64,000 nucleotides of DNA, taken from NCBI GenBank assembly GCA_029855935.1, contig JAGSHN010000005.1, forward strand, positions 96,001 to 160,000. Direction: 5' to 3'. Under the pieces are notes generated by a model. That model had not been told where the DNA came from and ran no database searches. It saw nothing but the letters and a program-made list of their open reading frames with translations. Position numbers and translations under genes: made by a program. Shown one piece after another: positions 1 to 64,000 of the stretch. How positions within the stretch are numbered: the stretch's first letter is position 1; each line of letters starts with the position of its first letter. This stretch comes from Candidatus Thorarchaeota archaeon. Its GTDB lineage: Archaea; Asgardarchaeota; Thorarchaeia; Thorarchaeales; Thorarchaeaceae.

Positions 1-1
1 A

Positions 2-418
2 GATGCGGAGAACCTGAGAGCTGCGAGCCAAGCCCTGCAGAGAGCCAGACTATTGATTTCCGATTTTGAGGATGCAGTGCGTTCAGCCAAGGCAGGAGAC
101 CTTGTGTACTTCGATCCGCCGTATGACCCAGTGAGTGACACAGCCGACTTCACATCATATACAGAGAGAGGGTTCGGAACCGAGGAGCAGAAGCGTCTTG
201 CAAGAGTATTCAGAGAGCTTGACGAACGGGGTTGTTTCGTACTTGAGAGTAATTCATCCACCGAGTTCATCACGAGGCTGTATTCAGACTATCACATCGT
301 ACAGGTGTTTGCGAAAAGAGCAATAAGCTCCGACGCCTCCACAAGGGGGCCCATCCAAGAGCTCATAATAAGAAACTATGAGATCACCACCCCCCAGACA
401 CGCATTGATGAGTTCTAG
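2..418 (+). CDS. Dam/DpnM-like DNA adenine methyltransferase, 5'-truncated by window edge
   Basis: Frame is open from nt 2 (DAENLRAASQALQRARLLISDFEDAV). Motif IV YFDPPY, then ADFTSY, F..EEQKRL, ESNS and IQELIIRNY, typical of the D12-class m6A MTase C-terminus. Confidence 0.9.
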   Translation, partial: DAENLRAASQALQRARLLISDFEDAVRSAKAGDLVYFDPPYDPVSDTADFTSYTERGFGTEEQKRLARVFRELDERGCFVLESNSSTEFITRLYSDYHIVQVFAKRAISSDASTRGPIQELIIRNYEITTPQTRIDEF

Positions 419-1917
419 GTCCGCTTGTGATAGATGAGGAGATAGTCATGAGTGATACTGAGAGGGGCCATGGGAGAGGTCGGTACTGGCGGATTGTCAT
501 TAGCCACAACCACAATTTCGCGAATATCGAGTGCTGGAATGGGCTCTCGCCAAACTTCAAGGGCAGGGCTAACAGTCATCCCGTCTATCCTGAAGTCACG
601 AGTGTGAATGACGAGATGACCTCCAGGAGCGACCCGCTGGATGCCGTGCCGGATGGCCATTCGAAGCGCATCCACATATTTCCTGATGCTTGAGGGGAGA
701 ATGGACTCCATAGATGATGACTTGATATATACTAAGTCGACTGGGAACTCATCTGGTTCAACGCAGTTTCTGATAGACGGAGAAACCACAATCTCTAGAG
801 TATCGGAGTCGCCCCCATATCGATAAGTAACATTCTGATCCATCAGAGAGGACTTCTCTGTACAAGGGAGAATCCAAGTCGTCTTACACTCGACCACAGG
901 GGGCTCCAGGTGGGTGGAAATGTAGCGATAGTTGATCCCCACATCCTGTCGCATTTCATCCGGGATGAGTGAAGTAGTTGGAGGCACAGTAGGATGGGAT
1001 TTCACGAACACAGCTAGATATTCGTGGGATAGTAGAAGGAAATTATGTTTCACACTGCGGGAATACCAGAAGCCAGTTGTACGACAGTTATGTTGCCGCT
1101 TGATTATCAGATCCTTGAGAAGAAAGCCTTCCCGGAGAAATGTTTCGATTGTCTGAAAGCCCAGAGGCACAACGTGTCGGTGTTTGCGGAGATCCCCAAT
1201 CAGAATTGCAGCATGCCCCAAGGATTTCAAGACGCGATAACATTCTCCAGCCACCACCTTCATACTCTCGACGAATGCGGTGGGATCCTGAAGCGATAGG
1301 TCGTTCTCAATACCTGATGTATACCGGACAATGTTGGCGTAGGGCGGATGTGTGCAGATCAGGTCAACGGTCCCGTCATCAATACAACGAAGGTCAAGCG
1401 CGTCACCGACCTCTACACAGGGTTCGTACGTCGTTGGCGGTGTTTCACTTGTCAGCGTCGTCTGCATAGCGTGGCCGAAGTCCAAGTTCTTCCTCGTAAG
1501 AAGAATCGCAGCAGGGTTTATGTCCAAGGCGATGCACCTTCGTCCTAGAAGCTTGGCCTCTATGGCGGTGGTTCCTCCACCACAGAACTGGTCTAGGACG
1601 AGGTCACCCGGGGAACTGTATCGCAGAATTATGTTTCTTGGAATGTAGGGGGACCAATTTCCCCGATAATTCCCGGAATGTGTCGCCCATTTGCCGCGTT
1701 GTCTGAAGCTCCACACGGTGGTGGTTTCCAAGTGAAAGTCCTTTGGAGCGTAATGAGTGATCTCCTGTGGTCGGAAGAGATTGAGATTAACACCTGTCTT
1801 CTCAATTATGGCCAGCTCAATCTCTCGAAGACTTACCGAGAACTTGCTCATTATCGCCTCATCAGACATCCCGCGCATCTTGGCGGCAAGAATCTCGTCA
1901 CTGAGGCTGCGGCTCAC
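415..1917 (-). CDS. N4/N6 DNA methyltransferase with degenerate second MTase-like domain
   Basis: TTVWSF, YRGNW, motif I DQFCGGGTT, motif IV THPPY, HEYLAVF. The C-terminal half repeats TTW...APGGHLVI...HDYLLIY. Confidence 0.8.
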   Translation of the reverse strand: MSRSLSDEILAAKMRGMSDEAIMSKFSVSLREIELAIIEKTGVNLNLFRPQEITHYAPKDFHLETTTVWSFRQRGKWATHSGNYRGNWSPYIPRNIILRYSSPGDLVLDQFCGGGTTAIEAKLLGRRCIALDINPAAILLTRKNLDFGHAMQTTLTSETPPTTYEPCVEVGDALDLRCIDDGTVDLICTHPPYANIVRYTSGIENDLSLQDPTAFVESMKVVAGECYRVLKSLGHAAILIGDLRKHRHVVPLGFQTIETFLREGFLLKDLIIKRQHNCRTTGFWYSRSVKHNFLLLSHEYLAVFVKSHPTVPPTTSLIPDEMRQDVGINYRYISTHLEPPVVECKTTWILPCTEKSSLMDQNVTYRYGGDSDTLEIVVSPSIRNCVEPDEFPVDLVYIKSSSMESILPSSIRKYVDALRMAIRHGIQRVAPGGHLVIHTRDFRIDGMTVSPALEVWREPIPALDIREIVVVANDNPPVPTSPMAPLSITHDYLLIYHKRT

Positions 1918-2035
1918 TTCCTGTTCACCCGACTGCTAGCTAGGTGAAACGCGAGTCTGATTAACACCACGCTTTCTTCACGATACCCAACCCATATAAC
2001 TGACGGGATCCAATAAGAAAGAGAGGGGAGAAACA

Positions 2036-3163
2036 ATGGAGGAAGAGGCAGAGGCGGGTGTCTTCGTCACCCTCTACGACCGGGAAACTCTTGAGATCTA
2101 CCTCAAGAACGGTGTATACGGGACGTTGATGCCTCCAGTTGACGGAATGACGCTTTCCCGCACTAGACATTTTCATACTCTCGGAGACTATTCATGCCTC
2201 CGTGGAGGTATGCACTTGTTCTTCTTCTTGAAACGGTTCATAGTCTACGGCGGGCGTATCAAGGGATCTAAGAAATACGGGGCGTTCTATTTGAATGGCA
2301 TGCAGAGCCCACTGGGAAAAGCGGCAGAGGCGCCATTGGTGTGGGACGAGTCAAATAGAAGTAGATATACACCAACCAGTGAAGAAGGGCTCTTCGAAGT
2401 ACCAGATGCTGGCCGACGCTGCCAGCCGTACTTGGTTCTGTTTGATGATGATAGTGGACTGAGAGGAAGAAAAATCCGGTCTGATGAACTCTATTTCAAA
2501 CTAGGGAGATTTCCATATCCACTACCCTCAAACTCTATCCAGGGAATGAGCTTCTGCGTTCTCACACCTGGTGAAACTGACATACTGTTGGATCTCATGA
2601 ACATGAGCGATGAGGTAGTCGACTATGCGAAAAGCCAAGAAATGAGGCTCGAAGACACGCCCACACCATTTCATCCAAAATGGGGAATTGGCAGTGTGAA
2701 GGAGGCGTACGAAGCTTACGAACTCTTGAAACAGAGGCATAGAGGTCGTGAAACAGAGGCCTTACTACGAGGTGACGTGCTCATAAATGAGGCGCATCTG
2801 GAGGCATCTGTTTTGGCCAACCCTGAACTGCTTCCCAGGGAGATGCAACCGCGCAACCATACTCTTAGCAGGCAAGTTCCTATCTCACCCTTCAAACCGT
2901 TTCAAATGGATAGAGCGGACATCTGCTACTATTCAAGAGAGGCCCCCATCGGCAATGGCACTTTGCCTAGTGTCATCATCGAATTGAAGATGAAGCAGGC
3001 AGGCAAAGCAGAAGTGGAGCAAGTCGAACGCTATCTGGATTGGCTATTCTTAGTTAGGCCAGAAGAGGCACGCCAAGTTCGTGCATTTCTGTATGCTCCA
3101 ATGTTTTCAAGAAGAGCTGAGGTAACGAAACATAGGGGACAGGTCAACCTCATTACCTTCTAG
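2036..3163 (+). CDS. PD-(D/E)xK (NucS/RecB-like) endonuclease with N-terminal PUA/EVE-like domain; candidate restriction enzyme
   Basis: C-terminal NEAHLE...RADI...IIELK...EQVERY pattern; adjacent to two MTases. Confidence 0.65.
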   Translation: MEEEAEAGVFVTLYDRETLEIYLKNGVYGTLMPPVDGMTLSRTRHFHTLGDYSCLRGGMHLFFFLKRFIVYGGRIKGSKKYGAFYLNGMQSPLGKAAEAPLVWDESNRSRYTPTSEEGLFEVPDAGRRCQPYLVLFDDDSGLRGRKIRSDELYFKLGRFPYPLPSNSIQGMSFCVLTPGETDILLDLMNMSDEVVDYAKSQEMRLEDTPTPFHPKWGIGSVKEAYEAYELLKQRHRGRETEALLRGDVLINEAHLEASVLANPELLPREMQPRNHTLSRQVPISPFKPFQMDRADICYYSREAPIGNGTLPSVIIELKMKQAGKAEVEQVERYLDWLFLVRPEEARQVRAFLYAPMFSRRAEVTKHRGQVNLITF

Positions 3164-3247
3164 AAGATCTAGAGCACCCGAGAAAAGCAACGAAAATAAA
3201 GATCGCCGCAGCTCTGCCCACATAGTGATTCGACACTGAGGGAAGCA

Positions 3248-4456
3248 GTGATGGTATGGGATCTTATTATCGCCGGGGGAGGCCCGGCCGGTGCAACCTG
3301 TGCACGGAGAGCAGCGCAACTCGGCCTTGACGTGCTCCTAATCGAGAAACAGAATCACCCACGCAGAAAGGCGTGTGGCGGTGGACTGACTCCGCGTGTT
3401 GGAGATGCACTGGACTTGGACTTCTCGCCCGTGGTCGAGAGGGAACAAGGAGGACTCAGACTGTTCTCGCCATCGGGCCTCGCAGTCACCGAGAAACGGG
3501 CGGAGCTCACTGGCTACTTGGTCAGAAGAGAGGACTTCGATCACCTCCTGTTGAAGAAGGCAGAGGAGGCGGGGGCAACCGTATTGGAGGGGATCACCGT
3601 TCTGGACGTCATAGAGACCAGCAGCGGTGTTGATGTCGTCACCGATGACAAGACGTACACTGCACGACTGCTTGTGGGTGCGGATGGGGTCAACAGTACT
3701 GTGGCACGAAGAACGCAACTCAAGCCGAGGTGGAGAGATGACGAGATCTGCCTGTGCATAGAGGCCTCGGTGCCTATGGACTCATCAGACATTGAGAGGA
3801 TATTTGCTATTCCAGACAGCAGTGGTAGGGTCTTCATCGAGATCTATTTTGGCGCCCTGCGACACGGTTATGCGTGGGCCTTCCCGAAGAGAGAAGAGAT
3901 CAGCCTGGGAATTGGGGTCCTGGTCAGCGAGCTTGAAGACCTTAGGGGCGTGTGGAAACGATTCGTTGCATCGTTTGAGGACAGATATGGTGTGAGGGTT
4001 GACCTTTCAAACACAACAGCAGCGCGTGTGCCGCTCAAGGGCCCCATCAAGAACACTGTGACGAAGCGAGTGATGCTGGTCGGTGATGCTGGGGGCTTTG
4101 TGTCACCCGCCACTGGTGAGGGGATATACTACGCTATAGAAACTGGCAGGCTTGCGGCAGAAGTCTCCAAGGAGATACTGAGTGGTGCAGAGGGTATGAC
4201 GACGCAGACCTATCAGCAGAGATGGAGAAGAGCGTTCGGGAAAGACCTTGATGTCGCGAACTTCCTAGCAGGCATGATGTTCCATTCCATCGAGAATATG
4301 GAGGCGGTCTGCAGGATGGCACATGACGACCCAGTCATGCGCAGTCACACGTTCGAGATGATCACTGGAGCAGTGACTTACAAGGAGTCCAGGAACAGAC
4401 TGATCAAGAGGATGTTGCGAAAGCATCTTGGGACTGCCGTCAAGATGGTGTTGTGA
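3248..4456 (+). CDS. Geranylgeranyl reductase family FAD-dependent oxidoreductase
   Basis: GGGPAG, KACGGG, GADG, GYAWAFP, GDAGG.V.P.TGEGIYYA. Confidence 0.9.
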   Translation: MMVWDLIIAGGGPAGATCARRAAQLGLDVLLIEKQNHPRRKACGGGLTPRVGDALDLDFSPVVEREQGGLRLFSPSGLAVTEKRAELTGYLVRREDFDHLLLKKAEEAGATVLEGITVLDVIETSSGVDVVTDDKTYTARLLVGADGVNSTVARRTQLKPRWRDDEICLCIEASVPMDSSDIERIFAIPDSSGRVFIEIYFGALRHGYAWAFPKREEISLGIGVLVSELEDLRGVWKRFVASFEDRYGVRVDLSNTTAARVPLKGPIKNTVTKRVMLVGDAGGFVSPATGEGIYYAIETGRLAAEVSKEILSGAEGMTTQTYQQRWRRAFGKDLDVANFLAGMMFHSIENMEAVCRMAHDDPVMRSHTFEMITGAVTYKESRNRLIKRMLRKHLGTAVKMVL

Positions 4457-4510
4457 AGAGAGGGGGTTGCGCGGCATGAGATTCATGCCGCATACTACGG
4501 AGGACTGACA

Positions 4511-6091
4511 CTAGTCCTCAGCATCACCCTTGCGATAGGACTCGGCCAACAGGTCTGGCAGATACCTTGTCGCGATGTCTGTGCCCTTTAGAATGTCCCG
4601 AATCTGGATTGTGCAGAAGGGGCACTCGGTTGCGACCATGTCAGCACCAGTGGCTTCGATGTAGCCCCGTTTTCGGGCGGCAATCTTCATGGAGATCTCA
4701 CGTTGACCCGCACGGACACCTCCACCTGCACCACAGCACCGATTCTTGTACGGGTCGTCGATGTATTCAACGCCCGGAATCATCTGCAGGAGTTCGATGG
4801 GCTGCTCGACAACCCCCTGACCACGGCCGAGATGGCAGGGCTCGTGGTAGGTCACTCTCAGATTGACCTCACCCTTCGGTGGGACTATGTTGTCCTTTCC
4901 GAGAACATCAATCAGGTATTCGGCGAGGTCGTACACCTTGAACTTCGGTGGCTCGCCGCGCTCGCTCTCAATGAAGGGACGATGATCCTCGCGGAGCGTC
5001 TTTCCACAGCCTGCACAGGCGACGACAACTGTGTCGAGGTCATACTCTTCCATCACTCTCTCGAATATCTCCGTCACACGCCGTGCAGCATCGTGGGCGG
5101 TTTCAAGATCGCCAGTACGGAAGGCAGGGCTCGCGCAGCACCACTGCTCCTTCGGCACAATCACATCAATACCGTTACGATTTAGTACCTCAATGAGCGA
5201 GCGGCCCGTGTCCTGCATCCTGTAGTCAATCAGACATCCTGTGAAGAAAGCAACACGGCCCCGTGGGTTCTCGACCAGAAACTCCTCAGACTCCAGACTC
5301 TTCAGAAGGGGAGTGTCCTTCTCTGGGACAGAACGGCCAGTCCGGTTTATGCTATCGATGAAGCCCTGCTGACCCTCCACCAGTGGGTAGCCGGCCTCGA
5401 CAGCCTTTGCCCGCAGCAACTCCACAGCCAAGCTGGGAATCTTGATGTGTTTCGGACAGCTGTCCTCGCACATCTTGCAGGTGGTGCACATGTAGACTGC
5501 CTCATCAAGAGCCATACTGATACGGTCCTCCACGTCGCGCGGGTCCATCTCAAGACGTGCCAGCTGGCGGATTATCATGGGACCGGCATAGTCCCAAGTT
5601 TCGCGCACAACAGGGCAGTTGGACAGACAGGCACTGCACTCTATGCACTTCCGCAACTCTCGAACAATCTCAATGTCCTGCTGATGGATTATCTCGGGAC
5701 GTGGTGCAGGCTTGTCCCGCGCAACGTATGGACGCACACGGGTCAATCGTGCCTGAGTCCGTGACATATCCACGACGAGGTCCTTGATCACCGGCATCTT
5801 CTCAAGAGGCTCTAGAACGAGATCTTGGTCTGGGTCGACCTTGGCACGACATGCGAGACGTGCTATAGTGTTCACCCTGACGGCACAAGAACCACACTGA
5901 CCACCTCGACACTCCCATCGGAAGGCAAGGCTGGAGTCGTACTTATCTTGAATGTAGAGGAGGGCGTCGAGAACAGTCATCCCGGGCTCGTACTCAACGT
6001 CAAACTCTTGGAAGTGGGGAGCATCATCAATATCGGGGTTGTATCGCAGAACCTTTGCCTTGAACGTTCTTGCCACTGGTATCGCCTCCAA
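4511..6091 (-). CDS. tfrB: Thiol:fumarate reductase Fe-S subunit (SdhB-like + HdrD-like CCG domains)
   Basis: CRGGQCGSC, CIECSACLSNCP, CTTCKMCEDSCP, plus CCG-domain motifs FTGC, WCCA, ACAGC, YHEPCH, RCCGAGGG, ECPFC. Confidence 0.85.
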   Translation of the reverse strand: MEAIPVARTFKAKVLRYNPDIDDAPHFQEFDVEYEPGMTVLDALLYIQDKYDSSLAFRWECRGGQCGSCAVRVNTIARLACRAKVDPDQDLVLEPLEKMPVIKDLVVDMSRTQARLTRVRPYVARDKPAPRPEIIHQQDIEIVRELRKCIECSACLSNCPVVRETWDYAGPMIIRQLARLEMDPRDVEDRISMALDEAVYMCTTCKMCEDSCPKHIKIPSLAVELLRAKAVEAGYPLVEGQQGFIDSINRTGRSVPEKDTPLLKSLESEEFLVENPRGRVAFFTGCLIDYRMQDTGRSLIEVLNRNGIDVIVPKEQWCCASPAFRTGDLETAHDAARRVTEIFERVMEEYDLDTVVVACAGCGKTLREDHRPFIESERGEPPKFKVYDLAEYLIDVLGKDNIVPPKGEVNLRVTYHEPCHLGRGQGVVEQPIELLQMIPGVEYIDDPYKNRCCGAGGGVRAGQREISMKIAARKRGYIEATGADMVATECPFCTIQIRDILKGTDIATRYLPDLLAESYRKGDAED

Positions 6092-7780
6092 CTATGGCGG
6101 ATTCATCCGCGTGATGACGAGCGGCACCTTCTGGAGTTCCATCTCTCCATCCTCACCCTTCCGGATGACAATGTTGTAGTTGCCGTCGTCGTTCGGGTCA
6201 GCATCAGTGCGATAGTGCGCACCACGGCTGCCCTTTCTCATCAGTGCTGCCTCGGTTACCATCCGGGCAGTGATCACCATATGGCCAAACTCAATTGCTT
6301 GATGCCATCCAGGGTTAAAGCGCCTGATTGGCACATCCACCTTGATCTTGGGAACAACCTCTCTCTCAATGCGGCGGAGCTCTCTGACGGCGTACTGAAG
6401 GTCTTCCTCATTGCGGAAGATCTGCACCTTCTCCCACATCAGCGTTGTCAGTTCCTCGCGAGCATCGGCAGGAGAGATTCCCTCTTTGCGCTCGAGCATA
6501 GCCTGAAGCCGCTCGAACTCGCTCTGAACCTCAGACCTATCAAAGCCGGGCAGGTCGTGCTCCAGAGCGAAGAGCGCTGCATTCTTTCCGGCGAGAGCAC
6601 CGAACACTTGCGTGTCAGCCAGTGCATTTCCTCCGAGGCGGTTTCCGCCGTGGACACCACCAGTACACTCGCCAGCAGCAAACAGACCGGGGATGGTCGA
6701 TTGGGCATTCGTGTCAATCCTGATTCCGCCCATAAAGTGATGAGCTGTCGGGGAAACCTGCATTGGCTCCTCACGGATGTCCACACCCGCATCCTCAAAC
6801 TGCTCAATCATGCTCTCTAGACGAAACTCAATCACAGAACGAGGTAGGTGAGCAATACTCAGATACACACCGCCATCTGGTGTGCCTCGGCCCTCTAGGA
6901 CCTCTGTCATTATTGAACGTGCGACTTGGTCCCGGCCCGCAAGCTCCATCACCTGTGGGTAGTAGCGGCTCATAAACCGCTCACCGCGATTGTTCAGCAG
7001 AATACCACCCTCACCACGGACAGCCTCTGTGACAAGACGGCCCTTGGCCGACTCGGGTTTGACCATGCCGGTGGGGTGGAACTGAACCATCTCCATGTCT
7101 ATCAGCTCGCAGCCCGCCTCATAGGCCATGGCGTAGCCGTCTCCGACATCGAGCTGGGCGTTGCTCGTGACCTTGAAGATTCGTCCTGCGCCGCCAGTCG
7201 CCATCACGACAGACTTTGCTCTGAAGACAAGGTAGTCACCGTGCCTCATGTCAATGGCAGTCACACCAGCAATACGTCCGTCGTGAACCAGAAGCTTGGT
7301 CGCAAAGACCTCATCAAACACACGTACAGAGGTCCTACGAATTGCCTCCACAAGCGTGACCATAATCTCAGAGCCTGTACGGTCGGACGCATACGCAGTT
7401 CGACGGTAGCTCTGTTTTCCAAAGGGGCGCTGCGCAATCTTGCCCTCAGGTGTTCGGTCGAAGACTGCGCCCATCTCCTCAAGGTCGTATATTCGCTCAG
7501 GTGCATCGTGAACCAGAATCTCGACAAGCTCTTGGTTGTTGAGGTAGTTTCCGCCAACTACTGTGTCACGAAAATGAACGTCAGGGTTGTCGTCGGGGTC
7601 GACATTTCCGATTGCAACGTTGTATCCGCCCTCGGCCATGGAGGTGTGCGCCTTGCCGACAAGCTCCTTGCTAATCATGACAACATCCACGTTATGCTTT
7701 GCTGCCTCAATTGCCGCGCGGCAGCCAGCACCACCAGCACCGACAACGAGGACATCACAGACGATGGTCTTGTACTCCAA
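6092..7780 (-). CDS. tfrA: Fumarate reductase/succinate dehydrogenase flavoprotein (TfrA-like)
   Basis: GAGGAG, KAHTSMAEGG, QFHPTG, EAVRGEG, HHFMGG, HGGNRLGGNAL, SRGAHYR. Stop abuts the tfrB TTG start. Confidence 0.9.
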   Translation of the reverse strand: MEYKTIVCDVLVVGAGGAGCRAAIEAAKHNVDVVMISKELVGKAHTSMAEGGYNVAIGNVDPDDNPDVHFRDTVVGGNYLNNQELVEILVHDAPERIYDLEEMGAVFDRTPEGKIAQRPFGKQSYRRTAYASDRTGSEIMVTLVEAIRRTSVRVFDEVFATKLLVHDGRIAGVTAIDMRHGDYLVFRAKSVVMATGGAGRIFKVTSNAQLDVGDGYAMAYEAGCELIDMEMVQFHPTGMVKPESAKGRLVTEAVRGEGGILLNNRGERFMSRYYPQVMELAGRDQVARSIMTEVLEGRGTPDGGVYLSIAHLPRSVIEFRLESMIEQFEDAGVDIREEPMQVSPTAHHFMGGIRIDTNAQSTIPGLFAAGECTGGVHGGNRLGGNALADTQVFGALAGKNAALFALEHDLPGFDRSEVQSEFERLQAMLERKEGISPADAREELTTLMWEKVQIFRNEEDLQYAVRELRRIEREVVPKIKVDVPIRRFNPGWHQAIEFGHMVITARMVTEAALMRKGSRGAHYRTDADPNDDGNYNIVIRKGEDGEMELQKVPLVITRMNPP

Positions 7781-7965
7781 CTGCAGGCCTCCGATTGATG
7801 GCTCAATCGTCTGCCCCGCATCGCATTCGGTTTAAAGTTGTTACTGTTTGCGGCCAGAAACGACAGGGCCTCTCGTGAGTGCTACCTCTAGGCCTAGTTA
7901 TGGACATCCGAGCTATGTCTATATTCATCTTGATCAGATGTATCATAGTGTCAGGGGGTCAGTGG

Positions 7966-8067
7966 ATGAAAGCAGGGGACATTCTGCTGGGGATAGCCCT
8001 GTTCGTAGTGATACTGGTGATCCTATACGGCATATCAATACAGGTACTTAGCGCCCTTGGGCGATAG
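7966..8067 (+). CDS. Possible 33-aa single-pass membrane microprotein
   Basis: MKAGDILLGIALFVVILVILYGISIQVLSALGR fills an otherwise empty intergenic gap; G-rich stretch upstream. Confidence 0.4.
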   Translation: MKAGDILLGIALFVVILVILYGISIQVLSALGR

Positions 8068-8123
8068 ATGACTGAGTTCAGCCTCAAGAGAAGTGGGCAG
8101 CAATGTTCGTCTGGCGGAAATAG

Positions 8124-8146
8124 GGGCGGCAGAGAGCCTGTCGCCC
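8124..8146. terminator. GC-rich hairpin between convergent ORFs
   Basis: gggcggcag-agagc-ctgtcgccc, 9-bp stem with one GU pair. Confidence 0.3.
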
Positions 8147-8168
8147 ACTTACCCCAGTCTGACTGCTT

Positions 8169-8777
8169 TCACTCGGAGATGCCAATCTTGGCATAGACCT
8201 CTGAGCGTACAGACGCCACCTTCCTGTCCATCTCATCGTGGAGGCTGTTGCCGTGGGAGTCCATGGTGACCAGAAGTGGACCGAAGTTCTCTGCAGTGAT
8301 CACCCACAGAGCCTCAGGCATTCCCAAGTCCCGCCATTCATAGGCACGTACCTCCTTCAGCCCTCTTGCAGCGAGAGCCCCACAGCCTCCAGTGAAGCTG
8401 CAGTACACGGCACCAACCTCCTTCAGTGCCTCGAGTGTCTTGGGGCCCATTCCACCCTTCCCGATTATGATTCGGGGCTTGTACTTGCGGAGGAACTCCG
8501 CCTCGAACAGCTCCATCCTGATGCTCGTTGTGGGACCAGCTGATACAATCTGCCACTTCCCGTCTATCTGTCTGGCCACAGGCCCGACATGATACACGAC
8601 GCTGCCCTCGAACTCGACAGGGGGTTTCTCGCCCTTCTCGTATAGTTCGAGCGCCCTCTGGTGCGCCTCATCTCTTGCAGTATAGACATGCTCACCGGAC
8701 ACGTAGACGATATCGCCCACTCTTAGTCTTCGAGCCTCCTCTTCCGAGATTGGAGTTGTCAGATGATACTCAGCCAT
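8169..8777 (-). CDS. Class I fumarate hydratase/tartrate dehydratase beta subunit
   Basis: TARDEAH, GPTTSIRM, IGKGGM, LGMPEA, MDSHGNSL. Start reassigned to MAEYHL at 8777. Confidence 0.92.
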   Translation of the reverse strand: MAEYHLTTPISEEEARRLRVGDIVYVSGEHVYTARDEAHQRALELYEKGEKPPVEFEGSVVYHVGPVARQIDGKWQIVSAGPTTSIRMELFEAEFLRKYKPRIIIGKGGMGPKTLEALKEVGAVYCSFTGGCGALAARGLKEVRAYEWRDLGMPEALWVITAENFGPLLVTMDSHGNSLHDEMDRKVASVRSEVYAKIGISE

Positions 8778-8778
8778 T

Positions 8779-9666
8779 CTACCTTCCCTCCAGCGGATGA
8801 GTGACGTACTGTACCTCCAAGTCCTTCGTGATTGTGGCCGTGCTGCGACGAGCGGCCCAGCACTGAACAGCAACGCCGACAGGTAGACTTGCAGGGTGAC
8901 GCATTGCATAGTCCACCTTCACACCCAGCACGGTGGTATCGCCCCCAAGACCCATTGGGCCAATGCCTGTAGCATTTAGTGCCTCATATAGTTCCTCCTC
9001 AATCTTTGCAATCTCCGGGTCGGGATGCCGATCATTCAGCGGACGCAAAAGCTGTTGCTTAGCAATCTTCATCGCAATGTCGGATCCTCCACCAATTCCG
9101 ACACCGATGATGTTTGGTGCACATGCCTTCCCCATATAGCTCATTGCATTGTCAACGACCAGTTTCTTGACGCCCTTAAGGCCGACCCCGGGCTTGAGCA
9201 TTCCTAAGATAGACACATTCTCGCTGCCGCCCCCCTTGGGAAATGCAGTTATCTCCAGCGAGTCACCGGGGACGAGCTCCCAGTTGATCCACGGAATCTT
9301 CTCGCCCGTGTTGTTCCCTGAGTTGCCACCTACAATCGGGTTGACGGCATTCGGACGCAGAGGGACCTTCTCGGTGGCCGTGATGGTTGCCTTGGTCAGC
9401 GCGTCGCGTATCGCTCCGAGATGGGGAAACTCGTATCCGGCCTTGACGTAGAAGATTATTATCCCAGTGTCCTGGCACATAGGAATGCCGCCCTTTGCTA
9501 GCTCGATGTTCTTCAGGATCGCCTCAAACTGTGTCTTGGCAGTCGGGTTGGTTTCTCGCGCATAGGCAGAACGCAGTGCCTCCTCAACATCGGCAGGAAG
9601 GACTGTCGCTGCCATCTGCAGCAGACGAACGGTCGTATCGTGAATGACTTGAGCAGGATCTTTCAT
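8779..9666 (-). CDS. Class I fumarate hydratase alpha subunit
   Basis: PMCQDTG, PLRPN, PKGGGSEN, GIGPMGLGG, HPASLPV, QCWAAR. Confidence 0.92.
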   Translation of the reverse strand: MKDPAQVIHDTTVRLLQMAATVLPADVEEALRSAYARETNPTAKTQFEAILKNIELAKGGIPMCQDTGIIIFYVKAGYEFPHLGAIRDALTKATITATEKVPLRPNAVNPIVGGNSGNNTGEKIPWINWELVPGDSLEITAFPKGGGSENVSILGMLKPGVGLKGVKKLVVDNAMSYMGKACAPNIIGVGIGGGSDIAMKIAKQQLLRPLNDRHPDPEIAKIEEELYEALNATGIGPMGLGGDTTVLGVKVDYAMRHPASLPVGVAVQCWAARRSTATITKDLEVQYVTHPLEGR

Positions 9667-9836
9667 CCTAGTTCAGCCTCCTGGCTGTGTACGGATGTCG
9701 GGGAACTAGCCCCCGGCTGTGTGCGTTGACCATATATGCCCCTAATCTGTCTTGCTGTCTGGAGACCTGCTCCCGTTGGTCACGGCTGCACGGCGGCCAC
9801 AGCAAGAGCAGGTAGACACAGATTGTGTGATGGACA

Positions 9837-10316
9837 TTGCTCCAAGCGTTGGTACTCTTTGCATGCAGCGTGGTTGTGCTCGCAGTGGCCAGTGTCACGG
9901 ACCTTAGAGATAGAACTGTACCAAACTGGCTGTCAGCCACTGCAATGACAGCAGGAGCGAGTCTCTCAATTCTCACTGGTGACCTCTTTCTGAGGCTTCC
10001 GGTCTACATATCAACCATCTTGTTCGTACTGCTCATCGCGTACGTCCTGTTCCGAATCGGCGCCCTAGGCGGGGGGGATGCCAAGATCCTACTTGCTGTT
10101 GCCATTATCAGCCCCGGCACGGTGTTCGTCGAAGTCGATTCCGCATTGGCCCTCCTAGAGGGAGTGGTCCCCTTCGGTCTGATGCTAGTGTTGACTCTTG
10201 GTATGGGTCACATCTATCACCGAATGAGCAACTCAAGCCAGCAGACGCCGCTTGTACCATTAATGCTCTTGTCTTATCTTATGGTACAGCTCTTCCCCAT
10301 AGTGCTTTGGCTCTGA
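9837..10316 (+). CDS. A24-family prepilin/preflagellin peptidase
   Basis: TDLRDRTVPNW and GGGDAK aspartate motifs; multiple hydrophobic helices. Confidence 0.8.
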   Translation: MLQALVLFACSVVVLAVASVTDLRDRTVPNWLSATAMTAGASLSILTGDLFLRLPVYISTILFVLLIAYVLFRIGALGGGDAKILLAVAIISPGTVFVEVDSALALLEGVVPFGLMLVLTLGMGHIYHRMSNSSQQTPLVPLMLLSYLMVQLFPIVLWL

Positions 10317-10345
10317 CTGCGTGACATAGATGCCAGATAGCAGTG

Positions 10346-11065
10346 TCACGTGAGGGGATCGCCGATATGTATCCCATCACCCTCAATTGTCAACTCGTGC
10401 CACCTCAGGGAGTGGGACGTGTGACGCATCTTCCAGACGACTATGCTTCTCCGGAGAGATAGATTGGTCATATCAAGGTGGAGTATCACTAGACCCTGTG
10501 CGACATGATGCCCGGCCGTGGGCTGGGAGAGCACGCCGTTCGGTGGTGTGTCGGATATCAATAGTGATGTCAGACCGAGTTCGTTGAGGAGCGCACTTAT
10601 TCTCAGGACCTCGCCCCTCACTACCGAGGGGGTCGTCGAGGGGAGGTTCAGTGCAGAGAAACTATCGATTGTCAGACGTTTTGCACCAGATTCATTGACG
10701 ACAGTATAGATCTCCTCCGCGAGCGTTGCTAGGTCGAATCCACGACGCAATGCGTGTTTTTCGGATGTGGGGAGACCAGCCCGATTTGACGCGGCATCGA
10801 TTATGACAAACTTCCCGTCGGCCTCAAGTCTTGACAGGTCCCATCCGAAGGTGGTTGCTGTCCGTCTCACCTCCTGAGGCCTAGACTCAAGAGTGACAAG
10901 GACCCCGGGCTCATCGTATAGGTCTGCCCCTTTGTACAGATACTGCAGTCCAAAGATCGACTTTCCCGAGCCTGTTGGTCCCACGACCATTGTGGAGACG
11001 CCCCTGGGAAGGCCCCCGTCAACAAGGGCATCGAAACCCGGGATTCCCGTCTTTGCACGGGTCAT
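10346..11065 (-). CDS. Single-domain KaiC/RAD55-like RecA-superfamily ATPase
   Basis: KTGIPGFD, Walker A GPTGSGKS, TIDS, KMRHTSH. Confidence 0.88.
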   Translation of the reverse strand: MTRAKTGIPGFDALVDGGLPRGVSTMVVGPTGSGKSIFGLQYLYKGADLYDEPGVLVTLESRPQEVRRTATTFGWDLSRLEADGKFVIIDAASNRAGLPTSEKHALRRGFDLATLAEEIYTVVNESGAKRLTIDSFSALNLPSTTPSVVRGEVLRISALLNELGLTSLLISDTPPNGVLSQPTAGHHVAQGLVILHLDMTNLSLRRSIVVWKMRHTSHSLRWHELTIEGDGIHIGDPLT

Positions 11066-11655
11066 TGCCTGTCACTTCCACTGGGTGGCGGTCCAGCAAT
11101 CTCCCAACCCTTCACTATCGAGCTGAGCGGGGTCAATGAAACCTCGACTATGTCAGGGCGCTTCCTCAGAGACTCCACAGTCTTCTCGACCCCAGCCTCG
11201 TCAGGTGCCACAATGAGTGCATAGAGTGTCATAGGCTCACTGCTCACGCCAATCCACTGAAATGCATCCTCCGTCGATAGTTCCTCCGCAAGCGTCTGAG
11301 TCCTATTGCTGCTGATTGATGGGAGGATGTGGCCGCCAACCTTGATCCTGACGAGCCCGGCTGCGTTCAGTCCGAGCGCCCGCGGATTGAGTAGCGCGGA
11401 GAATCGTGAAACTATCCCGGACTTGAGAAGGCGCCGCGTTCTGAAGTGAACTGTTGTGTCGGGCTGGTTGAGCTCTCGTGCAATCTGTGTGAATGGGAGG
11501 CGTGCATCTCGCTGTAGGATGCGGATAATCTTCCAGTCTAGGTCATCCACGGTGGGCCACCCGGGATAGTCTATCAAGGGTAGGCCATGTTGCCCCATTG
11601 ACCTATTAAGACTTGCGTGGTTCGCAAAACGTCGCGTGATGATTGAGAGATTCAC
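11062..11655 (-). CDS. Lrp/AsnC family transcription regulator (true start probably downstream)
   Basis: DDLDWKIIRILQRDARLPFTQIAREL...TVHFR HTH signature. Confidence 0.85.
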   Translation of the reverse strand: MNLSIITRRFANHASLNRSMGQHGLPLIDYPGWPTVDDLDWKIIRILQRDARLPFTQIARELNQPDTTVHFRTRRLLKSGIVSRFSALLNPRALGLNAAGLVRIKVGGHILPSISSNRTQTLAEELSTEDAFQWIGVSSEPMTLYALIVAPDEAGVEKTVESLRKRPDIVEVSLTPLSSIVKGWEIAGPPPSGSDRQ

Positions 11656-12029
11656 AACATGTGGGAGATGATTACCACAAGAAGTCGCTCATACACACGT
11701 GCGGGGGCGACAAAGACGTAGATGAGTGTCCAGAGCAAGATCCATAATAGAAGGTACGACGCTAGGGAGTCTGTCACCAGTTTCTGGCGGCCACCAATCT
11801 CTGACGGGTCTATGTCCATCACGTAGACAATCACGAAGAGTGAGAGTGTATACACAAGGAATCCAAACAGAACACCTCGCACACCAGCGAAGGCTACTCC
11901 ATTGAGCCCGCAGACAATTGCGCTGATTGTCGCAAAGAGCATCTTGACGTAGAACGACTGATCCTTGGGGCGATCATCCCACCGTCGAAACATCATCTTG
12001 AAAGCGGTGCTGAGTCCCATCTTGGCCAC
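11652..12029 (-). CDS. EMC6/RAB5IF(OPTI)-like three-TM membrane protein
   Basis: IVCG...GFLVY...IDPSEIGG..KLVTDSL.SYLLLWILLWTLIY resembles recalled RAB5IF and EMC6 C-termini. Confidence 0.7.
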   Translation of the reverse strand: MAKMGLSTAFKMMFRRWDDRPKDQSFYVKMLFATISAIVCGLNGVAFAGVRGVLFGFLVYTLSLFVIVYVMDIDPSEIGGRQKLVTDSLASYLLLWILLWTLIYVFVAPARVYERLLVVIISHML

Positions 12030-12092
12030 CAGTCAGAGGCATCGTCAAGCAGTGCACGTTATAAAAGACTCGGTCAGTCTGACCAAGCGTGG

Positions 12093-14120
12093 ATGTTGAT
12101 GAAGGATACTATGAGTAATGTGGACATACGGCTGATTCTGCCCGAACTCAAGTCCGCCATAGAGGGCGGGTTTGTGAAGAACATCTACCAGTACGGAGAT
12201 GTCTTTGTTTTGAAGGTCTACCAGCCTGGTGGCGGGACCGCCAATCTGCTCGTAGAGCCTGGTCGACGTGTTCATCTTACTCAGTTCAGGAGAGCAGCTC
12301 CGCGCAACCCTCCCAAGTTTGCAACAGTCCTGCGGAAATATGTGCGTGACCGACGCATACTGCGACTGTATCAGCACGATCTCGATCGAATCATAGTGAT
12401 TGAGATTGAGGGGGAAGAGTCGAAGTACAAGATTGTGGCCGAGTTGTTTGGCACGGGTAATCTGCTATTGCTTGACGGAGAAGATCACATCTTTGTCGCA
12501 CTGCGGTACAAGAGGATGAGAGATAGGGATATTGTCCCCAGGGCCAACTATAGGTTTCCTCCGCCAAGAGGAAGGGACATCTTTGAAGCAGACTTGGACC
12601 ACCTCGGGGAGATACTGAACGACTCAAAGTCGAGCGTCGTCAGAACATTGGCAAGTAGACTGAATCTGGACGCACTGAGCTGCGAGGAGATATGTACACT
12701 AGGAGGGGTCGACCCCTCAGCCAACATCGCCGATCTCGATTCCACATCGGTCGAGCGTCTCATGGAGGGCATGAGGGAGTTCAGAGAACGCCTGAGTCAG
12801 GGGGTGCGAGAGCCGAGGATAGTGTTCGAGCCCGGCGAGGAGGGGCCGCGGAACGTTGCATTCACACCATTCCCATTCGAGACGTTTCGAAACCACCCTT
12901 ATCGCACATTCGACACCTTCAGCCAAGCTATCGACGAGTACTTCGGTGTGACGGAGTCCGAACTCGGAGAAGAGGAGGAGGAGGATGCCCTACTGAGAGA
13001 GAAGAAACGCTTGATGATAATCATCGAGAGACAACAGGAGGGTATAGAGTCCCTCCGACAGAGAGCCGAGGCAGCACGTAGGGCGGGAGAGATAATCTAT
13101 GCCAACTTCCAACTCGTGGATGATGTGCTCGAGTCGGTAAGGAAGGCACGTGACAGCGGTCTGGACTGGCCAGATATCATAGAACGGGTGGAGAGAGGAA
13201 AGAGAGAGGGCAATCCTGCGGCGGCAGCAATCGAGAAGATACTGCCCTCCCAAGCACGAATAACACTGAATCTTGAAGGGACTGAGATTGATCTCGACGT
13301 GAGGCTGAACGTACAGGACAATGCTGCAAGATATTATGAGATTGCAAAGAAAACAGAGAGGAAGATCAAGGGGGCGCTAGAACAGATCGAGAAGACAAAG
13401 GCGAAACTTGCAGCACTCGCCATGAGAGAGGCCCCTGTAGAAACGATACCCAAACGGCGCCCCGTGAGAATAAGAAGAAAGAGATGGTACGAGAAATTCA
13501 GGTGGTTCATCTCAAGCGAGGGCTTCCTTGTAATAGGTGGACGTGATGCCAAGACAAACGAGATTATTGCAAAGAGGTACCTTGAACCGAACGATCTGTT
13601 TCTCCATGCTGCCCTTCACGGGGCACCCTACACAGTGATTAAGGTACCCAGCGAAAAACCAGGCGAAACTACTATCAGAGAGGCGGCACAGTTCGCAGTG
13701 TCATATTCAAGAGCTTGGCAGGACTGTTTTTCCAGCGGCGATGCATACTGGGTCACCCCCGAACAGGTGAGCTTTTCTGCTCCCTCCGGGGAATATCTCC
13801 CAGCGGGCAGTGTGATGATATACGGTTCAAAGAACTACATCAGGGGAGTGCCTGTAGAGCTGGCAGTGGGCGTTCTATTAGAGGAGGAATGGGCAGTGCC
13901 TATGGGTGGACCGCCCACCGCTGTGGCTGCGCACACGCCGTATCACGTCGTAGTACAGCCCGGAGATACAAAGAAGGGGCAGCTGGTGCGAGAGATAGTG
14001 GCAGTTCTTCGTTCCATAGTTCCAGCCGAACAAGCCACTCTCATCGTGGAGATTCCAGAGGAGGACATCATGCGGGTCCTCCCCACTGGCAGTGGGCGTA
14101 TCGTACGAGAGCACGGATAG
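12093..14120 (+). CDS. rqcH: Ribosome quality-control factor Rqc2/NEMF (NFACT family)
   Basis: MSNVDI, LDRII, ELFGTGN, WYEKFRWFISSEG, GGRDAKTNE, SGEYL..GS.MIYG. Confidence 0.92.
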   Translation: MLMKDTMSNVDIRLILPELKSAIEGGFVKNIYQYGDVFVLKVYQPGGGTANLLVEPGRRVHLTQFRRAAPRNPPKFATVLRKYVRDRRILRLYQHDLDRIIVIEIEGEESKYKIVAELFGTGNLLLLDGEDHIFVALRYKRMRDRDIVPRANYRFPPPRGRDIFEADLDHLGEILNDSKSSVVRTLASRLNLDALSCEEICTLGGVDPSANIADLDSTSVERLMEGMREFRERLSQGVREPRIVFEPGEEGPRNVAFTPFPFETFRNHPYRTFDTFSQAIDEYFGVTESELGEEEEEDALLREKKRLMIIIERQQEGIESLRQRAEAARRAGEIIYANFQLVDDVLESVRKARDSGLDWPDIIERVERGKREGNPAAAAIEKILPSQARITLNLEGTEIDLDVRLNVQDNAARYYEIAKKTERKIKGALEQIEKTKAKLAALAMREAPVETIPKRRPVRIRRKRWYEKFRWFISSEGFLVIGGRDAKTNEIIAKRYLEPNDLFLHAALHGAPYTVIKVPSEKPGETTIREAAQFAVSYSRAWQDCFSSGDAYWVTPEQVSFSAPSGEYLPAGSVMIYGSKNYIRGVPVELAVGVLLEEEWAVPMGGPPTAVAAHTPYHVVVQPGDTKKGQLVREIVAVLRSIVPAEQATLIVEIPEEDIMRVLPTGSGRIVREHG

Positions 14121-14228
14121 ACGAGAAGTCAGTCGAGTCGATAACATTTTTAATCGTGCGCATAGTGACACGCCTCGGGGACATTCTATAGGTTGGAACA
14201 ATAGTCCCTGTTGAGAGAGGTCATTTCT

Positions 14229-14801
14229 ATGTCGGAACCCTCGCACACGATGTCCGTGAGGGACATTATGGCAGTGAACGTCGTGACCATTCAACCCGAT
14301 GCCCTGATACTGGAAGTCGCCAGACTGATGGCCAAGATGGACATCGGCTCAGTCGTTGTCGTTGATGGTCACAAGCCAGTGGGAATAATCACGGAATCGG
14401 ATATAGTCCGGAGAGTCATAGCTGCAGAGAGGGATCCGACGGCCTGTATCGCCAAAGAGGTCATGTCGTCGCCCATTATTCATGTCACGTCGGACACTCC
14501 TCTGACGGAGGCAATGCGCGTGATGGCGAGAAGCGGTATCAGACGTCTGATTGTCTTGAAGAATGACTCGCTGGCAGGCATTATCACATCCAGGGACATC
14601 CTGAGATGGTCTCCCGAACTGATCGACGTGCTTGTAGAGTCGCTGCGCCTGAGAGAGGGGCCGACCGAGGGCGGGGCTGAAACAGAGGCCGAGGAGGACG
14701 AGCTGGTGGCCTACGGGGGCATCTGTGACGTATGCGGGGAGTACTCCACCGACCTCGTCTTCGAGGACGGAAAGTATCTCTGCGAGTCTTGCCGGCGATG
14801 A
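14229..14801 (+). CDS. CBS-domain protein with C-terminal Zn ribbon
   Basis: CBS pair (GIITESD, GIITSRD), then CDVC...CESC. Confidence 0.85.
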   Translation: MSEPSHTMSVRDIMAVNVVTIQPDALILEVARLMAKMDIGSVVVVDGHKPVGIITESDIVRRVIAAERDPTACIAKEVMSSPIIHVTSDTPLTEAMRVMARSGIRRLIVLKNDSLAGIITSRDILRWSPELIDVLVESLRLREGPTEGGAETEAEEDELVAYGGICDVCGEYSTDLVFEDGKYLCESCRR

Positions 14802-14855
14802 GATAGAGGGCACAGAGAATCGAGTGAGAGTAAAACCAAGAGGAGGAAACTGCCT

Positions 14856-15671
14856 ATGAAAGTGAGTCAAATAATGGTGGAGCCCGTCACAATTGACAAG
14901 GATCAGCGTCTGTCACACGCGCTTGATCTTCTTGAGAAGAAGCGAGTTGATAGACTGATAGTGACCGAGGACAACAATGTTGTTGGCATACTCACCTATG
15001 CTGACATTGCTGACAGATTGGGTGTCAGCAAGGTAGTCGCCGTGTCAATTGGTAGACTGCACGTTTCATCAGCGATGTCTGACACAGTCATCTCAGTCAG
15101 TCCCGATGATGACATCACTGATGTCGCTCGTCTAATGGTTGAGCGCGGGATGAGTGGATGCCCCGTCATTGATGAGGAGAAGGGACTTGTGGGTGTTGTC
15201 ACAAAGCGGGAGCTGTTGCCGCTTGTGATGAAATTTGACAAGGTCAAAGTGAGGGATCTTATGACCTCAGGCGAGATCCTTCAGGCCAACCCGGTTGAAC
15301 GCCTGATCAAGGCCAGAATGGACCTCCTCACTGCAGGATACTCGGGCATGCCTGTGACCGACGGCTCCCGCGTGATAGGGTTGCTCACCGAACGTCTTGT
15401 TGCAAAGGCAATGGCAAAGTTCAGTACGGAGGTTCCCGACAAACACAGAGCCAATCAGATACGTCTCTTGCGTGTTGCTGATGCAATGCTCAGTCAGCCT
15501 CCAGTCATCAAGGAGGACGCATCAATTGCCGAGGCCGCGCAGTTGATGATTGATACCAATCTCAATACTCTGCCTGTAGTGGACAAGGACGAACGACTCG
15601 TTGGGATAATCAGCACAACAGACATTGCAAGGTTCGTTGCCAATAAATTCCGAGTTCCGAAGACAGACTAG
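14856..15671 (+). CDS. Four-CBS-domain protein
   Basis: Repeated CBS motifs GILT, GVVT, GLLT, GIIS. Confidence 0.85.
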   Translation: MKVSQIMVEPVTIDKDQRLSHALDLLEKKRVDRLIVTEDNNVVGILTYADIADRLGVSKVVAVSIGRLHVSSAMSDTVISVSPDDDITDVARLMVERGMSGCPVIDEEKGLVGVVTKRELLPLVMKFDKVKVRDLMTSGEILQANPVERLIKARMDLLTAGYSGMPVTDGSRVIGLLTERLVAKAMAKFSTEVPDKHRANQIRLLRVADAMLSQPPVIKEDASIAEAAQLMIDTNLNTLPVVDKDERLVGIISTTDIARFVANKFRVPKTD

Positions 15672-15699
15672 TTCGCCTCTCTGAGCGTCAGCAGGTCCT

Positions 15700-17019
15700 G
15701 TGGTCAAAGTGGTCGTCGACCTCTTATTAAGAAACGGGACAATCATAGGGAATCAAACCGAGACGCGGGCCTCAATCGCAGTGTCAGGTCAGAGAATTAA
15801 GGGTGTATACCGACCCGGAACGGAACCAGTGGCACGCCAAGTCGTAGACTGTAATGGACACTACATCCTTCCAGGAATGGTGGACATCCACGTCCACCTT
15901 AGGGACCTTGAGGAGTCGCAGAAGGAAGACTACGCCACAGGCACGATGGCTGCTGCTGCGGGAGGGGTGACCACTGTCGTGGACATGCCCAATTCGCGCC
16001 CTCCGGTGTTGGACTATGATATTCTGCGTTTGAAGATTGAGCGGGCAACGGAGCAACGTTTCGTCAATGTCGGATTCTATGCGGGGATACCTCGCGACGT
16101 GTCAGATGTTAGCCCCCGGATGAAACCGGACATATTGGGATTCAAGGTCTACCCGCATTCTCCACTCTCCGAGGGCGTTCGATACACCTCGACACGTGTC
16201 GCTGACTGCCTGTCCTTGGCCCGAGCGTGGGGACTTCCGCTCCTAGTTCACCCCAACCATAGCGAAACAAAGAGTGCCCCGGCAACCATCGAGGAGTTTT
16301 GGAGAGTCCACAGCTGCGAAACGGAGGTAGATGCTATCAGGAGATTCCTCAGCATTCGAGAGAGATTTGGGGGGCATCTCCATTTCTGCCACGTGAGCTG
16401 CGCGTCGGCTGCAGAGATACTGTCGCAGAGGGCAGGAAGACGTATCACAGCTGAGATCACACCCCACCATCTATTCCTGAACAGGGAGGACAGCCCCACG
16501 GATGGTTCCACAAAAGTGCTGCCGCCTCTGAGAACCGCACGCGACAACGAGGCGCTAATCAAGTTCTTGAAGAACAACAGGAATGTCTGTATCGCATCAG
16601 ACCACGCACCACACCGGATTGAAGAAAAGAAGAGGGAGTTCATCAGAGCAGCCTCTGGGTTCCCAGGGCTGGAAACTACTCTTCCAATGATCATTTCAGC
16701 GATACTCAGACATCGCTTGCCTTGGCAATCGTATCTCGAGGCTTGTTGCGCAGTTCCAGCCGAGATAGTAGGTCTGAGGTCCAAGGGCAAGCTGGCTGCG
16801 GGATATGATGCCGACATAGTTGTGGTCGCGCGAGAGAGATACAAAATCAGGGGGCAGAGATTCCGGTCAAGAGCCAAGATCACGCCGTTCGAAGGCCTTG
16901 AGGTCGAGGCACGGCCTGTGACCACAGTCGTGGGAGGTACTATCGTCTTTGATCACGGGGAGTTCACGGTTGACAAGGGTGAAATAGGAGTAGTGCCCCT
17001 AAGACGCCATATAGAATGA
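15700..17019 (+). CDS. pyrC: Dihydroorotase (amidohydrolase family)
   Basis: PGMVDIHVHLR, GGVTTVVDMPN, EITPHHL, ASDHAPH, SGFPGLET. Confidence 0.85.
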   Translation: MVKVVVDLLLRNGTIIGNQTETRASIAVSGQRIKGVYRPGTEPVARQVVDCNGHYILPGMVDIHVHLRDLEESQKEDYATGTMAAAAGGVTTVVDMPNSRPPVLDYDILRLKIERATEQRFVNVGFYAGIPRDVSDVSPRMKPDILGFKVYPHSPLSEGVRYTSTRVADCLSLARAWGLPLLVHPNHSETKSAPATIEEFWRVHSCETEVDAIRRFLSIRERFGGHLHFCHVSCASAAEILSQRAGRRITAEITPHHLFLNREDSPTDGSTKVLPPLRTARDNEALIKFLKNNRNVCIASDHAPHRIEEKKREFIRAASGFPGLETTLPMIISAILRHRLPWQSYLEACCAVPAEIVGLRSKGKLAAGYDADIVVVARERYKIRGQRFRSRAKITPFEGLEVEARPVTTVVGGTIVFDHGEFTVDKGEIGVVPLRRHIE

Positions 17020-17043
17020 CAGTGCCTTGATGGCCAGAGGGGA

Positions 17044-17685
17044 TTGGTACGCATGGATTATACCTACTCGGATGAAGACGGAGTGTTCTTGGTACGTCTA
17101 GCGCGAAGAGCTCTCGACGAGTACGTCAAACATAGAGTGAAGGTGGCGGTACCAGATGATGTCCCACCTCACCTGATGAAAAATTCGGGGGTCTTTGTCA
17201 CACTAAACACACTGGTTGATGATCACGTAATGCTCCGAGGGTGTATTGGGCGGCCATACCCCGTGCAGCCACTTGTAGTTGCCACAATCGATTCTGCTAT
17301 CGATGCGGCAGTGAATGACCCGCGGTTCCGTCCCGTGACCGCTGCAGAACTGGATGGGATTATTGTGGAGCTCAGCGTATTGACGCCGCCCACGAAGCTG
17401 GAGTATGATGACCCTCGGGACCTGCTCAATATTGTCAAGGTCGGGCGGGATGGTCTCATAGCATCACGCGGGATGTGGAGGGGTCTGTTACTCCCTCAGG
17501 TTCCGATTGAGTGGGGGTGGGATGTAAGAGAGTTCTTGGAGCACACGTGTATGAAGGCAGGTCTGCCTAAGGACGCATGGAAAGATCCAGACACAGAGTT
17601 CATGGCCTTTCAGGCAGAGATCTTTGGAGAGGTCACACCACGGGGCAAAATTGTCAGGAATCCGTCACATCCACGAGCCGGTTAG
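17044..17685 (+). CDS. AMMECR1-domain protein
   Basis: GVFVTL, LRGCIG, DPRF, GLLLPQV, CMKAGL. Confidence 0.92.
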   Translation: MVRMDYTYSDEDGVFLVRLARRALDEYVKHRVKVAVPDDVPPHLMKNSGVFVTLNTLVDDHVMLRGCIGRPYPVQPLVVATIDSAIDAAVNDPRFRPVTAAELDGIIVELSVLTPPTKLEYDDPRDLLNIVKVGRDGLIASRGMWRGLLLPQVPIEWGWDVREFLEHTCMKAGLPKDAWKDPDTEFMAFQAEIFGEVTPRGKIVRNPSHPRAG

Positions 17686-17700
17686 GGGGGTACAAGAGAT

Positions 17701-18555
17701 ATGCTACCACATCACGCCAGAGCCCTCCTGCGGACGTATCTTGAGGAGGACATCAGAAATGGTGATGTGACAACACGCTCGTTGCCACAGATTGCCGGAT
17801 CACAGGCCGTTGCCGTCATCTTGGCACAGTCCAAGTGTGTACTTGCGGGAGTTCAAGAGGCCCTAGAGATATCTAGTCTTGTGGGGGCGGAGGCAGAGGC
17901 TCTCGCCAAAGAGGGCGAGTGGGTCACTCCCGAACAGCCCGTTGTCAGGATAAGAGGTGATGCAGCCGTTCTATTGTCAATCGAAAGAGTCATACTCAAC
18001 ATAATGATGAGGATGAGCGGAATTGCGACAAAGACTCGTCGGATAGTTGAGAGAGCAAAAAAGGTGTATGCAACAATACGTGTAGCAGCCACACGAAAGA
18101 CGACACCAGGATTTAGGTTCTTCGAGAAACGTGCAGTGGAAGTGGGCGGGGGGGATCCGCACCGGTACGCACTCGATGACATGGTATTGATCAAGAACAA
18201 TCACATCTCAATAGTTGGAGGTGCTCGTCAGGCCGTACAGCTCGCCAAGAAACACGCTTCCTTCAGTAAGAAGATATCGTGTGAGGTGAGGAATGACGAG
18301 GAGGCCATAGAGGCGATACAGGAAGGAGCAGACATAATACTACTTGACAATTTTAGCCCCGATAGAATTGTCCGACTACTGGAGCGTCTTCAGGGTCTCA
18401 ATATCAGACAGAGTGTGGTCATAGAGGCCTCGGGGGGGATCGACGAGAACAACGTTGAGGCCTATGCTCAGACTGGCGTTGATGTCATATCGTGTGGCGC
18501 ACTCACTCATTCCTATGTTTCATCAGACTTCAACATGCGCATCGAGAATGAGTGA
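17701..18555 (+). CDS. nadC: Quinolinate phosphoribosyltransferase
   Basis: GDVTT, TRKTTPG, HRYAL.D..LIKNNH, LLDNF, EASGGI. Confidence 0.95.
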   Translation: MLPHHARALLRTYLEEDIRNGDVTTRSLPQIAGSQAVAVILAQSKCVLAGVQEALEISSLVGAEAEALAKEGEWVTPEQPVVRIRGDAAVLLSIERVILNIMMRMSGIATKTRRIVERAKKVYATIRVAATRKTTPGFRFFEKRAVEVGGGDPHRYALDDMVLIKNNHISIVGGARQAVQLAKKHASFSKKISCEVRNDEEAIEAIQEGADIILLDNFSPDRIVRLLERLQGLNIRQSVVIEASGGIDENNVEAYAQTGVDVISCGALTHSYVSSDFNMRIENE

Positions 18556-18633
18556 TGGTGCCCCGGCCGGGATTTGAACCCGGGTCATAGGATCGAAAGT
18601 CCTAGATGCTGGGCCGGGCTACACTACCGGGGC
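18556..18633 (-). tRNA. tRNA-Glu(UUC), CCA encoded, no intron
   Basis: GCCCCGG acceptor, TAGGA-CTTTCGA-TCCTA anticodon arm, GGTTCAAATCC T-arm, ACCA end. Abuts the nadC stop. Confidence 0.97.
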
Positions 18634-18650
18634 GTTCTACTTGCAAGGAT

Positions 18651-18717
18651 TCGCTAGGAGAAGACTGGTGAAACCGATGTCCGTGGCTGGCCCCCAAGAT
18701 GGGACCTGACCTAGCGA
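18651..18717 (-). ncRNA. Candidate structured RNA in the tRNA-Glu leader
   Basis: 8-bp closing stem TCGCTAGG/CCTAGCGA enclosing two hairpins; lies between an AT-rich TATA-like box (~18746-18752) and tRNA-Glu. Confidence 0.35.
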
Positions 18718-18768
18718 CAATCGGTGATGGCTCCACAGCTGGGTGTTATTAACGTTATGTAGCAGGAG

Positions 18769-19179
18769 TTACTGGCGAGAGGGCAGAAGAATCTGATCCT
18801 CGGCTGTGTCGGACAACGAATCACAGGAGGTCGCATCTATGGAGTGCGACGTACTGTGGCCACAGCCAGCTGCACCACTATTGTTGTCACCACGCTCAGA
18901 TGACATGTTCGCGTCAGGGCAACCAGCGGTCAAACCAAGTGCGGCCTGAAGCAGAAATGTCCTCAAATCAGAGACATCAGGCAGACCTCTCAGTACCTGT
19001 TCACGGAAGATCAGTGTCGGAAGAACTCGTACTCCAAACACTGTTGCGAAGAGGCGCTCACGGTCGATATCTATCTCGCAGAGATTGGGCCGTATTCCCA
19101 GGACTGATGACTCCTCAAGAATCATGTCGCGCACCGTCCGACACCAGATGCAATGTTTCGACGTGAAGAGGAGTATCAA
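18769..19179 (-). CDS. Thioredoxin-fold protein
   Basis: LFTSKHCIWC (CxxC), EIDID, GVRVLPTL (cis-Pro); low-complexity tail. Confidence 0.7.
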   Translation of the reverse strand: MILLFTSKHCIWCRTVRDMILEESSVLGIRPNLCEIDIDRERLFATVFGVRVLPTLIFREQVLRGLPDVSDLRTFLLQAALGLTAGCPDANMSSERGDNNSGAAGCGHSTSHSIDATSCDSLSDTAEDQILLPSRQ

Positions 19180-19370
19180 GTTCTTGCGCTCCGAGACCTT
19201 GTTCAGTAGTCATCACTGGTGCCATAATTTAAGCGCCAATGGAAACGTGGTTCAAACCGAATGTGACGGTTCGTTGACCTGCTATCATCACCGCTGGCGC
19301 GAGCCGGGTGACGAGATGCTGGCGGTGCTTCGCAAGGTTAATATCGCGGACCAGAGTGACTAACTGTCAA

Positions 19371-19475
19371 GGGCCCGTAGCTCAGCTTGGTGGAGCGGCA
19401 GGCTCATAACCTGTATGTCTGGCGGATAGTCGGACAGGGGAACGGTCAGGGGTTCAAATCCCCTCGGGCCCACCA
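19371..19475 (+). tRNA. tRNA with CAU anticodon, likely tRNA-Ile2, with 28-nt non-canonical intron at 43/44 (19415-19442)
   Basis: GGGCCCG acceptor, GCAGG-CTCATAA-CCTGT arm. Removing 19415-19442 gives a standard 77-nt cloverleaf ending ACCA. TATA-like ttaatat about 30 nt upstream. Confidence 0.9.
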
Positions 19476-19548
19476 TAGTTCTACACAAGCTACATGCCGA
19501 GAGGGTAGCGGTGTATTTTTACGACAGGAGGGAGCCCTCACACAGATT

Positions 19549-20298
19549 ATGAGTAGTATAATTGTGGGTTTCACGGCGAGCCTACTTGCGGGTGCGGCCA
19601 CCGGGTTGGGCGCGATTCCAGTGCTCTTTGGGCGCTCATTCTCACGTCGTACGCTGGATCTCATGTTGGGGTTTGCAGCTGGTGTGATGCTCGCAGCATC
19701 TGCATTCAGTCTTCTTGTGCCAGCACTGGAACATATCTATGGCGGGGTCATCGTTGTGAGCGCAGGTTTCATACTCGGAGGCGCTACGGTTCATCTTGTG
19801 GACAAGTACGTACCTCACGAACATCTGATGAAGGGGCCAGAGGGGCCAGCGAGTTCAATGCCACGAACCTGGCTCCTCGTGATTGCGATAACAATCCATA
19901 ACTTTCCAGAGGGGCTTGCAGTCGGCGTCGCCTTTGGTGCCGAGAGTATTGGAACTGGAATTACCATAGCCACCGCGATTGGCCTACAGAACATCCCAGA
20001 GGGGCTCGCTGTTGCTGCTCCCCTTGTCAGGAACGGGTACAGCAGATTGAGGGCGGGAGGAATAGCACTGCTTACGGGTCTCGTGGAGCCACTCGGAGGG
20101 GCAGTGGGAGTGATAGTCGTGACCCTCTCTCAAGTACTATTGCCTTGGGGCCTGGCATTTGCGGCAGGAGCTATGATCTTCGTGGTGAGCGACGAGATGA
20201 TACCAGAGAGTCATAGTGGAGGGTTTGAACGGTACGCCACACTAGGACTGATGGTTGGCTTTGTGATAATGATGGTTCTGGACAACTTCTTCGGCTAG
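19549..20298 (+). CDS. ZIP family metal transporter (ZupT/GufA)
   Basis: GFAAGVML, HNFPEG, QNIPEG, EMIPESH. Start reassigned downstream of the tRNA. Confidence 0.92.
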   Translation: MSSIIVGFTASLLAGAATGLGAIPVLFGRSFSRRTLDLMLGFAAGVMLAASAFSLLVPALEHIYGGVIVVSAGFILGGATVHLVDKYVPHEHLMKGPEGPASSMPRTWLLVIAITIHNFPEGLAVGVAFGAESIGTGITIATAIGLQNIPEGLAVAAPLVRNGYSRLRAGGIALLTGLVEPLGGAVGVIVVTLSQVLLPWGLAFAAGAMIFVVSDEMIPESHSGGFERYATLGLMVGFVIMMVLDNFFG

Positions 20299-20387
20299 TC
20301 GCTGTTAGAAACGGCTGGGAGAGGCGTTTTTTATAGCGTCTCGACAGCAAGCTTAATATTGACAGCAATTGGGAAAATCGATTAGGT

Positions 20388-20522
20388 GCCGCCGTGGCTC
20401 AGTCGGTAGAGCGACAGCCTGTTAAGTTGTAGTGCAATGCAGTCCGCGTTGCACGACGACTGGTCGGAGGTTCGAGATGCACAGTGATGCCATTGTGCAC
20501 GGGAACCCTCCCGGCGGCGCCA
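20388..20522 (+). tRNA. tRNA-Asn(GUU) with two non-canonical introns (43/44: 20431-20460; 59/60: 20477-20505)
   Basis: GCCGCCG acceptor, ACAGC-CTGTTAA-GTTGT arm, GGAGG/CCTCC T-stem, GCCA end. Both inserts are hairpins in BHB-like context. Confidence 0.92.
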
Positions 20523-20660
20523 CTCTTCGATTCTCATTCTTTCCCGTCCTCGTAGAGACCATCCACTGATATCCTACGGCCCATGTGATGTATACACAAT
20601 GAAAACGAGTAAATACAGGTGAGGTGACGAGGCCGAAGACAAGACAGGACGGCGACTCCG

Positions 20661-21281
20661 ATGACCAAGGACGACCATAAAGACACTACAATGACCGTGT
20701 GGTGCCCATTGATTGCACCGGAGTACCGTGACAAGCTGCGAGGATACCTTGACGAGCTGCCCCGCGTGAACACAGCCTATGAGGACTGGCTGTCATCAAT
20801 CAGAGGAAAGCCGGTCGTTGGCGTTGACATAGGAGTGATCCTTGATCGAATCAGGATGCTGATGATCAATATCGGTATTGCCTTTGCACAGAACAGGGCG
20901 CTTGCCGAGGCGGTTCAATCCGTGGTATCGGAACAACTTCGGACCTCGGCCTTGAAGCTGGCCGAGAGATTACCAGATGGGTCCCAACTGGAGCATCTCG
21001 CAAGAGCCATAGTAGAGGAGTTCTTCAACGAGATAAAGTTCACACGAGACGTCGTTCCAGAAGAAGAGATAGAGAGTGTAGCGAGGAAAATCATCGAGGG
21101 GATAAGTCAGGACAGAGGACAGGATAGGAGCGGATTTCTGAAGAGGGCTCTATCACGCGGGGCAAGAGAGGATCCACCGGATTTGAACTCAGTCATCGAA
21201 AGAGCATTGCAGAATAGTACAAGCATTGTGAAGAAGCTCTACGTGCGGCTTCTCACACCCAATCCGTGGGCCGACCTATGA
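20661..21281 (+). CDS. Hypothetical alpha-helical protein
   Basis: 206-aa ORF filling the gap, GAGGTGA upstream; no recognised motif. Confidence 0.65.
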   Translation: MTKDDHKDTTMTVWCPLIAPEYRDKLRGYLDELPRVNTAYEDWLSSIRGKPVVGVDIGVILDRIRMLMINIGIAFAQNRALAEAVQSVVSEQLRTSALKLAERLPDGSQLEHLARAIVEEFFNEIKFTRDVVPEEEIESVARKIIEGISQDRGQDRSGFLKRALSRGAREDPPDLNSVIERALQNSTSIVKKLYVRLLTPNPWADL

Positions 21282-21383
21282 AGTCATCAGAGAGGTATTG
21301 GGGCACATCGGGAGGGCTCAGTCACGTTTTTAGGACGACTATGGAATCGAGATGACTGAGATAAACCGAAGGGGATTCTGATA

Positions 21384-23606
21384 GTGAGTATAACAAAGCT
21401 CTCGGACATTCCTGGCGTGGGCGAGAAGGTGCGAAAGGCATTGATTGAACACTTTGGGAGTGAGAACGTTGCACTCAAGGTGATATTGGACTCGCGAGTA
21501 GACCTTGTTGCTGCGGTTCCAGGACTGGGGAGCAGACAGGCAATCAACATCGTGAAAGGCGCCTTTGAGGTGCAATTTGGCGCCAGTTCCAACATGCTGT
21601 TACGAAGCACGGATGCCCGTAAGATATTCGAGATGACATTGGAAATCATAAGAGGTTACGCCAACACCAGCTATGCGCGAGACAAGCTTGTGTTATATTT
21701 CCCACTCCCCCCGGATAAGATGGACGTGATAATGGAGCGTCAGAAGTATTTTGCTGATGCCGCCGAGATGGCGCGAAATCTATCGACAGAACAACGAGAA
21801 ACCCTCAGAAAGGAGCTCTCTCAGGTACGTGGTCTGTTTCGTCGGGTCCCCCCAAGACGCATAGAGGGACGAGTCGTCCTCACGAATGATGACAAGGTCT
21901 TCGACAAACTCGTTCAGGCGGGAGTGGATCGGTGGTGTCCGGTATATATCCTGTCTGAGGGAGAGAACGCGATAGACTATGCACAGGGCTTTGACCTTGT
22001 CATATTCATCTCACCTCTGGGTCTGTATGATGAATCGCTTGATCACTTTGACAATGTTGAGATATTGGGAAAAGAGTGGTCCATCGATGACATACTCCCC
22101 GAGAAGACCATCGGGTTCTACGCACGGAACTACCGTGTCATTGACGCAGCGTGCAGGCTCACTGAAGTGTTCCAATCACTCCCAGTCAACGTGTCGGTAG
22201 AGGCCTTCAAGAGGGCAATCGACTTTGAGAGAATACAGCGGGTCGGTGAGCTACTTGCACAACTGGACGAGTCCGGAAATATAGCAGTAGGTGTAGACGA
22301 GGAGATAGACCGGTATCGGAATGCCGTCAAGATATTCCCCACTGCAATTGCTGAGGTCGAGGCCTGGGCAAATGATGAGATAACGAGCCGTATTGCCAAG
22401 AGTGAAGTCACGCTTGGCGGACAGCAGATAATCAGCATTCTCCAGTCTGCAGAGGCTGACGCGGGAGATGCAGATGCTCTCCGCAACATGCTCCCGGCCG
22501 AGATAATCGAAACATTCTCTACAACCATTCGAGAGGCGGAGGACAAGCTGGTCCAGATGTTGGGTCTCACAGTGCGTGAGGCAGACTGGGTAACAGGCAT
22601 AATCAGTGAGGACATCGCCCTGCCTGTCAAGATGCTGCCGGCCCAGATAAACGCGCTCGAAGACCGTCTACGTCGACTCTATGCCGAACGACAATTTCGG
22701 CTGATGAAGAAAGTAGCCAGAGAGTTGGACCAGCTAAGGGAGGCAGTGGTAGAGGCTGTACAGACTCTTCTGGAATTTGATCTGTTCCTCGCGGTGGGCC
22801 TGTTTGCCGCGGACTACGATCTCCACACGCCCGAGATCTCGATGGACTTCAGGGGTGTTGGTATCGTTGGAGCTCGGAATCTCTTTCTAGTGAACAGCTG
22901 GTTGAAGGGAAAGCACGGTGAGGTGCAACCGATTGACTACGTGATAGGGGACACCCCGTTCAGACCGAAGGGCACTAGTGGCGAGAACTGTGCCATCCTA
23001 TCTGGGGCCAATAGTGGAGGCAAGACGACAACAATACAGACAATCGCACAGATAGTGATGCTCGCCCAGGCCGGGTTTCCAGTGCCAGCCGAGAGAGCAT
23101 ATCTCCGCGTATTCGAAGAGATATACTTCTTCTACAAGAGCAGAGGCATGGTCAGTGCCGGGGCCTTTGAAACGACACTAAAACAGTTCGCGGACATCGC
23201 TGTATCCGAGAAATCAAAGCTCGCCCTCTTCGATGAGATTGAGGCAATAACCGAGCCGGGAAGCGCAGCAAACGTCATTGCAGGCCTGCTCGAGATACTG
23301 CAGAAGGACGAGAAGAACATGACTGTCATCTGCAGCCATCTCGCAAGGGAGATCAAACAGGCGACAGACGCGCCTGTCAGAATTGATGGAATCGAGGCAA
23401 AGGGGCTGAATGAGAGGTTGGAGCTAATAGTGGACAGGACACCGCGCTTTGGGCATCTGGCACGAAGCACCCCGGAACTCATCGTCGAGAGGCTGTCAAA
23501 ACTGACAAAGGGGCCCAAACGAGAAGTCTATCTGCGAATACTTGAGAACCTCACGCGACTCAGAGAAGACGAGGAACGTCTGCAGCAGAAGGGGGTTACA
23601 GACTGA
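21384..23606 (+). CDS. Archaeal MutS-like ATPase (MutS5 type) with N-terminal helix-hairpin-helix motifs
   Basis: IPGVGEK and VPGLGSR HhH motifs; SGANSGGKTT, SAGAFE, FDEIEAITEP, SHL. Confidence 0.85.
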   Translation: MSITKLSDIPGVGEKVRKALIEHFGSENVALKVILDSRVDLVAAVPGLGSRQAINIVKGAFEVQFGASSNMLLRSTDARKIFEMTLEIIRGYANTSYARDKLVLYFPLPPDKMDVIMERQKYFADAAEMARNLSTEQRETLRKELSQVRGLFRRVPPRRIEGRVVLTNDDKVFDKLVQAGVDRWCPVYILSEGENAIDYAQGFDLVIFISPLGLYDESLDHFDNVEILGKEWSIDDILPEKTIGFYARNYRVIDAACRLTEVFQSLPVNVSVEAFKRAIDFERIQRVGELLAQLDESGNIAVGVDEEIDRYRNAVKIFPTAIAEVEAWANDEITSRIAKSEVTLGGQQIISILQSAEADAGDADALRNMLPAEIIETFSTTIREAEDKLVQMLGLTVREADWVTGIISEDIALPVKMLPAQINALEDRLRRLYAERQFRLMKKVARELDQLREAVVEAVQTLLEFDLFLAVGLFAADYDLHTPEISMDFRGVGIVGARNLFLVNSWLKGKHGEVQPIDYVIGDTPFRPKGTSGENCAILSGANSGGKTTTIQTIAQIVMLAQAGFPVPAERAYLRVFEEIYFFYKSRGMVSAGAFETTLKQFADIAVSEKSKLALFDEIEAITEPGSAANVIAGLLEILQKDEKNMTVICSHLAREIKQATDAPVRIDGIEAKGLNERLELIVDRTPRFGHLARSTPELIVERLSKLTKGPKREVYLRILENLTRLREDEERLQQKGVTD

Positions 23607-24187
23607 TGAACAGGGTGTTGATCTTCGGGGATCTCCACGTTCCGACCAGAGCTGACTCAATACCTGAGGCCTTCTGGGACCACATAAGCTCTCAGCAATA
23701 CGACTTTGCATTGGTGACTGGCGACTTGATAACTGAGGACGACATGCGTAGGGTCATGCCGCCTTTGCCAAGATGCTACATAGTGAGAGGCAACATGGAC
23801 AGAGAGGCCAAGCATCCAATCCATCACAAGGTCAAGGTGGGAAAGGCGAAAGTCTTCCTTATGCACGGAACCCACCTTGTTCCTCGGGGTAATCTGGAAC
23901 AGTTCTTTGACCTCTTGGTCGAACAGAAAGCAGACATAGGCGTCTACGGTCACACACATCAACCTCAGATTGAGTATGCCCACAATCGGTTGTTTCTCAA
24001 CCCAGGGACTATAACAGGTGCCACAGGCGGATGGGGCGGCAGACAGGATGCCACATTTCTGGAGTTAGAAGTCGATGGCGACAAAATCACTGCACGCCTG
24101 ATAAGGACGGACTGGAAGAAAATCGAACATATTCCTCTGACCTACAGGATGACGGAGTTGGGTATCGAGCGGGCAACATTCTACTAG
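23606..24187 (+). CDS. Vps29/YfcE-like metallophosphoesterase
   Basis: GDLHVP, TGDL, VRGNMD, HG, GHTH, NPGT.TGA. Coupled to the MutS-like gene by TGATG. Confidence 0.85.
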   Translation: MNRVLIFGDLHVPTRADSIPEAFWDHISSQQYDFALVTGDLITEDDMRRVMPPLPRCYIVRGNMDREAKHPIHHKVKVGKAKVFLMHGTHLVPRGNLEQFFDLLVEQKADIGVYGHTHQPQIEYAHNRLFLNPGTITGATGGWGGRQDATFLELEVDGDKITARLIRTDWKKIEHIPLTYRMTELGIERATFY

Positions 24188-24203
24188 AACACGCGACCTG
24201 CCC

Positions 24204-25199
24204 TCAATATCCCCGACGGATATCAACAATATTCAGAGGAGTCTGACCACGTAGAAAACGCAGCACATTCTCAGCAGCGAAGCGAATCTGGTGTTTGCGG
24301 GTCGCCTGCGAGTAACCAGCCCGATGAGGCGTCATGATCACATTGTCCAACTCGTGAAAGGGGTATCTTGACGGAGGAGAGTTCTTACCGCCCCATTGGG
24401 AGGGGTATCGCCACCATACGTCGAGCGCGGCACCGGCAATTCGGCCTGTGGATAGGGCCTCGTATAGGGCACGCTCATCAACAACCTCCCCACGTGATAC
24501 ATTGACCAAGATTGCGGAGGACTTCATCCACGAGAGGAACTTTCCATCGACCATGCCTCTTGTTTCGGGGGTCAATGGTACTGTCAGTATCACAAAGTCC
24601 GCCTGACGCACAAGAGGCTCAATTTCGGTGAATGGCACGACCTCTGAAGCAAGGTCTTGAGCACTCACCTTTCCACTACGAGTTGCGGCGACCACTTCCA
24701 CCTCCAGCGCCCGGAGCCGTTGCGCCACGGCAGACCCAATCTGACCCAGACCGACCAAGAGACATCTGGACCCACGAATCTCTCTGTTTGGGGACAGACC
24801 TGCGTAGGTGTACCTCCAGTCCCCGGCGCGCAGATAGCGGTCACTGGGAACGATGTTCTTTGCTGCAGCAAGCAGGAGCGCTATAGCGAACTCGGCCACC
24901 TCTTCGGCATTGACATGTGAATTACACACCGTGATGTCACCGCGTGCAAGAACAGCCTCACGATCAATTTTGTCGACGCCAGCTCCAACTGCCTGTATCA
25001 TCTTCAAGGACTTTGCATGAAGGATGTACTCGCCAGGCACTCTGCCCGAGATGACAGCGACAGCGTCACCTCCGTGCAGAAGCATGTCCTTAGGGTCGCG
25101 TGTACTCGTCACCACCTCAGCAGCCCCATCAAGAATGGCGCGTATCTCTTCAACCACCTCAGAGGTGTAGGGTACGAGAACTCGCGGCAGTCTGGACAT
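24204..25199 (-). CDS. D-isomer-specific 2-hydroxyacid dehydrogenase
   Basis: GAGVD, GLGQIG, NVSRGEVVD, AALDVW, TPHRAG. Confidence 0.9.
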   Translation of the reverse strand: MSRLPRVLVPYTSEVVEEIRAILDGAAEVVTSTRDPKDMLLHGGDAVAVISGRVPGEYILHAKSLKMIQAVGAGVDKIDREAVLARGDITVCNSHVNAEEVAEFAIALLLAAAKNIVPSDRYLRAGDWRYTYAGLSPNREIRGSRCLLVGLGQIGSAVAQRLRALEVEVVAATRSGKVSAQDLASEVVPFTEIEPLVRQADFVILTVPLTPETRGMVDGKFLSWMKSSAILVNVSRGEVVDERALYEALSTGRIAGAALDVWWRYPSQWGGKNSPPSRYPFHELDNVIMTPHRAGYSQATRKHQIRFAAENVLRFLRGQTPLNIVDIRRGY

Positions 25200-25312
25200 G
25201 AAGATTTGCACCTCATAGATAGTGCGGCCGAGTGTGTGCACGATGTCTTATGCTCAAGAAAGAGGTTGTGGTCGGAGCGACGTATGAAACGCCACTCCTC
25301 CCGCTGGTGGAA

Positions 25313-26827
25313 TCAATAAGACCTCGCCACGTAGACCACTTCGCGTGCCGGACGACCACAGACGACACAGACTCCGTCAGGCTTCTCCTCGACATCAATC
25401 CGAGTGCCACGAATCTCGCCTCCCGTCTGGGCCTTGATCTCCTCGGCGCACTCCAAGCCGTCCATCTCGGTGGTGCAGAATGGGATGCGAGCAATCTTTC
25501 CTCGTTCCACAGCGTCACGAATCTCACCCATCCTGTCAGCATCAACTATGAGGCCCTCGAACTTCGCCTCGGCCTGCTTCCTAAGAGTCTGGTCTATGTC
25601 CTCACCAAGCGCGACAATGTGAGAAACAACGTCCGCCAGCGGGACCGTTTCACGCTTCATCAAGTCACGACGGAAGAGGACCACTGTTTCTTCGGACATT
25701 TCACGAGGACCAATCTCCGCGCGAATAGGGACACCCTTCATCTCCCAGTAGTTGAACTTCCAACCAGGGGTGGCCTCATCATCGTCCAGATAGACACGAA
25801 TACCTGCCTGTTGGAGGAGGTTCCTGAAACGATGACAGTAGTCCATCACATCTTCCTCATTCTCCACCTTGAAGATGGGCACTATGACCACCTGATAGGG
25901 GGCCAGCTTGTAGGGAAGTCTGAGGCCCTTGTCATCGCCGTGAACAGAGATCATCGCGCCATAGATTCTCGAGATTGCAGGACCATAGCAGGTCTGATAC
26001 GCATAGACCAGTTCGTTGTCCTCGTTCACGTACTTTATGTCAAAGGCGCGCGCGAAGTTGTCGCCCAAGTCGTGAGTGGAGGGCAGCTGAATCACCTTGC
26101 CATCAGGCATCAGCGTGTCGGCAGCATAGGTGTTGACTCCGCCGGGAAACTTGTCCCACTGGGTCCGCTTGAAGACCATCACGGGAATCCCAAATTGCTC
26201 TGTCACAACCTCCTTGGTCGTTTCGAGGTCCTCCAGTACCTGGGCCTTTGCCTCCTCGTGTGTAGCGAAGACGTTGTGGCTCTCGATCCACAGGAACTCG
26301 CGGCCTCGCAGGAACGGCCGCGTGCTCTTCACCTCAGACCTGAAGACCGAACATCGCTGATACCGTTTCAGAGGAAGGTCACGCCAGCTGCGGACCCACA
26401 GAGCGTACATTGGATAGATTGCCGTTTCGCTCGTGGGCCGCAACGCGAGCCGCTCCTCAAGCCTCTCACCCGTACCAACCTCGCTGATCCAGAACACCTG
26501 AGGCGTGAAGCCCTCCACGTGCTCAGCCTCTTTGATGAGATTGCTCTCTGGAATCACGGTCGGGAAGAGCATCGGGAGATGGTCCTTGCGTTGCAAAGCA
26601 GCCTCATAGAGGTCGAACATGATCTCCATGCTCATTACACTCCAAGGTAGGAAGGGAGTGAAGCCCTTGACTCCATATCGGATGTCAGCCAGTTCAGCCA
26701 CTTTGCATATCTCACCGAACCACTCGGGAAAGTTCTTCTCCTTACTGATATTGAATATGGCCTTTCTGCTCTCATCTTGCTTGCTCTTGACTGTCACAGT
26801 GGACTCAGCCTCCAAGAACTCTGACAA
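25313..26827 (-). CDS. proS: Prolyl-tRNA synthetase (archaeal/eukaryotic type)
   Basis: RPTSET, PFLRGREFLWIE, PGWKFNYWEMKGVP, C-terminal CVVCG...ARSY. Confidence 0.97.
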   Translation of the reverse strand: MSEFLEAESTVTVKSKQDESRKAIFNISKEKNFPEWFGEICKVAELADIRYGVKGFTPFLPWSVMSMEIMFDLYEAALQRKDHLPMLFPTVIPESNLIKEAEHVEGFTPQVFWISEVGTGERLEERLALRPTSETAIYPMYALWVRSWRDLPLKRYQRCSVFRSEVKSTRPFLRGREFLWIESHNVFATHEEAKAQVLEDLETTKEVVTEQFGIPVMVFKRTQWDKFPGGVNTYAADTLMPDGKVIQLPSTHDLGDNFARAFDIKYVNEDNELVYAYQTCYGPAISRIYGAMISVHGDDKGLRLPYKLAPYQVVIVPIFKVENEEDVMDYCHRFRNLLQQAGIRVYLDDDEATPGWKFNYWEMKGVPIRAEIGPREMSEETVVLFRRDLMKRETVPLADVVSHIVALGEDIDQTLRKQAEAKFEGLIVDADRMGEIRDAVERGKIARIPFCTTEMDGLECAEEIKAQTGGEIRGTRIDVEEKPDGVCVVCGRPAREVVYVARSY

Positions 26828-27000
26828 GCGGTGAACTGGCTAGGACTGAGAAAGAGTCTATTGACGATACGGAACGTAACCACCTAGCACTGAGGTTCAC
26901 CCAAGACGCCCTTCCGGCAGACCCTATTTAAGTTCTACCGTGTCACATCTCTACCTCCAGGCGTCTGTTTCTGAGGGCTGCTGCACAGTCTCTCCAGATA

Positions 27001-27522
27001 TCATCTCTTGAGTGTGACGTCTCCAATCTCGCGCATCCGCTCATCCCATCGATACTTCTGAATCAGAGCCGCAACTCCGGGCGGAACGAGCTCTTGCCAA
27101 GGCCCGTTCTCTCGAATCAGGCGTCGAATATGAGTACCACTGTATCTTGTCCGATCCAACAAGGATGCCTCACCCACCTCGACGCCCGCATCACGGAACA
27201 GTCTTCGAACGAGAGGATTGTGAGTATAGCCCTTCTGAAAATAGGGGACAAGACTTCGGAGGTGGGCCACCCACAGTGGATGAATGTGGATATCGGGAAC
27301 TGGAACTATATCAATGCGTTCAAGCGGGAAATTCTCATCAATCAGCGCACGTTTCAGCATCATTATGCGCTCGCCCCCGCTAAATGGGTTGTCAGGCGTG
27401 TGAGAGTATTGTGCACTGCCTATTGCAATCACAAGATCCTCATCACGGTCGAGAATCTGATGAATGGTAAAGAGATGGCCGTTGTGTACTGGTTGAAACC
27501 TACCCACGAACACCGAGCGCAT
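27001..27522 (-). CDS. nadM: Nicotinamide-nucleotide adenylyltransferase
   Basis: GRFQPVHNGH, GSAQYSH..DNPF..GER, SGTHIR. Confidence 0.93.
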   Translation of the reverse strand: MRSVFVGRFQPVHNGHLFTIHQILDRDEDLVIAIGSAQYSHTPDNPFSGGERIMMLKRALIDENFPLERIDIVPVPDIHIHPLWVAHLRSLVPYFQKGYTHNPLVRRLFRDAGVEVGEASLLDRTRYSGTHIRRLIRENGPWQELVPPGVAALIQKYRWDERMREIGDVTLKR

Positions 27523-27679
27523 GATTAGTCATCTACGATTCGATAGTGGTGTCTGATAAGGATTCTCAACGTCTTGACTGTAGAGGCAGCGCCATACTCT
27601 TTAGGTACATAGCAGTACAATGTCAGGCTGGAACGAACGAACTCTGAGACGCGATTATTGAGAGAGGTGCCGTAGTGCG

Positions 27680-28750
27680 ATGATAGACATTGATGGCGCA
27701 TACGGAGAGGGCGGTGGACAGATTCTCAGAACGGCAGTTTCTCTCTCGGCCCTGACGATGAAACCCGTGAGAGTCTACAATATCAGAGCAGGTAGGACTC
27801 CACCGGGCCTGAAGAAACAACACATGGCGGGAATAAGAATAGTCGGGGAACTTGTCGATGCGCAGATTGATGGGCTCGAGGAGGGAAGTACCGAGATAGT
27901 ATTCCAACCTAGGGCGAGGAGGGGTGGTACGTTCAGACATGATGTTGGTACAGCGGGGTCCATTGGTCTCGTTCTTCAGGCAGTCATCCCAGCGGCAATG
28001 CTGGCTCCTGACAACATCACACTTGATCTTATCGGAGGCACCGATGTGGCTTGGAGCCCGCCGATAGACTACATGAGATACGTCTTTGCCCCTGTGGTCC
28101 GCCAGATGGGGGTGCACCTCGAGATTGAGGTGATGCGAAGGGGGCACTATCCACGGGGTGGCGGGAGAGTGAGATGCAGTATAAGACGCCCTGATGAGCT
28201 AGTGCCCTCCGTGATGGACCGTCTGGGCAGAATTGAGAGAGTTGAGGGCATCTCGCACTGCGTCAAGCTGCCAGCACATGTCGCCAGACGACAAGCAGAG
28301 GCGGCGGCCAGAGTTCTGAGAGTGAACGGAGTAGACAGAGTGGACATCCGAGTCGAAACCTACGAGAAGAAGTCTGACCCACACAGGGGGCCAGGCAGCG
28401 GCATTGTCCTCTGGGCGGTGGACGACTCGGGTCACATTCTTGGAGCAGATTCATTGGGTGAGAGGAATAAGAGTGCGGAGAGCGTAGGACAAGAGGCAGC
28501 CGAGAAACTCACGAGGTATATTGCCCGCGGAAGGGCACTGGATCCAAACTTGGGAGATATGATTGTACCCTACATTGCTCTCGCATCGGGAGAGAGTGCT
28601 GTTTCGGTGGCTGAGGTGACATCACATCTTCGGACAAATGTGTGGGCGACAAACAGGATTCTCGGTGTAAACATCAAACTCGACGAGTTTGACGACGGGA
28701 CCGGCAGGCTGATGGTGAGAGGAGTGGGGCTCAGGAGCCTGCCTCGGTGA
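27680..28750 (+). CDS. rtcA: RNA 3'-terminal phosphate cyclase
   Basis: EGGGQILR, GGTDVAWSP, RGHYPRGGG, HVARRQ, TSHLRTN. Confidence 0.95.
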   Translation: MIDIDGAYGEGGGQILRTAVSLSALTMKPVRVYNIRAGRTPPGLKKQHMAGIRIVGELVDAQIDGLEEGSTEIVFQPRARRGGTFRHDVGTAGSIGLVLQAVIPAAMLAPDNITLDLIGGTDVAWSPPIDYMRYVFAPVVRQMGVHLEIEVMRRGHYPRGGGRVRCSIRRPDELVPSVMDRLGRIERVEGISHCVKLPAHVARRQAEAAARVLRVNGVDRVDIRVETYEKKSDPHRGPGSGIVLWAVDDSGHILGADSLGERNKSAESVGQEAAEKLTRYIARGRALDPNLGDMIVPYIALASGESAVSVAEVTSHLRTNVWATNRILGVNIKLDEFDDGTGRLMVRGVGLRSLPR

Positions 28751-29771
28751 CAATGTCTGTGTCCGAGACGAGTTCGATCTCCTCCAACGCGGCCTCGATG
28801 ACCTCTGTGACGCCACGTCCCTCAGAGGCCACCATGAGCATAGCCTCAGGCACTCTCTCGCGAGCCGCACTAAGCCGGTCGGGAGGGGTGATGTCCACCT
28901 TATTGAACACTGCGAACAATGGATTCAGGGGGAACATCCGTTGAACCTCACGATAGAGGTTCATCTGTTGGTCGAAGCTCCACCCACACGCCTCAGAGGG
29001 GTCAAACATATAGACAATCACGTGCGCGAGGTACTTCAGGGCTGCAATCGCTGAACGCTCAATCTCGTTCCGCTCGCTCATTGGACGATCGAGAATGCCC
29101 GGCGTGTCAATCACTTGAACCCGTCTATCATCAATGTCCAAATGGCCCACAATCACATTCTTAGTTGTGAACGGGTAATATGCTATCTCAGGCTCAGCCG
29201 TGGAAACCGCCCGGACAAAGGTAGATTTCCCAACGTTCGGAAACCCTGAACACACTATTGTAGGAACATCTGAACTCACTCCGGGGAGCTTGGAGAGAGT
29301 CTTCTTTGCCTCGATTATCAGGTCGAGATTTGGGGCGGTGGCACGGAGAACGGAGGCAATACGACCTTTCGCAGCACTGCGTGAACGGCGAATCTGTTGA
29401 TAGTCATCAGAGAGTTTCATTGCCTCGATGTGCTTCTTGGTGATACTGTCTATGAGGGGGATGCAGTTGTAGACGGAACCGAGGGCCTGCCTGAGCCGAT
29501 CAAGGCCAATCAGGATGTCAGCCAGTTCGTAGTAGAATGGGTGAATCCTGTCTAGAGAGGGAAAGCTCTCTACCGCCAAGCGGAGCTTGCTCTTGACCTG
29601 CCTTGTGAACTCCTTGAGACGGGCAATCTCACGTATCTGCGTACGCTTGAGCTTGCTAAGACGCATGGAACTCTTCATGCTCACGCGTACGGAACGTGAG
29701 TGAGCGAACTTGATAATCTCCTCCGCTCTCATCACGGTGGGAAGCCTTGCGAAGGGATTCAGCCACGACAT
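28731..29771 (-). CDS. NOG1-family GTPase
   Basis: HPFY, GFPNVGKS, YPFTTK, DTPGILDRP..ERN, NKVD. Confidence 0.93.
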   Translation of the reverse strand: MSWLNPFARLPTVMRAEEIIKFAHSRSVRVSMKSSMRLSKLKRTQIREIARLKEFTRQVKSKLRLAVESFPSLDRIHPFYYELADILIGLDRLRQALGSVYNCIPLIDSITKKHIEAMKLSDDYQQIRRSRSAAKGRIASVLRATAPNLDLIIEAKKTLSKLPGVSSDVPTIVCSGFPNVGKSTFVRAVSTAEPEIAYYPFTTKNVIVGHLDIDDRRVQVIDTPGILDRPMSERNEIERSAIAALKYLAHVIVYMFDPSEACGWSFDQQMNLYREVQRMFPLNPLFAVFNKVDITPPDRLSAARERVPEAMLMVASEGRGVTEVIEAALEEIELVSDTDIVTEAGS

Positions 29772-29881
29772 CTCGTTTTCAGTCCTCTATGTTCGGCACA
29801 ACAGTTGAAAATGAGCTTTGGTAAACGTTTTAAAAAGAATGGAATGTCCTAGAGTAAGACGCTGACGGAGGATGAACGACG

Positions 29882-30472
29882 ATGTCACTTCCCACGGGTG
29901 CAACAGTTGTTGGAATCAAGTGCAAGGACGGGGCCATAGTTGGCACGGACTCCCTCATAAGCTGGGGGACATTCATAATCACCGATAAGGGCATCAAGGC
30001 ATTCAAGCTCACCGATAGAATAGTTCTTGCATCCGCGGGACTGACATCCGACTATCAGATGCTGGTCAATGAACTCAAGGCACTAATCAGACTGTATGAG
30101 CTGGATCACAAGAAGCAGATTAGCGTGAGATCCCTCGCGAAGATGGTCGCAAACACTCTCTACGCGCGAAAGCTAATGCCCCTGTTCGTCCAGACGATAA
30201 TAGTGGGAGTTGACGAGAGCGGCCCGGCTCTGTATACGCTCGACATGGGAGGCTCGCTTATCCCAGACGAGTACGCTGCTGCGGGCAGTGGCATCCAGAC
30301 AGCATATGGTGTGCTCGAAAACGGGTACAAGCCGGGGATGACAGTAAAGCAGGCCGAGAAGCTGGTCATTGAGGCCGTAAGAGCAGGAATGGCAAGAGAT
30401 GCTCAATCCGGTGGAAAGATCCATATCATGGCCGTCACCTCCGAGGGCGTGAAAGAGAGAGTGGTGGAGTAA
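29882..30472 (+). CDS. psmB: Proteasome beta subunit, probably non-catalytic (Thr1 replaced by Ala)
   Basis: TG-ATVVGI, D17 and K33 present, AAGSG, RDAQSGG. Confidence 0.92.
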   Translation: MSLPTGATVVGIKCKDGAIVGTDSLISWGTFIITDKGIKAFKLTDRIVLASAGLTSDYQMLVNELKALIRLYELDHKKQISVRSLAKMVANTLYARKLMPLFVQTIIVGVDESGPALYTLDMGGSLIPDEYAAAGSGIQTAYGVLENGYKPGMTVKQAEKLVIEAVRAGMARDAQSGGKIHIMAVTSEGVKERVVE

Positions 30473-30487
30473 CGATCTCTTCTGTGC

Positions 30488-31765
30488 GTGTGTGTCTGTT
30501 TGCCCGCTGCCACACTCATATTTCGGTTTCATAACCAGTCACGTTACACAGCGGCCGCGCTTCTCGCGGCTGTCGAGATTGACCATCGACTCACAGATCT
30601 CAGAATACTCGTTCCTTCTGAGATTAGCGAAGACATTGTGACGGGTGCCCTTCAGGAGAGCGAGATTGTAGTCATCGCTCAGTCGGTGATGAGCACGCAG
30701 GTCCAACGGGTCGAGAGAGAAACCAAGAGTATCAGGAAGACATTCGGTGACAGAGTCGTTCTCATCGGGGGTGGGCCGCATGCAAGCGCGAGACCGCACG
30801 ACCTACTCCGTATGGGATTCGACTACGTGGTTGTGGGAGAGGGGGAGAGAGTATTCCCTGAGATGCTCTACAGACTGAAGACAGGTAAGAGTCCCGCAGG
30901 GATTAGAGGAGTGGTATCGACCGAACGGGAAACATTTCCTCTGCCACGAGACCTTCCAAGGGTCGATCTCGACGAGTATCCGCCCTTTGCGATAGGATTG
31001 AACATTGTCGGTCCAGTCGAGATAACAAGAGGCTGCCCCTTTCGATGCAAGTACTGCAGTACACCCTTCTTGACTGGCGGGGTTGTTCGTCATAGATCGG
31101 TGCCAGTCATCAGGTCTTGGCTAGAGCGTGCCGTCAGAGAGAGAGGCTTCCGCCGCACGTGGTTCCTATCCCCCAATGCACTCTCCTACGGTGGGCGTGG
31201 CAGGAGGCCCAATCGGGCCAAGATTGAGAAACTATTGGCAGAGGTGACCTCGATAGAAGGTCTTGAGGGCGTCTATTTCGGCTCCTTCCCGTCCGAGGTT
31301 CGTCCGGAGTTTGTCACAGAACAAATACTGAGGATGATGAGAGAATACGTTGCCAACCAGTCATTGCAGATAGGTCTGCAATCGGGAAGCGATAGAATAC
31401 TCCAACTCTGTAATCGACACCACTCTGTTGCACAGGGAGTTGAGGCAGTACGCATCGCGCTCGACTGTGGTTTTGTGCCTCACGTCGATGTGATCTTCGG
31501 TCTGCCGGGTGAAAACATAGAGGACAGACTAGAAACTCTTGAGGTATGCAACGACCTAGTCAACATGGGGGCGAGAATCCACGCGCACGTCTTTATGCCA
31601 CTGCCGGGCAGCCCATTCGAGAATATGCCTCCGGGTCAATTGGACGAGCAAACACGGCGGGCACTAGGAGACCTCTCCAGACGCGGCCTGTTGACTGGTT
31701 CGTGGGGGAATCAAGAGAGTCTTGCAAGAATGCTCGCGGAACGGGGCGGCGGTTCCAAAGGCTGA
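30488..31765 (+). CDS. B12-binding domain radical SAM protein (start uncertain)
   Basis: GGPHAS, VGEGE, EITRGCPFRCKYC, GSFPSEVRPE. Confidence 0.88.
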   Translation: MCVCLPAATLIFRFHNQSRYTAAALLAAVEIDHRLTDLRILVPSEISEDIVTGALQESEIVVIAQSVMSTQVQRVERETKSIRKTFGDRVVLIGGGPHASARPHDLLRMGFDYVVVGEGERVFPEMLYRLKTGKSPAGIRGVVSTERETFPLPRDLPRVDLDEYPPFAIGLNIVGPVEITRGCPFRCKYCSTPFLTGGVVRHRSVPVIRSWLERAVRERGFRRTWFLSPNALSYGGRGRRPNRAKIEKLLAEVTSIEGLEGVYFGSFPSEVRPEFVTEQILRMMREYVANQSLQIGLQSGSDRILQLCNRHHSVAQGVEAVRIALDCGFVPHVDVIFGLPGENIEDRLETLEVCNDLVNMGARIHAHVFMPLPGSPFENMPPGQLDEQTRRALGDLSRRGLLTGSWGNQESLARMLAERGGGSKG

Positions 31766-31802
31766 TAAAGAGGGCCTGTTGCAATTCAGCAAGTGTTGCG
31801 AA

Positions 31803-32771
31803 GTGAAGACTAGTCTGCCTCCAAGGCTGAGAGAGCGACTGGAGAAGCAGGGCTATCACCTTCTAGGTGGCAGTGCCGCGTTCAAGCCCTGTCAATGGCA
31901 GCAGAAGAGCCTGCTGGAGGACAGAGCGTGCTATAAGGAGCGGTTCTATGGAATAAGTTCTCACCGATGCGTCCAGATGACGCCAGTCGTGCACAAGTGC
32001 ACCCATCAATGCAGGTTCTGCTGGAGAATTACGCCCTCTGACCTAGGTATAGAGTGGAACCAGTTGGAGGTTGGCCAGGAGGAAGTCATGGACCCCGAGG
32101 AGCTTCTCGATGCCGTGCTGATGGCCAATGTTCGATCTCTGGGGGGATACAACCCCGAGGCCGGGGCGAGTGTACCTCAAGAGAAGTATGTTGAGGCAAG
32201 GTCACCGAAACACGTAGCCATATCGCTGGCAGGTGAGCCGACACTCTACCCCAGACTGGGGGAGTTTATCGATGTCATTCACAGGCGAGGGATGACATCT
32301 TTTCTTGTCACAAACGGAACGCGGCCAAGGGTCCTGCGGAGCCTAATCGAGCCAACGCAGCTCTACATCACATTGACAGCACCAGACGAGAAGACCTACA
32401 GGCGAATATCAAGACCAATGATAAAGAATGGATGGGAGCAGTTGCAAGAGGCACAGGAACTGTTGCAGTCGATGTCGTGTAGGACCGCGAATCGACTGAC
32501 GATGGTGTTTGGACACAATATGCATCACCTGAGAGGCTATGCCAAGCTCATTCTTGGTGGGTTGCCCGATTTCGTGGAGGTGAAAGGATACATGTTCCTA
32601 GGAGCATCTAGAGCAAGACTGAAACACAGTAATATGCCATCACATAGAGAGATTCGTGCCTTCGCGGCCAAGCTTGCCGCATTGACGGGGTACTATGTAC
32701 AAGATGAGCAGGTAGAGAGCAGAGTCGTTCTACTCTCCAAGAGTAGACGGCCACCAAGAATCAGGACGTGA
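31803..32771 (+). CDS. taw1: 4-demethylwyosine synthase TYW1/Taw1 (start uncertain)
   Basis: CYKERFYGI.SHRC.QMTP, CTHQCRFCWR, HVAISLAGEP, EVKGYM..G.SR. Confidence 0.95.
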   Translation: MKTSLPPRLRERLEKQGYHLLGGSAAFKPCQWQQKSLLEDRACYKERFYGISSHRCVQMTPVVHKCTHQCRFCWRITPSDLGIEWNQLEVGQEEVMDPEELLDAVLMANVRSLGGYNPEAGASVPQEKYVEARSPKHVAISLAGEPTLYPRLGEFIDVIHRRGMTSFLVTNGTRPRVLRSLIEPTQLYITLTAPDEKTYRRISRPMIKNGWEQLQEAQELLQSMSCRTANRLTMVFGHNMHHLRGYAKLILGGLPDFVEVKGYMFLGASRARLKHSNMPSHREIRAFAAKLAALTGYYVQDEQVESRVVLLSKSRRPPRIRT

Positions 32772-33427
32772 CATGTGGGATGGACAAATCGGAGCTCAGA
32801 GCCACCTTGGAAACAATCCGGCGAGAGATAGAAACAGACGACAAGGTGAGGGAGAAGATTCTCCCCCTTGTCAGACAGGCAGTGCGCCTGAGTAGTGATG
32901 CTGTCAAGGAAACACACAGGGGAAACTACGATGCGGCATGGGACCTCGTCCGTAAGGCGCAGCAGATTGTTAGTGATGCCGAAGAACAACTCGCAGAGAG
33001 TGCCTTTCTGCAGAGAAGCCGAATTGTGGATGTTGCATACCAAGAACTTGTTGAGGCGGCCAACATCTTGTCCATACTAAAGGACGGAAGATATACTCGG
33101 CCTGACGAACTGGGTGTGCCAAGTAGGCCCTACCTTACCGGGCTGGCTGATACTGTGGGCGAGCTGAGGAGAGCAGTTCTCGACTCAATCAGACGGGGCG
33201 AGCTCGATAGTGCAGAGAGGCTGCTGCAATACATGGAGGAGATACTCGACGAGTTGAACACGTTCGACTTTCCGAGCGCACTGGTGCCCGATCTGCGCAG
33301 GAAGTGCGATGTTGCACGGAGTCTCGTGGAGCGATCACGAGGCGAACTCACTCTTGCCCTGTATCAGGACCGTCTGATCAACGAACTCAGGTTGTTCGAG
33401 AAGAGGATAGAGGAGATGAAACAATGA
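32768..33427 (+). CDS. Translin/TRAX (C3PO-like) family protein
   Basis: D.VREK, YQELVEA, YLTGLADTVGELRR, LRRKCD. Confidence 0.88.
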   Translation: MTCGMDKSELRATLETIRREIETDDKVREKILPLVRQAVRLSSDAVKETHRGNYDAAWDLVRKAQQIVSDAEEQLAESAFLQRSRIVDVAYQELVEAANILSILKDGRYTRPDELGVPSRPYLTGLADTVGELRRAVLDSIRRGELDSAERLLQYMEEILDELNTFDFPSALVPDLRRKCDVARSLVERSRGELTLALYQDRLINELRLFEKRIEEMKQ

Positions 33428-34101
33428 CATCACCCGAGATGTGGTTCACCCTCTACGCAATAGCAGGGAAGGGTGCGGTTCACAGGCGTGTGACTATGAC
33501 AACCCGCGAGTTGGGAGCAATGCTCGGCGTCAGTCAGCAGACGGCATCAAGACGCCTTGCAGAGTGCGTACGTGCGGGACTAGTCTTGAAGAGCCACTCG
33601 GTCAATGGGACGATTTTGCAGCTCACCGAAGAGGGCATCAGAGAGCTTGAGCGGGTTCTACAGGGGCTGGAGGCGGTATTTGCACCTCCGAGGGACGAGA
33701 TAGTGATAGTGGGAAAGGTCACGGAGGGACTTGGCGAGGGAGCATACTATGTGGACATCTATGCGCAGAAGTTTCAGGAGGCACTCGGGTTTCGTCCTTT
33801 CCCTGGAACATTGAACGTCAGAGTGATTGATGAAGAGTCACGTCGAGCAGTGAACATGATGAAGAAGAGCCCACCCCTGATAGTTCCGGGTTTCGTCCAC
33901 GAGGGTCGTACCTTTGGTGACGTCATATGTTATCGAGTAAAGGTCGGTGAGGATATCAATGCAGCAATAGTGATTGCCCAACGGACCCATCATAGCTCAG
34001 ACATTCTAGAATTGGTCGCACCTGTCAATCTTAGAAGGAAACTCGGTCTTCGTAATGATGATACGATAACCCTGCGGGTGGTCCCCCTTCACAGAGCGTA
34101 G
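33424..34101 (+). CDS. ribK: CTP-dependent riboflavin kinase with N-terminal wHTH
   Basis: SQQTASRRL HTH, GLGEGAYY, PFPGTLN, RTHH, ELVAP..LR. Confidence 0.92.
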   Translation: MTSPEMWFTLYAIAGKGAVHRRVTMTTRELGAMLGVSQQTASRRLAECVRAGLVLKSHSVNGTILQLTEEGIRELERVLQGLEAVFAPPRDEIVIVGKVTEGLGEGAYYVDIYAQKFQEALGFRPFPGTLNVRVIDEESRRAVNMMKKSPPLIVPGFVHEGRTFGDVICYRVKVGEDINAAIVIAQRTHHSSDILELVAPVNLRRKLGLRNDDTITLRVVPLHRA

Positions 34102-34775
34102 TGACCAAACTCTCCAGTCAGAGGAACAAATGCAACTCCACCCCATCTCTGCTTGCGTAGCGCCGAGTCAGACTTCTTCTCGACAATGAACAATTCCTGG
34201 TAGAATCCTCTCCAGCCAAGAGGAATCACCATAATACCCCCAGGCCTGAGCTGCTCGACTAGAGGCGGAGGAATGTCGGGAGCTGCTGCAGTGACCAGTA
34301 TCCTGTCAAAGGGAGCATACTCAGGAAGACCGCGGCCACCATCTCCCTCAATCAGCGTCACACGATCAGCATAACCAGCGCGTTCCAAGTTCTTTCGTGC
34401 GAACCCGACAAGAGAACTCACAATCTCGACCGTATAGACGTGACCAGGATTGTTAGATCCCTCGGGCGCTACGATCTCTGCACATAGCGCAGCATGATAT
34501 CCAGAACCGGCTCCTACCTCCAGGACCCGGTGCCCCTCTTGAAGGCGGAGAAGCTCGCACATGATCACGCACATATGCGGCGCAGATATTGTCTGCCCAC
34601 CAAGGATGGGAAGGGGAGTGTCGCGATACGCATCAGACCGCATCTGGGGGAGAACAAACTCCTCACGTGGAACTAGATTCAGGGCCCGCTCCACGGACTT
34701 GCTCTTCAGATAACCCATCCTCTTCAGGTTGGCTATGAGCTGCTCCTTGCTGCTCGATCTCCGAAAGCCGAACAT
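34089..34775 (-). CDS. pcm: Protein-L-isoaspartate O-methyltransferase
   Basis: VPREEF, QTISAPHM, LEVGAGSGY, APFDRI.VTAAA, FVPL. Confidence 0.95.
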   Translation of the reverse strand: MFGFRRSSSKEQLIANLKRMGYLKSKSVERALNLVPREEFVLPQMRSDAYRDTPLPILGGQTISAPHMCVIMCELLRLQEGHRVLEVGAGSGYHAALCAEIVAPEGSNNPGHVYTVEIVSSLVGFARKNLERAGYADRVTLIEGDGGRGLPEYAPFDRILVTAAAPDIPPPLVEQLRPGGIMVIPLGWRGFYQELFIVEKKSDSALRKQRWGGVAFVPLTGEFGHYAL

Positions 34776-34856
34776 CTGGCCCGCCTCTGATTGGCCGAAA
34801 CCACTGATGAACATGAGCCGACGCGTTGATAAAAGGCTTGAGTGGGATAGTGGGAT

Positions 34857-35285
34857 ATGAGGAGCATCCGGTTTAAGGCATTCGGCCACGAGAACATCAG
34901 AGCCACCCACAAAACGACCATAGAGATAACGAGGGAGGACCGTCTTACAACGAGAGGCGACTGTATCGTTGGTGTGAGGGCGACACTGGCCTTGGCCAGC
35001 CTCCCCTCTTGGGCCAAGGCTGCTGCAAGAAACCCATTGACTGAGATTGTCCTGAGATTGATTGTTGACGACTATGTACAGGAAGTGCGAGGTCATGGGA
35101 GTCCCGGGCTCACGTATGAGAGCGAAACATGCATGGTCGTACGACGCAGTAACTACACCTGCGGTAGAACCCTGATGGTTGGCGCTGACAAGGCCGCCCT
35201 CGACCTCGATAGGGAGTTCGTGAGAAGGCTCGTCCATCCAGAGGCCGTACTAGTATGCGAACTCCAGTACATCAGCCGATCATAA
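34857..35285 (+). CDS. DUF371 family protein
   Basis: GHENIRATH.TT.EIT....LT.RGDCI.GV, RRS.Y...RT, ADKAA.DL.R. Confidence 0.88.
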   Translation: MRSIRFKAFGHENIRATHKTTIEITREDRLTTRGDCIVGVRATLALASLPSWAKAAARNPLTEIVLRLIVDDYVQEVRGHGSPGLTYESETCMVVRRSNYTCGRTLMVGADKAALDLDREFVRRLVHPEAVLVCELQYISRS

Positions 35286-36336
35286 TGTCGGCCACCATCT
35301 GGACCTCGTACGGGGCACTATCACGTACCCGCTGCACAGTACATATCTTGGCAACCTCGTAGCCCGCATTGTTGATTAGATGGAGGACCTTCTCGCGAAG
35401 TCTATTCTTGGCATCGGCACTTGGTACAAAATCATAGTAGTGAATTATGCCTCCCCCGCGCACTGCTAGGCAGACCTCGGCGATGAACTGGCTGGCACCG
35501 GAGGGGTGGTTCATTATGACGCGATCCACGTTGTGGTCGAAGTTCGCGGGGACATACTGATGGGCATCAGCAACAACAGGAATGACTGTACCTCGGAGCC
35601 TGTTCATCTCAAGACTCTCTCTGAGAAGCGCAATGGCATGCGGATTGATGTCTATTGCCGTGACGGTCGCCTGATGATTGCGGGCTATGTGGAGTGCGAA
35701 AGGACCAACGCCCGTGAACATGTCCAGTACGCTTTCGCCATCTTCAACTTGTGCGGCCACACGATGATGCTCCTCTAGTAGCCTAGGACTGAAATAGGCC
35801 ACAGCAAGATCGACCGCGATTCTACACCCATACTCAGTATGGACTGTCTTCGTCTTGCGTACTCCCGACAGTAGCTCATAGTCGCGGGTTCTAGTGATCC
35901 CAGAGATAGCACCGCGCTTACACAGAACGGTCGAGAAGTTGGGATGGAGAGAGTGAAAGGCCCGTCCAATCTCAAAGCGATATTCATACAGCTCTCGGGG
36001 AATCTCGAGAATTGCTATGTTTCCCACGGCATCATACGCGCGGGGGAGCAGGTGGAGGAGATGTCTAGGCAAGACCCCTGTAAGAGCCTCTTCAATTGTT
36101 GAGGGGCCTCTTCTCTTCACGGGAATCTCTCTACGGCCGTACTCCAAGAGAAGATTTCCCAGAGCTTGAGTCACCTCTTCGAGAGAGGCGTCTTGGTGGA
36201 GAGGCAGCAACAACGTGTCACTCTCGTGCAGAATTCGTCGCTTGGTGTCAAGGAGATGTTGCCGCTGAAGCAGTCGTTTGGCGAGTTCCCCATTCTTGAC
36301 AGCGACCCTTGCATAGGGAGTTTCGTCTGTCATCAC
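35272..36336 (-). CDS. trm5: Trm5/Taw2-family tRNA m1G37 (wyosine pathway) methyltransferase
   Basis: YDAVGNIA, H.EYG, YFSPRL..EH, DMFTGVGPF, DINP, IMNHP. Confidence 0.88.
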   Translation of the reverse strand: MMTDETPYARVAVKNGELAKRLLQRQHLLDTKRRILHESDTLLLPLHQDASLEEVTQALGNLLLEYGRREIPVKRRGPSTIEEALTGVLPRHLLHLLPRAYDAVGNIAILEIPRELYEYRFEIGRAFHSLHPNFSTVLCKRGAISGITRTRDYELLSGVRKTKTVHTEYGCRIAVDLAVAYFSPRLLEEHHRVAAQVEDGESVLDMFTGVGPFALHIARNHQATVTAIDINPHAIALLRESLEMNRLRGTVIPVVADAHQYVPANFDHNVDRVIMNHPSGASQFIAEVCLAVRGGGIIHYYDFVPSADAKNRLREKVLHLINNAGYEVAKICTVQRVRDSAPYEVQMVADIMIG

Positions 36337-36426
36337 TACTGGAACTAGGGGACTGACCTAAGACCATTGTGATACGATCCTTGATCACGCAACAGGTAAG
36401 AGCACCCAGCCAAGAAACGAAGCAAA

Positions 36427-37485
36427 TCATAAGAAACGTATGTACTCTTGACCAGCGCCCTTCATCGTCCCGACCATCACCTGATATAGCGGCTCAGAGT
36501 CAGAACGTGGGACTTTGTCTACTCGTTGAAGCATGCCACAGACCTCGATTCTGTCCCCAGAGCGTAACAGACCGCGATATGCGCCCTCGTAAATCATCAG
36601 TCGGGTCACACGGAACGGGTGAATCAATTCTATCGGGTCTGAGATACCATAGAGAATCGACGGGAGAAAGATGCTGAACGTGTCATCGTGTATCGTCATC
36701 ACGGTCCGAATGGGCTGCGGGGACACGTTTCTGTACACCTCCGACCCGTGCAAAATCGGAGCCTCGTCAGGCATGAGAATTGGAGTGACACCGATGGAGA
36801 AGCCGTCGATACACAATGCTCTGCGACGCTCAAACAGGGTCTGAAGGTCACTCATAGTCAGATGGGTTGATCGCCCCAGCAGCCTCTGCTTTGATCTCAC
36901 CCACTCAGACTCTGGCCGTAGTTCGATGTAGGGCGCCTCTTCGGCCAATGTGTCATAGCCGTGCTCAAGGCGCCAACCGTTCTCCAAACCGTAGACATTC
37001 ATATTGACATCGGAGATTTCAGGGTCGTGAGCATTCCAGGCGACACTACCACCGACACCAATCCGTTCGAGCGGGATGTGTAGAACATCGTGTATGGCCT
37101 CAGCAAGACGCAGGGCTCGTTTCTCCAGAATGTCGGCGGGTCCATTCTTGACTATCGACTCCAGACGGCGATCGGGTAGAAAGTAGGAGGAGATGCTGGA
37201 CACGTGTATCTCGGGCAGTACTGTGCCAAAGTGCGAGTCGTAACGGAGAAAGTCCCTGGGGATTTGACTCTCCGCGGAGATCACAGACTCGACACCGCCC
37301 CAGAAGACCCGACGATATGTCTTGCCGGAGGACCTCCAGCGACCTCCCTCGTCGGGAACATACTTCAGGAACACCAGTACATGCTGCGGCGGTTGAATAT
37401 GACCAAGAACCGTATATACGCAGCCCTCACCATCTTGGACAATATCGCGGTCACGAAACCAGTTCAGTCTCTCCGTCAACACCAA
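36427..37485 (-). CDS. Pol-beta-superfamily nucleotidyltransferase-domain protein (COG1665-like)
   Basis: FRDRD, LGH..P, LKYVP, GVGGS...SDVN..VYG, G..IEV.G.L. Confidence 0.7.
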   Translation of the reverse strand: MVLTERLNWFRDRDIVQDGEGCVYTVLGHIQPPQHVLVFLKYVPDEGGRWRSSGKTYRRVFWGGVESVISAESQIPRDFLRYDSHFGTVLPEIHVSSISSYFLPDRRLESIVKNGPADILEKRALRLAEAIHDVLHIPLERIGVGGSVAWNAHDPEISDVNMNVYGLENGWRLEHGYDTLAEEAPYIELRPESEWVRSKQRLLGRSTHLTMSDLQTLFERRRALCIDGFSIGVTPILMPDEAPILHGSEVYRNVSPQPIRTVMTIHDDTFSIFLPSILYGISDPIELIHPFRVTRLMIYEGAYRGLLRSGDRIEVCGMLQRVDKVPRSDSEPLYQVMVGTMKGAGQEYIRFL

Positions 37486-37552
37486 TCACGCCAGTCTTGC
37501 CAGTGAGAAACGTAGATAGGGAACAGCCTCCTGCGTTCCAGTGTGTAAGCTG

Positions 37553-38761
37553 ATGAGAATTCTCCACTTATGTGATAGTATTAATCCAGCGGGTCTCGGA
37601 GGTTACGAGTCATATCTGCGAACACTCGCGAAACGATTGACACATCTAGGCCATGAAACAATGATTGTGACTCAGACGTCAGGCAGGAATCTACCTCGAA
37701 GAGAGGAACTGCCCACGCACACAATCATCAGACTGGATGGCAATCTACTGGAGGCAAGAAAGTGGGAGTTTCTGGAGTTGCCACCTGCAGAGAGAGAGGA
37801 GGTGGTAGATGACCTCTTTGCCAGCGACGACTTGGAGAGAAATGTGGACCTGCTTGTCACCGAGCTTGACAACGTACTCGAGGAAATTCAGCCGGATGTG
37901 ATACACGCTCACAGCACCTATGTCGTGTTCAATCGCGTACTTGAAACTATGAGGGAGCATTATCACATTCAGACGCCACTGGTATTGACAGTCCACGGGC
38001 TTCCCAAGCCGTTGATACTGCCTAGCGGTGAGAACACGACCGACTATGAGCAACTTGCAACGCACTGTCCCTTCGATGTGGTGTATGGAGTCAGTAAGCA
38101 TGTGACAGCCAGCCTCGAGAAACACCTCAGATCGGACATTCGGATTGAAGCAATGTATCTCGGCGTGGACGCGGAACTCTTCAGTCCTGGAGAAGACTAT
38201 GGCAGTCGGTGGGACTTGGTATTCGCGGGGCGAATCGAGAAGGTGAAGGGAGTCGATCTGTTCCCCGATATGCTCAGGCTCCTGAGCAAGAAGAACCCCA
38301 GGATGAGTATGGCAATCACAGGTGCGGGCAGCTATGAGGAACAACTGCGCGCCGACCTTGAGAGCACTGGCACAATCGACATGGTCACATTCCTTGGTGT
38401 CGTAGACTGGGATGATGTGCCCCGAGCAATCAACTCCTCTCAGGTGTTCCTGTATCCATCGAGGAGAGAGCCATTTGGGCTCGCAATTGTAGAAGCTATG
38501 GCCTGTGAGAGAGCCGTTGTCTCATCAGACATCTTTGGCCCCACAGAGATAATCACACCTAACAAGGATGGAATGCTGGTTCGCCCAGATGACCCAAGAG
38601 TTCTTGCCGAAACCGTGTGGTGGTTGATGACACACGAACGCAAGCGTAGGATGATTGGAGCAGCAGCACGCCAGACGGTCCTCCAGCGCTTCGATATAGA
38701 TAGACACGTCAGACTGCTCCTATGTAAGTATGAGAAGATGAGAGATGGGGTGGGCAAGTGA
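37553..38761 (+). CDS. Glycosyltransferase family 4
   Basis: GG.ESY, HAH, GRIEKVKG, EPFGLAIVEAMAC. Confidence 0.9.
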   Translation: MRILHLCDSINPAGLGGYESYLRTLAKRLTHLGHETMIVTQTSGRNLPRREELPTHTIIRLDGNLLEARKWEFLELPPAEREEVVDDLFASDDLERNVDLLVTELDNVLEEIQPDVIHAHSTYVVFNRVLETMREHYHIQTPLVLTVHGLPKPLILPSGENTTDYEQLATHCPFDVVYGVSKHVTASLEKHLRSDIRIEAMYLGVDAELFSPGEDYGSRWDLVFAGRIEKVKGVDLFPDMLRLLSKKNPRMSMAITGAGSYEEQLRADLESTGTIDMVTFLGVVDWDDVPRAINSSQVFLYPSRREPFGLAIVEAMACERAVVSSDIFGPTEIITPNKDGMLVRPDDPRVLAETVWWLMTHERKRRMIGAAARQTVLQRFDIDRHVRLLLCKYEKMRDGVGK

Positions 38762-38807
38762 GGGGCGAGATCCCCTCACTCGCGGGGCTAGAGGTCTTGA
38801 TGTTGGC

Positions 38808-39467
38808 TTATATTCGCTTCTTGCAGAAGAACCAGTCAGCGCAGTCATATCCTTCTCTCAGCCGCTTCTCAGCCTCTTCCGCGGTCTGGGGAGGAGGAAC
38901 AATGACTTCATCGCCGGGCTGCCAGTTCGCAGGAGTCGCGACACCGTACTTGTCGGACACCTGGAATGCGTCTATGGCCCGGAGAATCTCCTGCATATTG
39001 CGACCATTGCTGAGGGGGTAGTAAATCAATGCCCTCAGCTTGAACTCAGGATCTATGAAGAAGACGGCACGCACAGCCGCTGTTGAGCTCTGGGCGGGAT
39101 GTATCATTCCGTACTTTCGGGCGACATTCATACTGAGGTCCTCGATTATGGGGAATGGGATGTCTTTGCCCAGCTTCTCGCGAATTGTGCGTGTCCAGGC
39201 GATATGGGAATAGATGCTGTCAATGCTGAGGCCAATGAGCTTCACATTTCGTTTTCGAAGCTCGTCATAGATATCAGCGAAAGCCATGAACTCTGTCGTG
39301 CAGACTGGTGTGAAGTCAGCAGGATGAGAGAAGAGTATGACCCAGCTGCCCTTCGCCCATTCTGAGAACTTGATTCGACCATGGGTTGTGTTCGCCTCGA
39401 AGTCAGGAACCTCTTCGCCTATCAGTAGCATTCTTCTTTCCGATTCTTGTGATTCCATGAGTCTCAC
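38808..39467 (-). CDS. Peroxiredoxin (Prx6 / archaeal thermophile type)
   Basis: [28 protein letters not shown]-terminal CADWFFC. Confidence 0.95.
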
Positions 39468-39472
39468 CTTGT

Positions 39473-39519
39473 AGGGAATATTGATTACAATTCCCTGGAT
39501 TAATTTAGAATCATTCGTA
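39473..39519. promoter_or_regulatory. Candidate Fur/PerR operator in the AT-rich divergent prx-fur promoter
   Basis: Inverted repeat AGGGAAT(39473)-N10-ATTCCCT(39496) and 7-1-7-like TTAGAATcATTCGTA (39505-39519). Confidence 0.45.
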
Positions 39520-39593
39520 TTTAAGGGTTATTATGTATAAAAACGCCATTAAAAGAAGAGTTTTATTGATTCGTGTGTCAGTCAATTGTGACA

Positions 39594-40055
39594 ATGAGGC
39601 TCACGAGGAAAGAGATTGCAGAGATGATTAGAAGTAGAGGCTATCGAGCCACACCTCAGAGGGTGGCCATTTACGAGGCCGTGTGGAGAGCAGGCTCTCA
39701 CCCGACAGTGGCCGAGATCTACGAGTATGCCACGAAGAGCGATCCGTCGATAAGCCTCGCGACCGTATACAACACTCTGCATCTGCTTGAGGAGATAGGG
39801 CTCGTCCAAGAGCTGAGTGCAAGGGACGGGTCTGCTAGGTACGACCCCGACGTCCATTTCCATATCAACATAGTCTGTCGGTCGTGTGGAAAAGTCGTTG
39901 ACTACGAGTACAAACCACTCGACAAGCTTGCGAAGGACATACAGGAGGTAACTGGATTCGGAATCACCGTACCTGTGTTTGAGGTAAAGGGACTATGTAG
40001 TGACTGTAGAGCGGAAAATCAAGAGACGGCGATAGCCTCAGTCAGAGAGATGTAG
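39594..40055 (+). CDS. Fur/PerR family regulator
   Basis: RATPQR, HPT, SLATVYNTL, RYD...HFH..CRSC, GLCSDC. Confidence 0.92.
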   Translation: MRLTRKEIAEMIRSRGYRATPQRVAIYEAVWRAGSHPTVAEIYEYATKSDPSISLATVYNTLHLLEEIGLVQELSARDGSARYDPDVHFHINIVCRSCGKVVDYEYKPLDKLAKDIQEVTGFGITVPVFEVKGLCSDCRAENQETAIASVREM

Positions 40056-40294
40056 CTCCGTTGCACACTTGGACATCACCATTCTCTTCTCAATGTATGA
40101 CCAAAGATGGGAGCGATTGAAAGGAGGCAGACGTATCCGCAGTTCCCCACTCGAAGCTGCCCCCCAGTGGCAGTGACTAGATTGGGCGCATACAAATGCT
40201 ACAGCAGTCCAGGCTGTCGGAGGATATGAGAACACTCTCGAACGCAATGCACTTGCGTCAACTCGCGACTGGAGATCAACAAGAAGAGAGATAA

Positions 40295-40395
40295 TGGCGG
40301 GCCAGGAGGGATTCGAACCCTCGACCAACAGGTGACTCCACTCCCGTATCGGGAACTTAAGAGCCTGTCGCTATACCTGGCTTAGCCACTGGCCC
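40295..40395 (-). tRNA. tRNA-Lys(CUU) with 24-nt canonical 37/38 intron (40334-40357)
   Basis: GGGCCAG acceptor, ACAGG-CTCTTA|intron|A-CCTGT, BHB helix CTCT/GGAG, GCCA end. Confidence 0.95.
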
Positions 40396-40443
40396 CTGCA
40401 CTTGGATGGCGGTCGTTCAATTTATAGAGATTGCGGTGAGAAC

Positions 40444-41440
40444 GGCTCTGTGGAAAAAGTCGATGACGTAATACAAAGTGATGTGACCAGACTGACTGTA
40501 TCTCACAATCTATGTCCTACTACAGATCATACGGTACAGCCAAGTCTCGTCACACTCTATTCTTGCTTGAGGAACTTATCAAGCTTAGTGTTATGGTACC
40601 GACTCGAAGTTCCAACTTTGGCAGACCCCCAGACTCTCCACTCCCCGTCCTCTTTGTTCTTCTGGGTCTCAAGTTCGACTCAGGTCTCAGTTATCGGGAC
40701 TTTGTTGCTTGGCTCTCTCTCACCACTGCTCCTCCAACGACTTGGTCTTGAGCGTCCGCCCTCCTACTCACTTCTTCAGAAGACACTGAAGCGACTGGAC
40801 ACCCGCCTCCTCCACAGGATGTATCGGCTCCTCGCTCGGAGACACCCTCCGCCCAGAGACGTCGCAGTGGACTCCACAGGCTTCTCCCACTCCACCGGTG
40901 GGGAATGGATGGCCGTCCGGTTCAAAAAGACCCGCAGACGGCGATCTACGGCGCTTCACGCGATTGTGGACACCGACACCCTGATGATCCACGGGGCCAG
41001 GGTGAAGACGCGACCCGGCGGTGATGCAAGAGAGTTGATCCCACTCCTGAGGAGTGTACCTCATCAGCGTCTCGAGACCGTCTACGGGGACAAGGCCTAC
41101 ATCTCACGAGAGAACGTACAGGCCATCCATGATCTGGGGGCCTATCCGTGTATCGAACCGAGGAGGGGGATGAGAGCCAGGTCCATAGGATACCGTGGCT
41201 ACAGGGAGTTGATCAGCGAATATAGACGAGATCCCGAGGGCTGGAAGAAGAGACACGACTATGGGAGGCGAGGCCTGGTGGAGACCGTATTTGGGATGAT
41301 GAGGGTGAGATTCACCGGGGGCCTGAGTTCAAGAAGACAGAGAGAACAGCGAAGAGAGTTGTTGATCAGAGTGATTCTGCACAACATAGAACGCCTGAAC
41401 ATTCTGGAGTGTGCCGGGAGGTGACTTTTTCCACAGGGCC
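40444..41440 (+). mobile_element. Complete IS5-family insertion sequence (997 bp)
   Basis: TIRs GGCTCTGTGGAAAAAGTC (40444-40461) and GACTTTTTCCACAGGGCC (41423-41440) match 17/18. Perfect 9-bp TSD GGTGAGAAC at 40435-40443 and 41441-41449. Confidence 0.95.
40512..41424 (+). pseudogene. IS5-family DDE transposase split by a frameshift at a CT repeat (~40713-40721)
   Basis: N-terminal half (…LSYRDFVAWL) and the DDE core (VDSTGF, GDKAY, Y.RR.LVE.VF) are in different frames. Confidence 0.85.
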
Positions 41441-41575
41441 GGTGAGAACTGTATCGTGGGAGCCTTGTGCACTGGTGGAACCTCTCGTTATTGTGTGCTG
41501 ATAGGACTGGGCATATGACGGAAGTCATATAACGGGGTTGCAATCATCGGCCGAATAGACGGTACGCGCAAGGGA

Positions 41576-42907
41576 GTGCCCAAAGTGACTGAGCACAAAG
41601 AATTGTATGACCGAGTATTTGGGCTCATTGAGAAACACGACCAATGGATGCACAACACAATCAATCTCATAGCATCGGAGAACGTTTCGTCGCCAGCGGT
41701 CAGGTCGGCCATTGTATGCGATTTTCGTGATAGATACGCAGAAGGATGGCCGGGCGAGAGAGTCTATGCGGGCTGCAGATACATTGACGAAGTGGAGCTC
41801 GTCTGCATAGACCTAGCGAAGAAGCTCTTCAGAGCCGAGTTCGCCGATGTTCGACCCGTGTCAGGAGTCGTGGCCAATCTGATGATGTACACGGCGTTCA
41901 TGGCGCCAGGCGACAGAATGATGGCATTGTCGATTGCACACGGGGGTCATATCTCCCACGCCAGGGGTAGTCTTGGTGGGACAGCAGGGGCAGTCCGTGG
42001 GCATAAGGTTCAGAACTGGGTGTTCGATGAAGCGGAATTCAACATCGATGTTGATGCCAGCATGAAGAAGATCAGGGGCCTCTTTCAGGATGGCAAGGAG
42101 GTCAAGTTTCTTCTCTTTGGCGGCAGTGTCTTCCTATTTCCGCACCCAGTCAAGGAGTTTCGTGATATAGCAGACGAGTACGGAATGCACATAGGATATG
42201 ACTCAGCTCATGTGTCGGGACTCATAGCAGGAGGAAAGTTCCAAGACCCCTTGAGAGAGGGCGCTGACGTTGTCACTGCATCGACACACAAGACCCTGCC
42301 CGGGCCGCAGCACGGAATTGTCCTCAGCAGGGAGGAATTCGCCGAGGCCATTAAGAGAGCAGCCTTCCCAGGGCTGATGAGCAATCATCATCTCCATAAC
42401 GTCGCAGGACTGGCCGTCGCACTCGCAGAGATGATGGAGTTCGGCAAGGACTACACTGCGCAGATATTGAAGAACGCTAGGGCTCTCGGTCAGGCACTGC
42501 ATGAGAGAGGTTGGAAGGTCGTAGCAGAGCACAAGGGATTCACGGAGTCCCATCAGATCCTAGTGGACATATCCGAGACACCGATGAAAGACGGGCGTAC
42601 GGTAGAGGAACAGCTCGAGCGCGCGAACATCGTCATCAACAGGAACCTATTGCCTTGGGATAAGAAGAGAGGACGAGACTACAAGAGACCAGGTGGAATC
42701 CGACTCGGGACAAGTGAGATGACGCGACTTGGAATGCGTAAGTCCGAGATGGAGGCGATTGCGGAGTTCATGACACGAGTCGTAATGCGTGGAGAGGATG
42801 TCACCAAGGTCGCAAAGGATGTTGCAGAGTTCCGGAAGGACTACCAGAGGGTGCACTACGCCTTTGATACAGAAACGCCCGCATATCAGCACCTGCGCTT
42901 CAAGTGA
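41576..42907 (+). CDS. glyA: Serine hydroxymethyltransferase
   Basis: LIASEN, YAEG, GGHISH, YDSAH, STHKTLPGPQ, GIRLGT. Confidence 0.96.
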   Translation: MPKVTEHKELYDRVFGLIEKHDQWMHNTINLIASENVSSPAVRSAIVCDFRDRYAEGWPGERVYAGCRYIDEVELVCIDLAKKLFRAEFADVRPVSGVVANLMMYTAFMAPGDRMMALSIAHGGHISHARGSLGGTAGAVRGHKVQNWVFDEAEFNIDVDASMKKIRGLFQDGKEVKFLLFGGSVFLFPHPVKEFRDIADEYGMHIGYDSAHVSGLIAGGKFQDPLREGADVVTASTHKTLPGPQHGIVLSREEFAEAIKRAAFPGLMSNHHLHNVAGLAVALAEMMEFGKDYTAQILKNARALGQALHERGWKVVAEHKGFTESHQILVDISETPMKDGRTVEEQLERANIVINRNLLPWDKKRGRDYKRPGGIRLGTSEMTRLGMRKSEMEAIAEFMTRVVMRGEDVTKVAKDVAEFRKDYQRVHYAFDTETPAYQHLRFK

Positions 42908-43245
42908 TATCTCTGAGTCAGGACCGACCCCCAGAGAGAGGGATCCCTGTGGAAATTAGAGACGCCCAAGAGATGATGCGTAGAATATACTATGAGAGGG
43001 ACAGAGCACGTGGTATTGAACGCACCATGTTGAGGACGTTTCAGGAGCTCGGCGAGCTGAGCGACGCGATACTGAGAAAGTCGTCTCACGAGGAATTGGA
43101 GGCAGAGATGGCTGATGTCTTCGCGTGGCTCTGTTCCCTCGCAAATTTGATGGACATTGACCTAGGAGAAGTCCTCAGTCGGAAATATCCTAACTCGTGC
43201 TCTCGCTGTGGAAAATCACCCTGTGTCTGCAAGAACGAACCATAG
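42904..43245 (+). CDS. MazG-like nucleotide pyrophosphohydrolase
   Basis: ELGEL...E.ADVFAWL.SLAN, KYP..C..C...PC.C. Confidence 0.88.
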   Translation: MISLSQDRPPERGIPVEIRDAQEMMRRIYYERDRARGIERTMLRTFQELGELSDAILRKSSHEELEAEMADVFAWLCSLANLMDIDLGEVLSRKYPNSCSRCGKSPCVCKNEP

Positions 43246-43335
43246 TCCGGCGCCGATGCTATGACTGGATGATACATGCTTGGAAAGGGTTAAAAGTAGA
43301 GGGAGGAGAGAGCCGTAGGCACGGAGGCCAATCTG

Positions 43336-43518
43336 ATGCCGAAGAGCAGCAAGAAGAGAAAGCGGAAGAAGGGCGAGGGCCCCATGCCCTCAGGCGGGGC
43401 GGGTCTGATCCGATTCTTTGAGGACGAGACCCCAGGAATCAAGATTGGCCCGACGCTCGTGGTTGTGTTCGCCGCGATTCTCATTATCGCGACAGTACTT
43501 GGTCATCTGTCCCCCTAG
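43336..43518 (+). CDS. Preprotein translocase subunit Sec61beta
   Basis: Basic N-terminus, GAGLIRFFEDETPGIKIGP, then one TM helix. Confidence 0.92.
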   Translation: MPKSSKKRKRKKGEGPMPSGGAGLIRFFEDETPGIKIGPTLVVVFAAILIIATVLGHLSP

Positions 43519-43593
43519 TCCAAGCGACCCACGCCCCAAGAATTATAAAGAATCCAGTGACGGACCATTCGCTCTTGATGTGGTGAAACGTCA

Positions 43594-43875
43594 ATGAAGA
43601 TGCGTGCTACAATTAACCGATACTGTCCCAGATGCAGGACATACACTGAACACGCCGTTTCGCTCTACAAAAAGGGGAAGGATAGATCGAGAGCACAGGG
43701 CGCCAGAAGGATGGCGCGTAAGACAAAGGGGTATGGCTCTTTTCCGAAGCCCATTCAGAAGAGGTTTGCCAAGACGACGAAAAAAGTCATGCTCAAGTAC
43801 AAGTGCAAAGAGTGCGGATATATTGTCCAGTCCAGGGGAATGAGACTGAAGAAGATAGAGATTCAGCGTACGTAG
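43594..43875 (+). CDS. rpl44e: 50S ribosomal protein L44e (eL42)
   Basis: YCPRCRTYTEH, G.RR...K.KGYG, K.TKK, CKECG. Confidence 0.95.
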   Translation: MKMRATINRYCPRCRTYTEHAVSLYKKGKDRSRAQGARRMARKTKGYGSFPKPIQKRFAKTTKKVMLKYKCKECGYIVQSRGMRLKKIEIQRT

Positions 43876-44077
43876 CCCCTGCCGTCAACTCTGTGGAACT
43901 GGACCACAGGACATAGCGTAACGTGTCAGTCGCAGACTAAGGATTCTCGCTCGCTGATGTCGACTGGCTGCTGGTGATAGAGATACAGTTATAATGGCAC
44001 CCATTCGCACTGGGTGTAGACCTCCGGACGGGCCTCGTTCTACGTTGAGGCAATACACGAGTCAAGTGGTGATAGAG

Positions 44078-44278
44078 TTGACAAAGAAGGAGATAGTTGA
44101 GCAGCCGCGATCGCGGTTTCTACGAGTTCAATGTCTCGACTGCGAGAATGAGCAGATCATCTTCGACCATGCCACAACAGAGGTGAAATGCCTTAAGTGC
44201 GGGAAGGTGCTTGCCAAACCCGCGGGCGGTAAGGCCAAGCTTCAGCCCATAGCCAGAGAGATCGAAGTCCTTCCATAG
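44078..44278 (+). CDS. rps27e: 30S ribosomal protein S27e
   Basis: PRSRFLRVQCLDC.NEQ.IF.H....V.C..CG..L..P.GGKA; TTG start after GGTGA. Confidence 0.95.
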   Translation: MTKKEIVEQPRSRFLRVQCLDCENEQIIFDHATTEVKCLKCGKVLAKPAGGKAKLQPIAREIEVLP

Positions 44279-44314
44279 GAGAATGGGTACACTCCCGGCG
44301 GGAGGCGTCATACG

Positions 44315-45109
44315 ATGGTCCGAAAGCGAGCAGAATGGCCCCAACCAGATGAGTACGTAATCGCGATTGCTACAAAGGTAGCACCCTATGGTGCATATGT
44401 CGTATTGCCAGAGTACGGAAACAAAGAGGGGTTCATACATATATCAGAAGTCAGCAGCACGTGGGTACGAAATATTAGGAACCATATTCATGAGGGGTCG
44501 AGGGTCATCGTCAAAGTACTCCAAGTCGATCCGCAGAGAGGGCATATCGACTGCTCGCTTCGCAGGGTTTCGAACGAGGCCAAGAGAAAGAAGAACAGCG
44601 AATGGAAGAGGGCCCAGAAGGCAGAAAAGCTATTGGAGTTTATTGCCAAAGAAAACAACATGACCCTTGAGGAAGTGTATGAGAAGATTGGCTGGCCGCT
44701 TGAGGACTACTACGGGGAGATATACAAGGGCCTTGAACGAGCAGCTGACATCGGTATGGAGGCCCTCGAGGACATAGATGCGCCCAAGGAGCTCAAGGAG
44801 CAACTTGTGGCACTGGCGAAGGCAAGGATAGAGATACCATCTGTTGAGATAGACGGAGAGATGACCGTCTTCGTTCCGGGACCCAATGGGGTTGAGGTCA
44901 TAAGAGAAGCGCTGACAAGGGGCCTAGAGATTGGTAAGCAGTACCAAAAGACCGACGTGGAGATCTATACACTCGGTGCCCCCCGCTACAAGCTTCGGAT
45001 CACAAGCCCCGACTATAGAGAGGCCGAACAGGTGTTGTTCGAGATCATAGAGGCCGTGCAGAAGATTGTTGAGAGCAACGGTGGCACCTTTAAGTTTGCC
45101 CGAAAATAG
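44315..45109 (+). CDS. eif2a: Translation initiation factor 2 alpha subunit
   Basis: GAYV.L.EY, GFIHISEVS..WVRNIR, GHID.SLRRV, GAPRY. Confidence 0.96.
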   Translation: MVRKRAEWPQPDEYVIAIATKVAPYGAYVVLPEYGNKEGFIHISEVSSTWVRNIRNHIHEGSRVIVKVLQVDPQRGHIDCSLRRVSNEAKRKKNSEWKRAQKAEKLLEFIAKENNMTLEEVYEKIGWPLEDYYGEIYKGLERAADIGMEALEDIDAPKELKEQLVALAKARIEIPSVEIDGEMTVFVPGPNGVEVIREALTRGLEIGKQYQKTDVEIYTLGAPRYKLRITSPDYREAEQVLFEIIEAVQKIVESNGGTFKFARK

Positions 45110-45129
45110 AGCGCGAGGGGAGGGGGGCG

Positions 45130-45348
45130 TTGCCACTTCTTTTCAAGTGTGTGGAATGTGGGGAGTATACATTGGAGGAGCGGAGATGCCCCCGTTGCGG
45201 AGGGGCTGTGAGGAATCCCCACCCGGCCAAATATAGTCCACTCGACAAGTATGGGGCGTATAGACGAGCGGCCAAGAAACGGGCAAGAGCATCTGATGCG
45301 GTAGAGAATAGGCAGAGTAGCCTCAAAGGCCAGCGGCGTCCAATGTGA
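45130..45348 (+). CDS. nop10: H/ACA RNP protein Nop10
   Basis: CVECGEYTL...CPRCGG, HPAKYSP.DKYG.YR. Confidence 0.92.
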   Translation: MPLLFKCVECGEYTLEERRCPRCGGAVRNPHPAKYSPLDKYGAYRRAAKKRARASDAVENRQSSLKGQRRPM

Positions 45349-45442
45349 TACCGTTGCAGTCGCATGGGGATCAGTCTTGATTCTCAGACCGATTCATCTA
45401 GAGGAGGGACTGAGAGGAAGTTGATCGGACTCAACATTCCTC

Positions 45443-48247
45443 TCAATGTAGTTCAACGGGGACCCAGAATGTAGACCAAGATGTCGCAAAGGTCGGGCTG
45501 CCAGTATTAACGTTGTTCCAGAACAACAGTCGAATCTGATAGTTCATGCCCACCTGCAATAGAAGGTCCTCAGCGTCGCCTGAGTCTAGAGGCAACAGGA
45601 ACTCCACTACGCCGTCGCTATAGGCGTATTCACTCGATGATGACCCAGTGGAGTCCAGCTGCCAGTCACCAACGTAGGACACATGGCCGTCATAGTAGTC
45701 ATGACCCTCATAGTTCACAATCCGGAGATCGGGTCGTTCGGTATTGTCCACCGGTGCCAGCTGTATTCCTAGGGAATCCTCCGTGGCGGAGAAGTCATCC
45801 ATTCGAATTCCGAAGTAGATGTGTGTCCCGTTAGACTGACAGTAGACTGTTGCACGGTAGTCACCACCGAACACAGTTTCATAGTGGGCGAAACTAGTTT
45901 CCGCGGTAGATAGCGACCCATCGAGCGACACGCCATCCAGTGGACCAATATTAGGTTTCCAGTCAGCTGCAGTCCTGTTCAACGACTGTTCAAGCATCGT
46001 GTAGTTGATCTCATAGATCTTCACCAGTCCGTACTCGGCACTGGTATACACGAGATTGAATGTATTGTACAGGGTGTCAGGGATATTGTTGACCCAACGC
46101 TTGTCACTGTCCTGCATATAGCCCCCAAGGTCGGCCCTCTTCCGAGCATCGGACAGCCCCATATCATTTGCCTCCTGCTCGCTATGGGGCTCGTTATAGA
46201 GCATCAGCTTGTAGAGAGTTGATGAGAAGAAGGCATCTTGGGTGTACTCCTTCTCCACAACGTCGGGTGTATCTGGGTTGTCACCAAGATAAGTGGCATC
46301 ATCAATCAGGCTGCTGCCGAATCGGTCCTCCGCGATTCGGACCATCCATGGCCACTTGCCGTCATCGCCGCCAAAGCCAGATATTCGATGACCCCAGTAT
46401 ACAAGAACGTGAGTTGCATTCCACATCTTGAATACGCGTAGCGACTCCGTCAGATTCAAGGCCATCAACGCATAGCCCATAAGAGCTATCTGCGTCCTAT
46501 TGTGAGTTGAGTTGTCGACTATTGTTCGCCCGCCACCAGCGCTATTAATCCAGTATCCATAGTCCCACCAGCTGGCAATCGTTGCTGTGGGCGGAAGAAC
46601 GTTCCTGATGAAGTTCATAGCGGTCTGCCAGTCAGTGTACTGTGCACCCTCGGCAATACTGCCAGATGCGAGCTCTGGACCACTGACCTGATTCACGGTA
46701 TAGCTGACACCACCAAAGACTGCCATAGATAGGACTAGAGCAACAAAACCATAGGCCATCAGCGTGTGCTCCGATGTCAGAGAAGTGCTGACTCGAAACC
46801 GTCTTCTCTCAAACACCGATTTCTCGGCAACTATCTTTGCATATGGCGACAGAGTCTGATGCACAGCCACAGCTGACAGGATGGCAACCCCTGGCGCGAG
46901 AATCAGAGCCAACCGGATCATGCTTCCCGCAAAGTACACCGACGTGAGGCCATATAGAAGGATGAGCCAGTCCTCATCGTGGCCTCGCTTGTAGAGGAAG
47001 TACATACCGAGCGGGAAGAAGAATATCAGCACCAGAAGCGTGTTGTAGAAGCTTGACCACGGGCTCGGGAGATGCTCTGCAACAGAGGCGAAGATCCGCT
47101 GGTCGAGCCTATAGAAGGGATTGATGACCGTCAGAAACTTGCCACCGATTCGGAGAACTGCGTTGGAATTGGCGGTTCTGATTGACAGGTCAGTTCCACT
47201 CCCGTATAAGAAGTAGGCACCGACGGCAATCAACGGCATGATGAGGCCTATTAGGAGCGGCTTCATGTGCGGAGAGAGTGCTGCAGCCGTAGAAACACGA
47301 TACCTCTCTATGCGTGTCCAGACCTCGTAGCTGGCAAGGAGCGCACCCACAGCAATCGGGGCCATATACGAGAGGGAGGTGATGTTCTCAAATCCGTTGC
47401 GAGGAACCAGTCCCCCGATGAATAGGCCCAATGATATCGTAATCATGTAGGAGGATAGAAGGCGCCGGCTGTACCGGCCTGCAACAAACATAAGGAATGC
47501 GTAGACAGCCAGAAGATCAACGAGGAAGTCAGCTGCGCCCCACGAGGCCATCAGATATCCGACCGATAGCCCCGCACCGACCGCAGAGGCAATCGAGTCG
47601 CGTTTGATGCTGCGAGTGAAGAAGAACAGACCGAGCACTATTGCGAAAACACCAATACACTCATTGTCAAAGAAGCCTTCCACAGTTCTCTGTAGGAAGG
47701 CGGGGAGATATCCCATGAACAGCGCAGTCAGAAGCCCTACGGTGTTGTTGTAGAGCTCGCGACCAAGAAAGAATGCAACAATTGTTGTCAGAGCACCCAT
47801 CAGAGCAGGCATGATCACAGAAACAAAGGTCACACTCACGTTGATTCCGAGAGCATGTGCTGCGAAGTAGAGGAAGGCGCTGGTGAATGGTACACCAACA
47901 TAGGTGGCCGTTGCAATGTCCCGGCCAAAGGGCATCCATGTCGTGTCATCGTACCAAGTGAAGAAGGCACCATATCCATGCTCTGAGATGTACTCAGTGA
48001 CCTTGAGTTGGAACCAAGGGTCGAACGCGCGGACTATTGGCTGCCTATCGACAAGAGGAAGAAGCCGAAGGGCGAGTGACACGAAGAAAATTATCGTCAA
48101 GGCAACAATGACCATCACGGATCCTCGTGAGATCTTTGCTTTCGGACGGTGAAATACCTGGCGGAGAAATCTGCCTGCAGACCTCTTGAGCTTCCTGAAT
48201 CGGGCCATAATGGGTGCGCTCTCCAATTCGTCTGGAATCATCGGCAT
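45443..48247 (-). CDS. aglB: Oligosaccharyltransferase catalytic subunit AglB/STT3 with extra C-terminal beta-rich domain
   Basis: FDPWF, W.P.GR, G.FDNE, SVAEH.P, WWDYGY, DNST.N, D.GKW.WMVRI. Confidence 0.93.
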   Translation of the reverse strand: MPMIPDELESAPIMARFRKLKRSAGRFLRQVFHRPKAKISRGSVMVIVALTIIFFVSLALRLLPLVDRQPIVRAFDPWFQLKVTEYISEHGYGAFFTWYDDTTWMPFGRDIATATYVGVPFTSAFLYFAAHALGINVSVTFVSVIMPALMGALTTIVAFFLGRELYNNTVGLLTALFMGYLPAFLQRTVEGFFDNECIGVFAIVLGLFFFTRSIKRDSIASAVGAGLSVGYLMASWGAADFLVDLLAVYAFLMFVAGRYSRRLLSSYMITISLGLFIGGLVPRNGFENITSLSYMAPIAVGALLASYEVWTRIERYRVSTAAALSPHMKPLLIGLIMPLIAVGAYFLYGSGTDLSIRTANSNAVLRIGGKFLTVINPFYRLDQRIFASVAEHLPSPWSSFYNTLLVLIFFFPLGMYFLYKRGHDEDWLILLYGLTSVYFAGSMIRLALILAPGVAILSAVAVHQTLSPYAKIVAEKSVFERRRFRVSTSLTSEHTLMAYGFVALVLSMAVFGGVSYTVNQVSGPELASGSIAEGAQYTDWQTAMNFIRNVLPPTATIASWWDYGYWINSAGGGRTIVDNSTHNRTQIALMGYALMALNLTESLRVFKMWNATHVLVYWGHRISGFGGDDGKWPWMVRIAEDRFGSSLIDDATYLGDNPDTPDVVEKEYTQDAFFSSTLYKLMLYNEPHSEQEANDMGLSDARKRADLGGYMQDSDKRWVNNIPDTLYNTFNLVYTSAEYGLVKIYEINYTMLEQSLNRTAADWKPNIGPLDGVSLDGSLSTAETSFAHYETVFGGDYRATVYCQSNGTHIYFGIRMDDFSATEDSLGIQLAPVDNTERPDLRIVNYEGHDYYDGHVSYVGDWQLDSTGSSSSEYAYSDGVVEFLLPLDSGDAEDLLLQVGMNYQIRLLFWNNVNTGSPTFATSWSTFWVPVELH

Positions 48248-48552
48248 CAGACTGTGGATGTGCTAAAAAGGTTGCGTTTGGAGGGGCACTTGTACTAGGA
48301 CTGCAAACAGCTGTCATGTAGAACTTCGTCGTTTTTGGAAATCTCGCGAGTGAATCATAGAGGCTCAAGGCAGAAAAGGAGTGCTACGATTCAGGAAGAC
48401 AGGTGGCGAGCCAAGTCAGGGTGCAGATGACCGACGCCATTGGCACACGGTTGCCCACTGGATGGCTAATCAGTATCCAGCGATGTAGGAACACAGATAG
48501 AAGCGGTGAGAGAGGGAACAGGGTCGCCCCATCACGTGCCCCGGGGCGACTA

Positions 48553-48957
48553 CTATTCTTGCAGTTCCGCGATGTACTTGGAATACTCCTCACTGGTCAT
48601 CAGAGATTTGAGGTCCTCTTCTAACTTGGATGGACGAATCTTGAACATCCATCCTCGACCGTACGGGTCCTCATTCACAATCTCGGGAGCATCTTCAAGT
48701 TCGGTGTTGACCTCGATGATCTCACCGCTGACTGGACTGAAGATGTCGGATGAGGCCTTCATCGACTCGACGAGCCCGCATTCTTCCCCCGCATTGACGA
48801 CGGTCCCGACCTCACTTATCTCGACATAGGTGATCTCGTGAAGCGCGTGTTGGGCATGGTCGGTTATTCCAACAACGACCACTCCATCTTCAATTCGAGC
48901 CCATTCATGATCCTTCGAGTAGTAGAGCCCGTCAACGACCTTCTTTCCTTCGCTCAT
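48553..48957 (-). CDS. gcvH: Glycine cleavage system H protein
   Basis: HEW, GITDHAQ, VESMKAS (lipoyl Lys), N.DPYG.GW. Confidence 0.95.
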   Translation of the reverse strand: MSEGKKVVDGLYYSKDHEWARIEDGVVVVGITDHAQHALHEITYVEISEVGTVVNAGEECGLVESMKASSDIFSPVSGEIIEVNTELEDAPEIVNEDPYGRGWMFKIRPSKLEEDLKSLMTSEEYSKYIAELQE

Positions 48958-49028
48958 CAGAGTGCACCTTCGCTCTTGGCTGACGCACAAGGGTGCTTAA
49001 ATGAGTTGCTGCAAAGCTAGCGGCCTAC

Positions 49029-50177
49029 CTACTGATTGCGCGCTTCACCATATCTCTGTGGGTCGTAGAATGGCCATTTGCGAGCCTCAGCACGTCTAAT
49101 TCTGCCCTTGATGTCAACCTCTATAGTATCACCCTCGTCGACCGAGCCGGGTGAAACATAGCCCATACCAATGCCCTTACCGAGGATGGGTGAGAGCCCG
49201 CCACTTGTGACAACTCCTATTTCATTGCCATCCGACAATAGTCGATACCCCTGTCGTGGAATACCACGGTCCACCATCACGAATCCTATTCTTGTCTTGC
49301 GAATCGCCCCCTCTTTCTTGTGTCTATATACAACGTCATAGCCAATATAGTGGGGCTCGACCTTCAGCTTAACTGCATAGGGGATCCGTGCCTCAATCGG
49401 CGATGTGTCCTCATCAAGCTCGTGACCGTACAGCACAAAACCAGCCTCGAGACGGGTCGAGTCGCGAGATCCAAGCCCACAGGGGCGCGCCCCAAGGTCT
49501 TCACCGGTTGAGAGTATTCTCTCCCAGAACTCTATTGCTTTCCTACGTCCCTCATCGTTGAAGGGAGTGTCAAGCAATAGAATCTCGCCACCAGCCTCAC
49601 CAGTGTACCCAGTTCGGCACAAGTAGCAATCTTGGCCAAACAATGTCATCCGACTACAGCTGAAACGTGGAAGAGAGCGAACATCGGTGTTTGCCATCCT
49701 TGAGAGAAGCTCAAGAGCGTTTGGACCTTGGACCGCAATCATGACAACCCTGCGCGACCAGTCCTCCAGATGGACATCGAACCCACTGGAATGCTCTTGG
49801 AGATGGCCCCAGATCTTGGAGGCATTCGATGCATTGGTGACCCAGATGAATTCGTGCTCGCCTACTCGATAGAGCATCAGGTCGTCTCGCACGCCGCCTC
49901 GCTCATTGAGACAGGTCGAGTAGTGTCCCATATTGATGCGCAACTTCCGGACGTTGTTTGTTGTCACGGTCTGCAGAAAGTCGACCGCATCGGGGCCAGA
50001 TATGGAGAAGCGTGCCATATGGGTGGTATCGAATATTCCGACCGCCTCTCGAACCGCCATATGCTCCTCGCGAATATCGCTAAACCGGACTGGCATCTCC
50101 CATCCTGCAAACTCTACGATGTCGCCATGCTTCACATGCCATTCGTATAGGTGAGTCCTCTTCAGACCTGTATTCAT
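49029..50177 (-). CDS. gcvT: Glycine cleavage system aminomethyltransferase T
   Basis: FAGWEMP, EHMAVR, FD..HM, RTGYTGE, GLG.RD..RLEAG. Confidence 0.95.
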   Translation of the reverse strand: MNTGLKRTHLYEWHVKHGDIVEFAGWEMPVRFSDIREEHMAVREAVGIFDTTHMARFSISGPDAVDFLQTVTTNNVRKLRINMGHYSTCLNERGGVRDDLMLYRVGEHEFIWVTNASNASKIWGHLQEHSSGFDVHLEDWSRRVVMIAVQGPNALELLSRMANTDVRSLPRFSCSRMTLFGQDCYLCRTGYTGEAGGEILLLDTPFNDEGRRKAIEFWERILSTGEDLGARPCGLGSRDSTRLEAGFVLYGHELDEDTSPIEARIPYAVKLKVEPHYIGYDVVYRHKKEGAIRKTRIGFVMVDRGIPRQGYRLLSDGNEIGVVTSGGLSPILGKGIGMGYVSPGSVDEGDTIEVDIKGRIRRAEARKWPFYDPQRYGEARNQ

Positions 50178-50253
50178 AGGGGCACCACTGTATGCTCGGC
50201 CGGCCATGCTAGGTTTTAATTTCTTCCATTCTTGCGAAACTTGGCGAGCGCAG

Positions 50254-51483
50254 ATGTTGTATCAACGACAGGTACGTGTGAGGGACACATATGTCGGGCG
50301 TGACGCGCCCACGCGTCTAATGGCCGTTGTGAATGTCTCTAGCGAGTCGTTCTTTGCAGGCTCGGTAGTGGCCCCCGAGAGCATCGACAAGAGAGTGAGG
50401 CTGTTAGAGAGGCAGGGAGCAGAGATCATAGACATAGGTGGGGCATCCAGCGCGCCCACAGAGATCTATGGTACTGAGCATATCTCCGTCGAGGAAGAAT
50501 TGAAACGGATACAGCGAGCAATGAGGGTTGCACGAGACGCAACCGACCTCCCCATCTCGATTGACACTAGCTCTGCAGATGTGGCAAGGTTGGCTCTGGA
50601 CCTCGGTGCGGATATGGTCAATGATATCACTGGCCTCAAGGGAGACCCACAGATGGCACCTCTTGTAGTGAGAGAGGACGTTCCGGTGGTGATAATGGCG
50701 AGCTGCAATGGGCCGTGCCAAGATGCAGAAACGACATGGATGGAAATGAAGAGGAGTCTTGAGCTGGCAGCACAGGCAGGAATTGATGATGACAAGATAG
50801 TCATTGACCCGGGCATAGGATTTGGGAGACCACCAGATGAGGACTTCCGGCTCATCAGGGAGTTGCCCATGTTTTGCACTCTCGGTCATCCGGTCCTAGT
50901 AGGAGTTTCTCGAAAGGCATTCATAGGAAGCCTTCTCAATCACCCGAACCCCGAGGACCGCCTCATAGGAAGTGTTGCCGTCACATCAGTCGCAGTCGCA
51001 AATGGCGCGGACATAATCAGGACGCATGATGTCGAGGAAACAAGGGAGGCAATACAGATAGGGCTGGCGCTTAGAAGACCTGAGATACGGAACGAGGAAA
51101 CCGTCCTCCTTGACAATGTGGAAGAGCCTCAGCTGATCTCTGTGCTCGAGAGGATTGGTGTTGATCCGGAGATTAGAGGAAGATTGACGAAAAAGAGTGT
51201 CATGCTGAATCTGTTGATTGGAAGTGTTGCCACACCTGCCGCGCTCGTGATAAAGCAGGAGATGCTGGCATTGGGCGGCGATGCCGCCTACCACAGAGAC
51301 GTTATTGACTGCAGGGTATCAGACACCACTCTCTTGATTGTGGGGACTCCATTGCAGTTGGAGAAACTAGGGAGGCGACTGCGAAAGATGAACTACTTCG
51401 GATTGCCGAGGATTGCTGAACAGATTCGATATATCTTGGAGAAGAGAGAGGAGAGGGCGGTGGTCCCGGTTGGACTGGGCTGA
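50254..51483 (+). CDS. folP: Dihydropteroate synthase with C-terminal accessory domain
   Basis: MAVVNVS.ESF, DIGG, SIDT, NDITG, DPGIGFG, SRKAF, RTHDV; C-terminal IKQEMLALGGDAA domain. Confidence 0.9.
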   Translation: MLYQRQVRVRDTYVGRDAPTRLMAVVNVSSESFFAGSVVAPESIDKRVRLLERQGAEIIDIGGASSAPTEIYGTEHISVEEELKRIQRAMRVARDATDLPISIDTSSADVARLALDLGADMVNDITGLKGDPQMAPLVVREDVPVVIMASCNGPCQDAETTWMEMKRSLELAAQAGIDDDKIVIDPGIGFGRPPDEDFRLIRELPMFCTLGHPVLVGVSRKAFIGSLLNHPNPEDRLIGSVAVTSVAVANGADIIRTHDVEETREAIQIGLALRRPEIRNEETVLLDNVEEPQLISVLERIGVDPEIRGRLTKKSVMLNLLIGSVATPAALVIKQEMLALGGDAAYHRDVIDCRVSDTTLLIVGTPLQLEKLGRRLRKMNYFGLPRIAEQIRYILEKREERAVVPVGLG

Positions 51484-52204
51484 GTGGAAACCTCTGTATT
51501 TGCGGATAGTAGATATGCTTGGTCTCGATGTCGAAGCGGACAGGCGTGCCACTGCCATGTTGGATCGCCTGCTCGCTAGCCGTGACGTAGATGATCTCGT
51601 GCAGAAACTCAGACGGACAATATATGATACGGAGGTCATAGTGTGTGGAGCTGCCCCCTCACTTGACGCCCATCTCAGGATGATCAAGGAACAGCATTTC
51701 GCGGACGGGCGGGTGGTCATTGCAGCAGATGGGGCACTGGAGGCGCTGATAGGTGAGGAAGTCCATTGTGATATAGTCGTCACAGACCTTGATGGTGATC
51801 GGGGAGGGCTGATTCCCTCTACAAGACAGGGCACCCTTGCGGTAGTCCATGCACACGGAGACAACATCCCGCTCATACGAAGCGTTGTGCCGAGAGCATC
51901 TAATATCATTGGTAGTACCCAGGTTGAGCCGACTGAACATGTACATCTTTGGGGCGGTTTCACCGATGGGGACAGAGCATGCTATCTAGCGGCCCACTAC
52001 AGCCCACGCAAGATAATCCTAGCAGGCATGGACTTTGGGAGCATAGTTGGGAGATGGTCCAAGCCCGCGTGTGAGTCAGCGTCCCCAGCGAGCAGACAAA
52101 AGCGTCTCAAGATGTCGATTGGGAGGTGGCTTCTCTCTACGATAGAGAAACGGTTTCACGTCCCTCTGACGTATGTTGACAATGAAACTGTGTTTCAGCG
52201 CTGA
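51470..52204 (+). CDS. mptE: 6-hydroxymethyl-7,8-dihydropterin pyrophosphokinase (archaeal type)
   Basis: W.P.Y..I, AADGA, VTDLDG, HAHGDN, GGFTDGDRA, AGMDF. Confidence 0.92.
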   Translation: MDWAEWKPLYLRIVDMLGLDVEADRRATAMLDRLLASRDVDDLVQKLRRTIYDTEVIVCGAAPSLDAHLRMIKEQHFADGRVVIAADGALEALIGEEVHCDIVVTDLDGDRGGLIPSTRQGTLAVVHAHGDNIPLIRSVVPRASNIIGSTQVEPTEHVHLWGGFTDGDRACYLAAHYSPRKIILAGMDFGSIVGRWSKPACESASPASRQKRLKMSIGRWLLSTIEKRFHVPLTYVDNETVFQR

Positions 52205-52620
52205 GGTGGCAACTTGAGGCCGAAGAGATACGTCATTATGAGGTACGCAGCACCAGCGAGGATAGCACCAAGTATTAGGAGACGAGTCGCGTAACCCGGC
52301 TGAAACACGTACTTCGAGGAGTAGTATATGAGGCCCAAGCCCAATGTCCCTATGAAAATAACCACCGACGCCACAAGGCCCTCCATTCCTAGCTGTACGT
52401 CAATTCCTCTCACAACAAGAATGGGCTCGCCATTGGGGCCACCAGCAATGGGCGGAGGAGTCTTCACCAGCGTGTAGATGTTTCCGCCGAGAACGAAGAG
52501 TATGGCAATGAACATGATTCCAAAGACCACTATGTCAGGAGGCCGTGTCGGCGTACTGAATCTCGGACGAGCTAGACGCATCCGAGGTCGAACTATGAAC
52601 TTGGGCCACCACATCTTCAC
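52195..52620 (-). CDS. DC2/OSTC-like (OST3/OST6 family TM region) oligosaccharyltransferase accessory subunit
   Basis: GG.IY....PP...Q..MEGL..S......G.LG...KLP; three TM helices and no thioredoxin domain. Confidence 0.8.
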   Translation of the reverse strand: MKMWWPKFIVRPRMRLARPRFSTPTRPPDIVVFGIMFIAILFVLGGNIYTLVKTPPPIAGGPNGEPILVVRGIDVQLGMEGLVASVVIFIGTLGLGLIYYSSKYVFQPGYATRLLILGAILAGAAYLIMTYLFGLKLPPQR

Positions 52621-52801
52621 TTGGCAAACCTCAGGCTGCGAAATAGCGGTCGGCTTTTAAGAATATCGCGAGATGAGAAATCGCACTAGGGCAGGTCATG
52701 GCCAGATCACTCACCAGTGACACAATCACTTCGATAGTCCTTCAAGATACCTTCAACCACCACTCGCAACTATGGCCTCGTCATAACCAGGGGAGAGAAA
52801 G

Positions 52802-54928
52802 ATGGCGAAAGTCCTGATAATCTCAGAGAAGCCGGCTGCAGCCGAGAAAATAGCGTTGGCATTGGATGAGAAGCATGAACCAAAGGTCATCAAGGCCAGA
52901 GGAGCATCATACTATGAATGCGAGAGAAACAACGACACGCTCTTTGTTGTCTATGCACTTGGGCACCTGTACGAACTCAAGCAGACACAGAAGGGATGGA
53001 CGTATCCACGGTTCGAAACCAAATGGGTCCCAAAGTACGAGGTAGAAAAGAAGGCCACGAACGTCAAACCTGTCATCAGTCTCATCCGGAAACTGTCCAA
53101 GGAGTCTGATGCCTTTGTCGTTGCAACGGACTATGACATAGAGGGAAGTCTCATCGGATATCTCGCACTCAAGTACGCGTGCGGAGTCGACCTTCAGAGG
53201 GCAAGAAGAATGCGCTTCTCCACGCTCACCGTGGGAGAACTGGAGAGAGCCTATGTCAACGCTCTGCCCAGCCTAGACTTCCCGCTTGTACGTGCAGGCT
53301 GTCTGAGGCACAAGGTTGACTGGCTATACGGGATCAACCTAACTCGGGCACTGACACTATCAATCAAGAGAGCAGCAGGCTGGTTCAAGATTGTTTCGAC
53401 TGGGAGGGTGCAGGGCCCGACGCTGGCGCTTGTGGCTGAACGGGAGAAGCAGATCAATAGCTTTGTTCCCACCCCCTACTGGGTCATAGTCGGCAGAGTG
53501 AGAGTCAATGACAAGACCATCGACATAGATTATAGACGGCAGCGCATCCAGACGCGAATGGAGGCTCAATCTGTCGTCAATGCGCTTCAAGGCAAGCAAC
53601 TTACCGTGACGCAAGTAGAAAGCAAGAGAAGGAAGCTCGGCCCACCAGTACCGTTCAATCTCAGCGGACTCCAGAGCGAGGCATACAGGCACTTTGGCTT
53701 CAGGCCAAGTCGTACACTGGCGATAGCGCAGAAACTGTATCTTGATGCCCTCATCTCATATCCCCGGACATCGAGCCAGCAGATTCCCGACAGTATAGAT
53801 ACTCGCAGTATATTGCGGCAACTGGGTGAACAGAAGAAGTATGCAAGAATCGTCGAAGAAGTGCTGCAAAGCGGAAGGGAGAGGCCAGTACAAGGGAAGA
53901 AGACGGATCCTGCACATCCTGCCATCCATCCTACAGGCAATGCACCAACAAGGAAATTGACACCAAGCGAGAGGAAGCTGTACGATCTGGTCGTCCGCAG
54001 GTTCGTTGCACTGTTCGGGAAGGATGCCCTGAGGGAGAGCGTGAGGGTGACTCTGAAGCACGATGAGCACATCTTCTACATCAGGGGACGACGCATATTG
54101 GAGCGTGGCTGGATAGAATACTACGAACCATACGTTGAGATGGGCGAACGGGAGGTCCCGGCACTTGCAGAGGGCGATGTCTTGAAGATTGCGGAGGTAG
54201 TAGCCGAGGAGAAGACAACGACGCCCCCGCCGCGGTACAATCCTTCCAGTCTTTTGAAGGAACTTGAGAAGCAGGGCCTTGGTACGAAGGCCACGCGCGC
54301 CTCCATTGTCGACTCGCTAAAATCACGAGGCTACACTCTGAACGACAAGTTTGAGCTGTCGGCACTTGGCTACGCGGCATTTGAAACACTCGAACGTCAC
54401 GTTCCCGAGATCCTCTCGGCTGAGTTCACACGGAGGTTGGAGCGGCATATGGAGGAGGTACAACTGGGGAAACGCACAATGGAGGAGGTTCTCAATGAGG
54501 CGGAGGCGACCCTTGGAAGAATCCTCGAACAGTTCAAGGAGAGAGAGGAGGCCATAGGCGAAGAGCTGGTTGCGGGACTCAGAGGCTATTGGAGAGAGAG
54601 GGAGGAGATTGGGCTGTGTCCGAAATGTGGTGAAGGAACCTTGGTCATCATACGCTCCCCAAAGACCGGAAAACGGTTTATCGGATGCTCAAGATACAAA
54701 GAGGGTGGCTGTGATGCGACATTCCCGCTACCTCAGAAGGGGACCATCACCCCCTTGAAGAAGAAATGCGAATACTGTGGGTATCAGATGATTAGGATCT
54801 CGCGAGGAAAGAGGGGGTGGGAAACCTGCATCAATTGGGCCCAGTGTCCGGGACGCCAAGATCAGCTCAAGCGGCTGAGAGAGCGACAACGTCAGGAGGA
54901 AACAAAGGAGGGCGACAATAGTGAGTGA
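52802..54928 (+). CDS. topA: Type IA DNA topoisomerase
   Basis: ISEKP, GHL, ATDYDIEG, STGRVQ, ISYPRT, HPAIHPT, GTKATR, Zn ribbons. Confidence 0.96.
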   Translation: MAKVLIISEKPAAAEKIALALDEKHEPKVIKARGASYYECERNNDTLFVVYALGHLYELKQTQKGWTYPRFETKWVPKYEVEKKATNVKPVISLIRKLSKESDAFVVATDYDIEGSLIGYLALKYACGVDLQRARRMRFSTLTVGELERAYVNALPSLDFPLVRAGCLRHKVDWLYGINLTRALTLSIKRAAGWFKIVSTGRVQGPTLALVAEREKQINSFVPTPYWVIVGRVRVNDKTIDIDYRRQRIQTRMEAQSVVNALQGKQLTVTQVESKRRKLGPPVPFNLSGLQSEAYRHFGFRPSRTLAIAQKLYLDALISYPRTSSQQIPDSIDTRSILRQLGEQKKYARIVEEVLQSGRERPVQGKKTDPAHPAIHPTGNAPTRKLTPSERKLYDLVVRRFVALFGKDALRESVRVTLKHDEHIFYIRGRRILERGWIEYYEPYVEMGEREVPALAEGDVLKIAEVVAEEKTTTPPPRYNPSSLLKELEKQGLGTKATRASIVDSLKSRGYTLNDKFELSALGYAAFETLERHVPEILSAEFTRRLERHMEEVQLGKRTMEEVLNEAEATLGRILEQFKEREEAIGEELVAGLRGYWREREEIGLCPKCGEGTLVIIRSPKTGKRFIGCSRYKEGGCDATFPLPQKGTITPLKKKCEYCGYQMIRISRGKRGWETCINWAQCPGRQDQLKRLRERQRQEETKEGDNSE

Positions 54929-55151
54929 GTGTAGAATCTGTGGGAGGGAGCCGGTAGATGGCAGGTACTGTAGATATCATAGGGTCGCATTCGACAATCT
55001 AAGAGAGAAATATGCGGTGTGGAAAGAGGCGGCGGGTGTGTCGTGGGACGACTACCTAGAGCGATTGAGGCAGAACCCGGAAACGGGCCGATGGGTCTTA
55101 GAACTCATCGAGGATCTGATGACAGAAGATGATCCTTCAGTGACTGCATAA
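54921..55151 (+). CDS. Small putative Zn-binding protein
   Basis: CRICG...YCRYH, W..YL, ETG.W; overlaps the topA stop. Confidence 0.7.
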   Translation: MSECRICGREPVDGRYCRYHRVAFDNLREKYAVWKEAAGVSWDDYLERLRQNPETGRWVLELIEDLMTEDDPSVTA

Positions 55152-55461
55152 GACTTGGCAATATGTCCCGACCAAGTCGGTCAACCGACACGATGGCAAG
55201 ACATGGGCGGCCAGTCCATCGAGACACCTGTTCCGCTATCACTCGAACAATCATCTGTTCTGCGTCAACACCGAAAAGCGGTGTGGAGAGCGGGCCCTCC
55301 ATACCCGATGCTCCAGGAAATGCCAGTGCAATTGGGCCGATACGGAACCCCTCTGTGGAAGACAATAGCAGCACGATAGAGTCTGCGAGATGAAGCGCTC
55401 GCCCATATACCCTTCCAGCTTGCGTTTCAATCACAAAGTCAGACAGTTCGGTGGATGCCAT
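55105..55461 (-). CDS. Proteasome assembly chaperone 4 (PAC4/PSMG4)-like protein
   Basis: L.DS..L, IALA, P.ST.L.G, IA...SR.T.RP pattern and ~118-aa length resemble recalled PSMG4. Confidence 0.65.
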   Translation of the reverse strand: MASTELSDFVIETQAGRVYGRALHLADSIVLLLSSTEGFRIGPIALAFPGASGMEGPLSTPLFGVDAEQMIVRVIAEQVSRWTGRPCLAIVSVDRLGRDILPSLMQSLKDHLLSSDPR

Positions 55462-55567
55462 AGGTTCTATGACCTCATTCCCAATAGTCATGCGTCAATC
55501 TCGACGCCCTACCAACTGTGAGACAATAGCATTATCAAGATGTTGCATGCCTATCCACGAGAGCCGA

Positions 55568-57496
55568 ATGACAGAGAACTACTCGTACAGGGACTTCTTT
55601 CCATATTCGTCAGCCCGAGAGGGGCAGATAGAGATGATGGAAACCATAGAGGAGTGCGTACGGACGGCTCGTCACGTGTGTGCAGAGGCGCCCAATGGAT
55701 TCGGCAAGACCTGTGTGACCCTCGCGGGTGTGCTTCCGTGGGTCAAGGAGAACGAGGGGAAGGTGCTCTATTGCGCAAGAACTCACAAGCAGCTCGACCG
55801 AGTGATGGAGGAGCTCGCAGAGATAGCAACCAAGACCGGCGCGTCGGGGGTTTCTTTCAGAGGACGCCAACATATGTGCATCAACGACTTTGTCACAGAG
55901 AACGCGGGGACTGTGGCACCGCTCAGTGAGGTGTGCGGCCACCTGAAGGCTGAGAGAAGGTGTCCCTACTATGAAAATCTCAGGCCATATCGCGGGACTG
56001 GCGACTTGCTGGCCGACTTTGACAAATCGGTCCTGACAGCGACCGAGATAGTGCAGTTCGGTCGCGAGGAGGAACTTTGTCCCTACGAACTCGCAAAGCT
56101 CCTTGCCAAAGAGGTTGATGTCGTGGCCCTCTCCTATCTGTATGTCTTCGATCCACATATCCTAGAGCGTTTTGCTCCCGAGCTGGAGATTCCACTGTCC
56201 AAGGTGGTGCTCGTGGAAGATGAGGCACACAATGTCCCGCACACTGCTCTTGATTCGGCCAGTGATGCGCTCACGCTCCGAACCATCCGACAGGCAATCA
56301 ATGAGGGGGGCACTTACAATGACGATTCATCAAAGAGGTTCTGCCGTGGACTCGCGCGTGTCCTGCTCGATTTGTCATCTGACATGAGCGACAATTCCGA
56401 GATGGTCATTCAACCAGATGATGTGATGGGACGGGTCAAGAGAGAAGCTGACCTGAGAGACTTGACCGAAGTCCTTGTCCACATGGTGGAGCTTGGACTG
56501 AGCATAAAGAGAGGGCTTGTCCGAGTCGGCAAGTATCCTGTGTCAGCCATTCATAGAGTGGCGGAGTTCACGATACGGTTCAGGCAGGTATCCAGCCGTG
56601 AAGACTTTGCCTTTCTTGTATCGTCAAGTATCACCCCCCGTGGGTCAAAACGTGTAGCCCTCGAGATTGTGGCTCTGGACCCCACCTCGGTCACAGCGCC
56701 AATCGTGAGAAGAGTTCATTCTGTGGTCGCGGTATCAGGAACCATGTCGCCACTCTGGGCCTACGCGGAGATGATGGGTCTCAACGCTGATACTAGGACG
56801 TTTGCGGTGAGGAATCCCTTCTCGAGGACGAGCCGGATTGCCCTTGTTGTCGACGGCTTGGATACGTCCTATGCAGAGAGAACCCGAGCACTGTTTGAGA
56901 GGATGGTCAATCATTGTGTTGCAGTGGCGCACTCCACACCCGGAAACACAGGAATCTTCACTACAAGCTACAAGGTGCTCCGAGAGCTATTGGCAGCAGG
57001 CCTAGGTAAGCGGCTGAAGAAGAAACTGTATGTTGAGAAACAGGGTGCCAAGAATACAGAGAATGATCGGCTCGTGGAACAGTTCAGGGAGAGCAGTACA
57101 CAGGGAGGAGCTGTTCTGCTGGGGGTGCAGGGTGGACGTAACTCTGAGGGCGGCGATTTCCCGGGCGACACGATGAACAGTGTCGTTGTGGTTGGAGTGC
57201 CCTACGCGCGTCCGACACCAAGAATTGGGGCGCTGATAGAATACTATGATGCTCGTTTCAATGGTCGGGGCAGAGACTACGCATATGTTCTCCCAGCGAT
57301 GACAAGGGCGATCCAAGCAGCAGGACGACCAGTGAGGAGACTAGAAGATAGGGGTGCCATAGTATTTTTGGACCAGAGATTTGCAACACCGTACCTGCGT
57401 CGCTTCCTGCCAGCGTGGCTCTCGGAGGTCCTTGAGGTCGTCCCAGACGATCCGTCGACCGTTGCGGAGCGGGTTCATTCATTCTTTGCCGGATGA
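55568..57496 (+). CDS. xpd: XPD/Rad3 (DinG family) Fe-S DNA helicase
   Basis: R.GQ, EAPNGFGKT, four Fe-S cysteines, DEAHN, SGT, SEGGDF, QAAGR.VR. Confidence 0.92.
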   Translation: MTENYSYRDFFPYSSAREGQIEMMETIEECVRTARHVCAEAPNGFGKTCVTLAGVLPWVKENEGKVLYCARTHKQLDRVMEELAEIATKTGASGVSFRGRQHMCINDFVTENAGTVAPLSEVCGHLKAERRCPYYENLRPYRGTGDLLADFDKSVLTATEIVQFGREEELCPYELAKLLAKEVDVVALSYLYVFDPHILERFAPELEIPLSKVVLVEDEAHNVPHTALDSASDALTLRTIRQAINEGGTYNDDSSKRFCRGLARVLLDLSSDMSDNSEMVIQPDDVMGRVKREADLRDLTEVLVHMVELGLSIKRGLVRVGKYPVSAIHRVAEFTIRFRQVSSREDFAFLVSSSITPRGSKRVALEIVALDPTSVTAPIVRRVHSVVAVSGTMSPLWAYAEMMGLNADTRTFAVRNPFSRTSRIALVVDGLDTSYAERTRALFERMVNHCVAVAHSTPGNTGIFTTSYKVLRELLAAGLGKRLKKKLYVEKQGAKNTENDRLVEQFRESSTQGGAVLLGVQGGRNSEGGDFPGDTMNSVVVVGVPYARPTPRIGALIEYYDARFNGRGRDYAYVLPAMTRAIQAAGRPVRRLEDRGAIVFLDQRFATPYLRRFLPAWLSEVLEVVPDDPSTVAERVHSFFAG

Positions 57497-58246
57497 TCTC
57501 CCGCGCGTAAGTACGAGCAGAGACGTTTCACCAGCAATCACCCGTTTCGCATCACGTGGCGAGAGACCATTGGACCCCGTCAGTTTCGTGAAGAGCTTCT
57601 GGAGTAGCCGTACATATACATCTCGCTCCTCAAGAATCATGTCAGCATCTGTAACAGGAACTCCGCCACGCAGCGCGATTAGGCGGGCCGAGGAACAATC
57701 ATCAGCACCATTCACTGTGGTATTCCGCTCATCGGTCAGCTCGACTGGCGACTCGTTGTCTATCATCTTGAGACTACGGAGATACAGCGCCCCGAAGAGT
57801 CTGGAGCCATTACCCACGCGAATGACAATGCTACAGTATGGAAATCGCTTCCTGATGGCAGAAGTCCAGAGGGCGGTCTTCCTTGCGGCATCACCTGGCG
57901 ATAGAGCAAGTGAAGACAGGATGTGTGCACCATCAATCAGGAGAGCCAGGCCAAATCGCATACCGGGATCAATACCAATGGTTGCTGTGTTCGGCCGTTC
58001 GATTCCCCGTAAGAGGGTCAGAGCCGCAATCAATGCATCCTCGATACTGTCAGTTGACTCTATGCCGACCAGATGTGGAATCGTCCCCGAGGCGTCGTCT
58101 GTCAGTACAGACCGAGCGACCCCGCAGATGGGATCGTTTGGATTGCGGACAACAAAGTCCACTCTCAAGTCTTTGAGTCGTTGAATCACAAGAAAGCGTA
58201 GACGTGAGTCATTGATAGCGACAACTATGGTATCGTGCAGCCCCAT
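57479..58246 (-). CDS. Hypothetical protein with RNase H-like (YqgF/RuvC-like) motif
   Basis: IGIDPG..FGLA, IRVGNG, DE..T, D..SA..IA; start uncertain. Confidence 0.65.
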   Translation of the reverse strand: MGLHDTIVVAINDSRLRFLVIQRLKDLRVDFVVRNPNDPICGVARSVLTDDASGTIPHLVGIESTDSIEDALIAALTLLRGIERPNTATIGIDPGMRFGLALLIDGAHILSSLALSPGDAARKTALWTSAIRKRFPYCSIVIRVGNGSRLFGALYLRSLKMIDNESPVELTDERNTTVNGADDCSSARLIALRGGVPVTDADMILEERDVYVRLLQKLFTKLTGSNGLSPRDAKRVIAGETSLLVLTRGRSSGKE

Positions 58247-58303
58247 ATTATCGACAGTCATGGAGCAGTTATCCTTATCACTTCTGCGCAATAGGGCAGA
58301 ATA

Positions 58304-59014
58304 GTGATGACAGAGAGTAGTGTCCTCAGCTCGGGACTGGGCTGTATAGACAGACTTCTGGAGGGAGGTCTGAGGGGTGGACAACTGATTCATATCTATG
58401 GAGAGGCTGCATCTGGAAAGAGCACACTTGCCTATGTCTTCATCAGGGCCGCGTACAGGATGGGCGGTGCGTCTGTCTTGCTGAACTGTGAAACCAGTTC
58501 GCCCGTCGAGCGGCTGGAGCAGGTCCTTGAACGACGAATAAGAGATGTACAGGACCACTTGCGTATCTTTGTGCCAAAGACCTTCGAGGAGCAGGCGGAG
58601 CTCATAGATGATCTCGACCTTTATCTGCCGGAAAATACTATGCTAGTAGTTGTTGACACACTGACCCGGCTGTATAGGGCTAGCCTAGAGGACAAGGAGA
58701 GCAATTATCGGATTCACAGAGAGCTGAACAGACAGATGGGAATATTGAAGGGCATTGCGACACAGCGTGGCCTTCCCGTGTTGGTGCTCAATCAGGTCAG
58801 AGCAGCTCTCAATGGTGATGAGAGCCGATTCGAGCCTGTTGCAAAGAGCATAATGGCATATTGGGCCGATGTCGTCATTCGAATGGAAGTTGGGAACCTG
58901 CGAGGTGAGAGGATTGTGTCCCGTACGGACCGCAAAGGCAAGCGTTCCGTCTGCCGGTTGGTATTGACTCAAGACGGGCTCGTTACAGCAGGCTCATCAT
59001 ATGAGAAAGAGTGA
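58304..59014 (+). CDS. radB: DNA repair protein RadB
   Basis: SG...ID.LL.GG, GEAASGKST, VVDT..LYR, LNQV. Confidence 0.82.
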   Translation: MMTESSVLSSGLGCIDRLLEGGLRGGQLIHIYGEAASGKSTLAYVFIRAAYRMGGASVLLNCETSSPVERLEQVLERRIRDVQDHLRIFVPKTFEEQAELIDDLDLYLPENTMLVVVDTLTRLYRASLEDKESNYRIHRELNRQMGILKGIATQRGLPVLVLNQVRAALNGDESRFEPVAKSIMAYWADVVIRMEVGNLRGERIVSRTDRKGKRSVCRLVLTQDGLVTAGSSYEKE

Positions 59015-59048
59015 TATAACCAACAAAGAAGCACGACAAGAATGTCAG

Positions 59049-59609
59049 ATGTACGAAGAGATTGCCGTCGTCGAGATCGCATTGTGGTTGGGACTCCCAG
59101 CATGGATTGCCAATGCAGTTCCAGTAATCTTAGGGGGAGGACGACCAATCGATGGCGGACGTCGCTTTAGGGATGGACGAAGAATACTCGGTGATGGCAA
59201 GACCATCAGGGGATTCGTTTCTGGTGTCGTACTGGGAACTGCCACTGGCATTGTTCAGGGCATAGTAGCCCCTTGGATACCCGCGCTCTTGGATAGGTTT
59301 ATTGTGGTGACCAATGACATGATTGAGGTCATCTACATCAGGCCCGATACGGCATTCTTGCTGTCTTTTGGGGCCTTGGTCGGGGACCTAGTGGGCTCGT
59401 TCATCAAACGGCGTGTAGGGCTCAGAAGCGGTGGACCAGCGCCAGTATTGGATCAGCTCGGATTTATTGTCATGGCATTGATAATGGCGGCACCTGTAAT
59501 TCAGCCAGCGTATCAGTACGTGAGCGTGCTGGTTATTCTGACGCTCATTGTTCACTATCTTAGCAACGTGGGAGGATATCTGCTGGGCTACAAGAGGCAC
59601 CCCTGGTAG
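59049..59609 (+). CDS. carS: CDP-archaeol synthase
   Basis: PAWIANA, PID.G....DGRR..GDGKT, GDL.GSFIKRR, LDQL. Confidence 0.95.
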   Translation: MYEEIAVVEIALWLGLPAWIANAVPVILGGGRPIDGGRRFRDGRRILGDGKTIRGFVSGVVLGTATGIVQGIVAPWIPALLDRFIVVTNDMIEVIYIRPDTAFLLSFGALVGDLVGSFIKRRVGLRSGGPAPVLDQLGFIVMALIMAAPVIQPAYQYVSVLVILTLIVHYLSNVGGYLLGYKRHPW

Positions 59610-59812
59610 TTAGAGGGCGAAACGCCGTGGCAACAGAGTCGGATGCCGAGGATGTGCCACAGCACTGTTGCGCCTGATCCTATTGAGGGGACCCACATCA
59701 GTGTAAACGTTATATTAAAAAGTACGTACGCGGGGCTATCCTCAAGTGCTCGGAGAGGTGATTCTCCGCACGCACAGTACAACCAATTCTTGATACCGGA
59801 GTCGTTTGAACA

Positions 59813-60664
59813 ATGAAGGTAGCAGACTTTATGCAGACGGACGTCGTTCATGTGCATGTCCCCGGGACTCGAGAGGACGTTCTGCAGCTGATGGCCGAGA
59901 AGCAGATTAACGGTCTTCCTGTGGTCAAGAAGGGGACGAAGAAACTCGTCGGGATTATCACCAGAACTGACCTCTTGCGGAAGGCCGACGAAGATCAGCT
60001 TGCTATGTTGATGGTACGTGACCCGCTGACAGTGACCCCGAGAACGACACTGAAGAAGGCTGCAGAACTCATGCTAAAGAGAGGCTATCGACGACTGCCG
60101 GTAGTTGAGGGAGAAGAACTGGTCGGGCTCATTTCGATACCGGACATTCTTGGTGCAATACTGGAGAATAATGAGGTGGCGCAGAATACTCCAATCCGGG
60201 AATTTGTCCGTAGGAGTATACTCAGTGTGTGGGAGAAGACCCCATTGCCTCTCGCATACATGATAATGGACATGGCCGGTCAGAACGCTCTTGTTGTGTT
60301 GAATGATCAGGGAGGGGTGACAGGCCTCATCACAGTGAGCGACTTCATCCGTATGTCGGAGGAAACCGTCGAGAACAACGTTTCCGCCACTTTCAGCGGA
60401 ACTGAGAATACAGTCGAGTGGGGCTGGACATCCAAGGAGTTTCTCATAGTGACGAAGAAGCTGCTGAGGCTGCCAGACGTGCCAGTGGAGAAGATTGTCA
60501 CAAGGGACATAATCAGCGTCACGGAAGTGACGACTGTGGCTGAATGTATCCGGACAATGCGGAAGAATGATATAGATCAGGCCCCGGTATTGTCAGCCTC
60601 AGGCAATCTGATTGGGATGATTGAGGACCGTGACCTGCTCAGCTTCGCAATCGAACAGATTTAG
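59813..60664 (+). CDS. Four-CBS-domain protein
   Basis: CBS repeats with the EWGW insert typical of an archaeal family. Confidence 0.88.
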   Translation: MKVADFMQTDVVHVHVPGTREDVLQLMAEKQINGLPVVKKGTKKLVGIITRTDLLRKADEDQLAMLMVRDPLTVTPRTTLKKAAELMLKRGYRRLPVVEGEELVGLISIPDILGAILENNEVAQNTPIREFVRRSILSVWEKTPLPLAYMIMDMAGQNALVVLNDQGGVTGLITVSDFIRMSEETVENNVSATFSGTENTVEWGWTSKEFLIVTKKLLRLPDVPVEKIVTRDIISVTEVTTVAECIRTMRKNDIDQAPVLSASGNLIGMIEDRDLLSFAIEQI

Positions 60665-63600
60665 AAGAAGTCCGTCAGAGCCGTCTGTTTCGACACGAAG
60701 AGAGAGTCTAGGGAGGCCTCCATCAGACGTACGCGTTCGCGGAGGTAGTTGCTGAGGTCGTATTCGTCCAACATTCTCTTTGCAATGTCAAGATACTTGG
60801 ATATGTTGCGTTCGCGGACCGTAAGGGATAGGCTTGCTCCACAGACGCATTTTCCTGAGAGAGGAACTCTTCGGTAGACTCTGTGGCATCTCAGGCACTG
60901 TATCTTCTGAGTGGAGTAAGCACGGAGATTGCCTCGAATGTCGCGGATGAAGTGGTGGGAGAGAACGCGCTCGGCCACATCCCTTGCGTCCACCGCAGCA
61001 ATGAGCTTTGCAATCTTCAACTGGGCCTCGAGCTTCTCGGCCATAGTACCGAGAACCTTGTACCTCGTGGTTTCTGGACCGGAATTGATGTTCGAGGTGC
61101 CGTGTGTGAACGCGAAACCCTCATACTGCGCAGCAGTCCCAAGACGCCTAGCCAGTATGTCTACAAGACGTTCCACGTCCTTTGGGCTACCACCGCGTGC
61201 GGCCATGTCATAAAACTCGGCGGGATACCGACCGCACACCTCCATGTTGTGACTCTCGTCATCCACCTCCGCAGGATTCAATATCACAGAGAGAACGAGA
61301 GGCGCATCCATAAAACCTCCGCGTCCCGCAGGGAGAAAGTGCTTCGAGAAATTGAGGAGCGCATCGAGTACCAGAATTACCGCATCCTCGTCACCATCGC
61401 AGTTTCGACGCTTGGCCGCGTGCCAGTATGGATGCGCATAGCATACACTGGCACTGGTAAAGCCGATTACCCGCCCTATGATTCCAGCCGATGTATGTGG
61501 AGCAAGACCAATTACAAGATGCCCCACAACATCGTCGCGTTTCTTGAACTTGTAGTACCGTGACATATTGTAGATCTTCTCTAGACAGTCGTCGACAAAC
61601 TTGCCCACTCGTACAAGGTAATCTGCACAGTTCTCAGGAACAACAATGTCCTGCACTTTCAGTTCTAGAACTTGATCCTCCGATGTTAGTGGCATGCCTT
61701 GGTAGTCCGTATGATATCCGAGACCGCGCAAACGTTCAACGGATACACCAATCTCTCGTGGCGTAAAATGAGTGAGTGGAGCATCTGTCGCGTCAAAGCG
61801 CGCAGTACCGTCTCGGTAGGAGTAGACTCCGTGCTTCGCTCTCAGAATTCCCTTACCGATATACTCGGGAATCTTGAAACTGCTGGTCAGTCCAAGAACA
61901 CCACGAACACCATACGTCTGTGTTTCGCCAATCTCGGACTTGACACGTTCGAGTAGTTCTCGCATGTCTATACTGTACGTTCTGGTCGCCTTGACGAGGT
62001 TGACATCGTGACCCAATGGGCACATTCCGGTCTTCGGATCCACAGGGCGACCACAGTCCTCATACGAACAGTAACGTATGATGTCGGTATGCGAGCCACA
62101 CTCGGGACATCGCGACTCGAAGGTGTTGTGATGGCAGGTGGGACATAAGCGATTGACCATCTCAACAGTTATCCCACGTGAGGCAGTGTCCAAAGAGTGA
62201 CCGGATCCATCCTCAGTGAGTACAGCTGAGGAGGAGTTTACACTCATTCCCTCGGCCACACGCTCCAGAGAGCGCTCACTCCCCATCTCTCTGCCAACTG
62301 GAAAGAGTACTTGGACAGGGGGATGCATGCGACGTTCTTCGGCTTTCTCCGGACGACCCATACGGGCACCTATTGAAACACCAAGCTTGTCACGAAGTGG
62401 AACCTCGGACACAGAGTTTAGGAGAGCAACCGCAGAGTCGCCAGAAGGGGTCGCCTCCGGCGAGCCTAGCTGAGCAAGGATTGTCACGGGGCTGTCTGCA
62501 AGAGTCAGATGCGCATGTGTTGGGATGTGTGGAATGCCCGCACGTTCTAATAGGGACTTGAAGTACTGATCGGATGGGATGACAATATGCTTAGCATCCT
62601 TGACCTCTAGTATCTCCATATTGGATAGTATCCAGTTTCTCAGCTCCATGACCTCTTCAGCGGAGAGGGCTTGCCAGCGATAGAGGTAGGAGGGGTGTAG
62701 TGGCACTCCGAAGACCTTTGAGAGAGCAACGGCCTGCTCGGGGGTAGGAGTGTGCGATAGAGGCAACTTGATGAACTGATCAAGAAGTTGTGCGGTCACT
62801 CCACACTTCGTCAATCGTCCTGCCAGTTCACGCTCAGGAACCGAACTCACAGCCCTCTCAAGATCGTGTGACCACCACTCCTCACAATACCCAATGGGCA
62901 CTAGCGGATGATTGTTCTCTATGAACTCTCCAACCGCCACTAGAATGTCACCAAGATAGAGAATCTTGGCAACACGGTCACGCACCTCAAGTGCTCTCTT
63001 GACAGTGGATATCTGTTCGACACTGCCATCATCCAGTAGCACTATCGGCCCTTCAATGGAGTCCACGGGCGCAGCAATAGAGCCCTTGCCAGGGCGTTCA
63101 GTGCGAATGTGCGTTCCCGGCGCCAAGAACTCGTCAACAAGATACATCGTGGCGGGGTGGATTCCGACACCAGCGAGGCCAGTGTTTCTGGATCGGCCAT
63201 AGCGGAGCCTAAAACCCCCTGTGCGGGAGGGGTGCGAGAATACGGGTCGTCCACCTATGACATCCTCAAGATACTCGGTCTTGGGCGCAATTGCCTTAGC
63301 GATATCATCACCAGTCTCTGCCTGCTTTGCCTTTGATGTTTTCTTCACAAGGTCCTCAAGCCATTCCCAACCCGGAATGTTGATTCTGCTCACTATGCGG
63401 GCGAGCTTCGCAGCTCGGCCGACCACTCCATCATTCAGAACAAGGACCATCCCGCTCCGTACACGGTTGGTCTCTATCCGGGGCAGGTCGCGGGTCCCTG
63501 ATACCTCAAAATCCTCGGTCGGTTCGCCAGTGAGCATTATGGGAAGATGGGATGCAGCGTAGCGAATCAGCTCTGGTTGTACAGAGTATTGTAGATGGAC

Positions 63601-63999
63601 GGCACGTGCGTACAGCTCGACCTCCTCTAGGGCACGCTCGACCTCCTCGGGTGTCGACTTTAGCGCAGGGAGACCTAGAACCTGCCGGACGTAATCTGTG
63701 ACCAAAACAGTCATTGCGGCCTCGGTGCCACCTGCAGCGCGAATGGGACCTGCAAGATAGAGCGCTAGGTATCGCTCGTCACCGGACCCGCGGATGCGTA
63801 CCTTTGCTATGCCCTCAAGAGGGGCTGCTGTGATGCTCTCCGTCAGAATTGAGAGAGCGACACGGACAGCCTTGTCGGCGGCCTTCTCAGGATCGGCGAT
63901 ATCGCCCAGCGTCCCCTGCGCAATCTCCTTGGCAATCTGGAACGCCACCTCTTCACGTGACATCTTGCTCTGGAGCTCGCGAATACGTGCGGCAACACC
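60661..63999 (-). CDS. polC: DNA polymerase D large subunit DP2, 5'-truncated by window edge; no intein
   Basis: AGPIR.AGGT, GGFRLRYGRSR, RMGRPEKA, HAAKRRNCDGDED, C-terminal PIP box QTALTDFF. Confidence 0.97.
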   Translation of the reverse strand, partial: GVAARIRELQSKMSREEVAFQIAKEIAQGTLGDIADPEKAADKAVRVALSILTESITAAPLEGIAKVRIRGSGDERYLALYLAGPIRAAGGTEAAMTVLVTDYVRQVLGLPALKSTPEEVERALEEVELYARAVHLQYSVQPELIRYAASHLPIMLTGEPTEDFEVSGTRDLPRIETNRVRSGMVLVLNDGVVGRAAKLARIVSRINIPGWEWLEDLVKKTSKAKQAETGDDIAKAIAPKTEYLEDVIGGRPVFSHPSRTGGFRLRYGRSRNTGLAGVGIHPATMYLVDEFLAPGTHIRTERPGKGSIAAPVDSIEGPIVLLDDGSVEQISTVKRALEVRDRVAKILYLGDILVAVGEFIENNHPLVPIGYCEEWWSHDLERAVSSVPERELAGRLTKCGVTAQLLDQFIKLPLSHTPTPEQAVALSKVFGVPLHPSYLYRWQALSAEEVMELRNWILSNMEILEVKDAKHIVIPSDQYFKSLLERAGIPHIPTHAHLTLADSPVTILAQLGSPEATPSGDSAVALLNSVSEVPLRDKLGVSIGARMGRPEKAEERRMHPPVQVLFPVGREMGSERSLERVAEGMSVNSSSAVLTEDGSGHSLDTASRGITVEMVNRLCPTCHHNTFESRCPECGSHTDIIRYCSYEDCGRPVDPKTGMCPLGHDVNLVKATRTYSIDMRELLERVKSEIGETQTYGVRGVLGLTSSFKIPEYIGKGILRAKHGVYSYRDGTARFDATDAPLTHFTPREIGVSVERLRGLGYHTDYQGMPLTSEDQVLELKVQDIVVPENCADYLVRVGKFVDDCLEKIYNMSRYYKFKKRDDVVGHLVIGLAPHTSAGIIGRVIGFTSASVCYAHPYWHAAKRRNCDGDEDAVILVLDALLNFSKHFLPAGRGGFMDAPLVLSVILNPAEVDDESHNMEVCGRYPAEFYDMAARGGSPKDVERLVDILARRLGTAAQYEGFAFTHGTSNINSGPETTRYKVLGTMAEKLEAQLKIAKLIAAVDARDVAERVLSHHFIRDIRGNLRAYSTQKIQCLRCHRVYRRVPLSGKCVCGASLSLTVRERNISKYLDIAKRMLDEYDLSNYLRERVRLMEASLDSLFVSKQTALTDFF

Positions 64000-64000
64000 T

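Follow-up and report, generated by a model that had tools for sequence, protein, structure and literature searches.

Two neighboring tRNA genes of a Thorarchaeota archaeon each contain an insert between the anticodon stem and the variable loop, which raises the question of whether these inserts are spliced out as introns, where they would be cut and what form of substrate they would present to the splicing endonuclease. The genes lie in a window of 64,000 nucleotides, by which we mean the whole stretch of DNA that was analyzed and which is part of contig 14 of a 2.97-Mb host assembly with 55.7% G+C. Rfam finds four tRNAs in this window, namely an intron-free tRNA-Glu(UUC), tRNA(CAU), tRNA-Asn(GUU) and tRNA-Lys(CUU), of which ARAGORN reports one. 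The Rfam match to tRNA(CAU) contains one insertion after the anticodon stem, and ARAGORN reads a 77-nt tRNA from this gene once the intron is taken out. Although Met by its anticodon, this tRNA is probably tRNA-Ile2; in acceptor stem and discriminator it does not differ from the tRNA-Ile(GAU) of the same genome. For tRNA-Asn, the Rfam match ends early at 20472 (33.5 bits). ARAGORN reads Asn once candidate intron pairs are removed, and the particular pair at 43/44 and 59/60 was chosen from intron-free orthologues rather than from the ARAGORN runs. The tRNA-Lys(CUU) gene is likewise read by ARAGORN after splicing in silico. The same AT-rich heptamer stands ~30 nt upstream of both the tRNA(CAU) and the tRNA-Asn gene, and we therefore take the two to be separate transcription units, each with a putative promoter of its own. 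A ZIP-type transporter ORF lies between them, in a gap of 913 nt. The features of the window are as follows.

19338-19344, + strand: TATA-like box of tRNA(CAU), an AT-rich heptamer ~30 nt upstream, read from the sequence; putative promoter
19371-19475, + strand: tRNA(CAU) gene with encoded CCA (Rfam RF00005 match 19371-19472, 59.9 bits)
19409-19412, + strand: tRNA(CAU) central helix (H), exon strand, nt 38-41
19413-19415, + strand: tRNA(CAU) 5' bulge, G42 and U43, then, beyond the cut, A
19415-19442, + strand: tRNA(CAU) intron of 28 nt at 43/44 (nine intron-free orthologues and geometry)
19416-19436, + strand: tRNA(CAU) intron hairpin, 8 bp with a 5-nt loop
19437-19440, + strand: tRNA(CAU) central helix, intron strand
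19441-19443, + strand: tRNA(CAU) 3' bulge, A and A (19441-19442, intronic), then, beyond the cut, C44
20353-20359, + strand: TATA-like box of tRNA-Asn, the same heptamer ~30 nt upstream, read from the sequence; putative promoter
20388-20522, + strand: tRNA-Asn(GUU) gene with two introns and encoded CCA (acceptor-stem complement and orthologues)
20425-20428, + strand: tRNA-Asn central helix (H), exon strand, nt 38-41
20429-20431, + strand: tRNA-Asn 5' bulge, G42 and U43, then, beyond the cut, A
20431-20460, + strand: tRNA-Asn intron A of 30 nt at 43/44 (four intron-free orthologues and geometry)
20432-20454, + strand: tRNA-Asn intron A hairpin, 9 bp with a 5-nt loop
20455-20458, + strand: tRNA-Asn intron A central helix, intron strand
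20459-20461, + strand: tRNA-Asn intron A 3' bulge, A and C (20459-20460, intronic), then, beyond the cut, U44
20477-20505, + strand: tRNA-Asn intron B of 29 nt in the T-loop at 59/60, strict bulge-helix-bulge
40295-40395, - strand: tRNA-Lys(CUU) gene (Rfam, 58.4 bits)
40334-40357, - strand: tRNA-Lys(CUU) intron of 24 nt at the canonical 37/38 position, strict bulge-helix-bulge

The junctions were set independently of any splicing motif, by searching each precursor against 40 related genomes for orthologues with and without the insert. In nine intron-free orthologues of tRNA(CAU), the first 44 bases of the gene are joined to the sequence from 19443 onward, and in four of tRNA-Asn, exon 1 through 20430 is joined to 20461 onward. 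The bases flanking the junctions differ, so that there is no sliding ambiguity, and both inserts are placed exactly between tRNA nt 43 and 44. These are the splice sites that an earlier note, made from the letters of the window alone, had proposed, and they are now borne out without the use of a motif. Orthologues were relied on because a loose motif scan, which asked for 3/4 central pairs and a short flanking helix of any kind, returned dozens of matches per gene and could not by itself place the introns.

With the junctions fixed, the geometry can be read against the known cleavage rule, by which a 3-nt bulge is cut after its second base and each bulge is immediately preceded, on its 5' side, by a central helix of four positions; we checked this rule on the tRNA-Lys(CUU) intron of the window. 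In both 43/44 introns, exon nt 41, 40 and 39 pair with intron positions -6, -5 and -4, and A38 faces G, so that the intron strand of the central helix comprises positions -6 to -3. The 3' bulge is formed by the last two intron bases and nt 44. The 5' bulge is flanked by the central helix and the 8- or 9-bp hairpin, and the cut predicted from it coincides with the junction defined by the orthologues. The GU^A 5' bulge, the three central pairs closed by A38-G and the hairpin with a 5-nt loop that the earlier note had described are thus all found where it had placed them, and its claim that the two substrates share one relaxed geometry holds for both genes and for their relatives. In both, the outer helix has length 0 and the central helix 3/4 pairs, which sets them apart from strict hBHBh' motifs, while the elements of the relaxed HBh'/BHL class are present: boundaries from compact orthologues, a four-position central helix and a 3-nt 5' bulge. 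The predicted layout of both genes corresponds to the relaxed form published as HBh', or bulge-helix-loop-like (PMC5829648, PMC4090602). The other two introns of the window, which the earlier note had also named, are strict hBHBh' motifs: intron B of tRNA-Asn has a 4/4 central helix, an inner helix of 9 and an outer helix of 5 (the T-stem), and the 37/38 intron of tRNA-Lys(CUU) has a 4/4 central helix with inner and outer helices of 7 each.

The statement that no outer exon helix exists needs a qualification. An adjacent outer helix is indeed lacking, but RNAfold finds that a distal exon-exon helix, nt 30-33 with 45-48, could close the 3' site of the tRNA(CAU) precursor into an internal loop, so that the statement is true only in the strict, adjacent sense.

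For tRNA-Asn, a cut in a register shifted by one nucleotide deserves consideration, as it would give a 4-bp helix over nt 39-42 (4/4 central pairs, inner helix 8, outer helix 1) and lengthen the variable loop by two bases. The same C has two possible partners, as G stands both at nt 42 and at the second position of the intron. The shifted register would yield a 7-nt variable loop, however, whereas the intron-free Asn orthologues all have the 5-nt loop that only 43/44 produces. Moreover, three Asn orthologues show a joint change from G:C to A:U at the second intron base and its partner, as fits the 43/44 register, and the same shift in tRNA(CAU) creates a G-A clash. We regard the shifted register as very unlikely and retain 43/44 for both genes.

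How readily such a motif arises by chance was estimated from shuffled introns. Taken alone, three central pairs out of the four occur in ~19-20% of these, and the relaxed class of splice motif is permissive by itself (preprint 10.64898/2026.10.13.758758); when a hairpin of 6 bp or more must also adjoin three central pairs, the share is only ~0.03-0.04%. The comparative evidence is stronger than these statistics. Among relatives, our comparison set comprises 33 introns at 43/44 in five tRNA species (13 CAU, 9 Asn, 7 Lys(UUU), 3 Lys(CUU) and 1 Ile(GAU)), the single Ile(GAU) intron coming from a genome in the host's phylum that is assembled as one contig of 1.4 Mb. Pairs 41:-6, 40:-5 and 39:-4 form in all of them (33/33), and all but two introns are 28-32 nt long. 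The intron strand co-varies with the exon strand, there being four exon tetramers, each with its own complement. Pairing falls in most combinations when strands are swapped between tRNA types, and its mean drops from 0.78 to 0.28-0.51 when the intron strand is slid by 1-4 bases. The base opposite A38 is G in most of the 33, A in two and U in four, where a full 4-bp helix results; two of the Asn orthologues have this U and hence the full helix. The A38-G apposition is therefore usual rather than obligatory, occupying a fourth position that would keep the cuts four steps apart.

This co-variation bears on whether the insert is removed at all, since the mature tRNA could instead retain it, as a long variable arm resembling those of class II. 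It sits at the start of the variable region and consists mostly of one hairpin, as such arms do, and standard tools print it as an unpaired insertion. A variable arm, however, would have no reason for the bases after its hairpin to complement nt 38-41 and to co-vary with them across five tRNA species. The close relatives that lack the insert do so cleanly and precisely, keeping a normal 5-nt variable loop, and the size and bulge composition of the insert are those of bona fide introns in the same genome. Retention is thus highly improbable, and we conclude with a probability of about 85% that the two inserts are tRNA introns of the ordinary archaeal, protein-spliced kind, located at position 43/44 and presented in the relaxed HBh' form of the bulge-helix-bulge motif.

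What the sequences establish for this 43/44 system is where the junctions lie, how the motif is laid out, that its central helix co-varies and which genes are present; from this, the following course of splicing may be proposed. Each tRNA gene would be transcribed from its own promoter, and the stable 8-9 bp intron hairpin would form first. The four intron bases 3' of the hairpin would then pair with exon nt 41-38 and displace the anticodon-stem strand 27-31, giving three standard pairs plus an A38-purine apposition that would preserve the four-position spacing. G42, U43 and the first intron base would form the 3-nt bulge between the two helices, with the 5' cut after U43; the 3' site would be in an open loop immediately 3' of the central helix, with the cut before nt 44. 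A heterotetrameric (alpha-beta)2 EndA, whose catalytic subunit carries the L1/CSL loop lysine, would cut both sites, after which RtcB would join the exons and the anticodon stem would re-form.

The genome encodes enzymes of the expected kind. There are two EndA genes, each with both domains (PF01974/PF02778), and one gene for the RtcB ligase. Proteins related to its EndA carry the label Candidatus Thorarchaeota almost without exception, in agreement with an Asgard host. The EndA on contig 5 has the Tyr, His and Lys triad and aligns gap-free to the catalytic subunit of the Aeropyrum pernix enzyme (3P1Z_B, E 4e-47) across the crenarchaeal-specific L1/CSL loop, where one of its lysines falls opposite A. 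pernix Lys44; the M. jannaschii enzyme aligns to it only from residue 61 onward. In the EndA on contig 14, Ser replaces the catalytic His. The pair is accordingly predicted to belong to the (alpha-beta)2 class with an L1/CSL loop, comprising one catalytic and one structural gene, which supplies the subunit architecture and specificity loop that the earlier note had wanted typed. Asgard archaea, including one Thorarchaeota genome, have been reported to have the L1-loop type of EndA (Kaneta 2018, PMC5829648), and (alpha-beta)2 enzymes with this loop cut both strict BHB and relaxed HBh' substrates (PMC5829648). As only one EndA gene is catalytic, a single endonuclease would have to handle the strict 37/38, strict 59/60 and relaxed 43/44 introns, and the proposal of one enzyme for three substrate types is upheld by this gene content and by the known range of the class. 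Cleavage in the relaxed conformer would then be the work of this predicted EndA.

A consequence of the layout is that the central helix takes up nt 39-41, the partners of nt 29-31 in the cloverleaf. With nt 38-41 engaged in the central helix, the anticodon-stem pairs 29-31:39-41 cannot coexist with it, and the claim that the stem must open to form the substrate follows from the geometry. The further claim that the stem is weakened by a G-U pair is not supported: such pairs are present in both genes, but they also occur in orthologues without the intron and are thus not tied to it. For the tRNA(CAU) precursor, ViennaRNA predicts the substrate fold and the cloverleaf at about equal energy (-46.3 versus -46.3 kcal/mol), with pair probabilities of ~0.19 and ~0.6, respectively; the distal helix 30-33:45-48 is predicted to aid the substrate fold. 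The best predicted fold of tRNA-Asn is neither the cloverleaf nor the substrate but an extended hairpin that buries both sites. In the local fragment, this hairpin reaches -22.2 versus -18.3 kcal/mol, ~4 kcal/mol better than either other fold, and it is due to a tandem trinucleotide at the 3' end of the intron that is found only in this genus. If these predictions hold, the enzyme would have to capture a minor conformer.

Because the substrate fold and the anticodon stem are mutually exclusive by the geometry of the motif, the intron could in principle serve as a folding or maturation checkpoint, with the open anticodon stem ordering steps such as modification of the anticodon loop. All five host tRNA species read codons starting with A and have A37 and A38, and the CAU intron is kept in 13/22 genomes of the family. 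Against this, many close relatives have no intron in the same tRNA, and other introns of the genome also need an exon helix to open, such as that of tRNA-Glu(CUC) at 10/11, whose central helix uses acceptor-stem bases. Opening of an exon helix for splicing is thus not special to 43/44, and the checkpoint idea, for which there is no specific support, is unlikely. We are also doubtful of a broader version, in which 43/44 introns form a conserved Asgard class (Thorarchaeia and at least one Odin-like genome) confined to tRNAs for A-starting codons (Ile, Met/Ile2, Asn and Lys), with melting of the anticodon stem required and the A38-purine apposition as a fourth 'pair', and in which the intron acts as a switch coupling splicing to anticodon-loop maturation or else reflects an Asgard EndA substrate rule unlike the crenarchaeal one. 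Splicing as an ordinary relaxed intron remains our preferred reading.

To place the two introns among the others of the genome, we catalogued its tRNA introns, as the earlier note had suggested, by a search for T-arms, acceptor stems and CCA ends together with Rfam matches. At least 18 intron-bearing tRNA genes were found, with at least 21 introns. Canonical 37/38 introns occur in tRNA-Lys(CUU), Arg(UCU), Arg(CCU), Pro(GGG), Pro(UGG), Trp, Leu(CAA), Ser(GGA) and a second CAU tRNA; D-loop introns in Arg(UCU), Arg(CCU), initiator Met, Asp and Phe; a 10/11 intron in Glu(CUC); and T-arm introns in Gly(CCC), Thr(CGU), Tyr and Asn. Position 43/44 is occupied only in the tRNA(CAU) and tRNA-Asn genes of the window, and only these two introns lack an outer helix completely. 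When every single and double excision was given to ARAGORN, most of the intron-bearing genes were resolved, with the exception of Phe, Glu(CUC) and Tyr, whose introns were read by eye only. In length, in the A that comes first in the 3' bulge and in the A as first intron base, the 43/44 introns match the others of the genome, and these shared features fit one enzyme handling all of them. Genes of this sort are missed or shortened by standard tools, as seen in the window from the single tRNA reported by ARAGORN (1/4) and from the truncated Rfam end of tRNA-Asn.

As to origin, the earlier note had raised the idea that one site-specific intron was copied between the two neighboring genes, as proposed for Thermoproteales. 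In that order, Fujishima in 2010 reportedly described families of transposed tRNA introns, with closely similar introns at the same position in different tRNA species. In favor of copying, introns at 43/44 are found in no fewer than five tRNA species of the family and also in an Odin-like genome. By eye, moreover, certain CAU, Lys(UUU) and Lys(CUU) introns of the genus have similar beginnings and ends, and the whole 3' half of the Lys(CUU) gene is common to Lys(UUU) in two members of the genus, a pattern that points to duplication or conversion of the gene and not to movement of the intron. The CAU and Asn introns of the window, however, share no similarity beyond their constrained ends, in agreement with the earlier observation that their sequences differ. 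Across 390 cross-tRNA comparisons of 43/44 intron cores, the mean identity is 0.50 versus 0.50 in shuffles, and the best core identity equals the maximum of the null and is reached by one pair only; these numbers are to be read with the caution that introns with only ~22 free bases give copying tests little power. The similarity among introns of different tRNA species by which the Thermoproteales-type families are recognized is thus not seen in these 390 comparisons. In two genus members, the introns of Lys(UUU) and Lys(CUU) look strikingly like the CAU intron of the window, but this likeness was rejected, as it did not exceed shuffled controls.

The distribution of the introns points the same way. 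The CAU and Asn introns are present independently of each other, with genera that have one, the other, both or neither. Within the genus, the Lys(UUU) intron at 43/44 is present in two members and absent from three, including this genome. A census of Asgard tRNA introns likewise found no intron copying, against a clear signal in Thermoproteales, and described repeated gains and losses (10.64898/2026.10.13.758758). Spread of an intron between the two tRNAs is therefore quite unlikely, and the earlier suggestion to that effect is not sustained, the sequences being unrelated and their presence uncoupled between genera. We continue to treat the two as separate introns that share a position and a splicing geometry.

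Relaxed HBh'/BHL introns at non-canonical positions were reportedly described in Crenarchaeota and Thermoproteales by Marck and Grosjean in 2003 and by Sugahara in 2008. Like the crenarchaeal and Thermoproteales cases (PMC4090602, PMC5829648), the introns described here are short, probably protein-spliced and outside 37/38, with one well-formed bulge between the central helix and the intron hairpin and a second site without an exon helix. The hosts resemble each other in having an (alpha-beta)2 EndA with the L1/CSL loop and in that the affected genes may also carry strict introns. Unlike the crenarchaeal cases, the host here is an Asgard archaeon, and unlike in Thermoproteales, there is no sign of families of introns with similar sequences. 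A close parallel is the pre-tRNA-Glu of Methanopyrus kandleri, whose HBh' intron at 20b/21 is cut efficiently by an L1-loop EndA but poorly by the organism's own enzyme, which is without the loop (PMC5829648). There too, a relaxed HBh' intron resides in a gene that also holds a strict intron, as in tRNA-Asn here, although the M. kandleri intron lies in the D-loop and ours at 43/44.

Within the Asgard archaea, tRNA introns are known to be many, multiple per gene and non-canonical, and two EndA paralogues have been described (Valentin-Alvarado 2024, PMC11291895; 10.64898/2026.10.13.758758; PMC5829648). The introns reported here resemble the published ones in their repeated gain and loss, in the lack of evidence for copying and in that their genes are missed or shortened by annotators. 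The published studies center on Atabeyarchaeia, Freyarchaeia and Jordiarchaeia, whereas our case is from Thorarchaeota, which the main text of the preprint does not mention (10.64898/2026.10.13.758758). The main texts of the Asgard intron studies do not describe a 43/44 class or a shared geometry. Position 43/44 is likewise absent from the list given in the text of a 2014 review (20/21, 22/23, 25/26, 29/30, 30/31, 45/46, 53/54, 56/57, 59/60, "etc."; PMC4090602), and a phrase search of the literature for this position returned nothing relevant.

Non-canonical tRNA introns and the L1-loop type of EndA are thus already known from Asgard archaea, and no new mechanism is involved here. The modest novelty would be that position 43/44 recurs in Thorarchaeia and in at least one Odin-like genome, always with the same HBh' layout. 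So far, these introns appear in tRNAs for A-starting codons. The tRNA(CAU) and tRNA-Asn genes provide a clean case of relaxed Asgard tRNA splicing substrates whose boundaries are fixed by orthologues. With junctions set without a motif, a relaxed substrate and an exon helix that must open, they would be well suited to testing a recombinant Asgard EndA. Eukaryotes have no closer known relatives than the Asgard archaea, and through this kinship the site choice of their EndA may bear on the restriction of the eukaryotic enzyme to 37/38.

The tRNA(CAU) gene at 19371-19475 probably encodes tRNA-Ile2 rather than tRNA-Met, as it shares an identical acceptor stem and discriminator base with tRNA-Ile(GAU) from the same genome. 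Two further CAU tRNAs are found in this genome, one of which carries A1:U72 and is the initiator, and the remaining one has a distinct acceptor stem that fits an elongator tRNA-Met. One CAU tRNA stands out for its intron:

Contig C17 of the same assembly, 179648-179788, outside the window: second CAU tRNA, 63-nt intron at 37/38

This intron far exceeds the 18-33 nt of all others and may harbour an additional element, for instance a small guide RNA. Three of the 32 contigs of the assembly (C14, C17 and C21) hold most of its tRNA genes, several of which lie within a few kb of one another. Within the window, ARAGORN recovers only one of the four tRNA genes, and Rfam detects every one of them but stops 50 nt short of the end of tRNA-Asn; routine annotation would under-count tRNAs here.

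The 3' end of tRNA-Asn intron A is a tandem trinucleotide (20455-20460), a repeat seen only in the genus of this genome, which permits an alternative pairing register with nucleotides 38-43 and nucleotide 44. As a result of this second register, the predicted best fold of tRNA-Asn is an extended hairpin that buries both splice sites and is approximately 4 kcal/mol better than either the cloverleaf or the splice-competent fold, in which nucleotides 39-41 pair with the intron strand 3' of the hairpin and A38 faces a G.

In sister genera, intron hairpins are frequently capped by a pyrimidine-rich pentaloop (A, C/U, U, U, C), and a similar pentaloop occurs in both 43/44 and 59/60 introns (loci L004, L012-L014, L083, L084, L087, L092 and L132). 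The shared pentaloop, which is absent from the introns of the genome studied here, may represent either a stable loop or a vestige of common origin.

In a related genome from another family of the phylum, the CAU tRNA orthologue (L027) has a 37/38 intron and an extra insert 3' of the anticodon stem; within this insert lies a T-arm-like sequence that repeats the T-arm of the gene itself.

Across genera, the same tRNA carries differing combinations of up to four introns, located in the anticodon stem, at 37/38, at 43/44 and in the T-arm, as seen for tRNA-Asn in sister genera (L083, L084, L087, L091 and L092) and for tRNA-Lys(UUU) (L102-L128). Judged from these gene sequences, tRNA intron positions are subject to fast turnover inside a single family.

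Follow-up and report, generated by a model that had tools for sequence, protein, structure and literature searches.

A tRNA-Asn gene with two non-canonical introns in a Thorarchaeota genome

The 64,000-nt stretch of Thorarchaeota DNA analysed here (the window) carries at positions 20388-20522, on the plus strand, a tRNA-Asn(GUU) gene that reads as three exons and two introns. The original prediction, which proved to have transcribed the locus exactly, had placed an intron of 30 nt at 43/44 and one of 29 nt at 59/60, and both are confirmed by insertions in the Rfam alignment, by intronless orthologs and by the exact register of the splice motifs. Very probably we are dealing with a functional gene, probably the only tRNA-Asn(GUU) gene of its genome, giving rise to a precursor of ~135 nt whose two introns would be cut by the endonuclease EndA and whose exons would be joined by the ligase RtcB. 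The host assembly (2.97 Mb in 32 contigs, 97.3% complete) comes from an Asgard archaeon of the Thorarchaeota, which shares its genus with a Candidatus Thorarchaeota metagenome-assembled genome (MAG), so the earlier description of the locus as a multi-intron tRNA in an Asgard-like genome holds. Among public sequencing runs, the 2-kb region around the gene was matched by one hydrothermal-vent DNA metagenome, the likely source, and by no RNA run; nor did the gene alone match any RNA run.

Gene structure and exon-intron junctions

The Rfam tRNA model (RF00005), applied to 20388-20522, could be aligned over its full length (model 1-70 on window 20388-20518; 44.5 bits, E 1.2e-08). This alignment contains two insertions of ~31 nt, of which the first follows the anticodon stem and the second lies in the T-loop. 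With default filters and the whole window as target, the same model returned the 5' part of the Asn gene only (33.5 bits), and ARAGORN, run with introns allowed and with either the window or the whole genome as input, did not find the gene at 20388-20522. Once the exons are joined, ARAGORN calls a tRNA-Asn(gtt) of 76 bases with a regular cloverleaf, as had been predicted for the removal of both introns. In BLAST, exon 1 matches the spliced product at 43 of 43 positions.

Exon 1 (20388-20430, plus strand), delimited by the Rfam alignment, covers tRNA positions 1-43 and thus holds the 5' strand of the acceptor stem, the D-arm and the whole anticodon arm with its GUU anticodon. It is followed by intron 1 (20431-20460, plus strand, 30 nt) at 43/44, the junction of anticodon stem and variable loop, which was located by structure scoring, empty-site orthologs and covariation. 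Exon 2 (20461-20476, plus strand), placed by Rfam and the orthologs, spans tRNA positions 44-59 with the variable loop UGGUC, the T-stem 5' strand GGAGG and the T-loop bases UUCGAG, and intron 2 (20477-20505, plus strand, 29 nt), located by scoring for the full bulge-helix-bulge (hBHBh') motif and by covariation, lies in the T-loop at 59/60. The gene closes with exon 3 (20506-20522, plus strand; Rfam, orthologs and ARAGORN), which supplies tRNA positions 60-73, namely T-loop C60, the 3' strands of the T-stem and acceptor stem and the discriminator G73, together with an encoded CCA. An encoded CCA is present in most Thorarchaeota Asn genes; the orthologous genes L013, L037, L045, L046, L047, L015 and L016 end in GCGCTC or GCGCTT and not in an encoded CCA.

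A putative archaeal TATA element, the TTAATATT box, can be read at 20353-20360 (plus strand), ~28-35 nt upstream of tRNA position 1. A TTAATAT box occurs at equal distance (~28-35 nt) upstream in all nine of the orthologous Asn genes inspected, in surroundings that have diverged, and this conserved box is presumably the promoter. Downstream of the gene, a pyrimidine-rich trailer, CTCTTCGATTCTCATTCTTTCCC (20523-20545, plus strand), is likely the termination region as judged by its composition, and T/C-rich trailers also lie behind orthologous Asn genes. Synteny around the gene is conserved and takes in a ZIP-family transporter on the upstream side along with two downstream genes.

To place the junctions we aligned the predicted spliced product, in a splice-aware manner, to every orthologous locus; these loci had been located through DNA similarity and by scanning for an exact pattern. 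Two Thorarchaeota species (loci L028 and L043) have an uninterrupted 76-nt Asn gene. The L028 gene departs from the predicted spliced product at D-loop position 17 alone, and across the two sites both genes have GTTGT-TGGTC and TTCGAG-CCCTCC, identical to the spliced product. In both introns, moreover, the final base is not the one that ends the preceding exon, and the initial base is not the one with which the following exon opens, so that the boundaries cannot slide and the junctions are unambiguous. The exons are collinear and all three lie within 135 nt, which is not the arrangement of a split or permuted tRNA gene. We also considered self-splicing introns of group I or group II and rejected them, the inserts being 29-30 nt long, against the hundreds of nucleotides expected of such introns, and the tRNA family being the only one that Rfam reports here.

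Intron motifs and splicing enzymes

Motifs were scored with a central helix formed by the 4 nt upstream of each 3-nt bulge and with cleavage after the second bulge base. Intron 2 forms the full hBHBh' motif, with a score of 4 central, 9 inner and 5 outer pairs. Its central helix, UUCG/CGGG, has 4 bp, two of them G.U, and is flanked by the bulges AG^A and AA^C; the intron hairpin has 9 bp, and the outer helix is the T-stem itself (5 bp). Comparison of 16 distinct orthologs indicates that this structure has been maintained, as 93.8% of the cells of the 59/60 motif are paired, against 36-53% in slid controls, and 11 of its 18 pairs (including 8 of the 9 hairpin pairs) have changed on both sides; the T-stem covaries too. 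The score and this covariation uphold the full bulge-helix-bulge (BHB) that had been proposed for intron 2.

For intron 1 the boundaries and the bulge proposed originally stand. A full BHB is not formed, however, as there are three of four central pairs and no helix lies beyond the 3' bulge. What we find is a relaxed bulge-helix motif scoring 3 central, 9 inner and 0 outer pairs, which is not hBHBh'. In its central helix G39-C, U40-A and U41.G are paired, and A38 faces a G and is unpaired. The 5' bulge, GU^A, adjoins a hairpin of 9 bp, and the 3' splice site, AC^U, has no closing outer helix. Intron 1 accordingly fits the relaxed HBh' or bulge-helix-loop class. Moving the boundaries by 1-6 nt either way destroys the BHB geometry in both introns, and dinucleotide-preserving shuffles of the introns equalled the observed quality of central helix plus hairpin in 0.0001 of trials for intron 1 and in 0 of 20000 for intron 2.

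The 43/44 motif is likewise conserved. Over 11 distinct orthologs 90.2% of its cells are paired, compared with 17-55% in slid controls, with compensatory changes in 6 of the 9 hairpin pairs. All 11 form the three central pairs, the fourth, between A38 and the base preceding the 3' bulge, is formed in only 4 of 11, and the outer helix is absent from the 43/44 introns of all orthologs. Scored likewise, the canonical 37/38 introns of the Thorarchaeota family have only three central pairs in 19 of 20 cases, so that three of four is normal for introns in this lineage. Since the bulge-helix-loop class is permissive as a motif (10.64898/2026.10.13.758758), our argument for intron 1 relies not on the name of the motif but on orthologs with empty sites, on the exact register and on covariation. 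We also examined the unconstrained minimum-energy fold of the precursor, in which bases 38-43 pair with the 3' end of intron 1 in a register without bulges; the cleavable conformer is thus not the most stable one in isolation. Neither BHB is displayed exactly in this fold, and we preferred the comparative evidence as a guide to the cleavable conformer.

The host genome encodes two EndA paralogs, each with an N-terminal and a catalytic-type C-terminal EndA domain. The alpha paralog (196 aa, contig C5, 20491-21081) has as its closest match the catalytic subunit of the Aeropyrum pernix enzyme (3p1z_B, E 3.8e-47), and also matches Sen34 and Sen2. Its alignment to the A. pernix subunit is gap-free through the crenarchaeal-specific loop (CSL), with K51/K53 opposite K44/R46 of the CSL, and its GPGIDHAPF motif, which includes the catalytic histidine, is identical to that of A. 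pernix. The second paralog (211 aa, contig C14, 203174-203809) is 32% identical to alpha and has a serine at the position of the alpha histidine, which marks it as a structural beta subunit. [quoted passage not shown] An RtcB ligase is also present as a 492-aa open frame at G000:C21:241723-243030 (PF01139, 595 bits).

Biochemical work on A. pernix EndA, and on a chimera carrying its loop, established that the loop confers cleavage at non-standard intron positions, that cleavage on the loop side of bulge-helix-loop substrates depends on the CSL lysine K44, and that CSL-bearing EndA cuts such substrates in vitro without other factors (PMC3241643). Like the A. pernix enzyme (PMC3241643; PDB 3p1z, 3ajv), the Thorarchaeota alpha subunit keeps the loop lysine and the catalytic Tyr/His/Lys context; unlike it, the Thorarchaeota enzyme is predicted from sequence, and its beta subunit is full length, with 211 aa and both EndA domains. 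An (alpha-beta)2 EndA with the L1/CSL loop was already reported for Asgard archaea in a previous study (PMC5829648).

Transcription, cleavage, ligation and any order of splicing we infer from these features. Transcription from the conserved TATA-like promoter would yield a three-exon precursor of ~135 nt. The 59/60 intron would refold the T-arm into a canonical bulge-helix-bulge in which bases 54-57 of the T-loop are paired to the 3' end of intron 2 and the T-stem acts as outer helix, each splice site falling after the second base of a 3-nt bulge. In the 43/44 intron the 5' splice site would lie in a proper bulge beside the 9-bp hairpin and the 3' site in an open, loop-like context; because the central helix borrows anticodon-stem bases 39-41, the stem must partly open for cleavage. 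The heterotetramer-type EndA, with its catalytic alpha subunit and a beta subunit lacking the catalytic histidine, would cut both introns, and RtcB would join the three exons to a 76-nt tRNA with its CCA already encoded.

Several features of intron 1 could also be accommodated by a functional gene in which this intron is cut not via the relaxed motif drawn here but by an ordered pathway or a different transient pairing, for instance with the T-loop intron removed first, or with a modification or a protein reshaping the anticodon arm before EndA acts. Such a route would account for the missing outer helix and mismatched fourth central pair of intron 1, the competition of its central helix with the anticodon-stem pairs 29-31/39-41, the different register of the minimum-energy fold, and the lack of an outer helix in the 43/44 introns of all orthologs. 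We nevertheless consider it unlikely, since the three central pairs and the bulge beside the hairpin have been kept in every one of the 11 distinct orthologs, canonical 37/38 introns in the family mostly have three of four central pairs too, and a CSL-bearing EndA requires no help to cut bulge-helix-loop substrates in vitro (PMC3241643).

Copy number and other tRNA genes

Cleavage of both introns by EndA and ligation by RtcB remain our preferred account, in which 20388-20522 serves as the functional tRNA-Asn gene. Genome-wide, Rfam gave 38 tRNA hits and ARAGORN 42 calls, with no other GTT anticodon among them, and genome BLAST with the spliced product and with the exons revealed no second Asn gene, 20388-20522 being the sole locus. 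Two structure-aware regular-expression scans for GTT anticodon arms with tRNA-like D-arms also gave no gene besides this one. A match at C28:100532-100551 was rejected as a second Asn gene, being a 20-nt D-arm-like stretch without tRNA context. The gene is thus probably the sole tRNA-Asn gene of the genome, the assembly being 97.3% complete and not closed; the check for a second candidate that had been suggested with the original prediction brought up none from Rfam, ARAGORN, BLAST or the pattern scans. Independent assemblies of the genus, including one of 10 contigs that is 98% complete, have the same architecture, with one Asn locus detected in each. Because the only Asn tRNA that we found is missed by standard finders, automated annotation would wrongly report an organism without tRNA-Asn.

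That ARAGORN misses the gene, and that the assembly is incomplete, might suggest a decaying pseudogene or tRNA-like relic with two insertions, Asn being decoded by a gene on unassembled sequence. This is highly improbable, as the exons match intronless orthologs and fold into a clean cloverleaf, the promoter box has been retained, compensatory changes maintain the structure of the inserts, for which selection is required, and independent genus assemblies repeat the architecture with a single detected Asn locus each. It is scarcely credible that the inserts persist as expansion hairpins in the mature tRNA, given that a 29-nt hairpin in the T-loop at 59/60 would disrupt the T-loop/D-loop elbow, a conserved and established element of tRNA structure, that each insert is in exact register with its splice motif and has a 3-nt bulge at either end, and that close relatives lack one or both at precisely these sites.

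Other tRNA genes of the genome are interrupted as well. About 1 kb upstream of the Asn gene, a tRNA-Met(CAU) gene (window 19371-19475, plus strand; Rfam 59.9 bits) has a 28-nt insert at 43/44, the sequence of which is unrelated to that of the Asn 43/44 intron. A tRNA-Lys(CTT) gene (window 40298-40395, minus strand) has an intron of 24 nt which, according to ARAGORN, lies in the anticodon loop and so is of canonical type. Of the 42 ARAGORN calls, 35 fall on three of the 32 contigs of the host assembly (G000), namely C14, C17 and C21; C14 and C17 have a G+C content of 0.537, lower than most of the assembly (about 0.56). Both finders left Tyr, Phe, Val-CAC, Thr-CGT and other isoacceptors uncalled, and these are probably hidden multi-intron genes. 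At G000:C14:205118-205252, ~1.3 kb downstream of the EndA beta gene, ARAGORN finds a tRNA-Asp(gtc) of 135 nt whose 39-nt intron has an odd position; this is likely another multiply interrupted tRNA. The program also calls a tRNA-SeC(tca) at G000:C5:29220-29310, ~8 kb from the EndA alpha gene; selenocysteine use is reported for other Asgard archaea, and the call is consistent with that.

Asn introns across Thorarchaeota and relation to known systems

Elsewhere in the genus the gene was found in three more MAGs, and all three have the same two introns at unchanged positions, with 85-88% identity over the whole precursor. Introns at 43/44 and 59/60 are shared, too, by members of two additional genera (L034/L057 and L007). 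Across Thorarchaeota the orthologous Asn gene has 0, 1, 2 or 3 introns distributed over six positions (22/23, about 28-30, 37/38, 43/44, 50/51 and 59/60), and at all six the introns are 28-34 nt long (loci L003-L075), uniform whatever their sequence. For example, the gene at L053 (G181:C90, about 11232-11338) has a single intron, an insert of 31 nt that interrupts the D-arm at 22/23. The genus represented in the window is without the otherwise common 37/38 intron, which it either lost or never had.

Architectures differ over short distances. Within one genus we observed introns at [43,59] in L057 (G159) versus [37] in L073 and L075 (G133, G162), and the very close relatives L045 and L047 differ in having [37,50] and [37,43,59], respectively. 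In a tree of three flanking proteins the [37,50] species is sister to the [37,43,59] species with a bootstrap of 99 and branches of about 0.02-0.03. The deep nodes of this tree are poorly supported (40-58), and so we do not polarise gains and losses or claim an ancestral intron state. The 37/38 introns of close relatives have strongly different sequences. The comparison suggests fast turnover or allele exchange at the Asn locus.

Using an intronless ortholog as query, we surveyed the Asgard phylum for the same positions, as had been suggested originally; introns at 43/44 and 59/60 were absent from the Asn genes recovered outside the family, in a search whose sensitivity is limited by the short exons. 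The Asn genes of family f20 are intronless, and in f16 one Asn gene has a 17-nt intron near 38-41. Non-Asn tRNAs (Thr, Lys) among the survey matches were discarded. The two introns of the window are restricted to part of one family, undergo gain, loss or replacement even within genera, and are absent from the Asn genes recovered in other Asgard families; they therefore look like recent lineage-specific events and not ancestral states. A blastn-short search for copies of either intron elsewhere in the genome gave chance matches of at most 13 nt.

We noted a resemblance between introns at two neighbouring positions. Introns at 50/51 (L013, L015, L016, L039, L045, L046 and L068) and at 43/44 (L011, L037 and L047) have a mean identity of 0.67, equal to the value within the 43/44 class, compared with 0.48-0.59 for other pairs of classes. 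The 43/44 and 50/51 introns never occur together, and genes with a 50/51 intron lack the 59/60 intron. The 3' GGCU of these introns can pair with AGUU (38-41) or with GGUC (45-48), and the latter pairing gives a full BHB at 50/51 with a score of 4/9/3. A single intron family thus appears to be present at two sites that lie 7 nt from each other. We raise tentatively, as a rather doubtful proposal, that the Asn locus is a natural allelic series for BHB-intron mobility, in which an intron might relocate by reverse splicing, or an equivalent RNA-guided route, to sites complementary to its 3' end.

Multi-intron tRNA genes with non-canonical intron positions have long been known in the crenarchaeal order Thermoproteales, for example in Pyrobaculum and Thermofilum (PMC4033280, which cites the Thermoproteales tRNA intron studies of Sugahara 2007/2008 and Fujishima 2010). 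As in that order, the introns described here are short, predicted to be protein-spliced and of BHB or relaxed BHB type, with several per gene and at positions in the D-arm, anticodon stem, variable region and T-loop; shared too are an (alpha-beta)2 EndA with the crenarchaeal-specific loop and genes that standard tRNA finders miss. In contrast to the Thermoproteales, where intron transposition between tRNA genes is reported, no intron copies were found in the host genome, the host is an Asgard archaeon, and intron length is unusually uniform at 28-34 nt.

For Asgard archaea, heavily interrupted tRNA genes have already been published, and the window gene fits that picture. In 2018, tRNA sets were predicted for four Asgard genomes, including one of Thorarchaeota, and linked to (alpha-beta)2 EndA (PMC5829648); in 2024, 92-95% of the tRNA genes of Atabeyarchaeia and Freyarchaeia were described as intron-bearing, over half with several introns (PMC11291895); and in October 2026 a preprint census of 90 Asgard genomes described repeated gains, with strong canonical motifs in T-arm introns and weaker ones in the variable region (10.64898/2026.10.13.758758). 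So far as their main texts go, the published cases and ours have in common the non-canonical positions, several introns per gene, repeated gains, an (alpha-beta)2 EndA with the L1 loop, and T-arm introns with strong canonical motifs next to variable-region introns with weaker ones. They differ in that those main texts centre on Freyrarchaeaceae, Jordiarchaeaceae and Atabeyarchaeaceae; the string "Thorarchae-" does not occur in the main text of the 2026 preprint, and the main texts of the Asgard papers do not describe the Asn gene of the window or the family-wide Asn allele series. The literature texts covered yielded nothing useful on earlier listings of 43/44 and 59/60 as intron positions.

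The original prediction had further held that such a gene bears on how the 37/38 specificity of the eukaryotic tRNA splicing endonuclease (TSEN) arose. TSEN works by measuring from the mature domain, and 37/38 is the only position at which it cuts. The two systems are alike in their homologous endonuclease fold and in the cut-and-ligate chemistry to be expected, but in the present gene the intron positions are 43/44 and 59/60, local RNA structure defines the introns, and a 37/38 intron is lacking. As these introns seem young, are lineage-restricted and are explained by an enzyme of known broad specificity, we do not retain this claim, and the window locus alone does not inform the origin of TSEN specificity. 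Our results add Thorarchaeota to the Asgard lineages with well-documented non-canonical and multiple tRNA introns. If relocation between 43/44 and 50/51 were true, it would offer a concrete mechanism of intron arrival, which the 2026 census left open. With empty sites, six intron positions and within-genus polymorphism, the Thorarchaeota comparison offers a clean system at one locus for studying how introns are gained, lost and relocated.
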